A stretch of 64,000 nt of DNA from Yuukianura sp. NJ FZ-2021 (lineage: Eukaryota). How positions within the stretch are numbered: the stretch's first letter is position 1; every line of letters starts with the position of its first letter. Shown here piece by piece: positions 1 to 64,000 of the stretch. The notes beneath the pieces were generated by a model. That model saw only the letters and a program-made list of their open reading frames with translations, was not told the DNA's origin and searched no databases. The stretch covers positions 2,666,001-2,730,000 of the forward strand of contig CM102286.1 in assembly GCA_046563655.1 (NCBI GenBank), written 5' to 3'. A program made the position numbers and the translations under genes.

Positions 1-444
1 AAAACATTGAGGAACGAGACATTGTATTTCTTTTTTTTTCCTAAACTGATCGCATACGCTTTGGGTTGCAACCGAAACGAAAGGAAATGGAATATTGCAA
101 AATCGAAAATAAAAATTGATCCTTCACCAAATTTTGCGACCTCATCTAAATTTTTTAGTAAAAGTGAAAGATTAAAGTAAAATGTTTTTGACATATTAAA
201 AAATAAACGTGATTTTACAATGGACCCAATTCTGTTGTACTCCAACCAGAATTTTCAGTGATTAAGTGATAAATTGCAAACTGAGCATAGGATAAAGCAT
301 AGAAACTAAAGCCACGTAGGACAAACTGATTAGTAGACTGATTAGTTTTTATCACAATGCGAAATTTTTATCAGAAAAATTGAAATTGGATTTGCAGTAA
401 AAATTTTTTAGTTGGAATTGGAAATCAACTGGAATCCGTTCACT

Positions 445-1172
445 ATGCTCAAGGCCATAATTTTTCTTGCCGTTGTGGCTGTCGCCGCTGCGCAAACTCC
501 GCACAAGCTCGAAATAACCCATGGTGGCGTGGTTGCTACATACGATGCAAACCAGGAAAAGTTGACCCTCACCGACGTCACGGAAATTTGCAATACCGGG
601 GTGTAAGTTTGACACAAAAAATTCAATTTCCCTTTAAACCATTTGTTTTTTGACTAACTGTGAAATTTTATTTGATGAATTTGAAACTTCCCAGTTGGGT
701 AGTGTACACTGGTGAGAACTACGGAGGGTTTTTGGCAGAAATTTTTCCAAAGCTTACACAGCCCTGCCAGCGTCCATACGCTGAAAATGTTGGTTCCGCC
801 AGAATGGTCGGCATCAAAGACGATTCCGCTGCACCATCCGCAACATTGTTCAGTTTAGTGGATTTGGGCGGAGGTTCACTGGTTGTTGGACCCAGTGGAG
901 TTGAAGTAATAAATCAAAGAATCCAGTCAATTGTCACTATCAACACAAATGTGGAGCTGTACGAAGAAGAGAAGTTCGAAGGCCGATTCGAATGCCTTAA
1001 CTTGACTCCACTTTGCAGCGACATGGGAGTGTGCTGGACATGGGCTATCAATCCTGCAGCTTATGCCTGGGACATCACCAATGCCAAATCTGCAAAAATC
1101 GGAACATGCACACCAACAGTCCAAGGTGGCAAGCCGATTGGTAACAGCGTCTCTACCAGCAAAATTTTGTAA
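445..1172 (+). CDS. Secreted beta/gamma-crystallin-like protein, copy 1 (exons 445-602, 695-1172)
   Basis: Signal peptide MLKAIIFLAVVAVAAAQ; GTAAG...CCAG intron splices in frame to GV|WVVYTGENYGG, resembling the crystallin G-x-W-x-x-Y-x-x-x-N-Y-x-G motif; second motif VELYEEEKFEG. Confidence 0.75.
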
Positions 1173-1685
1173 ATAAACTCAAACGTTCAAACGTAACCGT
1201 GTTTGATGTGCGACTAGATTTGTAAAAAAAGAATTTTCTTAACACAACTTTCTCTAAAACAGAAAAAATCTTATTTTTTCAAAGGCTCCATACGATTTTG
1301 TATTGTAAAAAAATTGGTACAAATTTGGTAAAATTGGACATTTGATTGATAAATGGTAAATTTGTAATTCAAAAATAAATATCCATGATACGATTCTACT
1401 AATCAACTCCAGTTTTTTGAAAAGTTGACACATTATGAAAATACTAAAGTTACAATTAGCTTGCTTTTTTTTGAAAATGCTATAATTATGTATGACACAA
1501 TTAGTCATGTATTGATATCAGTTACAAAGCAATCTCGTGTAAGTGTTACTGATAGATTTTGAAAAATGTCAATTTTAATCTAAAACTTGATAATTCAACG
1601 ACCAGGTAATTGCAGTAGTAATTTCGACTCGGAAAAAATTTCATTTCAATTTCAATTACGAACACTCCGCTTCATCACGTTCAAC

Positions 1686-2396
1686 ATGCTGAAGTACGCC
1701 ATTTTCGCTTTTGCCATTTTGGCAGTTGCTTCTGCGCAAGCTACTCCGCAAATTAATATCACTGATGCTCGTCTATTATATTTTCACAACGACGATCAGC
1801 CTGCATTGCCTTACAAAGACGTCAGCCAAGTTTGCAAAACTGGAGTGTAAGTTTAAAATTCAAAAATTATTGTTTCAAAAATACTTTGGATTACTACAGG
1901 TTTTGAAATGTTAAAAATTTTCAGATGGATCGTTTACACTGGACAGAACTATGTTGGTGCTACAGTCGAAATTTTTCCAGACGTGAACACGACATGCCAC
2001 ACTCCGTTTGCATCTACGGTTGGTTCAACCAGGCTCGTTGGTCCTAAGGCGACATACACTGAAACGTCCGTAACTTTATACCCTGCACCAAATTTTGGAG
2101 GAGAACCTACAGTGTTTACGACCACAGTTGAGGTCCAACATGCTTTACACTCATTAGTTGCAATCGGAAACTCCCACGTCGAATTGTTCCAAACAACTGA
2201 CCAATCTGGAGTGCCTGGCCTCTGCCTTGAACTGCCAATATGCCAAAATGGCGTCTGTTGGGCCTTTGAGCTCAACCCAGACGATTATGAGTGGAACATC
2301 ACGACCGATACCAAGTCTGCAAAAATCGAATGTACTACTAAAGCTACTGTGTTCAAACCCCGTAACAACCAGCATTCCACTATCCGAGCTTCTTAA
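1686..2396 (+). CDS. Secreted beta/gamma-crystallin-like protein, copy 2 (exons 1686-1846, 1925-2396)
   Basis: Signal peptide MLKYAIFAFAILAVASAQ; same phase-2 intron in CKTGV|WIVYTGQNYVG; clear paralog of copy 1 (VGSxRxVG, GVCW, YxWxIT, KSAKI). Confidence 0.75.
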
Positions 2397-3191
2397 ATTA
2401 ACTCAACCTGAAGAATATTGAGTTTGTTGTCTAAGAATTCGTGAAAATTTGGAAATTATGATGCAAAATTAAAATAAATTGGCTACACGAAATTAAACCA
2501 TGTCGATAGATCTAATGTTTACTAAGGGTAGCCACTTTAGTTATAATGAAACGGATACCACAGCTTTTAGAATAATCTATTTTTTTCGACAAATTAATTG
2601 TAGAACTGTTTTTCAATGGATTTCGTGGTAATAATTGCACTAAAGAGATAAAGTTTTAAAAGAGGTGTAGAAAGGGCAAATAACATAAATATATCCTTAA
2701 CAAAAAATGTGAGCGCACATTTAAATCAACTTCAATAAATTTTTTTCATTTCAGGCAAATTCGATTCAGCGTTTTCATAAATGTCAAATTCCAAATGTTT
2801 TGGCTTTGAATTCGGGATTCGGGAAGTTGCAGAAATTTGAGCTTCGGCATTTACATTGATTTGATTTGATTCGGCATTTACTGCAGAACAATATCCAAAT
2901 TTCACCATCGGTATTCGAATGAAAATCTTTTGCCCAGTTAGTACTACACTTGTTGTCTTGAATTTCTACATCAGCTGTGCTTCCCGGACGCGAAAGTTTG
3001 GCTTGAAATACAGACAAACCTTCACAGTGTGACCGCTTCAAGCTAAAATGTCTGTTAACGTTAAATGTTAAATAAACAAAAATTTTAACATTTATAAACC
3101 TTTACTTGTTTGCGATTTAAAGCCTACCCTAGTTTATTTCTAATTAGAACCAAAACTAACCATTGCGGTTTGGACCATTTCATACCAGAGA

Positions 3192-3804
3192 TGTACTGTC
3201 TTCCGGAAGATTCTTCAAATGAAGCCGTCTTCCGGCTTCATTCTTCCGACTTCCGGAAGTTTTGAAGACGGAAGCCCGGAAGACAAAATATTCTTTGGAA
3301 GCCGGAGGCCGGAAGCTTGGAAGACAAAATATTCTTTGGAAGCCGGAGGCCGGAAGCTTGGAAGACAAAATATTCTTTGGAAGCCGGAGGCCGGAAGCTT
3401 GGAAGACAAAATATTCTTTGGAAGCCGGAGGCCGGAAGCTTGGAAGCCAAAATATTCTCTGGAAGCCGGAAGCCGTGAAGACAAAATATCCTCCGGAAGC
3501 CGGAAGACTACAATACAAAACATCCTCTGGAAGCCTTGGAAGACAAAACATTCTCTGGAAGCCGGAGGTCGGAAGCCGTGAAGACAAGAGAATCTTTGGA
3601 AGCCGGAGGCCGGAAGACTGGAAGACAAGAAATTCTCTGGAAGCCGGAGGTCGGAAGCCGTGAAGACAAAACATTCTCTGGAAGCCGGAAGTCGGAAGCC
3701 GTGAAGACAAAAGAATCTTTGGAAGCCGGAAGTCGGAAGACTGGAAGCCGAATCAGCTGTTTCTCTTCGGAAGCCGTGAAGACTGGAAGCCGGAAGACAG
3801 TACA
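3192..3804. mobile_element. Non-autonomous TIR element with internal ~41-bp tandem repeat array
   Basis: Perfect 15-bp inverted ends TGTACTGTCTTCCGG (3192-3206) / CCGGAAGACAGTACA (3790-3804); roughly 11-12 internal units of GGAAGACAAAATATTCTTTGGAAGCCGGAGGCCGGAAGCTT that degenerate toward the right. Confidence 0.75.
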
Positions 3805-4065
3805 ACTATGTTTCATACACGCATTCAATCCTAGTAGAATTTCGTGATAACAACATTGCATGTTTGCTGTAATAACAACTTTTTGTCAAACGGAAAATTT
3901 GTGGTACCTTCAGATTTAATTTACTTGCAAGTAACAGTTAACACCATTACAAAATTTGTATTTTCATAGGTGACTGTTCAGGATACACGATTAAGTAATC
4001 GAAAATGTAAAATCAATAACAAATTTGATGTAAAATCCGGTGACTCCCGGTAGATCAATGCTCAG

Positions 4066-4437
4066 ATGAGTTTGGAAGACGAGTTCCAAGATGCAGTGAA
4101 ATATTTGAACGGGTAATTTAAAAACATACAAAATCGGTATTTACCAACAATTTAACAATACTTTAATATATGGAAAACAATATTACAATTTGTAAAATTT
4201 GACTTAAGGTGCAAAGGTGACTTGGATTCTGCTTCTATGCTGCGTTTCTATGGCCTTTACCGCCAATCTACAATTGGTGATTGCAACCGTCCGAGGCCTT
4301 TCTTTTTCTTCCTAAATTTTCGTGGTCGGCGGAAATGGAATGCGTGGAATACTTGTCGTGGAATGACAAATGAAGAGGCAATGGGACAGTACATTTCTAT
4401 GGTTAAAGAATTACAATCTGCTGCTGGAGCACTATGA
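4066..4437 (+). CDS. Acbp: Acyl-CoA-binding protein (ACBP/DBI family; exons 4066-4112, 4209-4437)
   Basis: Spliced product MSLEDEFQDAVKYLNG...MLRFYGLYRQSTIGDCN...KWNAWN...GMTNEEAMGQYISMVKEL matches the ACBP signature (LYGLYKQATxGD, KWxAW, AMxxYI). Confidence 0.9.
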
Positions 4438-6113
4438 GTTAACTTAATTATATTTAAATTTAAACACTTAACTATAACTCTTGGACTGCCATGTTGTACT
4501 TTCATGCATCATAAATTAAAAAATAACTAATTTAAATGTTTTGCACCGAGTAGTTGAAAATCTACAGTATTCTTACTATAAAATATTTTAACTAATTACT
4601 CGCGACAAAAATGAACTTTTTTAAAAAAACATCAATTTTGCATCGCTAGTTTTAAGTGAACTTTTTGTTAGCAACAGATTTTGTTACTGAACATTTTATA
4701 CCATGCATGCTCAATATTGTATGAAGTTTTCCATGTTCCAAATTCCCACGAGAAAATTTTCTCCGTTTTTCACACAAGCCGGTGTGATCAATACTTTAGC
4801 AAAATACGTTCATGAAGTCACTGTTCTTTTCATGGTATGATTTCATCCATTTGACGTGAGAACTTGGGAGTGAGTGGAGCCCTTGAAGTACTTTAATGAG
4901 GATGACTGCGAGGGATGATGCTCAAGAGCTCCAAGGCACTCCCACCCTACTATTCAATTAATCCTAAAAGTCCATTTCCCATAAATCCCACTTCTTTTGA
5001 CACAAAAATCAATACGAAAATTCACCCGCCCAGTTTAACTTTCGTACGTGACAAATGGAAGAGTGGTTGTTCAAATCTGGAAAGCGAATCTTCTTCCATG
5101 CACAAGTGAACTGGAAAATCCTTTCAAGCTGAAATACAAAACAGGAAATTAAATTTTTCTCCCACGCACAAAGTCACCCCTCATAATAATGCCCTTGTTT
5201 GGACTAAAAATCTGGATAGCCAAAACGACTTTTTTTGACTCGTCATTCTGTTTGTACGACGCTCACCTAGCAAAAATTTTTTGGTAACTCTAAATGAAAC
5301 AAAATTAAGTGGACCACGTCAGTAATTTAAAAAATAAAATTAATTATACAAAAATATTTAATAAATTCAAAAAATCAAACGTAATTACGTTAAGTTACCG
5401 AATTTGATTATAAAAAATTTGGGATTGGAAATAAGACAGTTTCTGGTAAATTTTTTACCTAAAATGTATAAATCTATACGACATATATTGTAGATTTACT
5501 TAACTTGACTTGGAGGCAACTCAGAACTTAACTAAAGTTGAGATTTATCTCACCACTATCCAACAAGTTGACGACTTTTTCAGAAACGTGGTGCACTTTC
5601 AGAAATGAATGGTTCGAAATTGTTAAAAAACGAAACATTTGCTTGGAGACAATGCACTATGGAGAATTTACTTGGAAGGAACAGGCTAAAAATTTAAGTA
5701 AATTCCGCAGAGACTGCAAGTCTTAACTGCGTCTGCGTCCGAGAATGCCGTCATCATCACTTGCTCTGGCTCCACATTCACCAAAATCAAGATTCGCCAA
5801 CCCCCGTCGCCCTCGCCTTCTTCGGCCAAAAAATTGAAAACGCCCTGCCCTTCCTACCAAAATTTTCACTCCTCCATTTTCTTCTGTCAAAACTAAATTC
5901 AATCCACTTTTGGAAAATCAAGGCACTGGTCGAAGGGAACTGGAAAACGCGAAAAGTCTTGGTTCAGCAAATTTTGAAAACCGATACTCAACAGTGATTG
6001 TTCGAAAGTGAATTTTAAAAATTTTGCTTCAAAATACAAATTTTAAAATCATTTTAAATGCCCAAACTGTGATTTATGGTGAAAGTTAGTAAAGTTTTGA
6101 AGAAGTTCTACTA

Positions 6114-9100
6114 ATGAATAAAGCTTCGGTAAGACGTTAATTTGATTTATATTAAGATTTGATTTGAACAGTTTAAGGTTCTTCAGCGATTTGGACCCAC
6201 ATTTCAAAATTCAGAACAATGGAAGTGTCAAATTTTTGTTTTTTATGGTTCTTTTCAAGATTAAATCTCCGACTAACGGTTATGAAATGGTTCATGTAAA
6301 TCTGGATGAATCAAATAAGGACCCTCCTTTGCTTCGAGCAGCAAATCACGGGGACTTACATGCCTTAAGTCTCTTACTGGAAAAGGGCGAAGATCTGTTG
6401 CAGGTCGATGATGCTGGAAACACTGCTCTGCATCATGTAGCCTACTTGGGTACTTTAAATTCAACTTATTAAAACATATTCTAGTCATTACTAAACTAAT
6501 TACAAATTTTGAAACGAAACAGAAAATTTTGAAACTGCAATCTCCTGTGCCGAAGTTCTTATAGCTCGAGCAAGAAAAAATTCCAATTTGAATTTACTCT
6601 CGACGTTTTTAAATATCGAAGATATTTCAAAATGGACTGCACTGGCAAATGCTACACTCCGAGGAAATACGAAACTAATGGAAATCCTGTTAGAAAATGG
6701 AGCAAAGTTAACTGTAACTAACACGAATGAAACGCTGTTTCACATCATCGCAAAATCTAGTAAGTTTTTGGCACATTTGTAATCTTTTCTTCTTTTTCAT
6801 GACAATTCATTTTAATTTTGCTCATTCTTGTGGTACAGAAAATCAATCAACTGCGTTAGACTGCACGCAACTTTTGCTGAATTTGAAGTATTATGAAAAT
6901 AAGCAAGAAATTTTGAAAACTTATTTGGACACTGAAGATCGCCATACAAGAAGAACAGCTTTGCATTTTGCTGGAATTTTTGGAAACCATGAAGTAATTG
7001 AAGTGCTAATTCGAAGTGGAACTGATGCCACAAAGCATGACTATGTGAATTGTAACATTTTTCATCATGCTGTTGGAAATGGTACTAAACCTTTTGTTTC
7101 AAAAGGTTGTAAACAAAAAATTTCAAAAAGAACTACGCAAAATGCACTTAACAAGAGATAATACCACACTGATCGAATTCAACTTCTTTTGACGTTTTGC
7201 AGCATTCGAAGACAAAGCTGTAGCTTGTACGCAAGTTTTGCTTGCTGAAGATTTGATTCCTGGCTGGTCTAAAGTGATTCCAACGTTATTGGAGTCCATG
7301 GACAATTGTGGAAGGTGTCCAGTCCACATAGGGGCTAGACGTGGGTTCCATGTCATTCTGGACCTTCTATCAGATTACTACATTCTTTCCGAAGCAGGAA
7401 CAGGATGGACTCCGCTACACTGTGCAGCAAGTTTAGGTAATGACTTTTCAATACTTGATTTAAAAAAAATCTAAGCTTTTTTAAGTCATAAGAAAGCAGA
7501 TCTTTAAACAGTCTCGCTTAAGAGAAGTGTTTGGCTCCATGTAAACATTTTTTATGACAAATCCAAAAGCTATAATTTCCATTCTCTGCCCTCCCCTGGA
7601 TCTTGCGTTCTGCTTCGCCTAATGTTTATTATTATTGCTGGAATGTCTGACATAAATGTTTTGGTTCTGTATGACTTTTTGAAAATAATGAATTATTCAG
7701 GAGATGAAGACCAGGCTGAACGGTGTGTCAAACAAATTCTTTCCCACGGGGATGCTGAGCGTAACAAAGGGCTCTGCAATGCCCAAGATGCTCAAGGACG
7801 GACGCCTTTGTATTTATCTGCTAAGGAACGCAATGTCGAGGCATGCAAACACCTCTTACTGGCGGGATCTGGATTTGACATTCCGTAAATTCAAAAATTC
7901 CTGCTGAAAAAGTTGAAAAGCTGAGAATTTTATTCATGGGTCAATGACTTTTGAAATTTTTAGGACAAAGAGAGGCAAAACGCCACTGGAGAAAGTGTAT
8001 CAAAAAATTCCACAAGCCGTTTCAGTACTTTTGAATGAAGCGATCAAGTCATCCGGCTACGTCGCTTATTTCAGGACTATCAACACTGTCGCGGAAATTG
8101 ACTTTGGGTAACATTTCAACTAAACAAAATAATTGTGCAAATTTTGAAAAAGTTGGGGGAAAACATGATTTTTTTTTCAAATTAGGCCTATACTTGGCTA
8201 CAGTACTTCTAAATCCAATGTGTACAAGGAGACAGAAGAATTGGTGAAAGTTTGCAAAGCAAATTTTGCAGATCGGAAAACAGTGCTGTACCACCCGTTT
8301 GTGCAAATTTACATTCACCAGAAATGGGAGAAAGTCAAGTGGTTCTTTCACCTCTTCAGATTTTTTCATGTAACCAAACTAAAAACTTGACAAAAAAAAT
8401 TTGGATTGAAATTTTTACAAAATGCAGAATTTTGGAAATACTAATTTCAGATTTTGTGGTTTTTGCTGAATTGCATTTTTGTCGTCTGGACGTACCGCTA
8501 CATTTGTCCACTTCCAGGCGCCAAAAATTTTTCCTGGAACGGCCTTAGGCCGGAGGAGAAAGACGAGTCAGCAACTCAAAATTTGAACAAAAGTAAAATT
8601 TTGTCTGATTTTATATACATACGTTGATTAAGTTTTAAAGAAATTTGGTAACTTAAATTACTAATCATTGCCTGTTACAGCACTCTCAGAATATGACATT
8701 CCACCAGGACTTCGCGTATGTGGAATTTTGAATCTCGTGACACTATTTGTCTACATTGTTTGTCAACTGCATCAAACAAAACAAAAGTTCCATCAAATCT
8801 TCCGTCCAGCAAAAGTTGATCCGACACAAAATTTCATTGTTCGAAATTTTGTTTTAATGTCGTACAACCTGAGACTTTTTCTTGAAATCCTCCCTTGCGG
8901 TCCGCTTATAATTGGAGCCGGAATTTTCTTCAGTACGTTACCTACACTTGGAGTCTATCCGTTCAATGACTTTTGCCATTACTTCATTGCAGGGGTAAGA
9001 AATTTGCACATTTTAAATTTCTTAGAAATTCAAATCGTTTTTAAAAAAGTGGGATGTATATGTTTTTAGATGGTTGCTCTTGGCGTTTGGGCGGCAATTT

Positions 9101-10036
9101 GCTTGGAAGCTATGAAAATTCCTCGATTCAGTTTCTACAAAAATCTTCTTTGGAAAGTAAGCTTTCTCCGTTGATTTTAAAGGTAAAAATTTTTGGGTTA
9201 ATCAAAATCAAAATTTTGAATTTTTTTTTCCAGTCGGCCAAAACCCTCCTCGTGGCCATCACCGTAACAGCTCCGATCCTGTTTGGATTTGCAGCACTGT
9301 TTGCAATTTTAGTGCCAGGGGTAAGATGAGACTTTTGGCTTCTCAAGATTTCCAGAACTTTTTCGAAAAGATTTCGGAAATTTTTGAAATTTCTCGAAAA
9401 TTTTAGGAACCTGCATTTTCCTCTCCTGCGCAGTCGCTAGTGAAAGTGATCACTTTTATGATTGGTGAACTGGATTATGGAAGTTTGGTGTACGGAGAAA
9501 CAGAAAGCGTTTTTCTGGGGTGGGTCATGCTTTTCATGGCACTTTTCGTCATCATCATTGTCGTACTCCTTGTCAACTTCCTGATTGGATTGGCAGCAGA
9601 AGAAATTAGCGTAAGGTCAAAGGTCACTTAATTAAAATCTATTAAAATCAACTTCAATTCTGTTTAAATTTAGGACGTTTGGGATCGAGCAGTAGTTTGG
9701 AGCCTTTGCACTAAACTGGAAGAAATTTATGCGTTGGAATCCTTGCTCGATGAAAATTTACCAATTTGTGGGCGTGGATTTCTGCGAAAACGCCTCATGC
9801 TTATGCCACCTGAAACTGAGGACGGAAAAATTTTGAAGCAATTGTGAGAAAAACACAATTTAAAAAATTTTATGTTCTTGTTCAAAAAATAATCTTGCTA
9901 AAAATATTTTCGTTGGTTTTCCATTTTTTTTTGTAGAAGGAGAGCTAGAATCAAAATTCCAGATTTGCCAAAAGAACTTCAAAAAGAGTTTCATCAACTT
10001 CGGCTAAAAACAATCTTGGAAGTGAAGCAACTTTAG
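6114..10036 (+). CDS. TRPA-family cation channel (ankyrin repeats + transmembrane channel domain); multi-exon, start codon uncertain (6114 or ~6287)
   Basis: Successive exons splice in frame through ankyrin motifs (GNTALHHVA, RRTALHFA, GRCPVHIGA, GWTPLHCAA, GRTPLYLSA), pre-S1 LYHPFVQIYIHQKW, pore FMIGELDY, S6/TRP-like NFLIGLAAEEI; stop TAG 10034-10036. Confidence 0.85.
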
Positions 10037-10369
10037 TTATCAAAATTTTAATATTTTTCATTCCGCATTGAATTTTTCTAAATTAACTTTTGGCAGCATA
10101 CTTATCTAACATTTGACGTTTTAAAATTTAGTATTATGTAGGACACGGTGTTTGTGTCCTACAAATGTCGATGCCTTCTGCACTTCCGTGTAATAAATTC
10201 TTTGTTTTATACTTAACTAGAACTTTAAAGTTTTAGCTGAATCGAATCATAAGGAAGCTACTTTGTCCAATTTACGACCCATTTGAATTATTCCGAACTC
10301 GTATGACTCCAAATCCCGATCGAGCATCGCCCTCATTCCCCCAGCCCTTCACCGTCACTAACCATCAAC

Positions 10370-13300
10370 ATGGATTCCTTAAGTCCGAAGTTTCTTCTGT
10401 TTTTCTGTTTGGTACCCTTGACCTTGTGTCGACCTGTTGAAGACGAAGAGGCGCCCTCTGATGCCAAAAAGATCAATGACGAAGATGTGGCTGAGATCAT
10501 CAAGGACTTGGAGGCCCTTATAGCCAAGATCCCACTGGAACACTTTGCTGGCGACACAATGCTACATCAGGAAATAGATGAGCTGAACGAGGTCAGTTCT
10601 TACAAGGCCAACTCAACAGGCAAGAAAGAGCCGAGTGTCTACGAACGCATGGGAAAAGACAAGGACAAGAAAGCCATTGTGCTCAAACCGAGCGAAGACA
10701 AGATCACGGTCAGAAACGCCAAGAAAACGTACGTGGGCCTGCGCAGTTCAGGGGAGGGCGGACTCTACTACGTCTTTTACATTTATCTCAGGTGAACTAA
10801 CTTTTTTGAAGCTAAACTAGCTTAGAATTGGTTAAATTTCAAAATTTTAACAACTTTTTTGAAATTTGTAGAGATCCGGACTCTGGTGATAAAACGTATG
10901 CAAAGAAAATCGGTGGCGTGGACAAATTGGTTGAGTACGATTCGTGGGAAAACAGAGAAGACAAGCTGCAGAAGGTCAACAATGGCTTTGGTTGGAGCGA
11001 CTGTTCATCCAGTATCTTCATTCCATGCAAAACTACTGAAAGTGCTGGATTTGCTAAACCAAGAATTGACCATAACATCAGAGCTGTTAAGACGGAAGAG
11101 GAGGCAGCTAAAAAAGAACCACCAAAACCTGAAGGAACGTTTGCAACTGAGGATGGCTTTGACGCAAATGAAAACATTGACTTTTTCTGGGACTTGGAAG
11201 ATGATATTCAAAAGGCGCGTTTCATTGGTGTTGGGTAAAGCAATAAATTTTCAAAATTTTGAAAATTTTATTTAGAAAAAGTTTCGAAACGTAGATGTTG
11301 ACATTAGAAATTTTGTTTCCAAAGGCTTGACCTACTTGCTGGCGGTATGCAGGCAATTCCAAACTTGTTGACTGGCGTTTTCGGTGGTGTGGCGGGTATG
11401 TCTAGAGGGTTATTTGATTCAAGTGCCATACTTTGAACTATGAAAATACTAAAAGTCATTGTGTTTTTAATCTAGACGGAGTCTCCGGACGTAAGTTTAA
11501 CTTTACCAAGTTTTCAAATTTGCTATTTGTACTGTGATTGTATAAAATTCATTGGCGTAATTTTTTTTTAAATTTAGTTCTCAGTGGAGTTTTAAATACT
11601 GGATGTAAGAGGACAATACACTTTCATATTCATTTGCATATTTAAAAAATATTTCAAAAACATTCTCCCATATGAGTTAAATATGTATGAATTATATATA
11701 AGTGAATAGAAAATATAAATATAATTATAAATTATGGAATATAAATTTGTGTCAAAGCACAACTTGTGAGCGGTGTGGTCAGCGCTGGATCGGGAATGGT
11801 GAACAGCCTTCTTACGGCTGCTAGTAAGCAATGTTTTTAGCAAGTTTTCTATATTTTGCATCTGAAAAGCTAGAGTTTAGATTTAAATTATTTGATTGTG
11901 ATGTTATTATAAACTTTTCTTTACTTTTCAGGCGGTATGGTTAGCGGGTAAGTACACGCTTACATACATTGGTCAATGTAGCAGTCTGGTTTGGGACATA
12001 ACTTTCCTCAGTATAAACTAACAAGCACAACTTAAACTAATGTAATTTAAACATTTAACAACAACATTTTAGTGCGCTTTCATCCTTTCTCAACATCGGC
12101 GCCAGCATTGGTGGAGGAGGAGGTAAAATAAACTAAACAACCGCGGTCAACCAACAAAAAGCTAATTCGTCACAAGCTAGGTCGACCATACATGAGTTTA
12201 GTTCAATTAAGTAACGTTGAGTTGACCTTTGACCTTGCAGCCGGAGCAAACGTTGGACTTGGAGGAATCGGTTCTATGATTGGCGGAGTAATGGATATGG
12301 GGACCAAGTAAGTCGGGAAGATTTACGCAAGAGAATGTAATACAGAGATTGTTGGGTGAATTCTAACTATGTGATGTGTGATTTGATTTTAGATTTATTT
12401 CTGGCCTTACTAACGCAGTTGCTGGTGGACTTAACACAGCCGTTCAAATGGGAACGGGAATGTTAGACACTGGAATTAAGATGGGTAAGAAATTTAAAAA
12501 AAATACACACAAATTTTGGCATTGGCAGGTCTGAATTGAAGTGTGAATTTCTATAACTTTCGTAAATATGCAGGTACTACGCTAATGAAAACTGGGGTGG
12601 ATATGGTTGGAGGGTAAGGTGGACTTCAAAATTTTTAATTTTTAAATGAAGTTATGTGGTCTCAGAAATTTGAATTTCAAAATCGTAAAACCAACTCGTT
12701 GTAATTAATTAGAATGATTAACGCTGGAGTGAACCTCATGACCGGCATGTTCAAAGGTACTGTAATGTAATTTACATAATTTAACAATTCAAATTCGATA
12801 CACAAAATTCAAATTTTAACGTCCAAACTTGTTTGTATTTTCAAAAAAGCCGGTATGGGTCTTGTAAACAGCGTGTTGAGCTTTGGCGGTTTAGGAGGAC
12901 CTGGTGCTAAACCTCTTGATATCGGGTACGTTCAAGACTCGAAATTTAAAAATATAGCAAATCTGAATTCAAAATTTGGAACCTGATTGGAACAATTTGG
13001 TGTCAATGCTGCCTATAGTTTGTCTGTTGGCATGAACCTTGCGGGGGGATTAGCTGGCGGAGGTGACGCCGAACTGGCTAACGCTGTCCAGATTCCTCAA
13101 AGCGGTGGCATGGGAGGTCAGTTTCAAAAAAAAAACAAAAAAGAATTTTTTTTTTGTAGTTTTTAGCTGTAAATTTTTTAAGATAGGTTTTTTTTTCAAT
13201 TCAATAGATTTGATAAATTACCTTGCTATTTTTTTTTAAATCCAAAACAGGTTTAATTCAATTGGATATCTCACTGGAAAAACAATCCCCCACAGAACGT

Positions 13301-14800
13301 TCGTGATTTATTTTTTCTAAAATAATAAAGTTTTATAAAGTTTTGCTTAGATAACTTTAGCGATCAAAAACATTTTACAGCTCCAGCAGCAGCGGGTGGA
13401 GCTGGTGGTGGTGCTGGAGCTGCTGGTGGTGCTGGAGCTGGTGGTGGTGCTGGAGCTGCTGGCGGTGCTGAGGTTACGGTTGCAGTAACAGAGGCACCCG
13501 CTGCGGCCGGAGGTGATGCTGCTGCTGCTGCTGGAGGTGATGCTGCTGCTGGAGGCGATGCTGCTGCTGAAGGTCGTAGCATGAAAGGAGGACGTTCAGT
13601 AAGTGGACTAGCGGCAAAACCCAGTTCTACTCCTGGGGGAGCTGAAAATGGTACCATGGACCCGGAAAAATTTAATGAACTTGCAGTCAAAATTGCTGAA
13701 GTAATGGCAGCTAAAATGGGAGAGAAATTCGGAAAAGGTAATTTGTGAATTTCAGCGCCTTTCAGCGCTGTATTTAAAAAAACTGAATCAATTTTTCCAG
13801 AAATTTTGAAAACTGGCCTTGTGGAGCACCCCGGTTGGAAGACGATGGATGAAGGTGGAGCCCCGGGCAATACTTTATCGCATGAAGACGACGCTTTTGT
13901 AGGTTTTGGTGGTTGCGAGTATCAGAAAATCGGTGAAAGTGATTTCAACAAAGCCGACAATGCCAATGACATGATAAAAGTGCTCGCAACAGTCCTGAGG
14001 ACGCAGTGTATCAAAAAAGAACTCAAACAGTACCAACAACTCCTGGACGACAAACTGCTCGTTTTCAACGCGAAGGAAAAGACATTCGATGTACCACAAG
14101 ACAACAAGTACTTGTAAGTAACACACTCAAGTGACATAAAGCAAACCGCCAAATTCAAAAGTTATTCAAAAATGTGTTTTGCATTTTTTTAGACACATGG
14201 AGAAACTGACGCCGCGCAAACGCAGTGAATTGGCACGAGGTAAAAGCTTTAACTTTAGTTTCAATAATTTTTTCTCAAATTTGTTAGGCCTTGATACAAA
14301 CCGTGAAGCAGAAAACTGTTGCTAATTTTTGAAATACCAAGAGATTCTTTTTTAATTTTTTAGCATTCGAGATGGCTTTGTTCAGCAAAGCGTTCAAGGC
14401 CGAGCTTTTGAGCGGCGCGGGACACAGTGCACCGAAGGACTCTCCAGTTTCTAGACGCGTGCACACTCTGGGTGAAGTGATCATCTCTGGCCTTGAGCAA
14501 GTTGGAAAAGAGTTCAAATGTCACCAGGTCAAAATCCTTCGAAGCATGCTTACCACAGTAAAAGCCGCTTTTACAAAACTGTTGCAAGACTACGAAGCTA
14601 CCCGGGATTGCGAGGAGTGTACCGAAGAACTCCGAATTAACAAAAACGACCAGATTTACTTGATGACCCTCATGGAATTTATTATGCATGGCCTTGCACC
14701 GGTCCAGAAAAAGTCCGAACCGATCCGAGACGCTCTCGCGACTTTCAATTCGACAAATGTCAAAGTCATCAATAACCGAGTAGAGAACTATTTATTGTAA
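10370..14800 (+). CDS. Large orphan secreted protein (~850 aa) with Gly/Met-rich micro-exon region, Gly/Ala low-complexity linker and helical C-terminal region
   Basis: Signal peptide MDSLSPKFLLFFCLVPLTLC; exons 10370-10791, 10872-11234, about 11 small exons between 11325 and 13117, then ~13381-13737, ~13802-14113, ~14193-14239, ~14363-14800 with compatible phases and canonical splice sites. No family recognised. Confidence 0.7.
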
Positions 14801-14964
14801 ACAGTCAACCACATTTGTTACTTTGAAAATTTAAATTAAAACTACAATGAAAAGCATGTCGAGCAAAAATTTGATATTTAATGTCGAGTTCTTCTGTCTT
14901 ACAAAAGAAACATACAGTGTATAAAGGCAAGTTAGATTAGGTTATGTTAGTTTTTGGACTACAA

Positions 14965-15829
14965 CTACTTATTAGCAGCCAATTGAGTTGCGAGCCATTC
15001 GAGGCCTTCGTGAAGTCCTTCTCCGGAAGGTGCACATGTCGGTTGGATGTGCCACTTTCGAGGAGCAATTTTTGCGAGATCGAATTTTTCCGTAATTTCC
15101 TCCGTAGTCATCGCTCCGGGAATGTCCTACGGGTTAATGGAAGCGAAAATAAGAAAATCTTGATTAAAAAATACGGAGACTACGTTATTCTGACGTCATT
15201 TCAATCACCTTACTTGTTTGTTAGCAAAAATGAGGAATACTGCATCCCAGAGTTCTTCGTCTGGCAAAATACGGCCAATCAAATCATCCCGTGCTTCGTT
15301 AACACGCTCTCGATCGGTTGAATCAACAACAAAAATAATCGCCTATAAAAGTAAAATGTTGAAAAACAACTACAAGTTAACCAAAAAATTATAAAAAATT
15401 ATGGAAAATTATTTTGTGATTGACCTTTGTCCCCGGATAATAGTGTCTATAGAGAGGTCGAATTTTGTCTCCTCCTCCGGTGTCCCAAAGGACAAAGTCA
15501 ATGTTCTTGTACGTAACAGTCTCTACATTAAATCCTATGAAAACCACAAGTAAACGTTAACTCTGATGAAGTTGAGGTTTTAATCAATTTTAACTAATGA
15601 ATACCAAAATAATAACTAAATAAATAAAACAATAACTAATAAATATCAAAATTTAACATCAAATTACGCATTTTTACATACCAATTGTTGGAATCGTAGT
15701 GACAGCTTGCCCTAATTTCAATTTGTATAGAATTGTAGTTTTGCCTGCAGCGTCTAGTCCTTGAATCACGATTTTAACTTGTTCGTTGCCAAATAGGCGC
15801 TGAAAGATGCTCGCAAAAATGTTACCCAT
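14965..15829 (-). CDS. Divergent ADP-ribosylation factor (ARF) family small GTPase, 4 coding exons
   Basis: [14 protein letters not shown] (myristoylation Gly2), [65 protein letters not shown]; stop TAG at 14965-14967. Confidence 0.92.
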
Positions 15830-16368
15830 ACTGTACTTACGAATTCCTATTATTTTCGAATCTTCGCAAGTTAATAGGCCGGAGCAGAACACATGTGTTA
15901 ATGTTAACCTATTGAAGCAGCAGTTATTTGACAACTTTTTAAAAATAATTTTTCAAAAAAAGTGTTATTGAATTTAGATTTTAGCATTTGACTAAAACAA
16001 AAAAGTTCTTTACTACCAAAAGTCTTAAAACACTCTGAAAATGAATCCTGTCAAAAGCACAGGAAAAACACATAATCAAAGCATTACTCATCATAACACT
16101 TATTCTACGTGTCACTTACACGACAGGATAACTAAAAAAAAGTAAACTCGAACACGAAACATGACGATTTTTATCGACGGATTCCGAATAAACTGATTTT
16201 TCATAAACTTTATTCGTGTAATTTATTCCTGCAGTAAAATTTTTTAACATGACAGAATCATCGTTTAGAATTTGAAATTAGAATCAATTTTAATTCAATT
16301 TGATTAGACCAGAAAACTGCGGAAAATCAGAAAAAATTTGATGTTGCATTGAGCTTCAAAAACCAAGT

Positions 16369-17080
16369 TCAAGGTTCAAGGGCCGTAACGCGTCTGCGCA
16401 GTTTCTTGACCTCGGTAGCAGTTTTTTCCAAAGTCCAGAAACTGTTTTTCTGGCACACGACGACTCTGTGCATGTTGCAACTTGTCTCGTACCACTTGGC
16501 GTCACTCCAGAGCGACAATGGAGATCGAGCTTCCATGCAGCGATCAGATTCGTATTTGCTCGGTTGCCCTGGAGCCCAGTTATTATAACCTCCTGCGACA
16601 ATGTCAACTGGGTCACCATTGACCCAGTAATAGGCAGGCTTTGAAATTTCGTCGTAGTATCTACCACCCAACCAAAAACTATCAGATATACTTCCTGTGC
16701 TATTATACACATTCTGAAAGATGAAATTTTCGTATTCTTCGTCTTGTATAATCGGTAGCGATGGGTCGAAGTCGGCAGTTGCTTGAAGAATACAATGTGC
16801 TTCTGCATCACTGAATGTTAGAAGTCCCGCATCCTGAAAGACCTGGACACAGTATTCGTCCTTGAACGTTAGCCATGGAGCTTCACAGTATGCAGCCTGA
16901 GCCTCTGATTAAATAAAAAAATAAAATAAGAGTTATTAGTATTGTGGAATGTTAGTTCTTAAAAAATGTTTAGGAAAATTTATTTTTGAAAACATGTAAG
17001 CTGCTGCAAAAAATCTAACCTCCTGGTTGCAGCGATGCAGCAACCAGAACAGCCAGGAGGAGAAAGCTTTTCGACAACAT
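16369..17080 (-). CDS. Secreted C-type lectin domain protein (2 exons)
   Basis: Signal peptide MLSKSFLLLAVLVAAS; CEAPW...YC, AEAHC, FWLGG, YNNWAPGQPS, C, KWYETSC...VVCQK are C-type lectin domain motifs. Confidence 0.9.
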
Positions 17081-17813
17081 TTTTGAAAAAAAAAAGGAAA
17101 ATTAAATTTTCGAAATGCTTAGTTTGTCTGAAATCGTGGACGTATATTTATACAAACTTTAATGTTAGTGACAAAGGAGTTGGAACTTTCAAAAACGTCA
17201 TTGCATCAACGATAAGCCAAGTTAGTAAATGTAATTTTCATGTTCGCTGAAATTTTATTTGTCGTTTTCCAGGAATTTTTGTTTTGCATAACAGATTGTC
17301 AGTATAGTGTCCTTGTCGGTACTTTTTTTTTGCGTACCAGAATCCCGGAACCCGTGATCAATGTCACTTCAATATCTTTTTTGTTTTTTGAACTGTTGGT
17401 GAAAATATGGAAAACGAGCGATTTCCAAACGTTTCATATGCCTAGTACACATACAAGTAATTCTAAAATTTAATTACTTCAAAAATTTTATTCCTATAAT
17501 ATATAATATATAATGGAAAATGTTTTCGAAATTTTGAAATTGTGACATTCTTGATGTAATGTGTAACTTTGAACTTCAATTGCCCTTTACTTTACTCATT
17601 TCGATAGAATTCAAAGTACACGGTAGCAGCTAATATTTTTTGACTGCTGGAGGATTAGCAAAATTGAAACGGCGTTATGAAAAATTCGATGTTTAGTATG
17701 CATATGTTTTGTTAAAATGAAATTTTCCAGTAGGAAAGATTAAAACTGTGTGTTAAAAAGATTAGTTTCTTTCAAGACGTCGAAGAAGAAGCAGTTGTTA
17801 ATGTTTTAGCAGA

Positions 17814-19065
17814 ATGTCCTGCCCAATATACTTGTTGAGTGTAGTTACACTCCTCGGATGTTCGTTTTGGTTTACACCATGCGCATTAGCTGACAAAAAT
17901 GGAAGCGACACGCTGGAAAAATTTAACAGCGAAGCGCCAGAATTGGTTCAAAAGTTTACGCTGCATGCCGACGAACGGTGTCAAGATCCTGGAGAAAGTT
18001 ATACCGAAAATGTCCGAAACTTGGGAAAAGTTTCTCAACTGATTCAATCCAAAACGCTGAAATGCGCATGTGCAGACTTTGGAGTGTAAGAAATTCTTTA
18101 AATTTTTATTTGCGCATGACTAAAACTCCGAATTTTTCAGATGGTCGTACTCTCCGCGCATAAATTTCTATGGCGGGAAATTCGGTGGAAGTCATATTGC
18201 CGTAACGAAAATCGAGGCTGACAAGACTTGCGTCACTCTGGGCAAAAATTCAACAATTTTGTCCATCCGAAAAGTGGGAAATTCAAATGTCAACATTCCC
18301 TCCATAAGTTTTTATGTTGAAAAGAGTCTAAAAGGGCGCGAACTCTACTTGGACGGAAGCTTTGTTGACCTTCCTTGGCCAATCCTATTTCGATCTGTTG
18401 GATTTACTGGGGTCAATGCCTCTTGGGCACTCTACGGTACGACCGATGCTACTGACGTGTTCACTTGCATGGGCCAGAAAGAAAGTACGTTGATTACATA
18501 CTCCAGTGGCTCCAAAATGAACCTGATCGGTTCAGTTCGAAGAGCTGGATGTTTGTATCCTACTGGTGAAGCCGTCACAGAACCTCCAACAAATGACGAC
18601 GATTATCCCGATCCTGACGCTCCACCAACGTTGTCCTTGAACTTGCGCGATCGCTCGAAACAGCTGAGAACGGATGCAAACGAACTTCGGTTGCCTTATC
18701 CCATCACGGTGTATTCCTTTAGCTTCAGCGGTGATGCTAACTGGACAGTTTATCGTGGGATTTTGTTCAACGGTCGCTCAAAGTGTCTTCACGGTACTGG
18801 AGCTGGTGACAGCGGACCACAGAATTTCATGGACGATGCTGGGGAGTATCCAATCGGATCTATCATAGTTGGCTCTATTAAGCAAGGATGTCATCACGTG
18901 AGTTCGACAGATTCAGAGGATTATCCAGCACAAAATGATGACATCTATGACTATGAAGATGGTTATGGAAAAGTTGCTTCATCTTCCAGAACAATTTCAG
19001 CTGGCTGGACAATCATCATCTCCACTGCTGCTACAATTGTATCAATAAGCTCTATTTCATCATAA
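17814..19065 (+). CDS. Multi-motif beta/gamma-crystallin-like protein, probable GPI anchor (exons 17814-18085, 18141-19065)
   Basis: Signal peptide; same GV|W phase-2 intron as genes at 445 and 1686; repeated motifs (WSYSPRINFYG, WALYG, IGSVRR, WTVYRGILFNG, VGSIKQGC); C-terminal small residues followed by a hydrophobic tail. Confidence 0.7.
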
Positions 19066-19200
19066 TTCCAAATGTCCATACCAGATCATTCGAGAATTGA
19101 AACAGATAAAAAAACAAGATCAAAAAGATGATCTGCTGTATTTAAATCTACTAATACCAAGCGTTGACGTTAACGGTGAGTGTATGAGTCCGCAGCAGAA

Positions 19201-19370
19201 ATGGTCAAAACAATTTGATCAAGTAGTGAAATGTCAAAAAGTGAAAATGTCAACCATTACAAATAGCAGGTTAGGTTTGGCTAACTAGGTTTTCTTATGT
19301 TTGAGCTTCTCACTTTTGTACCTTTTCACTTTTTGAACAAATTGTTTTTGACCAAATTGCTTTTGACCAT
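19201..19370. repeat. Short foldback / MITE-like inverted repeat
   Basis: ATGGTCAAAACAATTTGATCAA at 19201 pairs with TTGACCAAATTGCTTTTGACCAT ending 19370; internal AAAAAGTGAAAA / TTTTCACTTTTT also pair. Confidence 0.55.
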
Positions 19371-19634
19371 AATATATGGAATCGTATGACTCATACTGGA
19401 ACGACTAGTATAGCTGCAGCAAATACTAAGACAAGACAGCATGACACATTCTGAAATTTCTAAAATTCACAAATAAAAAGAACAATGTCTGTGTTTAGTG
19501 GATATTATCGTTATCCGTTATCACTGGAATGTGTGGATTTGAAATCCTAAAGCACTTTATAACAACTCTGTAGAATGATACTTTGTACCATGCGTAATTT
19601 CACTGTGGTCGATAATTGGTCAGGTTGCGTTTCA

Positions 19635-21663
19635 TCAGTCTTGATCATCATCATCTGTAGTAATGTCAGTTTCATCATCAACGTAAACTTCGGCGTATCC
19701 CGAAAGGAGACTTTCCAAATCTTGAATGGTTTCAGGCATTGGTTTCTTCAGGGTTTCTGGAAGCCAGAGATTTAGAAAACCAGAAGTAAAGCTAAGTGCA
19801 CCGAGAATGAGGAACTGTCCAGAGGGTGTATATGAATTCTGGGAAAACAAAGTTTGTTAGCATTCGAAATCCAAAATTCCAATCATTCGATTTTTTTTTT
19901 GTGATTTACGGCAAATGATGTCAAAGGTGAGATGATTCCACCGATTCGAGCAAAGCAACTGCATAATCCAAGGCCACTGTTTCTGATTACTGTTGGGAAC
20001 AGTTCTGCAGAATGAATGTAAATTATTGAAAAACTGGCGGCAATTGCCAATTTTCCAAATAATGGGAGAAATAGGGTTGTGCTCCATTTGACAGCAAGGC
20101 ATGCAATTCCACCAAGCATCATAAATGCAGCTAAAGGTCTTCGTCTTCCGCTCCTAAAAACGAAAGCACATCGATATTTATCGGTTAAAATTGCGGTAAA
20201 AGCATAGGATTCAAAAAATGACGATTGATCAACTGACCACTCAATCAGCAGAGTAGCAATGACGTAGGCTGGCAGTTCGACAGCCCCGCTCAGAGCTTCG
20301 CTCATGTAAATATTGGATCCCAAGTCTCCAGCAGCGAGGGTGAGGCCATAGTAAACGACACTGTTTACAAACCTATGACACAACACACCAATTTAAAAAA
20401 AACGTTTAGGAGGCTTAATTTTCATTACTCACCAAGAAAACAGCTGAATGAGTGTGACGAAGCATATTTTTGGACTCCTGAAGACATGCTTCAATTCAAT
20501 GTTGTGTCCATGTACATTATTATTGTCTTTACTATCAAGAGCTCCGGCCGGAAGCCGTGTCTTATTTCTGATAGCAATCCGAGTCAATATTTTTCTGGCC
20601 TCCTCTGACTTTCCGTGGGTGATGAGCCATCGCGGTGACTCAGGAATCCATCTAATATGAAAAAATACAAAATGTCGAAAACAAGCAAATACAGCCAAAA
20701 TAGAGAAACTTACAATATCGATGGAAGGAAAATAAGACCGAGACATCCCGAAATTAGACTAAGATTTCTCCAGCTCGAGACAAAATAGCCGAGGATGCTG
20801 TAAGCAATAATTCCAACGGCGAAGAAAGCCTACAAAAGTACATTCTGATTAATTTTTTTTTCATAATTTTAGTAAGTATGAACTTACCTGGAAAATATTA
20901 CCGCACACTCCTCTTTTGCTTGGACCAACCAGTTCACTGGAGAGTACGAAACAGGAAAGCATGTTTCCTGCTGTGAAGAAACCATTGAAACACCTTCATA
21001 AAGAACAACAAAAAAGAGTATAACACTTAAATCGATGGATTTAATTTCGTATTGTGACGTACCTTGCCACGGCATACAGATAATAAGTGGACATAAACGA
21101 AGACGTAACTCCAGAAACCACTAGCCCAATGGTTGTCGCCAAAAGCGTGTATTTTCGCCCAAATGAATCCGCTATGGGGCCAAACACAAGTGCTCCAACC
21201 ATCACACCCGCAAAGAAAATACTTTGCAGAAAGTTCGTTTTGTACTTCTGATCGCACACAAGTCCCCACTTGAACAAACAGAACAAAAACAAACCAATCA
21301 GAACCTATACTTCACCAACTTCAAATAAACATCACTAACCTCTCGAGCAAATGTGTCCGGAATAACATTGTAGGTGATAGTTTCACATTGCGACAGGTTA
21401 TTCATTGGACATGAGTCCTTCAACTCGGTTCCATTGAAGCCCAAGCATTTGAACGATGGTGCCTGGCCTGTGAAAATTCGATATTTACGTGATGAGTAAA
21501 AAATTCACCATAAAAAACACCATTAGACTGAGTTTTCACCTGTGAAGACAATCTGAATCATGTTGAACGGTGGGTACAAATTGAAGATGGACAACGAAAG
21601 AAAGTAAATCCTTTGGAGTGGTCCAAATTCCCCAATCTGTGTATAAATTTCGTCGAGATCCAT
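19635..21663 (-). CDS. SLC22 organic cation/zwitterion transporter (MFS), SLC22A15-like; multi-exon
   Basis: [87 protein letters not shown] are SLC22 hallmark motifs. Confidence 0.92.
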
Positions 21664-22799
21664 TTCTAATACCGCTCACGTTACAATCTTTATAAGACGG
21701 CAAATACGATGTCAAATCCAACTCAACGCTAAATACTGATCTGTAACATAAAAAAAATCAATCCAATTACATGCAAACATGTCCCAATCCATTTCAATGG
21801 ATCACTCCTCCCTCATCCAATCCTGTGCTCTTATACATGTGATTTTGTGATTGGGGTTGAAAAATTATACATTTAACTTAACTCAAATGTCAATCGCTTC
21901 GACCGTTCGACCAGTTGGCTTGACCCCTCGTTGATTCCACAATCCAGATCCAGATTCAGCCACCTCACAGCATCCGGCGATCCGGCATATACAAAATCGT
22001 TGACAGCCTGTTGCTACTTACCATTTATTTGGTTAACAACTCTTTACTTGGTGCCAACGACGAGTGACCTTGACCTCTAATCACGAATGACACCTAACCT
22101 AATCGTCTGTTTTGACCTCTTGATTTGATCAATTAACGTGCATGAAATTGAAAAATAAACAGCTGTTCGCTGCTGACTTTTCCATATGTCAAACTTTTTT
22201 CCCGCCACAATTTTTGAAATGGCATTTCAAATTGTAGTAGTGAAGCTTATCACTATGAAATAAAATCAAATTAAGTTTAACCTTAGCTTAACTTAATCTA
22301 AAGCCATAATTAACATTTTCATTAGTCAAACGTGTAGTTAGTAGACTGCGTTTCCGTTATATATGAAAACTGACTGTCATTGGAATTTATAACTCAAATC
22401 CACAGAGTAATGCAAGAAACCACGCCTTTTGGTTTGGCCTTATAAAAAAATGTAACGATTCCCAATATCCATTCCCACACGTCCCCCTCCCTGTAATGCT
22501 AAACTTATAAATCAGAAGTTGAATCTTGTTCTTAATCTTATAGGAAAAGATACTAATGTGAGACTTAAGGCTTGGGGGGAGATCATGTACAAAAACGTTT
22601 TTGGTTATCGGCTTCATGTCTAGTCCTGGAAGGTGTACCGCAAAGCCGTCAAGAGTGGTTTGGTTTTGTGCATCTTTGATCTAGAAAGCAACTTTTATTA
22701 ACGTCTTTTCAGTAGTTGTGTGACTTCAATCTTGGCACGCATTCAAGTTGACAATCGCTGCTCCATTTGATTCAATTTGGTCCGACTTCTGCTAGTATT

Positions 22800-24908
22800 A
22801 TGGTTGCCCCAGATTTGTTTGGAGAAGTGTCGGTCAATGGCTTCCGCGGAAGCGCCAAATTCCGAATTTGGCAGCGATCGTCCACAATTTCGCCCCGAGT
22901 GGCTCAAGGACTGCCTACATTCATGCATAGGGATGGACGTGGAAACAATCGTCTTGCTGTTAACGTGGATTTGGTCTTGGGATCCAACTTGTTTAAAAAA
23001 ACATGGCGGCTCTATGTCTATGAGAATGACCAATCCTCAGAAGGATATTACGGAAGTAAGTTTTCAAAAATTTTGGATTCCAATGCATTTTTTCGTCTAA
23101 ACGAGATTGAAATTTCAATTTTCAAAAAATTTCGTAGGCGATTCTGGTTCTGAACATGATTCTGAAGTCGTTTTTGGAGCTGACTTCCGGAACTTCTTCA
23201 AAACATATCTGAAACGAAAAGAATCGATCATTTGCTCTCCAAGATTTGGCGAAATCCAATGCGCTTCGGAACCAGAGTGGAAGTTTGATTTAGGTAATTC
23301 TCAATTTTCAAAATTTTGAATTTTATATGTCTGAAATTTTGAAATTCTGTCTATCTTTGAGCAGACGAAAGGGTGATTTTATTGGTGGACATGGACTGCT
23401 TTGCTGTCCAAGTCTATGGTGACCCCGATGATGTTGGACAACCAAGAGCTGTTTTCAACGGACCAGTGTAAGTACTTTCAAAATTTAAGTCATTTTAAAT
23501 CCGAATGGGTGTTTCTAATCTCGTTTTTTTTTTTACATCAAATTTTATGCTTTTCGGAAAACTCGAATGTAACTTCTAATTTGTCACTTTTTCTAGAATT
23601 GAATCTGTCAGCTACGAAGCGAAGCAAGCCGGGGTCAAACGGCGCATGACACGAGAACAGGCTCGGCGGGCATGTCCCAATCTAATTGAAATTGAAAATC
23701 CAAAGAGAAGAAATGGCCGTCCAGACAAAATCCCTGGAATGACTGCGACAGCAAATATCAAAAAGTCCATTTTGAAAATTCTGAATCAATATGGAGACTT
23801 GTCCACTTTTGAATTTGCCTCAAAAGACGAATTCTACATCGACTTGACTGAAGTCATCAACAAGCAGGAATACCGTGGAACTAGAAGTAACCTTCGCGGT
23901 ATGATTCCAGGCGGGAATGACTTTTGGTCATCCGTGTACATATACGGAAGTCGCACGGTTGGACATTCCAGGAAACCGACGTACTTGTTTCATCGACTTC
24001 CCTATCTTCGTAGAAAGTCCGGAGCGTATACGGAATTTGAACGTCAAGAGATTCGACTTCTTTATGGCACTTGGATTGGCAGTCAAATTGTGAACAACAT
24101 TCTAGAGGATACTGGCTATCAAGCGTCAATTGGAGTCGGGTCAAACAAGGTCACGGCCAAAATTGCCTCAGATACGCACAAGCCTGGATCAATCACTGTT
24201 TTCCCGCCAGCAAGTTACGATTCAGTTGCGGAATTCATTGACTTTCAAAAAGTACCAGGATTTTCAGCTAACTTGGGTGACACTGTTCGAAATGAATTTG
24301 GAACCGAAACGATTCAAGATCTTCAGTACATAAAAGTTCATCGACTGGTGAATTTGAATTTGCGCGGGAGTAATGGCAATAGAGAATATCTAGAAGGCGT
24401 ACTCCAAGGAGCTCATTTCATATGTGACGAAGAGGTCGAGCCAATTGATGGATTCAAAACAGCATCTAGCAACAGAAATTTCAAATACGGTCAGCAGTAT
24501 ATCAATATTTTAAAAATTCAAGTTTTGTCTTAAATCGAATTCGCATTTTGAAAATGTTTTTAATTTTCAGGTGAAGTATCTCAGCAATACGTTTTTGAAG
24601 AAATGCTGCGGGAACAGTACGAGGAAATGCTGGAACGCCTTCGGTTTGAACACAGAGTTAATGGACGTCTTCCATACTCAATCAAGTTGGCGGTAAAACT
24701 GAATCGGCACAATGGCGGAACTTCAACAAAATCGTTCAAAATTTCTGGATCTCCAATATCTGCTGGGCTCTTGACAATGAGATTTTTGAAAAATGCTTTC
24801 ATAGGCGAAAACAATCGGGCAAAATATCGCGATTCGATTCTTCCTTGGGATGAAAACATATTCTCAGGAGTGAGTAATATCGGCCTAGTTGCAAATTTTG
24901 CACAATAG
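22800..24908 (+). CDS. Divergent Y-family DNA polymerase eta-like protein A with N-terminal extension (exons 22800-23055, 23138-23293, 23365-23467, 23597-24489, 24571-24908)
   Basis: ERVILLVDMDCFAVQV, SYEAK..GVKRRM..ARRACP, SKDEFYIDLT, TGYQASIGVGSNKVTAKIAS..HKP align with Pol eta motifs I-V; all introns GT-AG and in frame. Confidence 0.88.
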
Positions 24909-25933
24909 AAAATTCCTATTAGGAATCAAGACTGATTTAAACAAAATAGCATAACTAATCGGCAGCTTAGGTTAGTTAATACAGAATATATAAAATTAGA
25001 ATATATAAAATTAGTTTTTTGTTGTTAACTAATCTTAAGCAGTAGTTACACTCTCAGCAGTGAAATTATTTATGATCAATGTTACGTTATTAGTTTAACT
25101 TAACATATTTATATATTACGATCATATTAATTTAAAACACAAAATATACAACTTATTTTGGTACATTGATGTAAAAGAAACTTTTACATATTAAAGTTCA
25201 ACAATACACTCACTCAGATCTTCTCGGAGAAAATTCCATAAAACTTTAATTTTTAGTTGAATTAAAACTTAGTTTCGAAAACTCAGAAATCGTATAAAGT
25301 AAATGCTGCTTCTGTGAACCCAAAATCTAATTTCTTGAAAGTGTATTTAAGTTTTCCATGCATTTAAGGCTTCAGTTCGTTTATAATTTTCTCTTTCATT
25401 TGATTCTTTACCAGAAACATTACTGGACTAGCAGTGGAGAAGTAACGAAAGATTTGAAGATCTTATCATTCAATAGTGTTTCGTGTTTTGTAAGAAAAAA
25501 TGTAAAATTCTTCAACAAGTTTTACTACTACAACGCTACTTTATGAAGGAATGGGCAAAAAGCCATAAAATTTGCTACGCCTCTGCCTTATGACCTCGAT
25601 GAACAAGATTATTCCCCCCTCAAATGCGTATGTTTTAGTAGGTTACGCATGTTATACTGTGTATATTGTAGCTAAGAAACTAAAAACTTCACAGAGTGTG
25701 TTTCCCCAAGGTTATTAGTCGCAAAACGTTTTTGGTTTACACACATTATACACGTCAGAGCTTTTGAGCTCCAGTCAACCACAACATCTTTTATAAATGT
25801 TAAAGCTGTTCTATCTCTGATTCTAGCATGGGACTTTCACACAACAAGCTCCAGTCTTTAGTTTGACTACAGTCTTGGTAGTGCCTGCGAATTAATAAGT
25901 TAAAATCCCTGATTTTTTTTAGAAAGTTGTAAT

Positions 25934-28075
25934 ATGGCTACTGAAGATCTTTTTGGAGAAGTAATTGTTAATGGGTTTCGTGGAAGTGCGAATTTTCAAA
26001 TGTCTCAACGATTTTCCACGATCTCTTCACGCTTAGCTCAAGGAATGGAAAGGTTCATGTATCATAATGGAAGAATTAGTGCTCCGGCTGTTAGTGTCCC
26101 TTTGATTTTAGGTTCCAATTTATATAAAATCAATTGGACAATATACATCTGCGACGGCGAGCGCGATGATTACAGTAAGTTTTGATTCATGTTTCTAACA
26201 ATTTAGGGCCAATTATTTCAGTTTTACCGTAAAACTTCTGATTACAGCCGCGGGCGCTTATTAAAGATTGGCGTTTATTAGAAATTTTACGGTAAATGCA
26301 ATTACCTAATTCAATAATTTTGTTTTGTTTCAGACACTTCTGAAGTTGTTTTTGGAAATGACTTCCGCAGATATTTTCAGTCAAACTTTGCGGAACCGTT
26401 TCCTACCATTGCGGCCCCCGCATTTGGTGAAATTCATTGTCAGTGCACTTTTGAAACAAAATGGAACTTTGCCTTAGGTATTTAGTAATTAATACAAGTT
26501 AATGTAAAAGTAATTAAAGTTTAAGCATTTGAGTTTTGAACATGTGTCTAAAAGTTGAAATTTTGAACAGATGACAGGGTAATTTTACTAGTGGATATGG
26601 ACTGCTTTGCTGTGCAAGTATACGGGAGTCCAGATGATGCTGGAAAACCGAGGGCGGTATTCAGTGGACCAGTGTAAGTAGCATATCAAAAAAAATTCTG
26701 AATTTCAATTTTGCCGTTTTCATAAAATTTTAACCGGTTGATGGGGGATACCGTCTTTTTTAGAATCGAGTCGCTTAGTTACGAAGCGAAGAATAGAGGG
26801 GTCGACCGATGTATGACAGAGGAGCAAGCGTTAAGGGAATGCCCAGAACTTATTATAATCGAAAATCCTGAAAGAAAAAACGGATGTCCAGATAGAATTC
26901 CAGGAATGATGGCGACCGCGAAAATCAAAAAAGCCATATTGGAAGTTGTACACCGATACCGCGGTACGGCCATTTTCGAATTTTCGTCGAAAGACGAATT
27001 TTACATTGATGTGACGCAAGCCGTTGACGACCAGGAAAATGGCACAGGAGATGACCTTCATCTCATGATTCCAGACGGGAACCATTTTTGGCCATCGGTC
27101 TACTTGTACGGAAGTGGCACCACGGGCAAATCAATGCAACCGACATATTTGTTCCGACGGCTACAATTTCTTCTCAGGAAACGTTCTTTGTACTATTCGG
27201 AGTTTGAGCGACAAGAAGTTCGGCTGCTGTACGGAACTTGGATTGCAAGTCGAATTGTGGAAAATATTTTAAAGAGAACTGGATACCAAGCCTCGATTGG
27301 AGTTGGATCAAATAAGGTCACGGCCAAAATTGCTACCGGAGTACACAAGCCGGGGTCCATCACTGTTTTCCCGCCTTCCAGTTACGATCAAGTTTCAAAA
27401 TTTATTAAGTTTGAAAATATGCCTGGATTTTCAGCCAATTTGGGTGACAATGTTCGTGAAAACTTTGGAATCACGACCATTGAAGACCTCCAGCGCGTTA
27501 CAGTTGGAAGAATTTTGAATTTAAACTTGCGCGGAAACAACGGAAATCCAAACTATATAAAGAAAGTGCTCAACGGATGTCACTTTATATGTGACGATGT
27601 GGTGAAGCCGATCAACGGTCCTAAAACAACAACCTGCACACGAAGATTTCGTTGGGGTAAGCGTCAATTCAATAATAAATCTAAAATTTCGACGTGTGTT
27701 ACTATAAACGACCAAAGTTTTTAAATATTTTTTCAAGGTGAAGTATCTCAGTACCACGAACTTGAGAAAATGCTGGACGAGCAGTACGAGGAAATGCTGG
27801 AACGACTCTGGTTTGAACTGCGAAATAATAAACGTCGTCCGTTTTCAATCAAACTTGAAGTAGACTTTAGTGAACGAAAAGGCGGAAGTTTAACCAAATC
27901 ACTCAAAGTCACTGGATCTCCACTGCCTCGTCAAATACTAAACGTGGCTGCTTTAAAAAATGCTTTCATAGCAATAAACAATAAACTAAACATCAGCGAT
28001 TCAGTTCTTCGCTGGAATAGAGGTGCTTACGGTGGTGTTAACAGTATCACCATAACTTCAAATTTCCAAAAATAA
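25934..28075 (+). CDS. Divergent Y-family DNA polymerase eta-like protein B, tandem paralog (exons 25934-26174, 26334-26477, 26571-26673, 26764-27656, 27738-28075)
   Basis: Same five-exon structure as A; DRVILLVDMDCFAVQV, SYEAK..GVDRCM, SKDEFYIDVT, TGYQASIGVGSNKVTAKIATGVHKP. Confidence 0.88.
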
Positions 28076-28376
28076 TCGTAAACTAAAGGATTTAACTAAT
28101 CTAACTTTTTCCAAAACGCCTGATAATAATCGAATTGTCCACACCATAAATTAGCTCAGTCAGTGCAATTTAGTAAAAAAACCAAATTCGATGAAATGAA
28201 ATTAACGATAAATTCTTAAGCAATACATTGATGTTGAAAAGTAGTTAACAGTATAGTGAGTATTGAAATTGTTTATGATGTTGCATAAGTTCAAGTTAAA
28301 ATGTTTAGGTCAAACTTAAATTATTATAAATTAATATTAGGATATGTTTGACTTTGAGTCTAAAGCAAGTTGAAGA

Positions 28377-29568
28377 TTAAACATTTCTTTCTTCATGTCC
28401 ATCAGTGTGGTCAGTTCCTGCGCAAGTTCCACAGTAAATGACATTGCATCCATCACAACCATCTCCACCACCACCCCCACCTTCACAACTCCCTCCACCA
28501 ATTATCATCAGTATGAACAGCACAATCATAAACACTACTGTGACGATCAAGAAGATAGACAGAGCAGCAGCAACATAATTTTCTGGACGAAATTGACAGC
28601 ATTCTCCGGACATAATCGCTTGCGTGTAAATGGCAAGGCAGGTCGATAGTCCTAAACTTGCTAAAGCACAAATGACCACGACTTCCGCTTCTTCCGGTGG
28701 AAATGCATAGTAGAGCAGAAGCGATATCAGCGCCACTGTGGTCAACACTATCAGCAAGTGGCCGTACCATTTGAGATCAAATTTGGACTGGACGCTTGAG
28801 TACAGGAGTACCACGGCGCATGGGCAGAGTAAAATTCCAAAGGCGTAGACGACATGGTTCTGCCTATTGATAAAAACACATCTTAAGACAGTGCTCTGAG
28901 ATTTCAAAAATTACTTTTTGTGTAAAGGTCAAAGGTCATTGAACTTACTCTGACAAAGTAGCCAGAACTGCCACGCCAAATCCAAATGTTAGAGTGAACA
29001 ATCCCAGAAGAATTAAATTGGCGGGAAATATTTTCATAAGTGGTTTGTTGCAGAACAGAATGAGAAAAATTACAAACGAAAATACAAAAGCAACCGCCAA
29101 AAATACAGACCAGCCTTCTTGAATAACGCATCTTATCGAAGTGATGAAATTTGTTAGCACGATGAGAATTAGAGTTGTGAGTACTTGAGCCGTAAATATT
29201 CCGTAAATTTTTCTGCAACAAAAGATTTACCAAATTAAATTTCCAGTATTTAAAATTATTCGAAAATTTTTGATTCCTCCGGATTCCTCCAAAATGTAGA
29301 AATCCAAAAAAGTTAAAAGAGAAATTTCAAAATTTTGTCAACTCAATCTCTTCTTAACGCGTTAAATTTTTGCAAAACACGCTTACCTAAGGAATCCAAG
29401 GCGAATTGAGGCGTCACTAAAATTTGGTTGTGCAGGTAGTGATAAATGTGCTTGGACACTTGTTGCACTTTGACCTCTGTTGTAAATTGCACTGAAATCG
29501 TCATTTTCATCTGGCAGGATTGAAGTTTTAAAAGTGCTGTTTGTATTGCCGTTCATTTTGGAGCTCAT
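28377..29568 (-). CDS. Lifeguard / Bax inhibitor-1 (TMBIM) family membrane protein, divergent (exons 29568-29387, 29212-28949, 28863-28377)
   Basis: FSDASIRLGFLR|KIYGIFTAQV, FPANLILLGLFTL, QSKFD, PENYVAAALSIF and multiple hydrophobic helices match Lifeguard proteins. Confidence 0.85.
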
Positions 29569-32500
29569 TTGACTCAATAATTATCACTGTCGAGTCTTAA
29601 TCATTCAAAAGCGAATAAACCTCTGCATTGCACAAAATAAACAAACAGGATTTGAAACCACAAGACCAAAACAGAATACCCTGTTGAGTCATGACGCAAA
29701 TTCCACGAAAGTTTTCTACTAGGATAACAGTATCTAACGGTAAAACATTATAGAAGCTGGAACCTATATTGGCGTATAGGGTATGTTATTGTGGCCTTGG
29801 AAAACAAGTTCTGCTTTTTCTTTCAAATCGACATGCTATTGGTAATAATGACTTTCAGAAAAGTTTCATGTTCGCGTTTAGCAAAAATCAAATCGTAACT
29901 AACTGTCAATTGCAACAAGGAATTCTTAGAAATGGCTTTGCCATGGCAATTTTTTTTCTAATTATTGGAAAAATGAATTCTGAGAAGTTTTTTTTTGACG
30001 TTTCAGCATTTGACCTAAAGGTCAAAATTTATTTGTGGTAAACATTTCAAGGTCAATTGGTTTGGAAGCGTTAAGGTCATGGAGCCAGACTACTTGGGGC
30101 TCTGAAGTAGTCTGGATCCTAACCATGTTAAAACGGAAAATCACATCAAGATAGCATTTTTCAAAACTGGCAGTTGCACAAGAGTCATTCCGAAATACAA
30201 TATGTTTCTAATCGTACTGATCCTAATAATATAATATATTTATAATAAGTTTGTATAATTATATTATATCAATATTACTCAAATTTATCTCAGGTTGGCT
30301 TTAAAATTGCATTATAATTTCATAATTCATGCACCCCTTCTTCACTTCCATGACTTTGATGAAGAACAACTTCTAAAGATAGCGTTTGGACTAAATCTAT
30401 GTTTGACTGCTTTTCAAAAATCCATTGAGTAACTTTCAAAGTACTAAGTATTTGAAAAGAGTATTAATAAGTTAAAACAAGGTGGATGTAAACTTCTAAA
30501 CTTTAGATTTTTGAACATTTCTCTAGCTTAAACAAATATTAACCAACAAAATTTATCACACGATTCGGAGATGATTATTTTTGGTTCTGGTTTTTGAACA
30601 ATTCAATTGTTCTTAAATGTTATAATTTTCTACTCCAAATTTAAATTCTGTTTTTATGCACCCTGTTTTCCCCGATTTACTAACACCGATTTAAATTCAA
30701 TTTAAGTATCACAAATAATAAAATGGCCATTAAAATTATCGCATCATTACTTTTTGGGTTTGAATTTGTTAATTTTATAATATTAATATTACGATAGTTT
30801 TTATAATCTTATAATAATTTAGAAGATGATACATATACAGCAGTTTTAGAATCTTCCAAACATATAACTTTCCCGGCCGAATCACATACTCAACTTTCTC
30901 CTCAATTCAGAATTTGGCAATTTTTGAAAAACATTTTTCCCCCCAACAATGTTACACTTTACGAAAATTAAAAACTTGCACCTTGGTTTCCGTTTGGTGA
31001 TATTTCCTCAACAGGCTGAAGCAATTTTTTTATATCCTAGGTTATGAAAATTTAAGATTTTACAAATTTGATGAGATAAGTCTGGTGTTGCACATTTTGC
31101 TCCAAATTTCAAATTTTCAAAAATTGTGCTTATGATTGATTATATGATTAATGTAAAACTAGTAATGAACAATGGTACAAATCTTGTTCAATTTGTGACA
31201 TTTCTAGTGAAAATTGTTTTTTTGAAATTTGGAAGTTACGCAACAACGAAGCTCCTGATTAGGTTAGGTATGTTTTCTTGTTAGCCGTTTCATTTTTTTT
31301 TCTCCGCTGGCTGTCATAGCTTGTCGGAAGTAGTAAATGAATCATCCAAAAGTTTGAGGGTGGACGTTGTAGGCGTCACTCTGCGTGCTTTTGTTGTAAG
31401 AACTTCAATTTAGCCTCCTCCCTGCAATTAGGTTCAGACAAAAAAGAACAATGAAATTATAGTTCCCCATGGACTGTACTCTAATAAGTGAGATTCAGTT
31501 TCAGTTTTTTTGGGCGGGATTCGTTTTTTTTCAAAAGATCTGACAAAAAAAAACCTAACAAAAAAGAGAAGAAGCGGTTGAAAAGGAAAGTGAAAGTCCA
31601 GAAGTCGGATGCTTTCTCTCTCCATATCGCTTTTCCATGTTCCTCACAAGCCACTTACGGAAGTGGACTTCATCTTTTTTTGAAGGAAGTTTGAAACATA
31701 GTACTAGACCAACGTAACATCCATCTCCATCATCTCTTCTTTTTCCCGCTCTTTTCAAATTAACATGCATCACACGAATGGGGTTAGCCCGCTCCGTGCC
31801 CGGAAGGTAATGGATTAGATGCCAAAGGGAGCGGATTTTGGTTTGAAAAAGGCGCCTAAGCCTTTGGTCCGGGCAACCGAATAATCGATCCATGCTGACT
31901 ATGTTGTGCCTATTATGTTTTGCTGACTATGTTACGTTATGTTCTAGGTTTAGTATGATTCAGAAGGCGATGAACCACTAAAATGGAATCAACATCTCTT
32001 CCATGACTTTATGCCACTTTCGGAAGCAATAAAAAAGAGACACAGTTGGGTTAATGAGTTTCATTTTACACAATACAGACTTTCCAAGTTCCCGCGCTTT
32101 TGAAATTGCCTCAGCTGCGGCTTGTAATAACTTTGTTGGAAATGAAATGTAGTGTGACGGTTTTTACACCTTTGAGAACAAATGTAAACGACTAAAGTTT
32201 TACACCTCTTTGTACAAGCTACTTTGAAAAGAAATCGAGCGGCTTCTGCCAGGGCGTGTTTTGTAGTCGCTTTCACAGTGGAAAGTAATCATGCTAAACT
32301 TTCGAATTAGGTTAATTAGAGACAGAAAATTTGACAAGTTTCATCAAAAACGGAAGTTTTCTGCCCACCCCTATGGAGAAGTAAAACGCGTTTGACAGCT
32401 TCCAAACAAAAATTGCCAGAATTAATCACATCAAAAACGCGTTTTTTCTATAAACAGCCCTACGGAAGCGAATTTTGTATGTTTTAATGCTGGTGTACAT

Positions 32501-35500
32501 GATTAAAGAACGGTGAAAATTCAAAACATAAACAAAATTAAGCAAAATTTTGGTGTACAAAAAGAATGACGTCAAAAATTCATAGACTTTTAAGTGAAAT
32601 AGATGAAACAGCAAAATCTTTAGAATAAAAGTGCGTAGTATTTCTAAAAATTCGAATAAAGCTGCATCACGGTTTTAAAATGCAAGTAATTTTTTTTATT
32701 GTTATTGCTGGAGCGACCTTTGACCTCAAGTAATGGAAAATGAAAGTACTCGACAATTCTATTTTGTTCATTTATAGCCTACTTATGTCACATGTAGGTC
32801 ACCCGTCGCTGAACTTCATGCTTGGAACAAAACACTAAACGCCGAATGTCGTCAAAATTTAATATTTCAGAGAAATAGGAAATTGTGAAAATGGGATTCA
32901 AAGACATAAATAAAAACATGAGAGGACTATAACCTTCTGATAATAAAAATTTAATAAAAAGTCTATTAAAAACGCAAGTGGAACATAACATAACTTTCTA
33001 TCTAACATTTGCCACCATAAAATTATGAACAAAAAAATATGTTATTAGTTCTTTTATTAGAATATCAAAAATTTCATAAGTTGATGCAGTTGTCGTAATT
33101 TGCTTTCTTCCGGGAGTGAGCAAGAGTAACAAAGATTTTGATTCCAGCTTTCAGTATTCTTTTCAATACTTTGTATAACATTCGTAAAAACGTTATAGTT
33201 TCTATTTTTCTGTAATTTTTTATATACAAAAAGAAACAAATGGAATGAAGCTGTGAGATGTTTTGGTTCATCCTATTCTAAATGGTGACAGTCGCTTTAT
33301 TACTTTTTCCCAAAAATTGAATTTGCCAACCCAAAATTGCTTTTTGTATTGTGTTGTATACAGTTTTTTTTCTTGTCCAACTACAACCATAGTAGTTGCA
33401 CTGACAAGAAAGTAATACAAGTATTGTTATAAATTAAGAAAGTTTGGCTTGGATCCAATGCAAAGTGTAAGTTGTGACATGACAGCGAAAAATTTTCTAC
33501 AAAAAACCTCTATGAGGAAAAACTGGAAAATTGAATTTACGTTTTCCCATGACGTGTGCTGCGTTGTGCCTTCTTCCAAATTAATATCACGGCATGAGGT
33601 CTCACCTAGCATAGCGTTGTTACTAAACTTACAAGTTTTAGTAGTAAATTTGGATCTAGTTTTTCGGCCACACCCAAGAGACATAATCCTTTCCTACAAA
33701 CAAAAAGCAAAACGAAGAAAGCAAAATTTTTTCACCATAAAAACGTAATTTCAAAACAAAAAAGCACAAGCTCTAGATTTTTTTGTACTATAGTACAAAA
33801 ATGTTTAGAAATAAAACAGCGGGAATTTAAAACAAATGAGCTCAGAACCAAATTAAAGTTTACCGACGAACCAAATTCAATATTTGCCTTTATTTTGGAA
33901 ATACCGAAATCCGTACAATTCCAAATTTGCACAAAATGGGTTGCATTATTTAGTTGGAATGTAAATAGAAAGCGAGGCTACACGCGGAATCGTAATCAAA
34001 AATTGATGAAACTTGGTGCGGAGAATGTTGAAATAAGGTTAAACGTCATAGTAGCTTTGTAGTACACTAGAATAATACGTTAGAGTAAAACTTAATGTTT
34101 CAGTCACGTTTCAAAGTGAAATTTTATAAAGAAAATGAGAAAATGATGGAGAGTGCTGTTGCTGTAGTAGCCTAGGTTTTGTGAAGGAGATCACAAAAAG
34201 ATTGGAAACTGTCGAGCTCCATTTAGAATTCGTTTTGAAGTTTCTTCTGAAAGTAAAACCGACGTTTCAAAATTAAAATGAAATTAACAGACTAAAAATA
34301 AGTTAGGAAAAGTTAAAATTTTCTCGTTTTGTAACAAATGGACTGTGTGTTCATATTCAGCAATTTTCAAGTTTCGAGTCTGAACTTTCCGCAGAACAAA
34401 CTTTAAAAAATTCTCTAAAAGTGGAAAAATGTTGCTTGCTTGTACTTGAAGTTGAAACTTTAACTTTTAGCTTTAACAAGAAAAAAAGTTATACTTTTGG
34501 AAGTACAGAATTAACAAACTTTTCGACATTTAGAAAATTATGCCATTTTTCTAAAAAAAAAATGATTGGCGTAGTGTGGCATCCTAGCTGCCACAGGCAT
34601 GCTTTTCTCTCATTTTTGTTAAAAATGTTAGAAGTGAAAAAACTAAAGTTGTGACAAATGATTGTATCGCCTTTAGGAAAATTCCAAAAACTTTTACATT
34701 CTGAAAGTTAGCAAAGTTTTAGCACACATAGCTTATTTCTCTAGGCGAGGTTCGGATTACTTTTGGTAATTAAAATCATGCAAAACTTTTCGTTTTAATT
34801 AAATTCCTTTCATGAAGTAAACGTCAATTCCAAAGATTCGTCTTTTCAATCTGCAGAATAATTTTTGGCGTTACTTATTTTCTAAAATTGTGGCCACATT
34901 TTCTAACACTTGAGCATTTACACTGTTGTAGCCACAACTTCAAGTGACAAAGAACAAACGAACCTTAATACAGATCTGTAATCCTGTTCCTGAGGACTTT
35001 GTCTTAAGTTTTGCTGAAGTTCTGTAGGAAGAGACAGAAACAAGTAGAACACAAATTGGATTTCAGTCACTTTGGGGAGAATGATGTATGATTTGAACAC
35101 TAATAAATCCTATGTCAGACGAACAAGCAATAACACAGGAAATTGGCACTTTATACTGACATTCCAGCCAGCAAATGTTTTGTTCCGTTGATGAGAAATA
35201 CTGAAACAAGGATAAATTCTCAAAAAAAGAGAGATGAATTCTTATTTAATTATTTATTACAAATATTTTGCCTATTTAGAAAAAAATTGTCCAGTAATTC
35301 ATTTCTACAACATATTTCTTTCTAGTTAGATTGAACAAAGTCTTTGGATTTTTCTGGGATAAAGTTCAAAGCCGTGCTTGTTTGATTTTGCCTAAAAGAA
35401 TGGAAAAAAGTTTTGTTATTTGTATTCTTATCCTTCAAAATGCGAAAAAAAAAGTTTGAACTTTTAGCGCCATCACTGATCTGCCATTTCTTCAAACCCA

Positions 35501-36499
35501 AATTGGATCCGTACTTTGTTTGAAAGAAAACGTATGGTTCCCGCATATTTGAAAATTCTAACCAACCGAGTGCAAATAACTTTTTGATTTCACAGAAGTT
35601 TGGAACAAGATTGATGCAAAGTAAAGTAAAAGCTCAAGGGCTTCAGAAACCTTCAAAAAAATGTTCTTTCACAAAAACACCAAATGTATTGAAAAATTTG
35701 AAAAGTTCAAAAGAAAAAAAATCTGTTAAAATTGAAAACTTTGAGAAAAGAAAAGTTTATAAAATTAAATTTTGAACAAATTACAAACCACTTTAAATCC
35801 AAGCTTCAAATTAAAAACAAATTGAAATGTAATTTAAACCAAACTTTTAGACTTCATTGCACTCAAATTAGAAACACACTGTTGGTGATCATGTAATTCA
35901 AAGTTATTAATATCCAAACCAACGTTTCCGTGCTACCAAATGTATCGCTTTGAAAAGGTCACGCTCTGGAAGGTGGGTTTTCAGGTTTTTGCAAAGTTGA
36001 TTCCTGAATACTGATCTTGAGAAATGATTTACACTCCTACTCAAAAGAAAATGTGTCACGTTCTACGTTCTGGGTAGTCCGGAATCAAAAAAGTTAAGGT
36101 GTATCTGGACCTATACTGTTAGTCTTAGATTCTTAGATTGTCAGAATCTTCAAAGACTAGAAAAGTACCCAGGATTGCAAGATCTCCAAAGCACTTGAAA
36201 TGACGCTCACGTCCCCTGACTCTTCTCCATTTTCTTCCTGATGGAGAATAACATCCAACTTTCTCCTCTATCCAACTCTTGTGATCTTCGAGTCACACTG
36301 AAATCAAAAATTGAACAAAGTCTTGACTGATTGTCTCATGCCGTCCAACAAATCACTTCAATCGCTTTTCCATTTCTAGAAACGTCCCTTGTCATCTGAA
36401 TTCCAATTCACAAATTGTAGCAATGTCAAATATTCAAAAGTTTATACAAATGTCAGTCAAACTACTTTCAAGCAAAGTGCAAAATTTGGAAGAAATATG

Positions 36500-36780
36500 T
36501 TCTGCAATAGCTTCGGTTGCCAACACTAAAGAAAATTTCACTCTCCCTGGGCTCGAATGCGGGTCCCGCTCAAGGAGAAAGTGAGGAAACGATTTTTCAA
36601 ACACGAAACGTATTTGGAACTTAAAAATTGCCTGAAATGGCGGCCTCCATCCGTTTTGTGATGGAAAATTTGACAGCGACGTGGTGTTTTGTTTTTCTTC
36701 TAAAGAAGCGACGCGGGTTCGAGCCCAGGTAAGGGTGAACTTTCTTTTGGCGCTGTGAACTTAAACTATACCGCAGCATT
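36500..36780. repeat. Foldback element with imperfect ~70-bp inverted arms containing a B-box-like motif
   Basis: AAAGAAAATTTCACTCTCCCTGGGCTCGAA (36528-36557) pairs with TTCGAGCCCAGGTAAGGGTGAACTTTCTTT (36718-36747); similarity extends on both sides. Confidence 0.55.
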
Positions 36781-38347
36781 TTTTTTTACATGCACAGCAC
36801 AAGTGTAATTTTGAAATTAAAAAACCTACTTAAATTCAAAAAAATTTGGCGGAAGACATAAACTGGGATAATTCGAACCCAAAGTTTTTGAACTTTGCTT
36901 GTCGTTGCAGTTTCTGTTCAAATAAACCCGCCCAAAACGATTTTCTTCAATTCAAGTCCAATTTGAGCTCAAAATTGGTTTCGATCGCCTATTTTGATAT
37001 ACTTTATTGCAACCTTTGCAGAATAAAGTATTGCCCTCATGTTGCATTTTATTCACGAAGCAGTTTTTTGTTCAAATTGAAAACAAATTGAACTCCAAAT
37101 CATTTCCCGCACTTTCTTTTTCTTTTGCCATGCATCCTATTTTCTTCACTGTTCCAAAATGATTTGGTAAATGGAGCGATGGTGCTAGCTCGGAAATGAT
37201 CATGCTAACTTGAAACTTCCCTAAAAGTTTTCCAAACCTCCATTTTGTGTGCAACAGAACAAAGTTGTCTAATCCACTGAAGTAATTAATTAGAGCGACG
37301 GCTGAAGTGGAATTAAGTCTGATTTGTGATAGAAAGTTTTGTATGTCGGAAACTCTTTGCCGAGATAAAATAGGGGCGCTAAAGTTTTGAATCACTTGGG
37401 CTTACTATCAATTTGCGGCTTTACTACGAGTCGTTTGCCTACATAAGTTAAAACCTCTAAAAGCAAATTGAATATCTTGTAAAAAATCTAAAAAAATTCA
37501 AAAAAAAATTTCGGGAAGGAATGGACAAAATATGCTCCAAAAAATTTAGAAACCTTTTTGTTTAAATTTTTGAGACGATACGTTGCTTAAATTTTGAAAC
37601 CCAGAAAAACCCCCGTCGTTTGCCAACCTTGGAAATGAAAAATTTGAGTTTCTGTTGAAAAGAACTTTAGCTTATTTGAACAACAAATTTCTTCCCGCGA
37701 AACTTGAAACTTTTGCTTTGTGCAAATAATGAGACCTGCATGTGGTATATGATGCCCATTTCTCTTTTTGTGTTTATTCCAGAGGATTTCTGGAGTTGAA
37801 AATTGTTATTACAAGGCTTGAAAAAAAAAACAGGTTTTTGTGCCCAAAGTCATAAATAAGATGAGCTCTCATGTTCCAAGTCCTTCACTTGTCAAGAAAG
37901 AACAATGGACAAGAATAAAGTTTCTCCTGAGAAAGAGCTGGAAAAGAGAAAATTTTTGAGTTTTTAAAGTAGGACAAGTTTAGAATTGAACAATATGGAT
38001 GTAAGAGGAGACGGTTGGGAGGAAGTGAGGAACATAACAAAGAAAAAGTACTTTTTCCATTTGAAATGACAAATGGGCGCCACGTATGAAGTCCATTATG
38101 CCAAATGCTTTTGTTTTCTTTTTCACCTAGCCCAACCAACAACGCTACTCGCTTATGCTGCCAGCTACATTCGCTTTTTTTTAAACGGCCTGCGCAATAA
38201 CAGCGTTTCAAAATAACTTTTTTGAATTTGCCAATTTATCAGCGGGAAATATCGCTCAACTTGACAGTGACGATGCCACGTGAATTGGAAATTTAGAAGG
38301 CGCAAAATTTTTCAATTTCTTTTTCAAAATGGGTTGAAAGTTTGAAC

Positions 38348-38625
38348 CAAGGTTGATAAACTACGAAACACTTTTTCTTTAACAGGTTAGGCAATAACTC
38401 CAGTTTTGAATTTTTTGAGCAAAACTTTCGAAAATGAATTCACCCAAGCTCATTCTTCGTTGTTATGACAATTTCAATTGGAAAAGGATCCAGAAGATCA
38501 AAATTGTAATGAAAACTCACAAAATTGATGTTTTTTGTTTATTGGGGAATTTTTTTTTCCAACGCAACAATCGACTTATTGCCTAACCTGTTATAGAAAA
38601 ACTATTTCGTTGTCAAGACACCTTG
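38348..38625. mobile_element. MITE, CAAGG...CCTTG family (subtype GGTTAGGCAATAA)
   Basis: Imperfect ~50-bp TIRs with core AACAGGTTAGGCAATAA / TTATTGCCTAACCTGTT; flanks GTTTGAAC / GATTTAAC (6/8 match). Confidence 0.75.
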
Positions 38626-38816
38626 GATTTAACTTACCTTGGAAGAAAGTTTGAACATCCGAAGCATTTGGTTGAAACGGCTTAAAAATTCAAAAGTTTG
38701 AGGCACTTTGTGAAGAAAATGTTGTTTGTTTTTTGTGTAGGGGTCAAATGTTAGGTCACTGGTCATAATAAAATCTCTTCTGACGTGAGTGTCCACAGAA
38801 GAGGACCGTCGTGGCG

Positions 38817-41800
38817 TCACGCGTTGTAAGAAATTTGAATTTGGTTTCCCGCTTCTTCCTGGTCGACATCCTGTGACGGAGGTCTGCTATTTCTAGAACT
38901 GTTTTTGGCTGAAGATTGTTGGCAACTTTCTTTTGGATTTGGAGTGATACTGAAGGGAACCAATCGGCTGAGCATTACAGAGGTAACTGGTGGGGGTGAA
39001 GAATGGTTAGGGTGAAATGGTTCATTGTAAATATTGTCGTCGTCGGTAGTCGAACTGCGACTACTTGTAGAGTATTCCAAGTAATAGTCATCAACAGTTT
39101 GAGTTCCTTTGGTATGTAATTGGACAGTTTTGGGTGGGTCAACTCCAAGGTCAGTGTTTTGACCTTGAGAAGAGCGACGAAGGTCTCTCACATTTGCTTG
39201 CTGAGTGTCAAACAACCTCCAGTCGAATCCAATTCCTGAAAGAAAGTAAAATTTCGGTGAAAGTTAGTTTTAAAAAACTTTTGAATTTTTAGAACCCTAT
39301 AAAGTTTTTGACGGAGTTCAAATTGAAATCGCAAACATAACTTTTTGTTTTTTTTTGAATTACCGTCACTTTGAGTCGACGTGTCGGTGGTAGTTTTTGG
39401 CAAATTTTTGGGTGTGAGGTGATTTGCATTAGTGAATGCAGTCATTTGAAACTGTTGTGTTTGCTGTGGTTGTTGCGTTGGAGCTTGGAAGCCAGCTTGA
39501 TTCGATTGTTGTTGAACAGCCGAGTAGCGAGCGGCCGGCATCATGCTTTGCCTAACATTGCGTTCAGGGTGGATCAAAATTATGTACAGCTTCGGTACGA
39601 ACAGACACGCCACCATGACAGTTGCACTCAATCTAAGCATTTTAATACAAATATTTCATTTTTTAGCAGTAACAAAATAATATAATAATAAAACATTTTT
39701 ATACTTACGAAATTGCCACCGTCATGCTCATGATTCGTAGCGCCACCTGTAAAATGACACAAAATAAAAACTAAAATTTTTGTTACAAATTTGGAAAATT
39801 TTGTTTTTCAAAACATTTTCAGCTCAAAGTGGCTGAGGCAAAACACTTCTTAACATAATCTAACTTCCGAAGGTGTTTGTTTTCACTTTCCCTTTGTATC
39901 AACATCGCGCGGAAAACAAAAGTAGTAAAAGGCTCTAGAAGGGCTTGAACCTCCTGAATTTTCAAAAGTTTCAAAAACTTTGTAGAGTAAAGTGAAAGTG
40001 ATGCATAATTAATTGTTAGGAAGAAAGTGAAGCCTAGATCCCTTACCCCAGGAAATCCATGAGCCTCAAGGCTAAGCTTTGTTCAAAATGAATGGGAAAA
40101 GAGAAAAGCAGCAGGAGGGATTTGTGGGTTGATGGCGGGAAAGGTCATGAGAGCGGGAAGATTTGAAATGAAGTCGGTAGGGATGATTTAGTGGTTGGAT
40201 TAAAATTAAATAGTGTTTTAGAGCTCAGAAAGGCCTTGCTTTCACACTGCCCGTTCGGATGAAATAACAACACAGACATACATTGTGCTGAAAAACAACA
40301 ACGTCCCACGGGTCACACGTTCCAAAGTCCCTAGGGTGTCTACCAAATTTCTCACTGTCGGAGGGCATCAAAAACAAACCGCTGGTTGGACTTTGGTAGG
40401 TTCAGACAATGATGAAATGCAAGCAAGAGACAGAACTGTGCAATTTCAAAAACGGAAATTGCCGCCATTTGTTTTAAATTTTTACCTGTCCAGCCGTGGA
40501 GAAGTAAATGGGCACAAAGGCCAACCAGATGATGCAGGTCGTGTACATGGTAAATCCAATGTACTTGGATTCGTTGAAGGCTTCTGGAATCTTGCGCGTG
40601 AGTACGGCGTAGACGGTGCAGACGACGATTAGCGTAAGTGGATATGCAAAAGCAATGGTGTATGAGGCATTGATGTACGTGTTACACACGAGCAAATTTG
40701 CTTTACGATGTGGATGCTCATTCGTGGCCTTGGGAGGTTGTAGAAGCATCCATACAATGTTGATAATAACCTAGAAAGCAAAAAAAAGAAGTTATTCAAA
40801 ATTCAAAACTTTGTTCAAAATTGTAACAAAATTGTACAACTTTCCTAGGTTTTGAATTCACAGCAAATTTTTAAATAACGCCGGGAAAAAATTAACATGA
40901 AAATTTGCTGCTTTTTAGTTTTTCGATTGGGAAAAATAAGTTTACTAATCTTAAGTTTGAAGACCGCTTTAATTTCGATCCACATAAAGAAAGTTGAGGT
41001 CAAATTTAAGGCATTTTTTTGCGTTAGTCAAAGTTAAATCAAGCATTATCACAAAAACTCTGATTTCAGCGTACTGTGCTTTCACTCGAAGAAAGTTTCA
41101 TTTGGCACAAGATCCATTGCCAAAGTGGCTACCACGAAAATGAGGATTTAGTGAATAATAAATCTAGATTCTGCTCATCTCTCGTCATATTATTCTCCGT
41201 ACAGCCACTTCCTGGGCGTCTAGTTTGTCTTTTACACAAGAGTACGTTATGCCCAACCCGCCCATCCTAACCAAATCCGTGCCCAGGGACTCCAAAAACT
41301 TTGTTCATTCAAATTCCCAATCCCAAATGGCAGGTTCTGAATTTAAAGACCTCATTTTCAGGACACGGTGCACACTTTTAAAAAGACGCTACTTTTCAAC
41401 ATAAAGAAAAAGTAGAAAGTGATGTTCGATTCATTCAAGTTAGGGGGAGTGGCAGAACTTCGACAGAAACAAGCCTAAGTACTTTTTGATTAATCCATCC
41501 ATTCATTCTCCATTGAGCTCTAGGCGTTCTCGTTAAACTTCACTTTTGTTCATCATACACTAAGAAAGTTGGCATGGAAAACTTAATGTAAACGGGACAA
41601 AGTTAGACTTTACTGGAACTGACGTTAGGTTTTCACTGAAACAGGCCTCTAGCTGCTGCTCATGCCAAAGTCACTTCTGTTTTAAACCTAGCAGACCGCT
41701 TCCGTTTACCATCACTTATTCCTTTGAACTAATTACACTAAGACTCATGAACAGAAATTGCCATTCTAAGTTCAGCTGGTGCTTTAGTGTTAGTTACTCC

Positions 41801-44800
41801 CACCATGGTAACATTTTGAACAAAAGAGACGATGACGGTCTAAAGTCTGAGCAGCTTGTTAGACCTATGGTTGAGCTCTCTAAGCTTTGAAAGCTAGCAA
41901 AGACAAATGAGACTTTGAGCTTGATAGCATCACTAGAAGGTGACTATTAATTCTAGCTTGTCACCTTCTGGAATTCAAATGGGTTTAGACTAACCTAACA
42001 TAGGTTAAACCTAATCTATTCGTGACTCACCTGAATACAAAGAAGAAGTGAACAAATGACTAGCTGAGACCGAGGAGAGATGAATGAAGGACGTCTAGCC
42101 GACTTCTTGCCAGCTTGAAAAATACGGGCAATTCGGTTCGTCTTGGTAAGTAAAGCGGCGTAGACAATGGTAAAACAGAATCCAGTACTAAACTGTTGTA
42201 TTCCACAAATGACATCAGATGGGCTGAAAAGTAATCCAGAAAAAAATTACGCAAAATCAAGGTTCGTCAACAAAAACAAAATTTTTTTATGCCAGGTTGT
42301 CCAATAACTCGGCGTTTTTATGTTTGTTAAATAATTTGGAAAACCTGACTCGCCGTGCTTTTCTGCGGTGATGATTTGAATGTAATGTGAGTAGGAATTG
42401 GGGGATGGGAATAATTGTTTGAAAGAAGGTCTTTGCAAACCGTGAGTTATTGGACAACCTGTTGTACGAAATACAATTTGGTTGTCAAAAACCTTGCTTA
42501 AAATGACATTGAAACTTTTTTTAAATTGCATTTGTCTGCTTTCTAGTAACTTTTTTGTTTTTGTGGTCGGAGCAAAGTCCAGCTTCAGGAGTCTAAGCTT
42601 CCAACTTCATCATTGTCACAACTTTTTTTTTTTCCAAAAAAGTGATTCCGGACCAAATCTTTGTGTCAACGTTACGTACAGAAAATTGATGCGTTTGGAT
42701 AAAAGTAGCCGCCATCTTGTTTTCTTATCTTGCATTGTGGCCAATTTTTGAAAAGTGGACGTGCACATATCAAAGTAATATAAAGCCCATTTCCGACGTT
42801 TTGAAAAGGCGGCGGTGCATGAAAAGTGGTACTAAATTTTCTTTCTTTTTTGCTTTTAAGATGAGGACAAAAGACTTTAATTTATGATATGCACTCAAGT
42901 GTGGTTTGCATATTAAATATATTGCATATACTCAATGTTAAACGGAAAACTTTCTCCAAAGAAGCAAAAAAAAATCCATATGAGAATTTTTTCTTAAAAA
43001 ATTTTATTGGGCCAAAATTTTATTACTTTGAGTCTCAGCATCATGTTATGAGACTATTATATAATCTTATTGTTTTGTATCTTGCGACAACCAATGACGG
43101 CACCTTTGGGAAGACAGTAAGTGCCCATTGCAGGGCAGATCTATGAAGTTTGAGTTTGATTGATTAGCCGATTAGTAATCCATCAATCGTCAGTGACTAC
43201 TTTAATCAATCAAATTCAACTAACGACATTTTTTTTCCAAATTTTAGAGTGAGTTGATTGGAACTTACCGGACGACGAAGAGAAAAGTTAAGGAGTAGCA
43301 GAGGAAGAGGCCGCCGAGTAGAACGTACGACACTTCTCGACCTGAAGCTCTGACAACCGGCGTGTCATTGTGAATTGTGAACACTGCTGACACGAACAGC
43401 GTCAAAAGAATTCCCACGCCTGCAAACGTCATGGCTCCAATTGCCCATCCACTACAAAAGTCCATCAAAGAATCAGATCTATCCTATGGTCATCCATGTC
43501 ACTTAAAGTTAGGCCCAAATACATAATTCAGTAAGCTTGTTTCTCCTTTTGACAATTCCTTTTGATCAACTTCCTGGAGTGCACACAACAACCTGTCGTC
43601 AACATTCTGCTCCTGTCTTTCATTGTCTCTCGTCATCCAGAAACCGGGAAGTCTTCATTATTTACGCCACACTTCTTCCAACGGCAACTGAATCACAAGT
43701 GACACTTTCCAAATATGATCTGTCCCCTGTGCAAGGTTTGTTGACTTTGATTTTCTTTGACAGGTTGGGCAATACCTCATGTTTTTTTTTTGATTTTGCA
43801 AAAAAAAAAGTATCGATTTCAAGGCATCGTAGTCATAACAATACAGCCGAATTTTTGAAATTTTGCATACGAATTGGTACCAAATGTTTGGATTGGTACC
43901 ATTTTTTGTTTTTTGTTTTGTTTCTTTGTCAGCAAGCAAAATAGAACCCAACCTGTTAAAGAAAATTAATTCTTTGTTGTCAAGGAACCTTGCTGCGATG
44001 GGCCAAAGCCAAACATAGGCATGCTTCTTCAAATTATAAAGACAGAAATACAAGGAAATGGAAGCGTGGTGGCGTCATGTCTGACAGGACTGGAATAACT
44101 CTCAAAAGCAATTCTGCCTAAACAGGAAAAATGGAATCCGAGTGTCAGGATTTTAGAATTTCAAAATGAGGCTAACACATGCATACCTTAGTAGTTTCTG
44201 AAAAATAGCTCGCTAGACGTTCTAATTTGTAAAGCTAGAACCTGAGTATCCACTAAAATGTAACGTGTTAGCCGCAAATCAGATTTTACTAAACACGCGG
44301 TTTTAATCCCACGGTATTGACCGACACCGCCCTTATAGCTAAGCTAACATTGCGGTTTTTTTGTTTATTCTAATTTATTCGTTTAAAAGTGTGTTTTTCT
44401 GTGAAATTGGTTAGAGTGAAAGTAAAAGGATTTGGTAGATTGGGCAATTTAGAATAAACTTTGCCCAGGTAAGCTCAACTCCGCCCACAAAACCTTTCAC
44501 TCGTTCAACATTGAAATGTTTACTTTTAAGCTTAAAACTCTCCAGGAAAATTGATGAGCAAAATGTACTTTGTTCCAAAAACGTTCGATCGCCTCAAGCA
44601 TTGTGTCTGTTTTTCTAACTTTAACTTTTAAAATGCTCAAGTGCTACAGAGAAACCGCCTCAAATAAAACACGACTTTCTCCGCTTTCTATATTTGATGA
44701 AACTTGACATTTTTTTACGTATGAAAAAAATTCTGTGCTCACGGCTAAACTAAGCAAAAAAGGATATGAACTTGATCTTATTTTTACAAAAATAGTATTT

Positions 44801-47800
44801 GTAGAGTTTATGTTTTTTTTACTTATAGCACAACTGCGTTAAGTGTACTTGCCTGGAGGAGTGTAGCTGGAAAATAGCGGTAAATGCATACCGCAAGTTA
44901 AAGAAGCTGGGAAAAGCAATTTTGTGGAAGAAGAAGAGGGAAAGCTTACGCCTTCAACTTTTCATTTATTATCTTTCATCCACAGCCTTAAGCTGCTCTC
45001 CCTACATAACAAAACACACTTTGCTTTATTTTCCGTGAAATTTCCTATTTATTTACTTCCAATCCACGCCAAACCACTTTCTTTTCCGCCCAAACCTAAT
45101 GTTACACAAAATAAACCGTCCAGGAAATCTACTTAGGCAAACCGCCGAAACAAGGTCACCAACACAAAGCGGTTTTTCAGTAAATCTACTTTGGCAAAGA
45201 CATTTTCTGCGCTCATTTGTGGTTTTCTTAAGTCTTTGTTGTCACAGCAACCCAGGATCTACCGTACTCTGACTAATTGCGACTTTTCAAAATTTAGGAC
45301 AGCGGTGGAGTGAGTGGCAGGAGCAAGTTATTTTTAAGTGATATTTGACAACTAATTACTTTAAGAAGTATGCTAGGCACTCTTTGTGATTAAGTGTCCC
45401 TCCAGAGAGGCTCAATTAACTTGGAGACACTTTGCTAATTAAAATTGAGAGCTCTTTACCTTGAGGGTTGAAGGTATTCTTCTTCAATTGGAACACAATG
45501 TGTAGCATCATCGTTTGGAAATGTGTTGGGTGAACAGGACACGCAGAGACTTTCATCCGTTTCATGTAGAATCTAAAAGGAAGTGTCAACAGAAGAGTCT
45601 CAACATGAAATATGAAGTACACTGTGATAGATGATGTTTGAACTAACGATTATTTTAACAAAATGACAAGACATTTTTAAAAACTGGGCTTTTCCTCCAG
45701 CTTTTTCTTAAAGAAACACTTCAGTTTTAGAAATTAAAATTTGACTGTAAACTTCAAAATTTTAAAAGCATGTTAAATTAGTAACAATTTGAGTATTTAG
45801 TAAATTTATTTGCCTCCAGCATACAGCAAAAAGCTTTGAACTTCAAACGAGCTTTTAGTCATTTGGGGCAAAGCGAGAACATGCGTCTAATATTTGCTTT
45901 CTCTCGTTGTAAATTAAATTATAAACCGCGTCTGATCAAATATACTTATCAAAATAAATATTTCTGTTAGCTTAAGTTTCTTCTCTCAGAACTCTTTCAG
46001 ATTCTGTTTAACAGGATGCAAAATTTCTAGAATTTGGAGAGTTCTGCCAAAAATAAAACGCTGGACACTGGAGAACACTATGCAGCAAATTGAGTTTTCC
46101 CTCTGATTTGATGACTTGGTCTTTTGAAAGGTTGTGGAACTTTATACAGCATTAATAATTAAATTCGGGATTTCATTAGTTGAAACGGCCCTCCGGAGAA
46201 TGAAGAGGGACCATAATGCCAACCTCTGCAAACTTTATAATTAAATGGGCCGTTTCAACCGAAATCCTAATTCAGTTTCTCCTGTAACTACATGTACTTG
46301 AATACATACAGTAAAGTTACCTGGTCTCCAGTGCATTTGACACAATTCCAACAGCACATTGCAGAGTTTCCAGATACCCGGTTTTTGGATTCTCCTGGAC
46401 CACATTCATCTGAACAAACCGAAACTGGAACGTTTGTTCCATGTGCAAATTGAATCTCTGCAAAAAATTATTTATAGGTTGAGCAACAAAAACCATAATT
46501 TATAGGCTCAAATTAGATTAAACCGCATTTCGATTATCCTAACATTCCGAGTTTAATGTGACCTGCGTATGCAATTTCTGAAAATCTTGTTACAAGCCTG
46601 TTTCTCTTATACTTAATTCATTGTCAAAATTTGGTTTGTACAAGCGGAAAAAATTCAACCTTGGGAAATTTTTACTTTTTTTTTTGTCTTTTTTTTAAAT
46701 CCTTTTATTCTTCTAGAAAAAAGCATAAAGACAGAAACCTTTCTACTCCAAAATCTGAGAGCAAGTTCAAAGTAAGACAGAACATCTTTCGAACAGAGCA
46801 GAATTAACCTCCCGCCGTGTTTTTTCTCTTTTTGGCCAACTTCTGTGTTCGCCCAAATGAAGCCTTTGAACTACATAAAGTATGTTTTAAAGTTTCTACT
46901 TTCTCTGCTTTCTCTCACGCAAAGTTCAACCACTGCCGACACGAAACAAGACCAGAGATTTAGGACCTTGTTCTTCGAATTTTACAATTCTAGCAAAGCA
47001 GCTCTTAACTTTTAGATTTTTTTTTGTAAAAGCTGCTTTTAAGAACTTAGGAATATGAAATAGCGGAGACTGGTTTAAAAGAAAGTAAAAGAAACTTCAT
47101 TGCCAAAATGATTTTCACTTTGAAAGAGAAAATCATTAAGTTTTACTCAAATTCGACTCAGGTTCTCATTAGGAAAACGAGTAAAAGGAATACATTATAA
47201 ACAGCAGTTTTACTCTGTTCTGTTTGAATAGCTAAGTCCTTATGAAAAATAAAGTTAAAGTGAAGAAAACTTGTTTTTAAAAGAAAAATAAGCATAAGAT
47301 GAAAGGAAAAGATCTGTTTGTAGGGTTACTTTCACTTTGCAGTTTTACTTTGCTCTCAGCAAATTCTCTTAATGCTAACATTTCCTTAAGTAATTGCTTT
47401 CTCTTTCAAAAAACTAATCTCAGCATATCTTAATAATTTAACGACAGCAACTAGTGGCTTGTTGCTCCAATTTTCTGCTGTATGCATTTTGTTTAAAAAT
47501 TCAACACTTCTATGAAACATACATCATGCATCATTGGTTTCTTCACATACATAACTGCATGACATGAACAAACACTTGGGTCTACCCACGTAGTAGAAAA
47601 ATTGAAGTTAGCCGGAAAGTCAACAACTGTAAGCTTTTTTCTTTGAAGTTTTGCTCGTTATTTGAAAATTTTTGTTGTTTTAGGCAAACATTTCTTGAAG
47701 TTTGAGTTTTGAACAAAGCAAAAATCCTCCGAACCAAGGTTGCTTGACAACCGAAGTGTATTCCCTACAGGTTGTCCAATAACTAAGGGTTTTCAAAAAT

Positions 47801-50800
47801 CTGGCTTCAAACAACTTTTAGCACCAATCCAATTTAGATTGCATGCAAAAAAAAAATAATTGAAATTAAAAATAAATAATAATTATATATAATTTATAAA
47901 AATAAGTAATAATTATATATAATTTATAAAAATAATTAAAATTGAAAGGCAGATTTACTAGTTTCAAAATTTTTTTAAAACTTCGAGTTATCGGACAACC
48001 TGGTGTAGATAAAGCTTTCTTTTTGTTTACGAACCTTGCTCCGAACAACACTCGCTTGTTATTTTGAAGCATTCTCATAAGTTGCTATTTCTGCAAAAAC
48101 GTATTCCAGCTCAGATAGTACTACTGGGCTGTCAAGTAGTGAACAGAATGCTGTTATGCTAACGTCACGAGGATGACATCGTGACAGACTATGTTTGGTG
48201 GTAATGCTTTGCAGTTATGTTAAAACGAGACTCACTTGACATGTTCAAAGTCAGGGTCCCTTCGTCATACTCTCCCACTGGAATCCATCCATACTTTTGC
48301 TTTTCCTTGTCCAGGGCACGGAAGTGGATGATGTTGTAGCGAGCTGGACCGTCACTGAGAGCATCAAAGTGAAAAGTGTCGTTGCTCAGTCCTGCAAATG
48401 GAAAAATTACATTAGGAATACTCTGTAGTCACGGATATGACAACGTATGGGTCCAAGAAAAGATAGGCGGGGACGTTCAAAATGTGATTTTCAAAATGCT
48501 TCAATCACGAAATCCAGATTCGATTTAGTTTTGACCGGGTCATATGACATGTCGTGGCAGAAACAAATTTCTGGCTTCTGAAATCCCTTGAAAACGCAAC
48601 CTCTCGTAGTAGTGGTTAAGTGCACGCGTCATTTCACTTTAAAAATTAGGTTCGATTTTGTTGTTAAGTTAGTTATGCAGTGGTTTGTTACGTTATGATA
48701 AAGTTAGGTTTCATATCTTCATAGACTTCCCTAATGACACATTCTACATGGAAAGAAGAAGAGCGTCATTCAACCCAAGTCCCGCTCATTTCCTTACAAA
48801 AGTATCTCAGAATCGGCTTAAAAAGTTGCAAGTAAAAAATTAGCCCGAAGTTTAAAGATTTTGAACATCGGTTATTTTACGAACAAGAATTCAAAGGATG
48901 GATTAGTCACTTTGAAATTAAGCCGAGATTTTCAAGGAGTTGTCATTAGGCACCTTGGTCATGTTACTTTGACAAGGTTTTATGTTCTCTTTTTAAAGTT
49001 CCCGCCTCAAGGGGCCACGCGTACTTTTCAAACACTAGGGTCACTCGGGGAGTTTTTGTGACTTACCGACAAATGAGACGTTTTTGAGATAACCGAGTAG
49101 AGTGGTTCCGTCGACAGGCTTCATTTTGCTACAAACTCCCGGGTTTTTCTCTCCACCACAAATGACCTTGTGCATGTCCCTGTGAAAGTTGTGACAAAGA
49201 AAAAAGTTGGAGTTACAGCTAATTCACTCATTTTCTCTTTGATTGAAGTGGAACGACCACTTTTTCAAGAGATACGCTATCCTCTTCGTTTGGAACTAAC
49301 AAAGGGCTCGGGTTTCGTTTTTCAGTTACTTTGAAACGAACTTACTTTCAAATTAGTTCAAATTTCCAACTTTTCTGACTTCAATTTAATAGTTCTCACG
49401 AATCATCAAAACAAGTAAAACGACACTTTTTTTCGGTCAATAATTAGTTTAGTTACATTTTAACAAGTTATTCAGGGCTAAATGTAATGTGATTGTGTAA
49501 ATTTAGTTAACATAGCGTGTCACGTTAAAAGTTAAGTTAGTATGATACGTACTAACATAACATGTAAATTGTACGATATTATTGTTACAATGTATATTTC
49601 AATACATTTACCGCCGGTTTTTTGCAAAGTGACGTTATTTGTCGTTGTAATGTCGAGATAGCGCTGTGGTGAAAGCTGTTGCTGTTGAAATTTCCGCGTA
49701 TATTTTTTTAGGCCAAATCAGTTTTTGGTGGAACTTTGAAAGTGAAAGTGACCCTGATATACTTTTGGCCTACAGCAAATCTCGTAGTGTTTCTTTGAAA
49801 TAGAAAAGACTTTAAGAGAAAATCGTAAAAGGAGGTTTGAATTCGTGCGCGCCTAAGCGTGTGTGCCTTATTTGAAATTCTGGTTGAAAATCCTTTCCTG
49901 GATTTCCTGTTTCAAGAAATGGAGGTTGCGGCCGGAAGCGTAGGGTTTCATGGTTCACAGAGGAATGCTCAGTTACACTAAAATGCTCGGTTAGGCTAAA
50001 ATGTTACGTTAAGCTACAATGTCATGCTAAGGACGGATTTCTTACCGAAGTGCATGTGCTAGAGCCATCACGGCATCAGATACGAACTGCAACTGAGCTT
50101 CAAATTGAGTATTTCCTTCTGTCAGTTTCTCATCTCCGGTACACGTATCGTTGAACGATTTGTGTCGAGCTATCGTTGTATTTGGGAATTTACATTTGAA
50201 ATGGTGTTCCCAGAATTCTGAAACACAAACAACAGTTTTTTTCCATCTTACTTTTTCAATTTTTTTTTGTCTGAAATTGAACGCTTTAGAACGTGAACTG
50301 AAGAGTAAAGCTCCAAAGTCCTATTTGAAGGAAAAATAGGAATTGAACTGAAGAGGTCGAAATCTTTTGTACAAGACGAGTTGCCCAAGTGAGTGTCTGA
50401 TTTTGCCAAAATAAATCTCTGTCGTCATAAATTATTGTGGAAGGGGCGGGACGCTTCTTTCTTCTCAACTTTCTCCATTTTTGCTCTTGCTAGCACTGTT
50501 CAAATGCACTACGTTCACATTCCAGTGGGAAAAGTGCCGTTTGCTCTTGGCTGGTCGAATTGGATTTGAACCAAAAATAAGAGAAAGTGGGACAGATCAG
50601 AAGGAAAATGACAAAGTTCCTATTGGAAGAGTCCTCTCAAGTGAGTCCTCGTAACCACAAAATAAATCAATTAACGCTGCCAGGATTCGACGACGATTTA
50701 TGAATCCCTTATTCTCCATCACCACCGATTCCAAAGTCATTCGACAACACTACTTTACTACCCTAGTCAATACACACTGTCATTAGCACCCGACACATTT

Positions 50801-53800
50801 CCGAATTCTAGATAAACAGGAAAAGCGTGCTTTTCATAAAAAAAAAACCTCGCGAAAACCGCGCGTTTATCATCGCTTTACAAAAAAAGGGCTTTATGGT
50901 GCCAAAAATGAAAAACGAAGCAAAACAAAATGTGATGAAGTAAAAAAAAAGTTAAAAAATATCTGGAAATATTAATGAAGTTGGCCAAGGGGTGGGCAAG
51001 TGAAACCACAAAAAGCTCGATCATAGCCAAGCCTAAGTCTACACACAAAAAAAGACTAAACTTACGCCCATCGTGACCAAAAATATTGAAAACTTTGAAA
51101 AATATTTATGGTTTTGCAAAATAAAATTGATTATTTTAAAGATTTACTTCTTTTTTTTAGAAACTACAGTATCCTTTGAAAATAAATTTTACTTCACTCA
51201 AGCGCTGGATTTTAATAGGTTATTCTAAACCGAATTTTAACTCATTTTTTTTGTATTTTCTTACCTGAGAGATAAAAGAGATAAATTTAAAATAAAATTA
51301 GGTCAATAAAAGTAAGTAGAAAAATTTTCTTTGTCGTTTGCTAAGTTTTTTGAAACTGCTGAATAGAAATTGGAAGGTTAATGGAGCATTGAAGCCGTTA
51401 AGAAAAAAAGAAAGATCAACTGTACTTTTACTCCGTGTCCCACAAGACCACTTTCCTCCGCCTTAAAAAAGTTTAATCTCCATTTTTTAACCGCAGGGAA
51501 CAAAAGCATTAATAGACTCGCTGATAAAAGAAAGCACAAAAAAGCTTTCCGTAAGGATTTCTTGTTCAACGTTTACAAAACGGCTTTCGTTTTCGTTCAT
51601 CCGGAAAAGTTCAAATTTTTAATGGAGTGAACAGAAAGCAGGAAAAGTATTTGCAGTTATTTTCGTTTCAGTTCTCTAGAGAAATCTGGCTAAAGTTTAA
51701 CCCAAATTGAAAAGCAAAACTGCGAGAGAAGAGTTTTTGGGTCAGCTTAAAAACTTTAACTTAATTTGACGTTTGGCGGGGTCATCTTCATCACAAACTA
51801 AACTTTTTGAATTCCCGAGACACTCATTTCCTTTCCGCCCTTGTCGATTAAGTTTCCTCGCTTTCTCAATTTTTAATCTCAACAGTTCCGCTGAGAATTC
51901 AAATTACTTTCTTCAACGCCGTTTTCACTACAGTCAAAAACTGTGCGGGAGAAAGTAGATTTGCGAACGAACCTTAACGCCTATTTCCTTACCGGTTCAA
52001 TTTATATTCCTAAAGGAAAACTAACACAGTAATCACATCAAACTTTCACAAAAAATTTGCTCCGCAAAATTTAGCAGTAATCTTCAACAGGGGCGACTGC
52101 ACGACCTGCCCCAAGGTTCGTATAGCAGCAAAATAGTTTTTTTTTAACAGGTTAAGCAATAAGCCTTGTTTTCAAAAAATCTCGCCCCCCAAACAATTTT
52201 TCCTAAAATTTTCCACTAATACATTTGATAGAACGGCATGGTGAACCAAGTTTTGCTAATTTTTTTTAAATAAAATTTCAAATGTTCGAGTTATTGCCTA
52301 ACCTGTTGAAGAAAAGACTATTTTCTTGTTTACAAACCTTGACCTGCCATAACTTTGTTAACTAAAAAGAGCAGCTAACTTACCAACAAACCAAGGATTT
52401 CTGGTGTTTGTTTTGACATTGAGATTGAAAAAGTACTGGTCAAACCCAACGACTTTGTTGGCTCTAGGTTGGACACTCAAAGTCCCCTCCACTGCCTCTT
52501 CGTTTCCATTGGACACGAGTGTCCGGGAGCTCCATCCGTCGGATCCGATCCAAGTGAAATGACCTGTAGCATTTTGACGTCGCACTGCAGCCATTAGTTC
52601 TTTGACTTCTTGATCGGATCCAAAGATAATCACGCCTGAAAGGAAAAAAGAGACCGGAAATTGATCGCACAAAAGTCCTGCTATTTCTTTTCAAAATCAC
52701 TTTGTCTCTGTCGCAGGAGAAAGAAAGGACGCGTGTCATTACCTCTGCTTTCACCATCAAACTTCTCTCGTCCAATCTAATGACAACCCTAATGAACCTT
52801 CTTTTCATTTTTGAAAACCTTTGTTCCCGCTTCAAATCAAATTTGTTTCAAAAACTTTCACGTCCTCTAGAAACCGAAACTTGTCTTAAACCAACGAAAC
52901 AAACGAGAAATGCCAAAAGCAAGAAATGTTCATTTTCAGATGTTTCACATTTCCGAAGAAGCGTTTCCGCACATCTTCAAATCACTTCTGACAACGTTTA
53001 GAAATGAAAAAATAATTAGCACTTTCCAGTATTTTGAACCATCATTTTGGAAAACTACACTGACTTTTCTTCTGCATCAACTTACAAGGGAACCCCATAA
53101 GGAAAAATTTTGATGGTAATTTCAACTACCAACGCCAAAAAGATATTCCGGGTTGAGATTGGTGGTAGTGAAAAACTCGCACCGTGGTAGTGAAAAACGA
53201 ACTTTTCTCCAGAAATCCGCAACGTAAAACATATTTAGGAGATGATTTCTTTTTGCAGTTATGGAACACGACTGCAATTTTGAAATCAAAATTTTGACGA
53301 AAGGTCAATGGGTTTCTCTAGTTAGTATTCTCGTTAAAGTTATGCTATGCTGAACTGTTTATATGAAAAGTGACAAAATATGAGCTGCTAGCAGCATATA
53401 CCTTTGTCGTCAACGACTGGATTAATGGAGCAAATTTATTATTTTTGGCGGACAAATTTATAACTTTATTATGAGTGATTTGAAAAAGTAATTTTCGCAG
53501 GAAATTGTAAAAGTTGTGGAAAAAGAAGTTTGCGTTTGTTAAAAGTCTTTTCTTGTAAGATAAAAAGTTATCCATCTTTTAGGCTAAAAAGCCAATAATT
53601 GATTTAGAGTGCTTACTTAAGTCACTTTAACGTGCATCTTTAAACATGAAGTTGTGGTAACTTTCTTTTCATTTTCATGTCCAAAAATAAACTGATGAAG
53701 ATTAGAAAAGCTTTTAAAAAAGTTATACTGTCATTTCCAGACGCAAGTTTTCTCAAGAATTTTTTTCTTAAAAACTATCTACAACGCAAGTCACTTTTAA

Positions 53801-56800
53801 ACTTTCTCCTTACAAGATTCTTCGTTTTTTGTTTAAGAAGCGGGAAGAAAAGTTTTCAAAACTGAATTTTTCTTTTCCACAGTAGGTTTGAATTGAATGC
53901 ATAACTTGCAATTTTTCCTGGAAAACTTAAGTTATTAGGTCTCCGATCAATATTTATGTGAAACTTCTACCCTTTCTCTTTGTAAAAACTGCGTTCAATT
54001 TTTTTTTGAAAACAGTAAATCAAAATGGGCGCTTAGGGAATTTATCCTGAGTTCTTATAAGAGAATGAACGAGGCTCGTGTTTTTCAAAAACGAAAATCT
54101 TGTTCATTTTCTTTTCACATGTCATGAAAGAGATTGAATTTGATTTTACTTTAGATTAGATTGGACGGAGATAAAGAATTTAGAATCCTCATCGGACCAA
54201 TCCTGCTGGTCTTTTTCATTTTAAATTCTAAAAATTTGAAAAAATTTATTGCGTTGAACGTAGACATCAGATTCTGCAGGAGTTCGTGTCTCGAGGTGGT
54301 TAAATTTAAGGATTTTCGCACTTTTGTCCAAATTGCTTCTTTTTTGATTCTTTAGCAGATTTTTTTGAGGCTTCAATTTTATTTAAGTTTCGTGAGTGCA
54401 TGTGCACAAGCAGTTGAGAAAATGTTATTTTTATGTCAAGATTTTAAGTTGAGTGACCTTTTGCCCGCGGAGCTGCTTGTATCCCTCTGACAACGTCGTC
54501 GTATGACTTCTGTTCCGCCACTCCGGAGTCCTTGACGAGCATCTCCTTTGCGGCAATACAAATATTTCGTTTTGGCAAAAGCTTTTCCAATTCCTCCAGG
54601 GCCTGAAAATAGTGTAAAAACACAATTTAGATCCCACAGCAGGGGTGGAGACAATACGAACTGCTCAAACTGCGGTGCGCACCAAAGTTGCCGCTGAATC
54701 CCAGCCTGGAGAAAGTCAATATTGACGCTGCTGTGCCTCAATTTAAAGTTGCGCGCCGTTCTCAAGATCTCTTTGGCGCTTAAAATGAAAAAGGTCTGTC
54801 AAGTCAATTTTAAAAGACGGAAAAGTCCGTATGACAAGGAGATCGCAATTCCGGTGGGAACATAAATTCACTACTTTCCCACCTCCTTTTCTTCATTTTA
54901 AACTTGCTTTCCCCATTTCACAGAAAAGAAGAGGAGGAGACACTTTTCGAAAAATACAGTTTCCAAAAAAGCATAAAGTTTCAGTTTTCGCTGGAATAAA
55001 GCCCAAACGCAGAGGTGGGAGCCTAAATCAGCTGAAATGAAAGAGCGCGACGGTTTGAAACGCATTTTCGGTTGGCCTGTTCTGCCATTTTCCAGTTGGA
55101 AAATGAAGAATTTGAAGAAAAAGAATGAAAAAAGGAGAATTAGGATTTAAGTGTGCAGAAAATATGGCTGCGATCCAAATCTCTTGGCGAGGTCAACTCC
55201 GTAGAAGAGTTCAGTACTGTTGAACCAAAAAAAAATGAGATCAGTTGACAAGCTGCTTCAGTTCTGGCGGGAAAGAAGATGAAACCAGTGAGCGGGAAAA
55301 GCTGAACAAGAAAAGGCGGGAAACAAAGGAAGATTCAAAAAAGAAGAGGAAAAGATCTCATAAAAGCCGAAAGTCTATGAGCTTTGTCAATGAGACACTA
55401 GCGTAAGGAAGGGATTAAAAGAAAATCAAGATAGTTTTTTTGAAAAGGCGCTTTCACTTTTGTGTTGATGAAGCTTAGAACTTGACGTGTGAAAGCGCGG
55501 CAATTTTTGAAAGTGATTGATTAGACAACTGCCATGTTGTTAAGAAGTGAAGAAGCATCTGGCAGTTTAAGCTTCAAGAAGAGAAAGCTTATACTGTCTA
55601 TCGATCTCTGATTAAATCTGATAGCTTCAAAATCCGATCTCATCACTTTAGACCAACATTTTTTTGGTGCTTTTAAAATTTCGGTGCAAAGTTCTAAAGC
55701 TTTTAGAAAGCCAACGTAAAAACAAATAAAATTGAGTAACTGAAACTCCTATGGCATTCCGTTCTTTTTTAAAAATGCAGACAATGAAAGACGTTCCCGC
55801 GCTTTTATTATTATTACCCGCCTCTGCCAAATTCTTAATTTGGCAGTAGAACGTTAGATAAATTTTGCCAGAAGGCTTCTTTTAAATAGTTTATGAAATA
55901 ACATTTGGAAAGTTCATAGTTCATCATTAGTTTCTCTTCAACAGTTTGGAATTATGAACTCACTTTTTACTTAAAATCAAGAAAAAAGAATGTTTTAACT
56001 CAAAAATTTTTACCTTCGAGGTTTTTTTAGGACTCAGTTTTTACTTTAGGGTTAACGGCCCATCTCATTCTATTTGTCAATAATAAAAACTGAGTTATGG
56101 ATTTTACATTTTGCCAAATCTCGCAAATCGCGTTTCGCGCATCTTCGCACTCTGAGTAAATCTCTTGCTTTTTTGAAACTACGGTAGCATGTGTGAGTGA
56201 ACCTTTTGTAGTATAGAGATCAATCGATCTGGAAAGAAGTGATTTTTTGCATCATAAATTTTTGAAATCTAGTTTTACCTTAGTGCCGTAGTTTGACTCT
56301 TCGTAGATGATTGAAATGTACTTCCACCCAAATCTGTCAATGATGTCAAACATCACTTGAACCTGGTTCTTGTCTGATGGAATGGTGCGTGCAAAAAAGT
56401 CATAGCGTTGCTTGTTACTCAATTCCGGACTCGTCGAGAAAAATGACACCTAGAACCAGTAAAAATTTTGAACACATTTGCTTTTCTTCACAAAGAACAA
56501 AGGAAAAGAGAAGGTTTTGCATAACTTTTGTTAGAAATTTTCAAACTATTCACCAGATTCTTAAGCTGGGTGCTTCAGTTACTCTCATTATGCAAAATGC
56601 TCATCATCCAGCTTTTGTAAAGTTTGAAAATTTGAAAATCACCCGCCATTTCTTCTTACCTGTGGAATTTTGAAAAGCCTAAGAAGATTGGCCACTTGAA
56701 TGGACGTGACTGACGAAGAGGCTCCAACTACTCCCGAAATTACTTTGTTCTTTTTCACAGAATCGTTTGCACAACGGCCCACGTCCACATCGTCAATGTT

Positions 56801-56811
56801 ACTAATGGAAC
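38817..56811 (-). CDS. mtt: Class C GPCR, metabotropic glutamate receptor-like mangetout/mXR type; 5'-partial, at least 15 exons
   Basis: Exons near 56660-56811 (GVVGASSSVTSIQVANLLRLFKIPQ), 56280-56450, 54460-54602, 52383-52636 (GVIIFGSDQEV..WIGSDGW..NPWFV), 50046-50217, 49066-49179, 48236-48391, 46321-46457 and 45459-45572 (Cys-rich domain), 43269-43449, 42031-42224 (LTKTNRIARIF), 40486-40770 (KIPEAFNESKYIGFTMYTTC), 39709-39747, 39364-39634, 38817-39235 (stop). Motifs recalled as typical of insect mXR. Confidence 0.88.
42258..42496. mobile_element. MITE, CAAGG...CCTTG family (subtype GGTTGTCCAATAAC)
   Basis: CAAGGTT...CAGGTTGTCCAATAACTC / GAGTTATTGGACAACCTG...AACCTTG; flanks CGCAAAAT / CTTAAAAT (6/8). 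Confidence 0.75.
43732..43992. mobile_element. Degenerate MITE, CAAGG...CCTTG family
   Basis: CAAGGTT...ACAGGTTGGGCAATA and CCCAACCTGTT...AACCTTG; no clear target-site duplication. Confidence 0.6.
46159..46272. repeat. Small inverted repeat / MITE-like element
   Basis: GGATTTC..GTTGAAACGGCCC pairs with GGGCCGTTTCAAC..GAAATCC around a ~55-bp spacer. Confidence 0.5.
47735..48038. mobile_element. MITE, CAAGG...CCTTG family (subtype GGTTGTCCAATAAC)
   Basis: TIRs as at 42258; exact 8-bp target-site duplication CTCCGAAC on both sides; contains an internal ~30-bp AT-rich tandem duplication (~47867-47935). Confidence 0.85.
52112..52341. mobile_element. MITE, CAAGG...CCTTG family (subtype GGTTAGGCAATAA)
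   Basis: TIR cores AACAGGTTAAGCAATAA / TTATTGCCTAACCTGTT; flanks ACCTGCCC / ACCTGCCA (7/8). Confidence 0.82.
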
Positions 56812-59786
56812 CTTTTGAAACAGAAAAGAAGTCATTTCAGCTTAAAATTTATGACGAGAGAATTTTGATGATTTCTTCTTTGGAATTTTCAAATTTCAAG
56901 TTTTATGGTTGAATAGTTTGCGTACGGTTGACTTAAAATCGCCTCATCGCACAAGGTTCATTATTTTCAAAAAACATTTTTTTGAATAGAGGCATAATCA
57001 GAAGAAAATTTTAATTTGGGTGAAAGCAAAATGAATAGGAGATGCGAAATGGAAATTCTTTTGAGACTTTTTTGCTTTTAAAATTTCAAAAGTATCTACC
57101 ATGACTCCTGCTAATAATAGCCACCAGTTATTTTTCTTCCTCACTCAAAATTTTACGCTAATTGAGCTTTTCAAAAATTCAATTCCTTAGAGGGCTTTGT
57201 ACAAAGAGCTCTTGAGAGGATTCAAAATGAGCTCTTGCTGTTTTTCGAAATTTATGACATCATAACTACTGTTGCCTGTCACCCACTTGCCCCCTCCACG
57301 GACGCCTCTACACAGTTCAAACCGGGAAATTAGATTTTGAAAATCTGAAGAGAGAAAGCAGTGGGAGAGCAACGCAGTAACAAATGTAACTAACCACCAC
57401 GCCTTGTTAATTTTTCCAACTCATGGTCGTTACCGTAACTTTCACTCGTTCCACTCCAAACTACAAAACAAACTGCACGCTAACCAATTCCAATCACATA
57501 CTTACACATACGGTAGTAAAAAAACGCTTTCTTTTCAAAAAAAAAGTTACAAAAAAGAAAGAATTCCGAAATGATTTCTCTACATACCAAAGTAAAGTCA
57601 TTCATTCTGCAATAAAAAAAAACACCAAAATTTCACCAAAGTAATGTTTTTTCTGTTTTAACTTCCTACGGCAATTTTAGTCTTTAGGATTCTTGTTTTG
57701 TAAGCAACTTACGGATAAAAATCGGATAAAAACTTGGCAATTTGCAGCTAAATGCACAACTTTTTTTTTTTTTTTTTTAAATTTTTGGTTTAAACCACAA
57801 AAACATAGCTTAAACCAAAAACCATTCAACCCTGCTTGAGAGTGAAAGTTAATTTTCTCCTGCCTATGCTTCAATACGGTATGTCTGTTCCCGAAGTTTT
57901 AAATTAAACTTCGAAATGTCGAAATTTTTGAAATCTTGAAAAAAAAACTTTCGAGTATGACTAGACCAGTCTAGTCGACGACCTCCAAAATTTCAAGTTT
58001 TTTACACCTTTTTGTAACAATAAAGTTAGAATCGAATCCTCAAACTTTCTCTTTCCAACTCCTTCTGTGAAATAAAGATGAAAGAGCAGCAGGTACCTGC
58101 TATAGAATGGAAAGGACTTTTTCAAAAACTTGAAAACTTTTTTCTTTTCAAGAACAAGGACTAGGCGGATAGTAATCATATTTTTTGAAAAGTTCAGAGC
58201 TTTCCTATTGCGTTTTGAACCCGTCATTTACTTGGCACCGTTCCCAGCATCCTATTCTTTTGATTTGATTTGATGCTTCCCGCTCTCTTTTGCTTTCACG
58301 GCAACACCATTACCACCTTAGCATGAATTCCACCTTTACACTAACCGGTGACAAAAGAAGATCCATTTTCCTACTATACTGAAACGACTATAAGCCATTA
58401 TACTATATAAAAATACTATAAGTCAAAAGACTATAAGGCTCTCGGCTCTTGGGAAAACCACTTTCACCGAAACCCAAAGAACAATGGAATTTTTTTAGTC
58501 TTTTTACGGTAAAATTTTTCACTTTATGAAATGCTGCTGCGCCTACGTTAACATAGAGCACTTTTGGATATTAAGTAGGGCGAGACACAAAATGTAAAAA
58601 GTGTCATAAGCAGAAAGTGCAATGTTGCAGTTCACCATCTGCTTTCACTTGAGTAATGTTCCAGTTCTACAAGCAACACAAAAGTACAAAGCTGTCAGTA
58701 TTTTCAAAAGTTTGGTTCAAACTCCCGCCATTGAAGACTGAGGTTTAACAATGGTTCACGACGGTACATAATAGCTTGTGACTCGCATCCATGCACCGGG
58801 GAGTCGTAAAAGCTTGACCACAACCGTCCATCACCAAACTTTTTTTTTCTTATTGTTAGTTCAACTAGTGTTCACCGAACCGGCGCAGAAGTTCAAACAC
58901 CAAAAGTCAATGGGAATGCAACTTTCTTCGTCAAAAGGAAAATGACTTTCCTTTCCTTGGTCAACTTTTAGTGTCGGAAATTTCCTGGTCGAGTCTCTAG
59001 GGATGGAATTTATGAAGGTTTTGTGACTGCCGCCCATTTGTAATTACGTTAATACTTCAAAGCCCCTTTCGCGTCCCCAGGCTCAATCACTTTCGTTTTT
59101 CTCCGTGTTCACTCAAGAGAAAGTTCTAGAAGGCCCTTCACATCCAGCCAAAAGTGTATGTTCTCATATGTCACAAAATGTGCGTGCAGTCCATGACACA
59201 CAAAAAGAGAAAAATAAAATCGATTCTCATCCACGGAATGTTAGGCTAGGTTCCAAATTGACTTTTTCCTATTGCCAAATTCAAACAAAAAGAAAGACAT
59301 TTTAAAGTCACAAATTTGAAAAGCAAATTAAAGCCCTTAATATGCATATCACTCCCTAAAATTCCAGCCAAAATTTTGAAAAACACGTTTATCGAAAATT
59401 TGCCATTTTTTGATATATTTGTTAAGAAAACCAATACCAAGAGAATTTAAACATTTTGCCAATAGCCAAGGGACAATTTGAGCCTATTGGAAAACGAAAA
59501 TTGGGGTCAAAAAGTCAACTGAGACGGGTTTAAGTATAACCAAGCCCGAAATGAATAAAGTGTTTTCGGTTAGGTGTGCTTGTTCTCATTTTACTTTATA
59601 ATAAATGGGTTCTCCTCGACGCGCAACACGCCCCGATGTCAAACAATTCCACACTGCTATGCTTTCTGTTCAAGAGAAAGTCCTGTTTTTCCCAAGCCGG
59701 AAAAACTAAGAGGTTTTGTCCAGCCCATATCGTGTGACAGATGACGGTCATGAGTTAGCTTACTATTTTCACAAAACCGGTAAAAG

Positions 59787-60068
59787 CAAGGTTTCTATAG
59801 CCACAAAATAGACTCAATAGGTTAGGCAATAAGTGCCACTTTCAAAAAATCTCTCCCCAAACTTTTTTTCTCACCCAAGTTTTATTGCAAAAATGTAAAA
59901 AGTTTCACCAAATTGAACGTTCAGAATGAATAAAAAAATTTGGTTTAAAAAAATTGCCAAGGAAACGACAGTTGCCTTGGCTGTCTTTCTATTTTTGGGG
60001 GAAAAATTAGAAAGCGACTTATTGCCTAACCTGTTAAAGAAAAACTATTTTCTTGTTAACAAACCTTG
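59787..60068. mobile_element. MITE, CAAGG...CCTTG family (subtype GGTTAGGCAATAA)
   Basis: TIR cores AGGTTAGGCAATAA / TTATTGCCTAACCT; exact 8-bp target-site duplication GGTAAAAG. Confidence 0.85.
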
Positions 60069-63000
60069 GGTAAAAGCCCGTTTTCGAATAGAATAGGAAA
60101 ATTTGTTCCAAAAACTGGGAAACTTAATTCCAATCCTTCATGGACTCAACAAGCTACAAAAGAGTAAGAAGAAGCCGGAAATTGGACTCTAGTTCTGAAG
60201 TTTGTGGTTGGAATTATGTGTAGTAGTAAGTAGGAGAGGAAATGTTAGGTTGAATAATCTAACCCTAACCTAAAAAATAGGTTGTGGCTGTGTAGGTATA
60301 GATTATGTTTAGTTGAAAAGTAGTAGTTGTTGAGAATGTTTTGTCTCTATTGTTCTTTTCCTGCGGATAAAGTTACGAAGACAGGAAGTTAGAATGGCGG
60401 GAGGAAGGAAGACAAAGCAGAAATCGATGCTTTCTTTTTTCTTTTCCTACAGGAAACGTAACCCAACTTTTTTCCTGTTCCGTGTTAGCGTTTTTTACAT
60501 TTAGGTTAGATTTAGGCTAAAGTAAAAAAGAAAAGGTGCCAAGCACCTCCTAAACCACTACCGCTGCGATGGAATTACAAACGACACCATTGACTTGAAT
60601 TTTTGTTTGTTTTTTTTTTTTGAAATTTTGTTTTCAAACGAAAAAAAAACGATAGAGTTTCATCCTTTGTTCCAATTTGTGAAGTCTCTGTCAAACTAAT
60701 TGAAAGTCACAAAAGTTAACATTCAAAAGAGAACTCTGACAGTAGAATTAAATAGAACAAACAAAAATCGATTCGTTGTGGGCGGCTTTTTGCTGCTTGT
60801 TGTGAGACAATGGCTCTTCAAACGGAAATAGTTGCGTCGAAATTGAAATTTCAGAAAAACTAGTAATGACTAAAAAGAAACTGAAACTGAAATGCTTTTT
60901 GAAGATGGTCTTGTTACCCTTTGTTTATGATACCATTAGCAGAATCAACGAAATAATTTTCGACACCAAAATACAAACTTTTTTTTTTAAAAGTGAAAGT
61001 TGACATGTAAAAAGTAGAGTACGGTTGGTTAATCATAGTAATTTGAATAAAAAACTAAGCCATTGTACACTTTGAAAAAAAACTTTTCCTTTCATCCATC
61101 ACACTAACATTTTTTATGCGTAATACTTTTTTCTTTCCCTTTTTGAACTTTTGACAAGGGAAGAATGTTTGAAAAGACTAACTTTTTAGATGCCGGAAAA
61201 TTTATGAGAAGTCAATTTCCTTGGACTTGAAGCATAAATTCGGCAGAAAGTTGACAGCGGAAATTGGATTTGAGGCTACTTCAGTTGACTAATTTCTAAT
61301 TCATTCGAAACTACTGTCGGTCCACTTTGAATGTTCCCGCATAAAACTGATCTAGTGGAGGGATGAAGTGGGAGACCAAGAGTGTGATTAGTTGGAATTA
61401 TCCCTAATTCATGTCAAATTTGTCTTATTTTCCGCTCTCTAAAACTAATTCAATGATCCCATGGTTTAGATTTAAACCTTCCAGCCTCCACTCCAGCCAC
61501 ATCCAATCCAGGAAATCTGGAGTGGAAGTGACAAGATTGAGTGAACTCCGGTGGGCCCTTCCCCACCGTTCACAACCAGTTTGCTTTTCAAGTGGATCCT
61601 AAATCGAAAACGGGAGTCTTTAACCACAGTGCAGCTCAACCACGTTAAACTCAAACCGCACTTGACTTAATTTGCAGCAGAAGAAAAACTGATCCTGCGG
61701 CAAACCAACAAAATTCCAATCTTGGCTAATCCGTTCCTGACCGGAAGATAATCAATATACGGTAGGTGCATTTGCGCCGGAATTTTGATTCTAGAATCTA
61801 GGTCACATGTAGCCTATCCTGACTTCATCAAAACTAACCTGAAAAGTCATACCTCACCTGAATTACGGTAGGTTACAAAGAAAAAACCAGGTTTCATGAA
61901 AACTAACCTAATTTAACTTGTATAACATAAACTTAATGGTCTTATATAAACTAAATCTGATCTGATTTTGAAAAGAAAAACCAACTTTTATTTATTGTAA
62001 GCAAGACAAAGCTTTGTCAGAAAAAAAGAACATTTGAGCAAGAATTTCTTGAAAAAGTTTCATGTGTCAATTATTTTGAAAGAAATTGAAAAAAGCATCA
62101 TTAGGTTATGAAAGAATTGAAGAATTTTTTTTTCTTTGAAAACAAAAACGCTGGAGAAAGTCACCCGCTGGACTTGTGAATTCTGAGCTTAACAATAGAC
62201 TTAGTCTAAGGATCAATCCACAATACGCCCAGGAACGCAGTAACGGAGTGTTTCTCCGAAAACTGAAGATGAAAAATTAAGTTTCATCAAATATGGATTC
62301 CAGCGAAGGAGGATGAAGGCGACTCAAGCTCATCCATCACTCAACTCTGATTTTTTTCTTCAGTGATCTTGTTGTCCTTCATCCGAAGAAAGTAGAAAGC
62401 TCAGCAGAGACCAAACACAAAAGCCGCTTTTCAAAAACCTTAAGGAATAACAGTTTTTTAGCTACTTGGAGATTTGAAAGAAGATCTGCAAACAAATCCC
62501 TTCTCTCCGGTGGTTTTTCGTGGCATTTGGCTTATGAATTTTCCATACATTGGAAATTGAAGCTCTTTTCTGGAATAAATCAAAGTGAGGGGTGTTTTGA
62601 ACAGGAGAAAAGCAGTAGGGATAAGGATGCTTTTTAGACGTTTTACCGCGCAGAGATTTTCAAATGTTTCCCGGAAAGAAGAGTAATGGTGTGGTGGTAG
62701 TGGTGGGGCAATCGACGGTGGTAGTGGAGCAAGGCGGGTTCGTTACGGGAACGGGAAGATCCAATAACTAGGAAGTTTCCGCATGAAACATGGAACCAAT
62801 ATCCGAGAGCAAAGTCGGCCTTGTAGTTCCGTATGCCAAGAGTATGAAGGTTCCCAGTGGCTTGTTTCTACAGAAAAGAGAAAGTGTTGGCCATATCTCT
62901 CTTTTCACACTCTCGAATTCACTTTCACTTTTTTAAATTTTCGAGAGCCAGCAGAATGTCCTTGGCTCGGAACAATTTCTTCTCTCCCGCCGAAAGACAC

Positions 63001-64000
63001 ACACAAGCTCTGTCTCCTTTTCCCGCTTGCCTGATTACTCGTTCTTATTTAAATCTTGGCGCTTTCTTTCTCTGTCGGATCAACCTACACACCCAATCAC
63101 GCCTCACTTCCTCCAAACATTTTATACCGTCACCAAGAAAATCTACCAAATAACTCAAAGGACCCGCATAAGCCCTAGACGCCTCTCTCCGAAACTTTGG
63201 AGCTTTCTTTTTTAAATTACCCACTAAATTTTTTCTCAAAGAGCTTAAAAATGAGTGCCAGCTTTCAGGAATTACAATTGGTGAGGTGAAACTCAGTCGG
63301 TTTTGTATTTAAAATGTACATGAAAAATTTCAAGAAAATACGACTAAATTATGAGAGGAGGCACATGAATTCTCACGTCACCCCAAAACTAAAATTTTTG
63401 CTTCCGGTGATGCCTAGTTGGAGGAAAAGTACAAGAAATAAGGAGAATAAAATAAATTCAAGTTCTTTGTGCATTTTTCAAAAAATTTTGCGTTCAGGAT
63501 GATGAGTTATGCTTAAAACGAAGTTGAAGGTTAGCTCCTACATAGTAAGTACGTTACTTTTAATGTGACTGCAGTGCAAACTTTCGCTCTAAAATTTTTT
63601 TCAGGTGAAAGTTTTACTTAAACTGAAGTTTCTGCAGGAACAGTACTAACAAGGCGCTGGACTTTTGTTCCAAAAATGATTCAAAAAAAGTATTGAAACT
63701 TAAAGAACGAGAATTCATTACAAATAAAATAGGTTTTGGTTTTTATCAAGAAACCAGAAGGGGGTAACTTGGCCTGTTAAATACGAAGACACAGAGTGAT
63801 TTGAAGTAGAAAATTAGAATTTGCTAGCTTTCTAGGACCCTCTTAGACCATTTCTTAGCAGACTTGAATAAAAGCTAGGTAAGGAGAAAGTGTTCTAACC
63901 AGATCGTATGTGTTCTAAAAGTCTTTCTGGTTTGTGTCCTAACGCAGCCCAAGACAAAGTTAGTCTTTTGTCAGCCATTCAATTCAATATGAACAAAACC

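What the first reader, a model, noticed from the sequence alone, without database searches (positions are those of the whole stretch)
23365..26673. Two Pol eta-like polymerases with a natural steric-gate Ala: candidate ribonucleotide-incorporating Y-family enzymes
Seen: a small exon missed by the ORF track encodes ERVILLVDMDCFAVQVY in gene A (GAC ATG GAC TGC TTT GCT, 23388-23405) and DRVILLVDMDCFAVQVY in gene B (26594-26611). Known: human Pol eta reads DRVVALVDMDCFFVQVE, where the second Phe (F18) is the steric gate excluding rNTPs; engineered F18A (Pol eta) and Y39A (Pol iota) relax sugar discrimination, and mycobacterial DinB2 is a natural gate-less Y polymerase that uses rNTPs. The catalytic Asp of motif I, the DE of motif III (SKDEF), SYEAK, the R61-equivalent and NKxxAK..KP are all retained, so they do not look like dead enzymes. 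The Ala is shared by both paralogs while nearby synonymous sites differ. Inference: an animal Y-family subfamily that may synthesise RNA or mixed RNA/DNA, or act as a nucleotidyltransferase rather than a standard TLS polymerase.
Basis: partly seen in the sequence, partly recalled or inferred. Interest (0 to 1): 0.92.

Follow-up and report, generated by a model that had tools for sequence, protein, structure and literature searches.

The report
Pol eta-like polymerases without aromatic gate
Two neighbouring animal genes encode DNA-repair polymerases related to polymerase eta in which the bulky residue that normally keeps RNA building blocks out is an alanine, a trait of a whole undescribed branch of this enzyme family known so far from springtails and a soil mite.

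Summary
Two tandem five-exon genes (A 22800-24908, B 25934-28075, + strand) encode 581- and 572-residue Y-family polymerases. A 103-base exon carries DMDCFAVQVY, and its Ala aligns with Phe18, the steric gate of human Pol eta. The genes are 60% identical, dS is saturated, and dN/dS is 0.22 overall and 0.035 in the motif-I exon, so both have long been under purifying selection.

New here:
- The Ala is one state of a clade-wide trait. A well-supported clade, separate from canonical Pol eta, never shows an aromatic gate (Glu, Gln, Ala or Ser). Its named members come from springtails and an oribatid mite.
- The near-universal Glu four residues after the gate is an aromatic residue or His in 11 of 12 clade rows (Tyr here).
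- The window proteins have Ser where Pol eta has Ala49, the "polar filter" position.
- They end at the little finger, with no PCNA- or ubiquitin-binding tail found.
- They carry a conserved ~137-residue N-terminal extension that is probably a dead retropepsin-like domain.

Relaxed sugar selectivity is plausible but untested. Compensation by Tyr and Ser, or loss of activity, remain live rivals. Expression and the presence of a canonical POLH could not be checked.

The parts
22800..23055 (+). Gene A exon 1: start codon and first part of the N-terminal extension
   Evidence: ATG at 22800, donor GTAAGT, phase 1. 53% identical to gene B exon 1 and 43% to L001 exon 1. No Pfam match.
23138..23293 (+). 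Gene A exon 2: second part of the N-terminal extension (EVVFGADF...FGEI)
   Evidence: AG/GT borders and phase fit. Conserved in gene B and L001, with 14 invariant columns.
23365..23467 (+). Gene A exon 3: motif I, DMDCFAVQVY. Asp146 and Asp148 are the metal ligands, Ala151 (23403-23405) sits at the steric-gate position, and Tyr155 (23415-23417) sits at gate+4.
23597..24489 (+). Gene A exon 4: fingers, palm and thumb. Key residues: Ser175 (polar-filter position), Tyr178, Lys181, Arg187, Asp249-Glu250, Lys360, Lys367.
   Evidence: Pfam IMS PF00817 E 4.3e-21. Human Pol eta is the best PDB match, E 5.4e-13. Residue map.
24571..24908 (+). Gene A exon 5: little finger, then the stop codon. No C-terminal tail.
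   Evidence: Weak IMS_C match, E 0.22. Aligns to the little finger of canonical Pol eta up to its last strand. No PIP or UBZ pattern.
25934..26174 (+). Gene B exon 1 (N-terminal extension)
26334..26477 (+). Gene B exon 2 (N-terminal extension)
26571..26673 (+). Gene B exon 3: motif I, DMDCFAVQVY. Ala142 at 26609-26611, Tyr146 at 26621-26623.
26764..27656 (+). Gene B exon 4: polymerase core. Key residues: Ser166, Tyr169, Lys172, Arg178, Asp240-Glu241, Lys351, Lys358.
   Evidence: Pfam IMS E 3.5e-19. Residue map.
27738..28075 (+). Gene B exon 5: little finger and stop codon
   Evidence: IMS_C E 0.04, below the cut-off. Alignment.

Best explanation
**What is shown**
- The window holds two old tandem duplicates of a gene for a Pol eta-derived Y-family polymerase.
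- They belong to a fast-evolving clade whose named members come from springtails and one oribatid mite.
- This clade has rebuilt the sugar pocket. The aromatic steric gate is gone, replaced by Glu in most members, Gln in the nearest relative and Ala in both window genes. The otherwise near-universal Glu one helical turn later is an aromatic residue (Tyr here).
- The two-metal catalytic centre and the triphosphate-binding residues are kept and are under purifying selection.

**What I infer**
- These proteins most likely still catalyse templated nucleotide addition.
- With Ala under the sugar, the window enzymes most likely discriminate poorly against ribonucleotides, as the engineered F18A enzyme does.
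- They would therefore act as repair or gap-filling polymerases that can use rNTPs when dNTPs are scarce.
- They lack the PCNA- and ubiquitin-binding tail of Pol eta. They are presumably recruited or dimerised through their N-terminal domain, which is probably a retropepsin-like fold without its catalytic Asp.
For: **Gene models.** Both genes have GT..AG borders and matching intron phases, and translate to 581 and 572 residues without internal stops. L001 shows the same plan.

**Selection.** A and B are identical at 340 of 569 aligned residues. dN/dS is 0.22 overall, 0.035 in the motif-I exon and 0.15 in the N-terminal region. dS is 1.37, which is saturated.

**Family.** Pfam IMS E 4e-21. Human Pol eta is the best solved relative.

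**Gate position.** Ala aligns to Phe18.

**Residues kept.** D13, D15, Y52, R61, D115, E116, K224 and K231 are kept; R55 is Lys. In the 21-sequence clade alignment the DE, NK..AK and KP columns are invariant.

**Clade.**
- A 29-row clade has support 98 in FastTree (153 rows).
- A 26-row clade has SH-aLRT 97 in IQ-TREE with LG+C20 (56 rows).
- All 12 clade rows with a visible motif I have E, Q, A or S at the gate.
- The motif-I regex hit 214 rows outside the clade. After I dropped 7 hits as spurious by eye, 0 of ~207 have a non-aromatic gate.

**Literature (passages read).**
- F18A raises the rNTP/dNTP efficiency ratio of human Pol eta from 0.0004-0.003 to 0.3-0.74 and keeps lesion bypass (PMC13716900).
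- M. smegmatis DinB2 uses rNTPs by virtue of a Leu gate (abstract of PMC4176160).

**No regulatory tail.** No PIP or UBZ pattern; the protein ends at the last little-finger strand.
Against: **No functional data.** No biochemical or expression data could be obtained.

**Lost Glu.** The gate+4 Glu (human E22, yeast E39) is Tyr in both genes. E39 is reported essential for yeast Pol eta activity. I saw this only as Kondratick 2001 is cited in PMC5264235; the original paper was not held. The E39-to-+4 mapping follows from the numbering offsets.

**Possible compensation by Tyr.** In the model of the Folsomia clade member, the gate (residue 22) and +4 (residue 26) lie in one helix, 21-27, with pLDDT about 95. 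The Tyr could therefore fill the space under the sugar and restore discrimination.

**Possible compensation by Ser.** Ser occupies the polar-filter position in both window genes. A polar residue there tightens sugar selection in Pol IV and MsDpo4 (PMC6846668).

**F18A is harmful in cells.** F18A cells are hypersensitive to UV, so a pure gate loss is not obviously beneficial.

**Caveats on other lines.** The little finger scores below Pfam's cut-off. dS is saturated, so the dN/dS values are rough.
Confidence: 0.45

Rival explanations
1. These are active DNA polymerases with ordinary or near-ordinary sugar selectivity. The clade moved the gate function rather than losing it. The aromatic residue at gate+4 (Tyr155 in A, Tyr146 in B), helped by Ser at the polar-filter position and by the backbone, blocks the 2'-OH. 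The residue at the old gate position is then free to vary (E, Q, A, S).
For: - The gate residue varies within the clade, while +4 is aromatic or His in 11 of 12 rows.
- Both positions lie in one helix, four residues apart, in the model of P0053.
- Ser occupies the polar-filter position in both window genes and in 9 further clade rows of 17 scored, against Ala in 16 of 16 canonical rows.
- The polar filter acts together with the steric filter (PMC6846668).
- Family A polymerases use Glu as their gate, with a nearby Phe (review PMC13492167).
Against: - No coordinates could be examined, so it is unknown whether a +4 side chain can reach the sugar.
- In Pol IV, F13A raised rNTP use even with the polar filter present. 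I infer this from the comparison with the double mutant; the magnitude for the single mutant was not seen.
- The swap arose once at the base of the clade. It is one evolutionary event, not repeated covariation.
Confidence: 0.3
2. These are polymerase-fold proteins that no longer polymerise. Loss of the motif-I Glu (and of the gate) abolishes catalysis, and the proteins serve as DNA-binding or scaffolding factors, with the conserved acidic residues kept for metal or DNA binding.
For: - E39 is reported essential in yeast Pol eta (as cited in PMC5264235).
- Neither Glu nor an aromatic residue is left at the gate in the window proteins.
- R55 is Lys.
- Some clade members have lost catalytic residues: P0013 has Asn for the first Asp, and Oppia domain 1 has DG for DE.
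Against: - D13, D15, D115, E116, Y52, K224 and K231 are all kept in A and B after a duplication old enough to saturate dS.
- The motif-I exon has the lowest dN/dS, 0.035.
- The DE, NK..AK and KP columns are invariant in 21 of 21 clade sequences aligned.
Confidence: 0.15
3. These are decaying or unexpressed duplicates, and the Ala is a neutral lesion.
For: No RNA evidence could be obtained. The donor of gene A intron 4 is GTCAGC, a weak site.
Against: - Both genes have full open frames with conserved splice phases.
- dN/dS is 0.22 with saturated dS.
- A third locus from an independent source has the same exon plan and an open frame.
Confidence: 0.05

Closest known systems
DNA polymerase eta (POLH / Rad30A), human and yeast
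   Same: It is the best solved relative by sequence. For a clade member it is also the best by fold: the top 50 Foldseek hits are all human Pol eta. Motif I matches in 13 of 17 residues. The catalytic Asp/Asp/Asp-Glu, Y52, R61, K224 and K231 are kept.
   Different: - Ala replaces gate Phe18.
- Tyr replaces Glu22.
- Ser replaces Ala49.
- Lys replaces Arg55.
- No UBZ or PIP tail was found.
- There is an extra ~137-residue N-terminal domain.
- It sits in a separate clade in both trees.
Engineered steric-gate mutants: Pol eta F18A (human) and F35A (yeast)
   Same: The same residue change at the same position.
   Different: These are laboratory point mutants in an otherwise canonical pocket. The window proteins also differ at +4 and at position 49, so the mutant kinetics may not transfer.
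Mycobacterium smegmatis DinB2 / MsDpo4
   Same: A natural Y-family polymerase with a non-aromatic gate (Leu) that uses rNTPs.
   Different: It is bacterial and belongs to the DinB branch. It lacks the polar filter (Cys47), whereas the window proteins have Ser there. There is no relationship beyond the family.
Proteins annotated 'DNA polymerase eta' in Folsomia candida (XP_035715905.1, OXA37822.1), Orchesella cincta (ODM91094.1, ODM87662.1), Orchesella dallaii (CAL8100778.1), and Oppia nitens XP_054159717.1
   Same: Same clade, with a non-aromatic gate and an aromatic or His at +4.
   Different: They are 36-39% identical or less to the window genes. Most have Glu at the gate. None of those seen has the N-terminal extension. 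They carry automatic names only; no paper on them was found.
Family A polymerases (Klenow Glu710 with Phe762)
   Same: A Glu gate working with a nearby aromatic residue, as in most members of this clade.
   Different: An unrelated fold family. The window genes have Ala, not Glu.

Membership tests
Y-family DNA polymerase (Pfam IMS, PF00817) | IMS domain above Pfam's gathering score | tested here: met
   75.8 and 69.6 bits against a cut-off of 23.2 for exon 4 of A and B.
Y-family DNA polymerase (Pfam IMS, PF00817) | Metal-binding carboxylates: two Asp in motif I and Asp-Glu in motif III | tested here: met
   DMD and SKDEF are present in both genes and align to human D13, D15, D115 and E116.
Y-family DNA polymerase (Pfam IMS, PF00817) | Aromatic (Phe/Tyr) steric gate after motif I | tested here: not met
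   Ala in both genes. Outside the clade, 0 of ~207 family members examined lack an aromatic residue there; this is after dropping 7 of 214 regex hits as spurious by eye.
Y-family DNA polymerase (Pfam IMS, PF00817) | Glu four residues after the gate (human E22, yeast E39) | tested here: not met
   Tyr in both genes. Glu in 199 of ~207 other rows.
Y-family DNA polymerase (Pfam IMS, PF00817) | Little finger (IMS_C / PAD) domain | tested here: inconclusive
   IMS_C E 0.22 and 0.04, below the cut-off. Exon 5 nevertheless aligns to the canonical little finger through its last strand.
Pol eta orthologue group (POLH/Rad30A) | Groups with canonical Pol eta in a tree | tested here: not met
   A separate clade with support 97-98, placed outside the group that holds animal and plant Pol eta. 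Long branches make the exact origin unsure.
Pol eta orthologue group (POLH/Rad30A) | C-terminal UBZ zinc finger and PIP/RIR motifs | tested here: not met
   No pattern was found, and the protein ends at the little finger. The motif patterns were written from recall.
Pol eta orthologue group (POLH/Rad30A) | Arg61 equivalent in the fingers | tested here: met
   Arg187 in A and Arg178 in B.
Natural rNTP-using Y-family polymerases (DinB2 type) | Non-aromatic residue at the gate | tested here: met
   Ala.
Natural rNTP-using Y-family polymerases (DinB2 type) | Efficient rNTP incorporation | not testable with these tools
   Needs enzyme assays.
Natural rNTP-using Y-family polymerases (DinB2 type) | Belongs to the DinB branch | tested here: not met
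   The best relatives are Pol eta. Pol IV chains match only the palm and thumb, at E 1e-8 or weaker.
Retropepsin-like aspartic protease fold (N-terminal extension) | Match to a Pfam model of the clan (RVP, RVP_2, Asp_protease_2, gag-asp_proteas) | tested here: not met
   No match at E up to 10 for any of the six exon peptides. The domain is split by an intron, so only pieces could be scanned.
Retropepsin-like aspartic protease fold (N-terminal extension) | Catalytic Asp-Thr/Ser-Gly | tested here: not met
   By my reading of the alignment, the position holds Arg (A, L001) or Gln (B). L001 keeps Thr-Gly. The motif is recalled, not taken from a call.
Retropepsin-like aspartic protease fold (N-terminal extension) | Likeness of fold or learned features | tested here: inconclusive
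   The L001 exon-1 peptide scores 0.90-0.92 to aspartyl-protease clusters. The window's own exon 1 gives only WGR at 0.78. The AF2 model has pLDDT 51 and no Foldseek match.

The most novel reading that the evidence does not exclude
Soil micro-arthropods carry a family of Pol eta-derived enzymes that natively insert ribonucleotides, giving RNA or mixed patches during repair. This would be a eukaryotic Y-family counterpart of mycobacterial DinB2, useful when dNTP pools are low, as in non-dividing or desiccated tissue. In the window's subclade the enzyme is fused to a catalytically dead retropepsin-like domain that replaces the PCNA/ubiquitin tail as the recruiting or dimerising module.
Probability: 0.3. 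Interest if true: 0.8.

Novelty: new variant of a known kind. Interest (0 to 1): 0.6.

Why it matters
The aromatic steric gate is treated as a constant of Y-family polymerases. The only natural exceptions I found described are bacterial: the DinB2/MsDpo4 enzymes of M. smegmatis.

An animal clade that has dropped the aromatic gate and also moved the conserved motif-I Glu would be a natural experiment on how sugar selection is built. It comes with ready-made variants (Glu, Gln, Ala, Ser at the gate) to compare.

If the enzymes do use rNTPs, this would show a second route, besides Pol mu in family X, by which animal repair synthesis can draw on the ribonucleotide pool. The apparent fusion to a dead retropepsin-like domain, if confirmed, is an architecture I have not seen described; I ran no search for it.

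If the enzymes discriminate normally, they show that the gate function can be relocated within the pocket.

Tried and rejected
**Expression and genome**
- No RNA holder was listed for window:22700-28200.
- No whole genome is held for this window, so the search for a canonical POLH could not be run.
- No earlier notes exist on this genome or sequence. A word search returned only family A phage cases.

**Protein database searches**
- With exon 4, 'longer' found nothing and 'near' found two distant proteins.
- The profile of 21 clade members returned mostly canonical Pol eta and bacterial Pol IV, and only 3 clade rows. It added little to the clade's known range.
- The metagenome scan gave 1 locus from 67 pattern matches.

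**N-terminal domain**
- Pfam found nothing, and the PDB profile search found nothing.
- AF2 on the exon-1 peptides gave pLDDT 51, and Foldseek gave nothing at E 0.001 or better.
- I set aside the WGR lead (Atlas score 0.78) as chance level.

**A PIP- or RIR-like motif in exon 2**
- RNFFKTYL occurs in gene A only and is not kept in B. Rejected.

**Origin of the window**
- I considered a nematode origin, from the TTTTCAG-type acceptors and an acceptor-like site just upstream of gene B's ATG.
- The named canonical nematode Pol eta rows sit in the canonical clade, and the window genes nest among springtail paralogues. The source animal remains undetermined.

**Papers not held**
- PMC6261451 and PMC86801.

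**Could not be done**
- The spliced proteins could not be passed to the fold, family or complex tools. The window's own motif I was therefore never modelled in three dimensions.


Full report
**1. The observation**

- Gene A, 23365-23467, translates to D-ERVILLVDMDCFAVQVYGDPDDVGQPRAVFNGPV.
- Gene B, 26571-26673, translates to DDRVILLVDMDCFAVQVYGSPDDAGKPRAVFSGPV.

Both exons are bounded by AG and GTAAGT.

A phmmer search of the 35-residue exon against all PDB chains finds only human Pol eta. It aligns without gaps to residues 6-22 of chain 4o3s_A (DRVVALVDMDCFFVQVE), which puts the Ala on Phe18. Two papers whose passages I read name Phe18 as the steric gate:
- PMC2817480.
- PMC13716900, which also gives kinetics. 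F18A raises the rNTP/dNTP efficiency ratio from 0.0004-0.003 to 0.3-0.74 while keeping bypass of a thymine dimer. F18A cells are hypersensitive to UV.

**2. The genes**

I built gene models by comparing the two paralogues.

| Gene | Exons | Protein |
|---|---|---|
| A | 22800-23055, 23138-23293, 23365-23467, 23597-24489, 24571-24908 | 581 aa |
| B | 25934-26174, 26334-26477, 26571-26673, 26764-27656, 27738-28075 | 572 aa |

- All introns are 71-159 bases and GT..AG, with the same phases in both genes. One donor in gene A is a weak GTCAGC.
- The proteins are identical at 340 of 569 aligned positions.
- Nei-Gojobori estimates are in the table below. dS is saturated, so these ratios are rough. 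They still exclude neutral decay and recent gene conversion.

| Region | dN/dS |
|---|---|
| Whole protein (dN 0.30, dS 1.37) | 0.22 |
| N-terminal region | 0.15 |
| Motif-I exon | 0.035 |
| Core | 0.19 |
| Little finger | 0.52 |

- Only these two copies lie in the window.
- The neighbours are ordinary animal genes: C-type lectin, MFS transporter, Bax1-I, ANF-receptor and ankyrin.

**3. Family**

Exon 4 matches Pfam IMS, with E 4e-21 for A and 4e-19 for B. Its best solved relatives are human Pol eta chains at E 5e-13. Pol iota, Dbh, Dpo4, Pol IV and Rev1 match only the palm and thumb.

From the printed alignments and a MAFFT alignment with canonical sequences:
- The window proteins keep D13, D15, Y52, R61, D115, E116, K224 and K231.
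- R55 is Lys.
- Exon 5 aligns to the little finger as far as its last strand, and the stop codon follows directly. Pfam IMS_C is only a weak match there (E 0.04-0.22).
- No PIP, UBZ or similar pattern is present (the patterns were written from recall).

**4. A clade, not a one-off**

A full HMMER scan of 1.84 billion representatives gave 1351 hits at E 0.001 or better, but only 4 at 1e-30 or better.

Two trees define the clade:
- FastTree on 153 rows: a 29-row clade with support 98.
- IQ-TREE (LG+C20 PMSF, quick search) on 56 rows that I chose from the above: a 26-row clade with SH-aLRT 97. It is separate from the group holding canonical Pol eta of nematodes, flatworms, rotifers, mites, insects and plants.
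- For the second tree I left out P0020, P0108 and P0119 (fragmentary, long-branched clade rows), P0153 (a long-branched row outside the clade), and most canonical rows.

Named members of the clade are springtail proteins and one oribatid-mite protein:
- Folsomia candida: three clusters.
- Orchesella cincta: two.
- Orchesella dallaii: one.
- Oppia nitens: one.
- All carry automatic names only. The rest are unnamed Logan, JGI or ENA records.

Folsomia and Orchesella each appear in at least two subclades, so the family had already expanded within springtails. The window genes sit in a 7-row subclade (support 99) with Folsomia OXA37822.1. The source animal is probably a springtail or another soil micro-arthropod, but this is inference.

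**5. The pocket is rebuilt**

Twelve clade rows show motif I. Their gate and gate+4 residues are listed below.

| Row | Gate | Gate+4 |
|---|---|---|
| Window A | Ala | Tyr |
| Window B | Ala | Tyr |
| L001 | Gln | Tyr |
| P0009 | Glu | His |
| P0013 | Glu | Tyr |
| P0053 | Glu | Tyr |
| P0044 | Glu | Trp |
| P0025 | Glu | His |
| P0033 | Glu | His |
| P0123 | Glu | Trp |
| Oppia domain 1 | Ala | Phe |
| Oppia domain 2 | Ser | Gln |

Outside the clade the motif-I regex hit 214 rows, and I judged 7 of those hits spurious by eye. Of the remaining ~207:
- All have Phe or Tyr at the gate.
- 199 have Glu at +4.

That Glu is human E22 and yeast E39. The numbering offsets agree on this. E39 is reported essential for yeast Pol eta, but I saw this only as cited in PMC5264235; the original paper was not held.

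The clade has therefore swapped an aromatic-then-Glu arrangement for a Glu-then-aromatic one. The window genes have gone a step further, to Ala-then-Tyr. This swap is a single event at the base of the clade, so it is not statistical covariation.

An AlphaFold model of Folsomia P0053 (pLDDT 76 overall, above 90 in the core) bears on the geometry:
- It places the gate (residue 22) and +4 (residue 26) in one helix, 21-27. The two side chains therefore lie one turn apart on the same face.
- Its 50 best PDB matches are all human Pol eta, with E about 1e-23.

A further difference concerns the "polar filter" position:
- Pol IV has Thr43 there, and human Pol eta lacks the filter (Ala49) (PMC6846668).
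- The window proteins have Ser, as do 9 further clade rows of the 17 scored. All 16 canonical rows have Ala.

**6. An N-terminal domain**

Exon 3 has no possible start codon upstream of the first catalytic Asp. Exons 1-2 fit in phase in both genes and are conserved (dN/dS 0.15).

The one related metagenome locus found (L001) has the same five-exon plan, the same phases and a homologous N-terminal region. The extension is therefore part of the protein.

The tests gave mixed results:
- Pfam, a PDB profile search, an AF2 model of the exon-1 piece (pLDDT 51) and Foldseek gave nothing.
- The Atlas gave only a chance-level WGR lead for the window's exon 1 (0.78).
- For the L001 exon-1 peptide the Atlas returned retropepsin-like aspartyl-protease clusters at 0.90-0.92.

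Because that family had been named beforehand, I give the reading about 0.7. The position of the catalytic Asp holds Arg (A, L001) or Gln (B), so any protease activity is unlikely. Dimerisation or peptide binding is the natural guess.

**7. What it most likely does**

The catalytic centre is kept under strong constraint, so polymerase activity is the best guess. With Ala under the sugar, poor discrimination against rNTPs is the simplest prediction. It is supported by the F18A data and by the bacterial precedent of DinB2 (abstract of PMC4176160).

Against this stand three facts:
- The motif-I Glu is lost.
- The +4 Tyr may have taken over the gate.
- The window proteins have gained a Ser at the polar-filter position.

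| Reading | Probability |
|---|---|
| rNTP-tolerant polymerase | 0.45 |
| Relocated gate with normal selectivity | 0.30 |
| Non-catalytic protein | 0.15 |
| Dead genes | 0.05 |

**8. Novelty**

- Full-text searches for 'polymerase eta' with 'Collembola' found no paper.
- 'springtail' with 'translesion' found no paper.
- 'Y-family', 'steric gate', 'paralog', 'arthropod' returned nothing relevant.
- The Folsomia genome paper and the Oppia preprint do not contain the word 'polymerase'.
- Supplements of these papers were not examined and might list the genes.

The finding is a new variant of a known enzyme family. That pattern is the clade-wide loss of the aromatic gate, the Glu/aromatic swap, the Ser at position 49, the missing tail and the extra domain.

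Noticed in passing
P0012 (Oppia nitens XP_054159717.1, 919 aa): A single predicted protein holds two complete polymerase cores in tandem. Motif I has Ala at the gate in the first core and Ser in the second. The first core also has DG in place of the catalytic DE and NT in place of NK. This could be a real double enzyme or a merged gene model.
   Followed up: partly
P0013 (unnamed JGI record, 425 aa): This clade member, apparently intron-free and complete, has Asn-Ala-Asp in place of Asp-Met-Asp in motif I and Cys at the R61 position. It is a possible non-catalytic offshoot.
   Followed up: no
P0157 (Folsomia candida OXA37822.1): After the little finger, the last ~100 residues of this partial protein do not align with any polymerase. 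This may be a fused gene model.
   Followed up: no
window 25905-25933: A T-rich tract ending in AG lies 12 bases upstream of gene B's ATG, and a TCTTTTCAG lies about 90 bases upstream of gene A's ATG. They look like splice acceptors, so there may be 5' untranslated exons or trans-splicing. No RNA data were available.
   Followed up: no
window 3144-3885, both strands: Long overlapping open frames on both strands are made of a repeated unit of about 20 residues. This is probably a tandem repeat rather than a gene.
   Followed up: no
window 654-1172 and 1857-2396 (+): Two similar open frames of 172 and 179 residues lie about 1.2 kb apart, with no Pfam match. They look like another tandem pair of unknown proteins.
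   Followed up: no
window 13329-13921: A Gly/Ala-rich low-complexity frame lies opposite a Pro/Ala-rich frame on the other strand, in a region of strong GC skew (0.197).
   Followed up: no
window 16369-16908 (-), 19883-20392 (-), 28377-29226 (-), 52358-52690 (-), 6718-7888 (+): Neighbouring exons encode a C-type lectin, an MFS transporter, a Bax1-I/TMBIM protein, an ANF-receptor domain and ankyrin repeats. No mobile-element genes were seen among the 13 frames scanned.
   Followed up: partly
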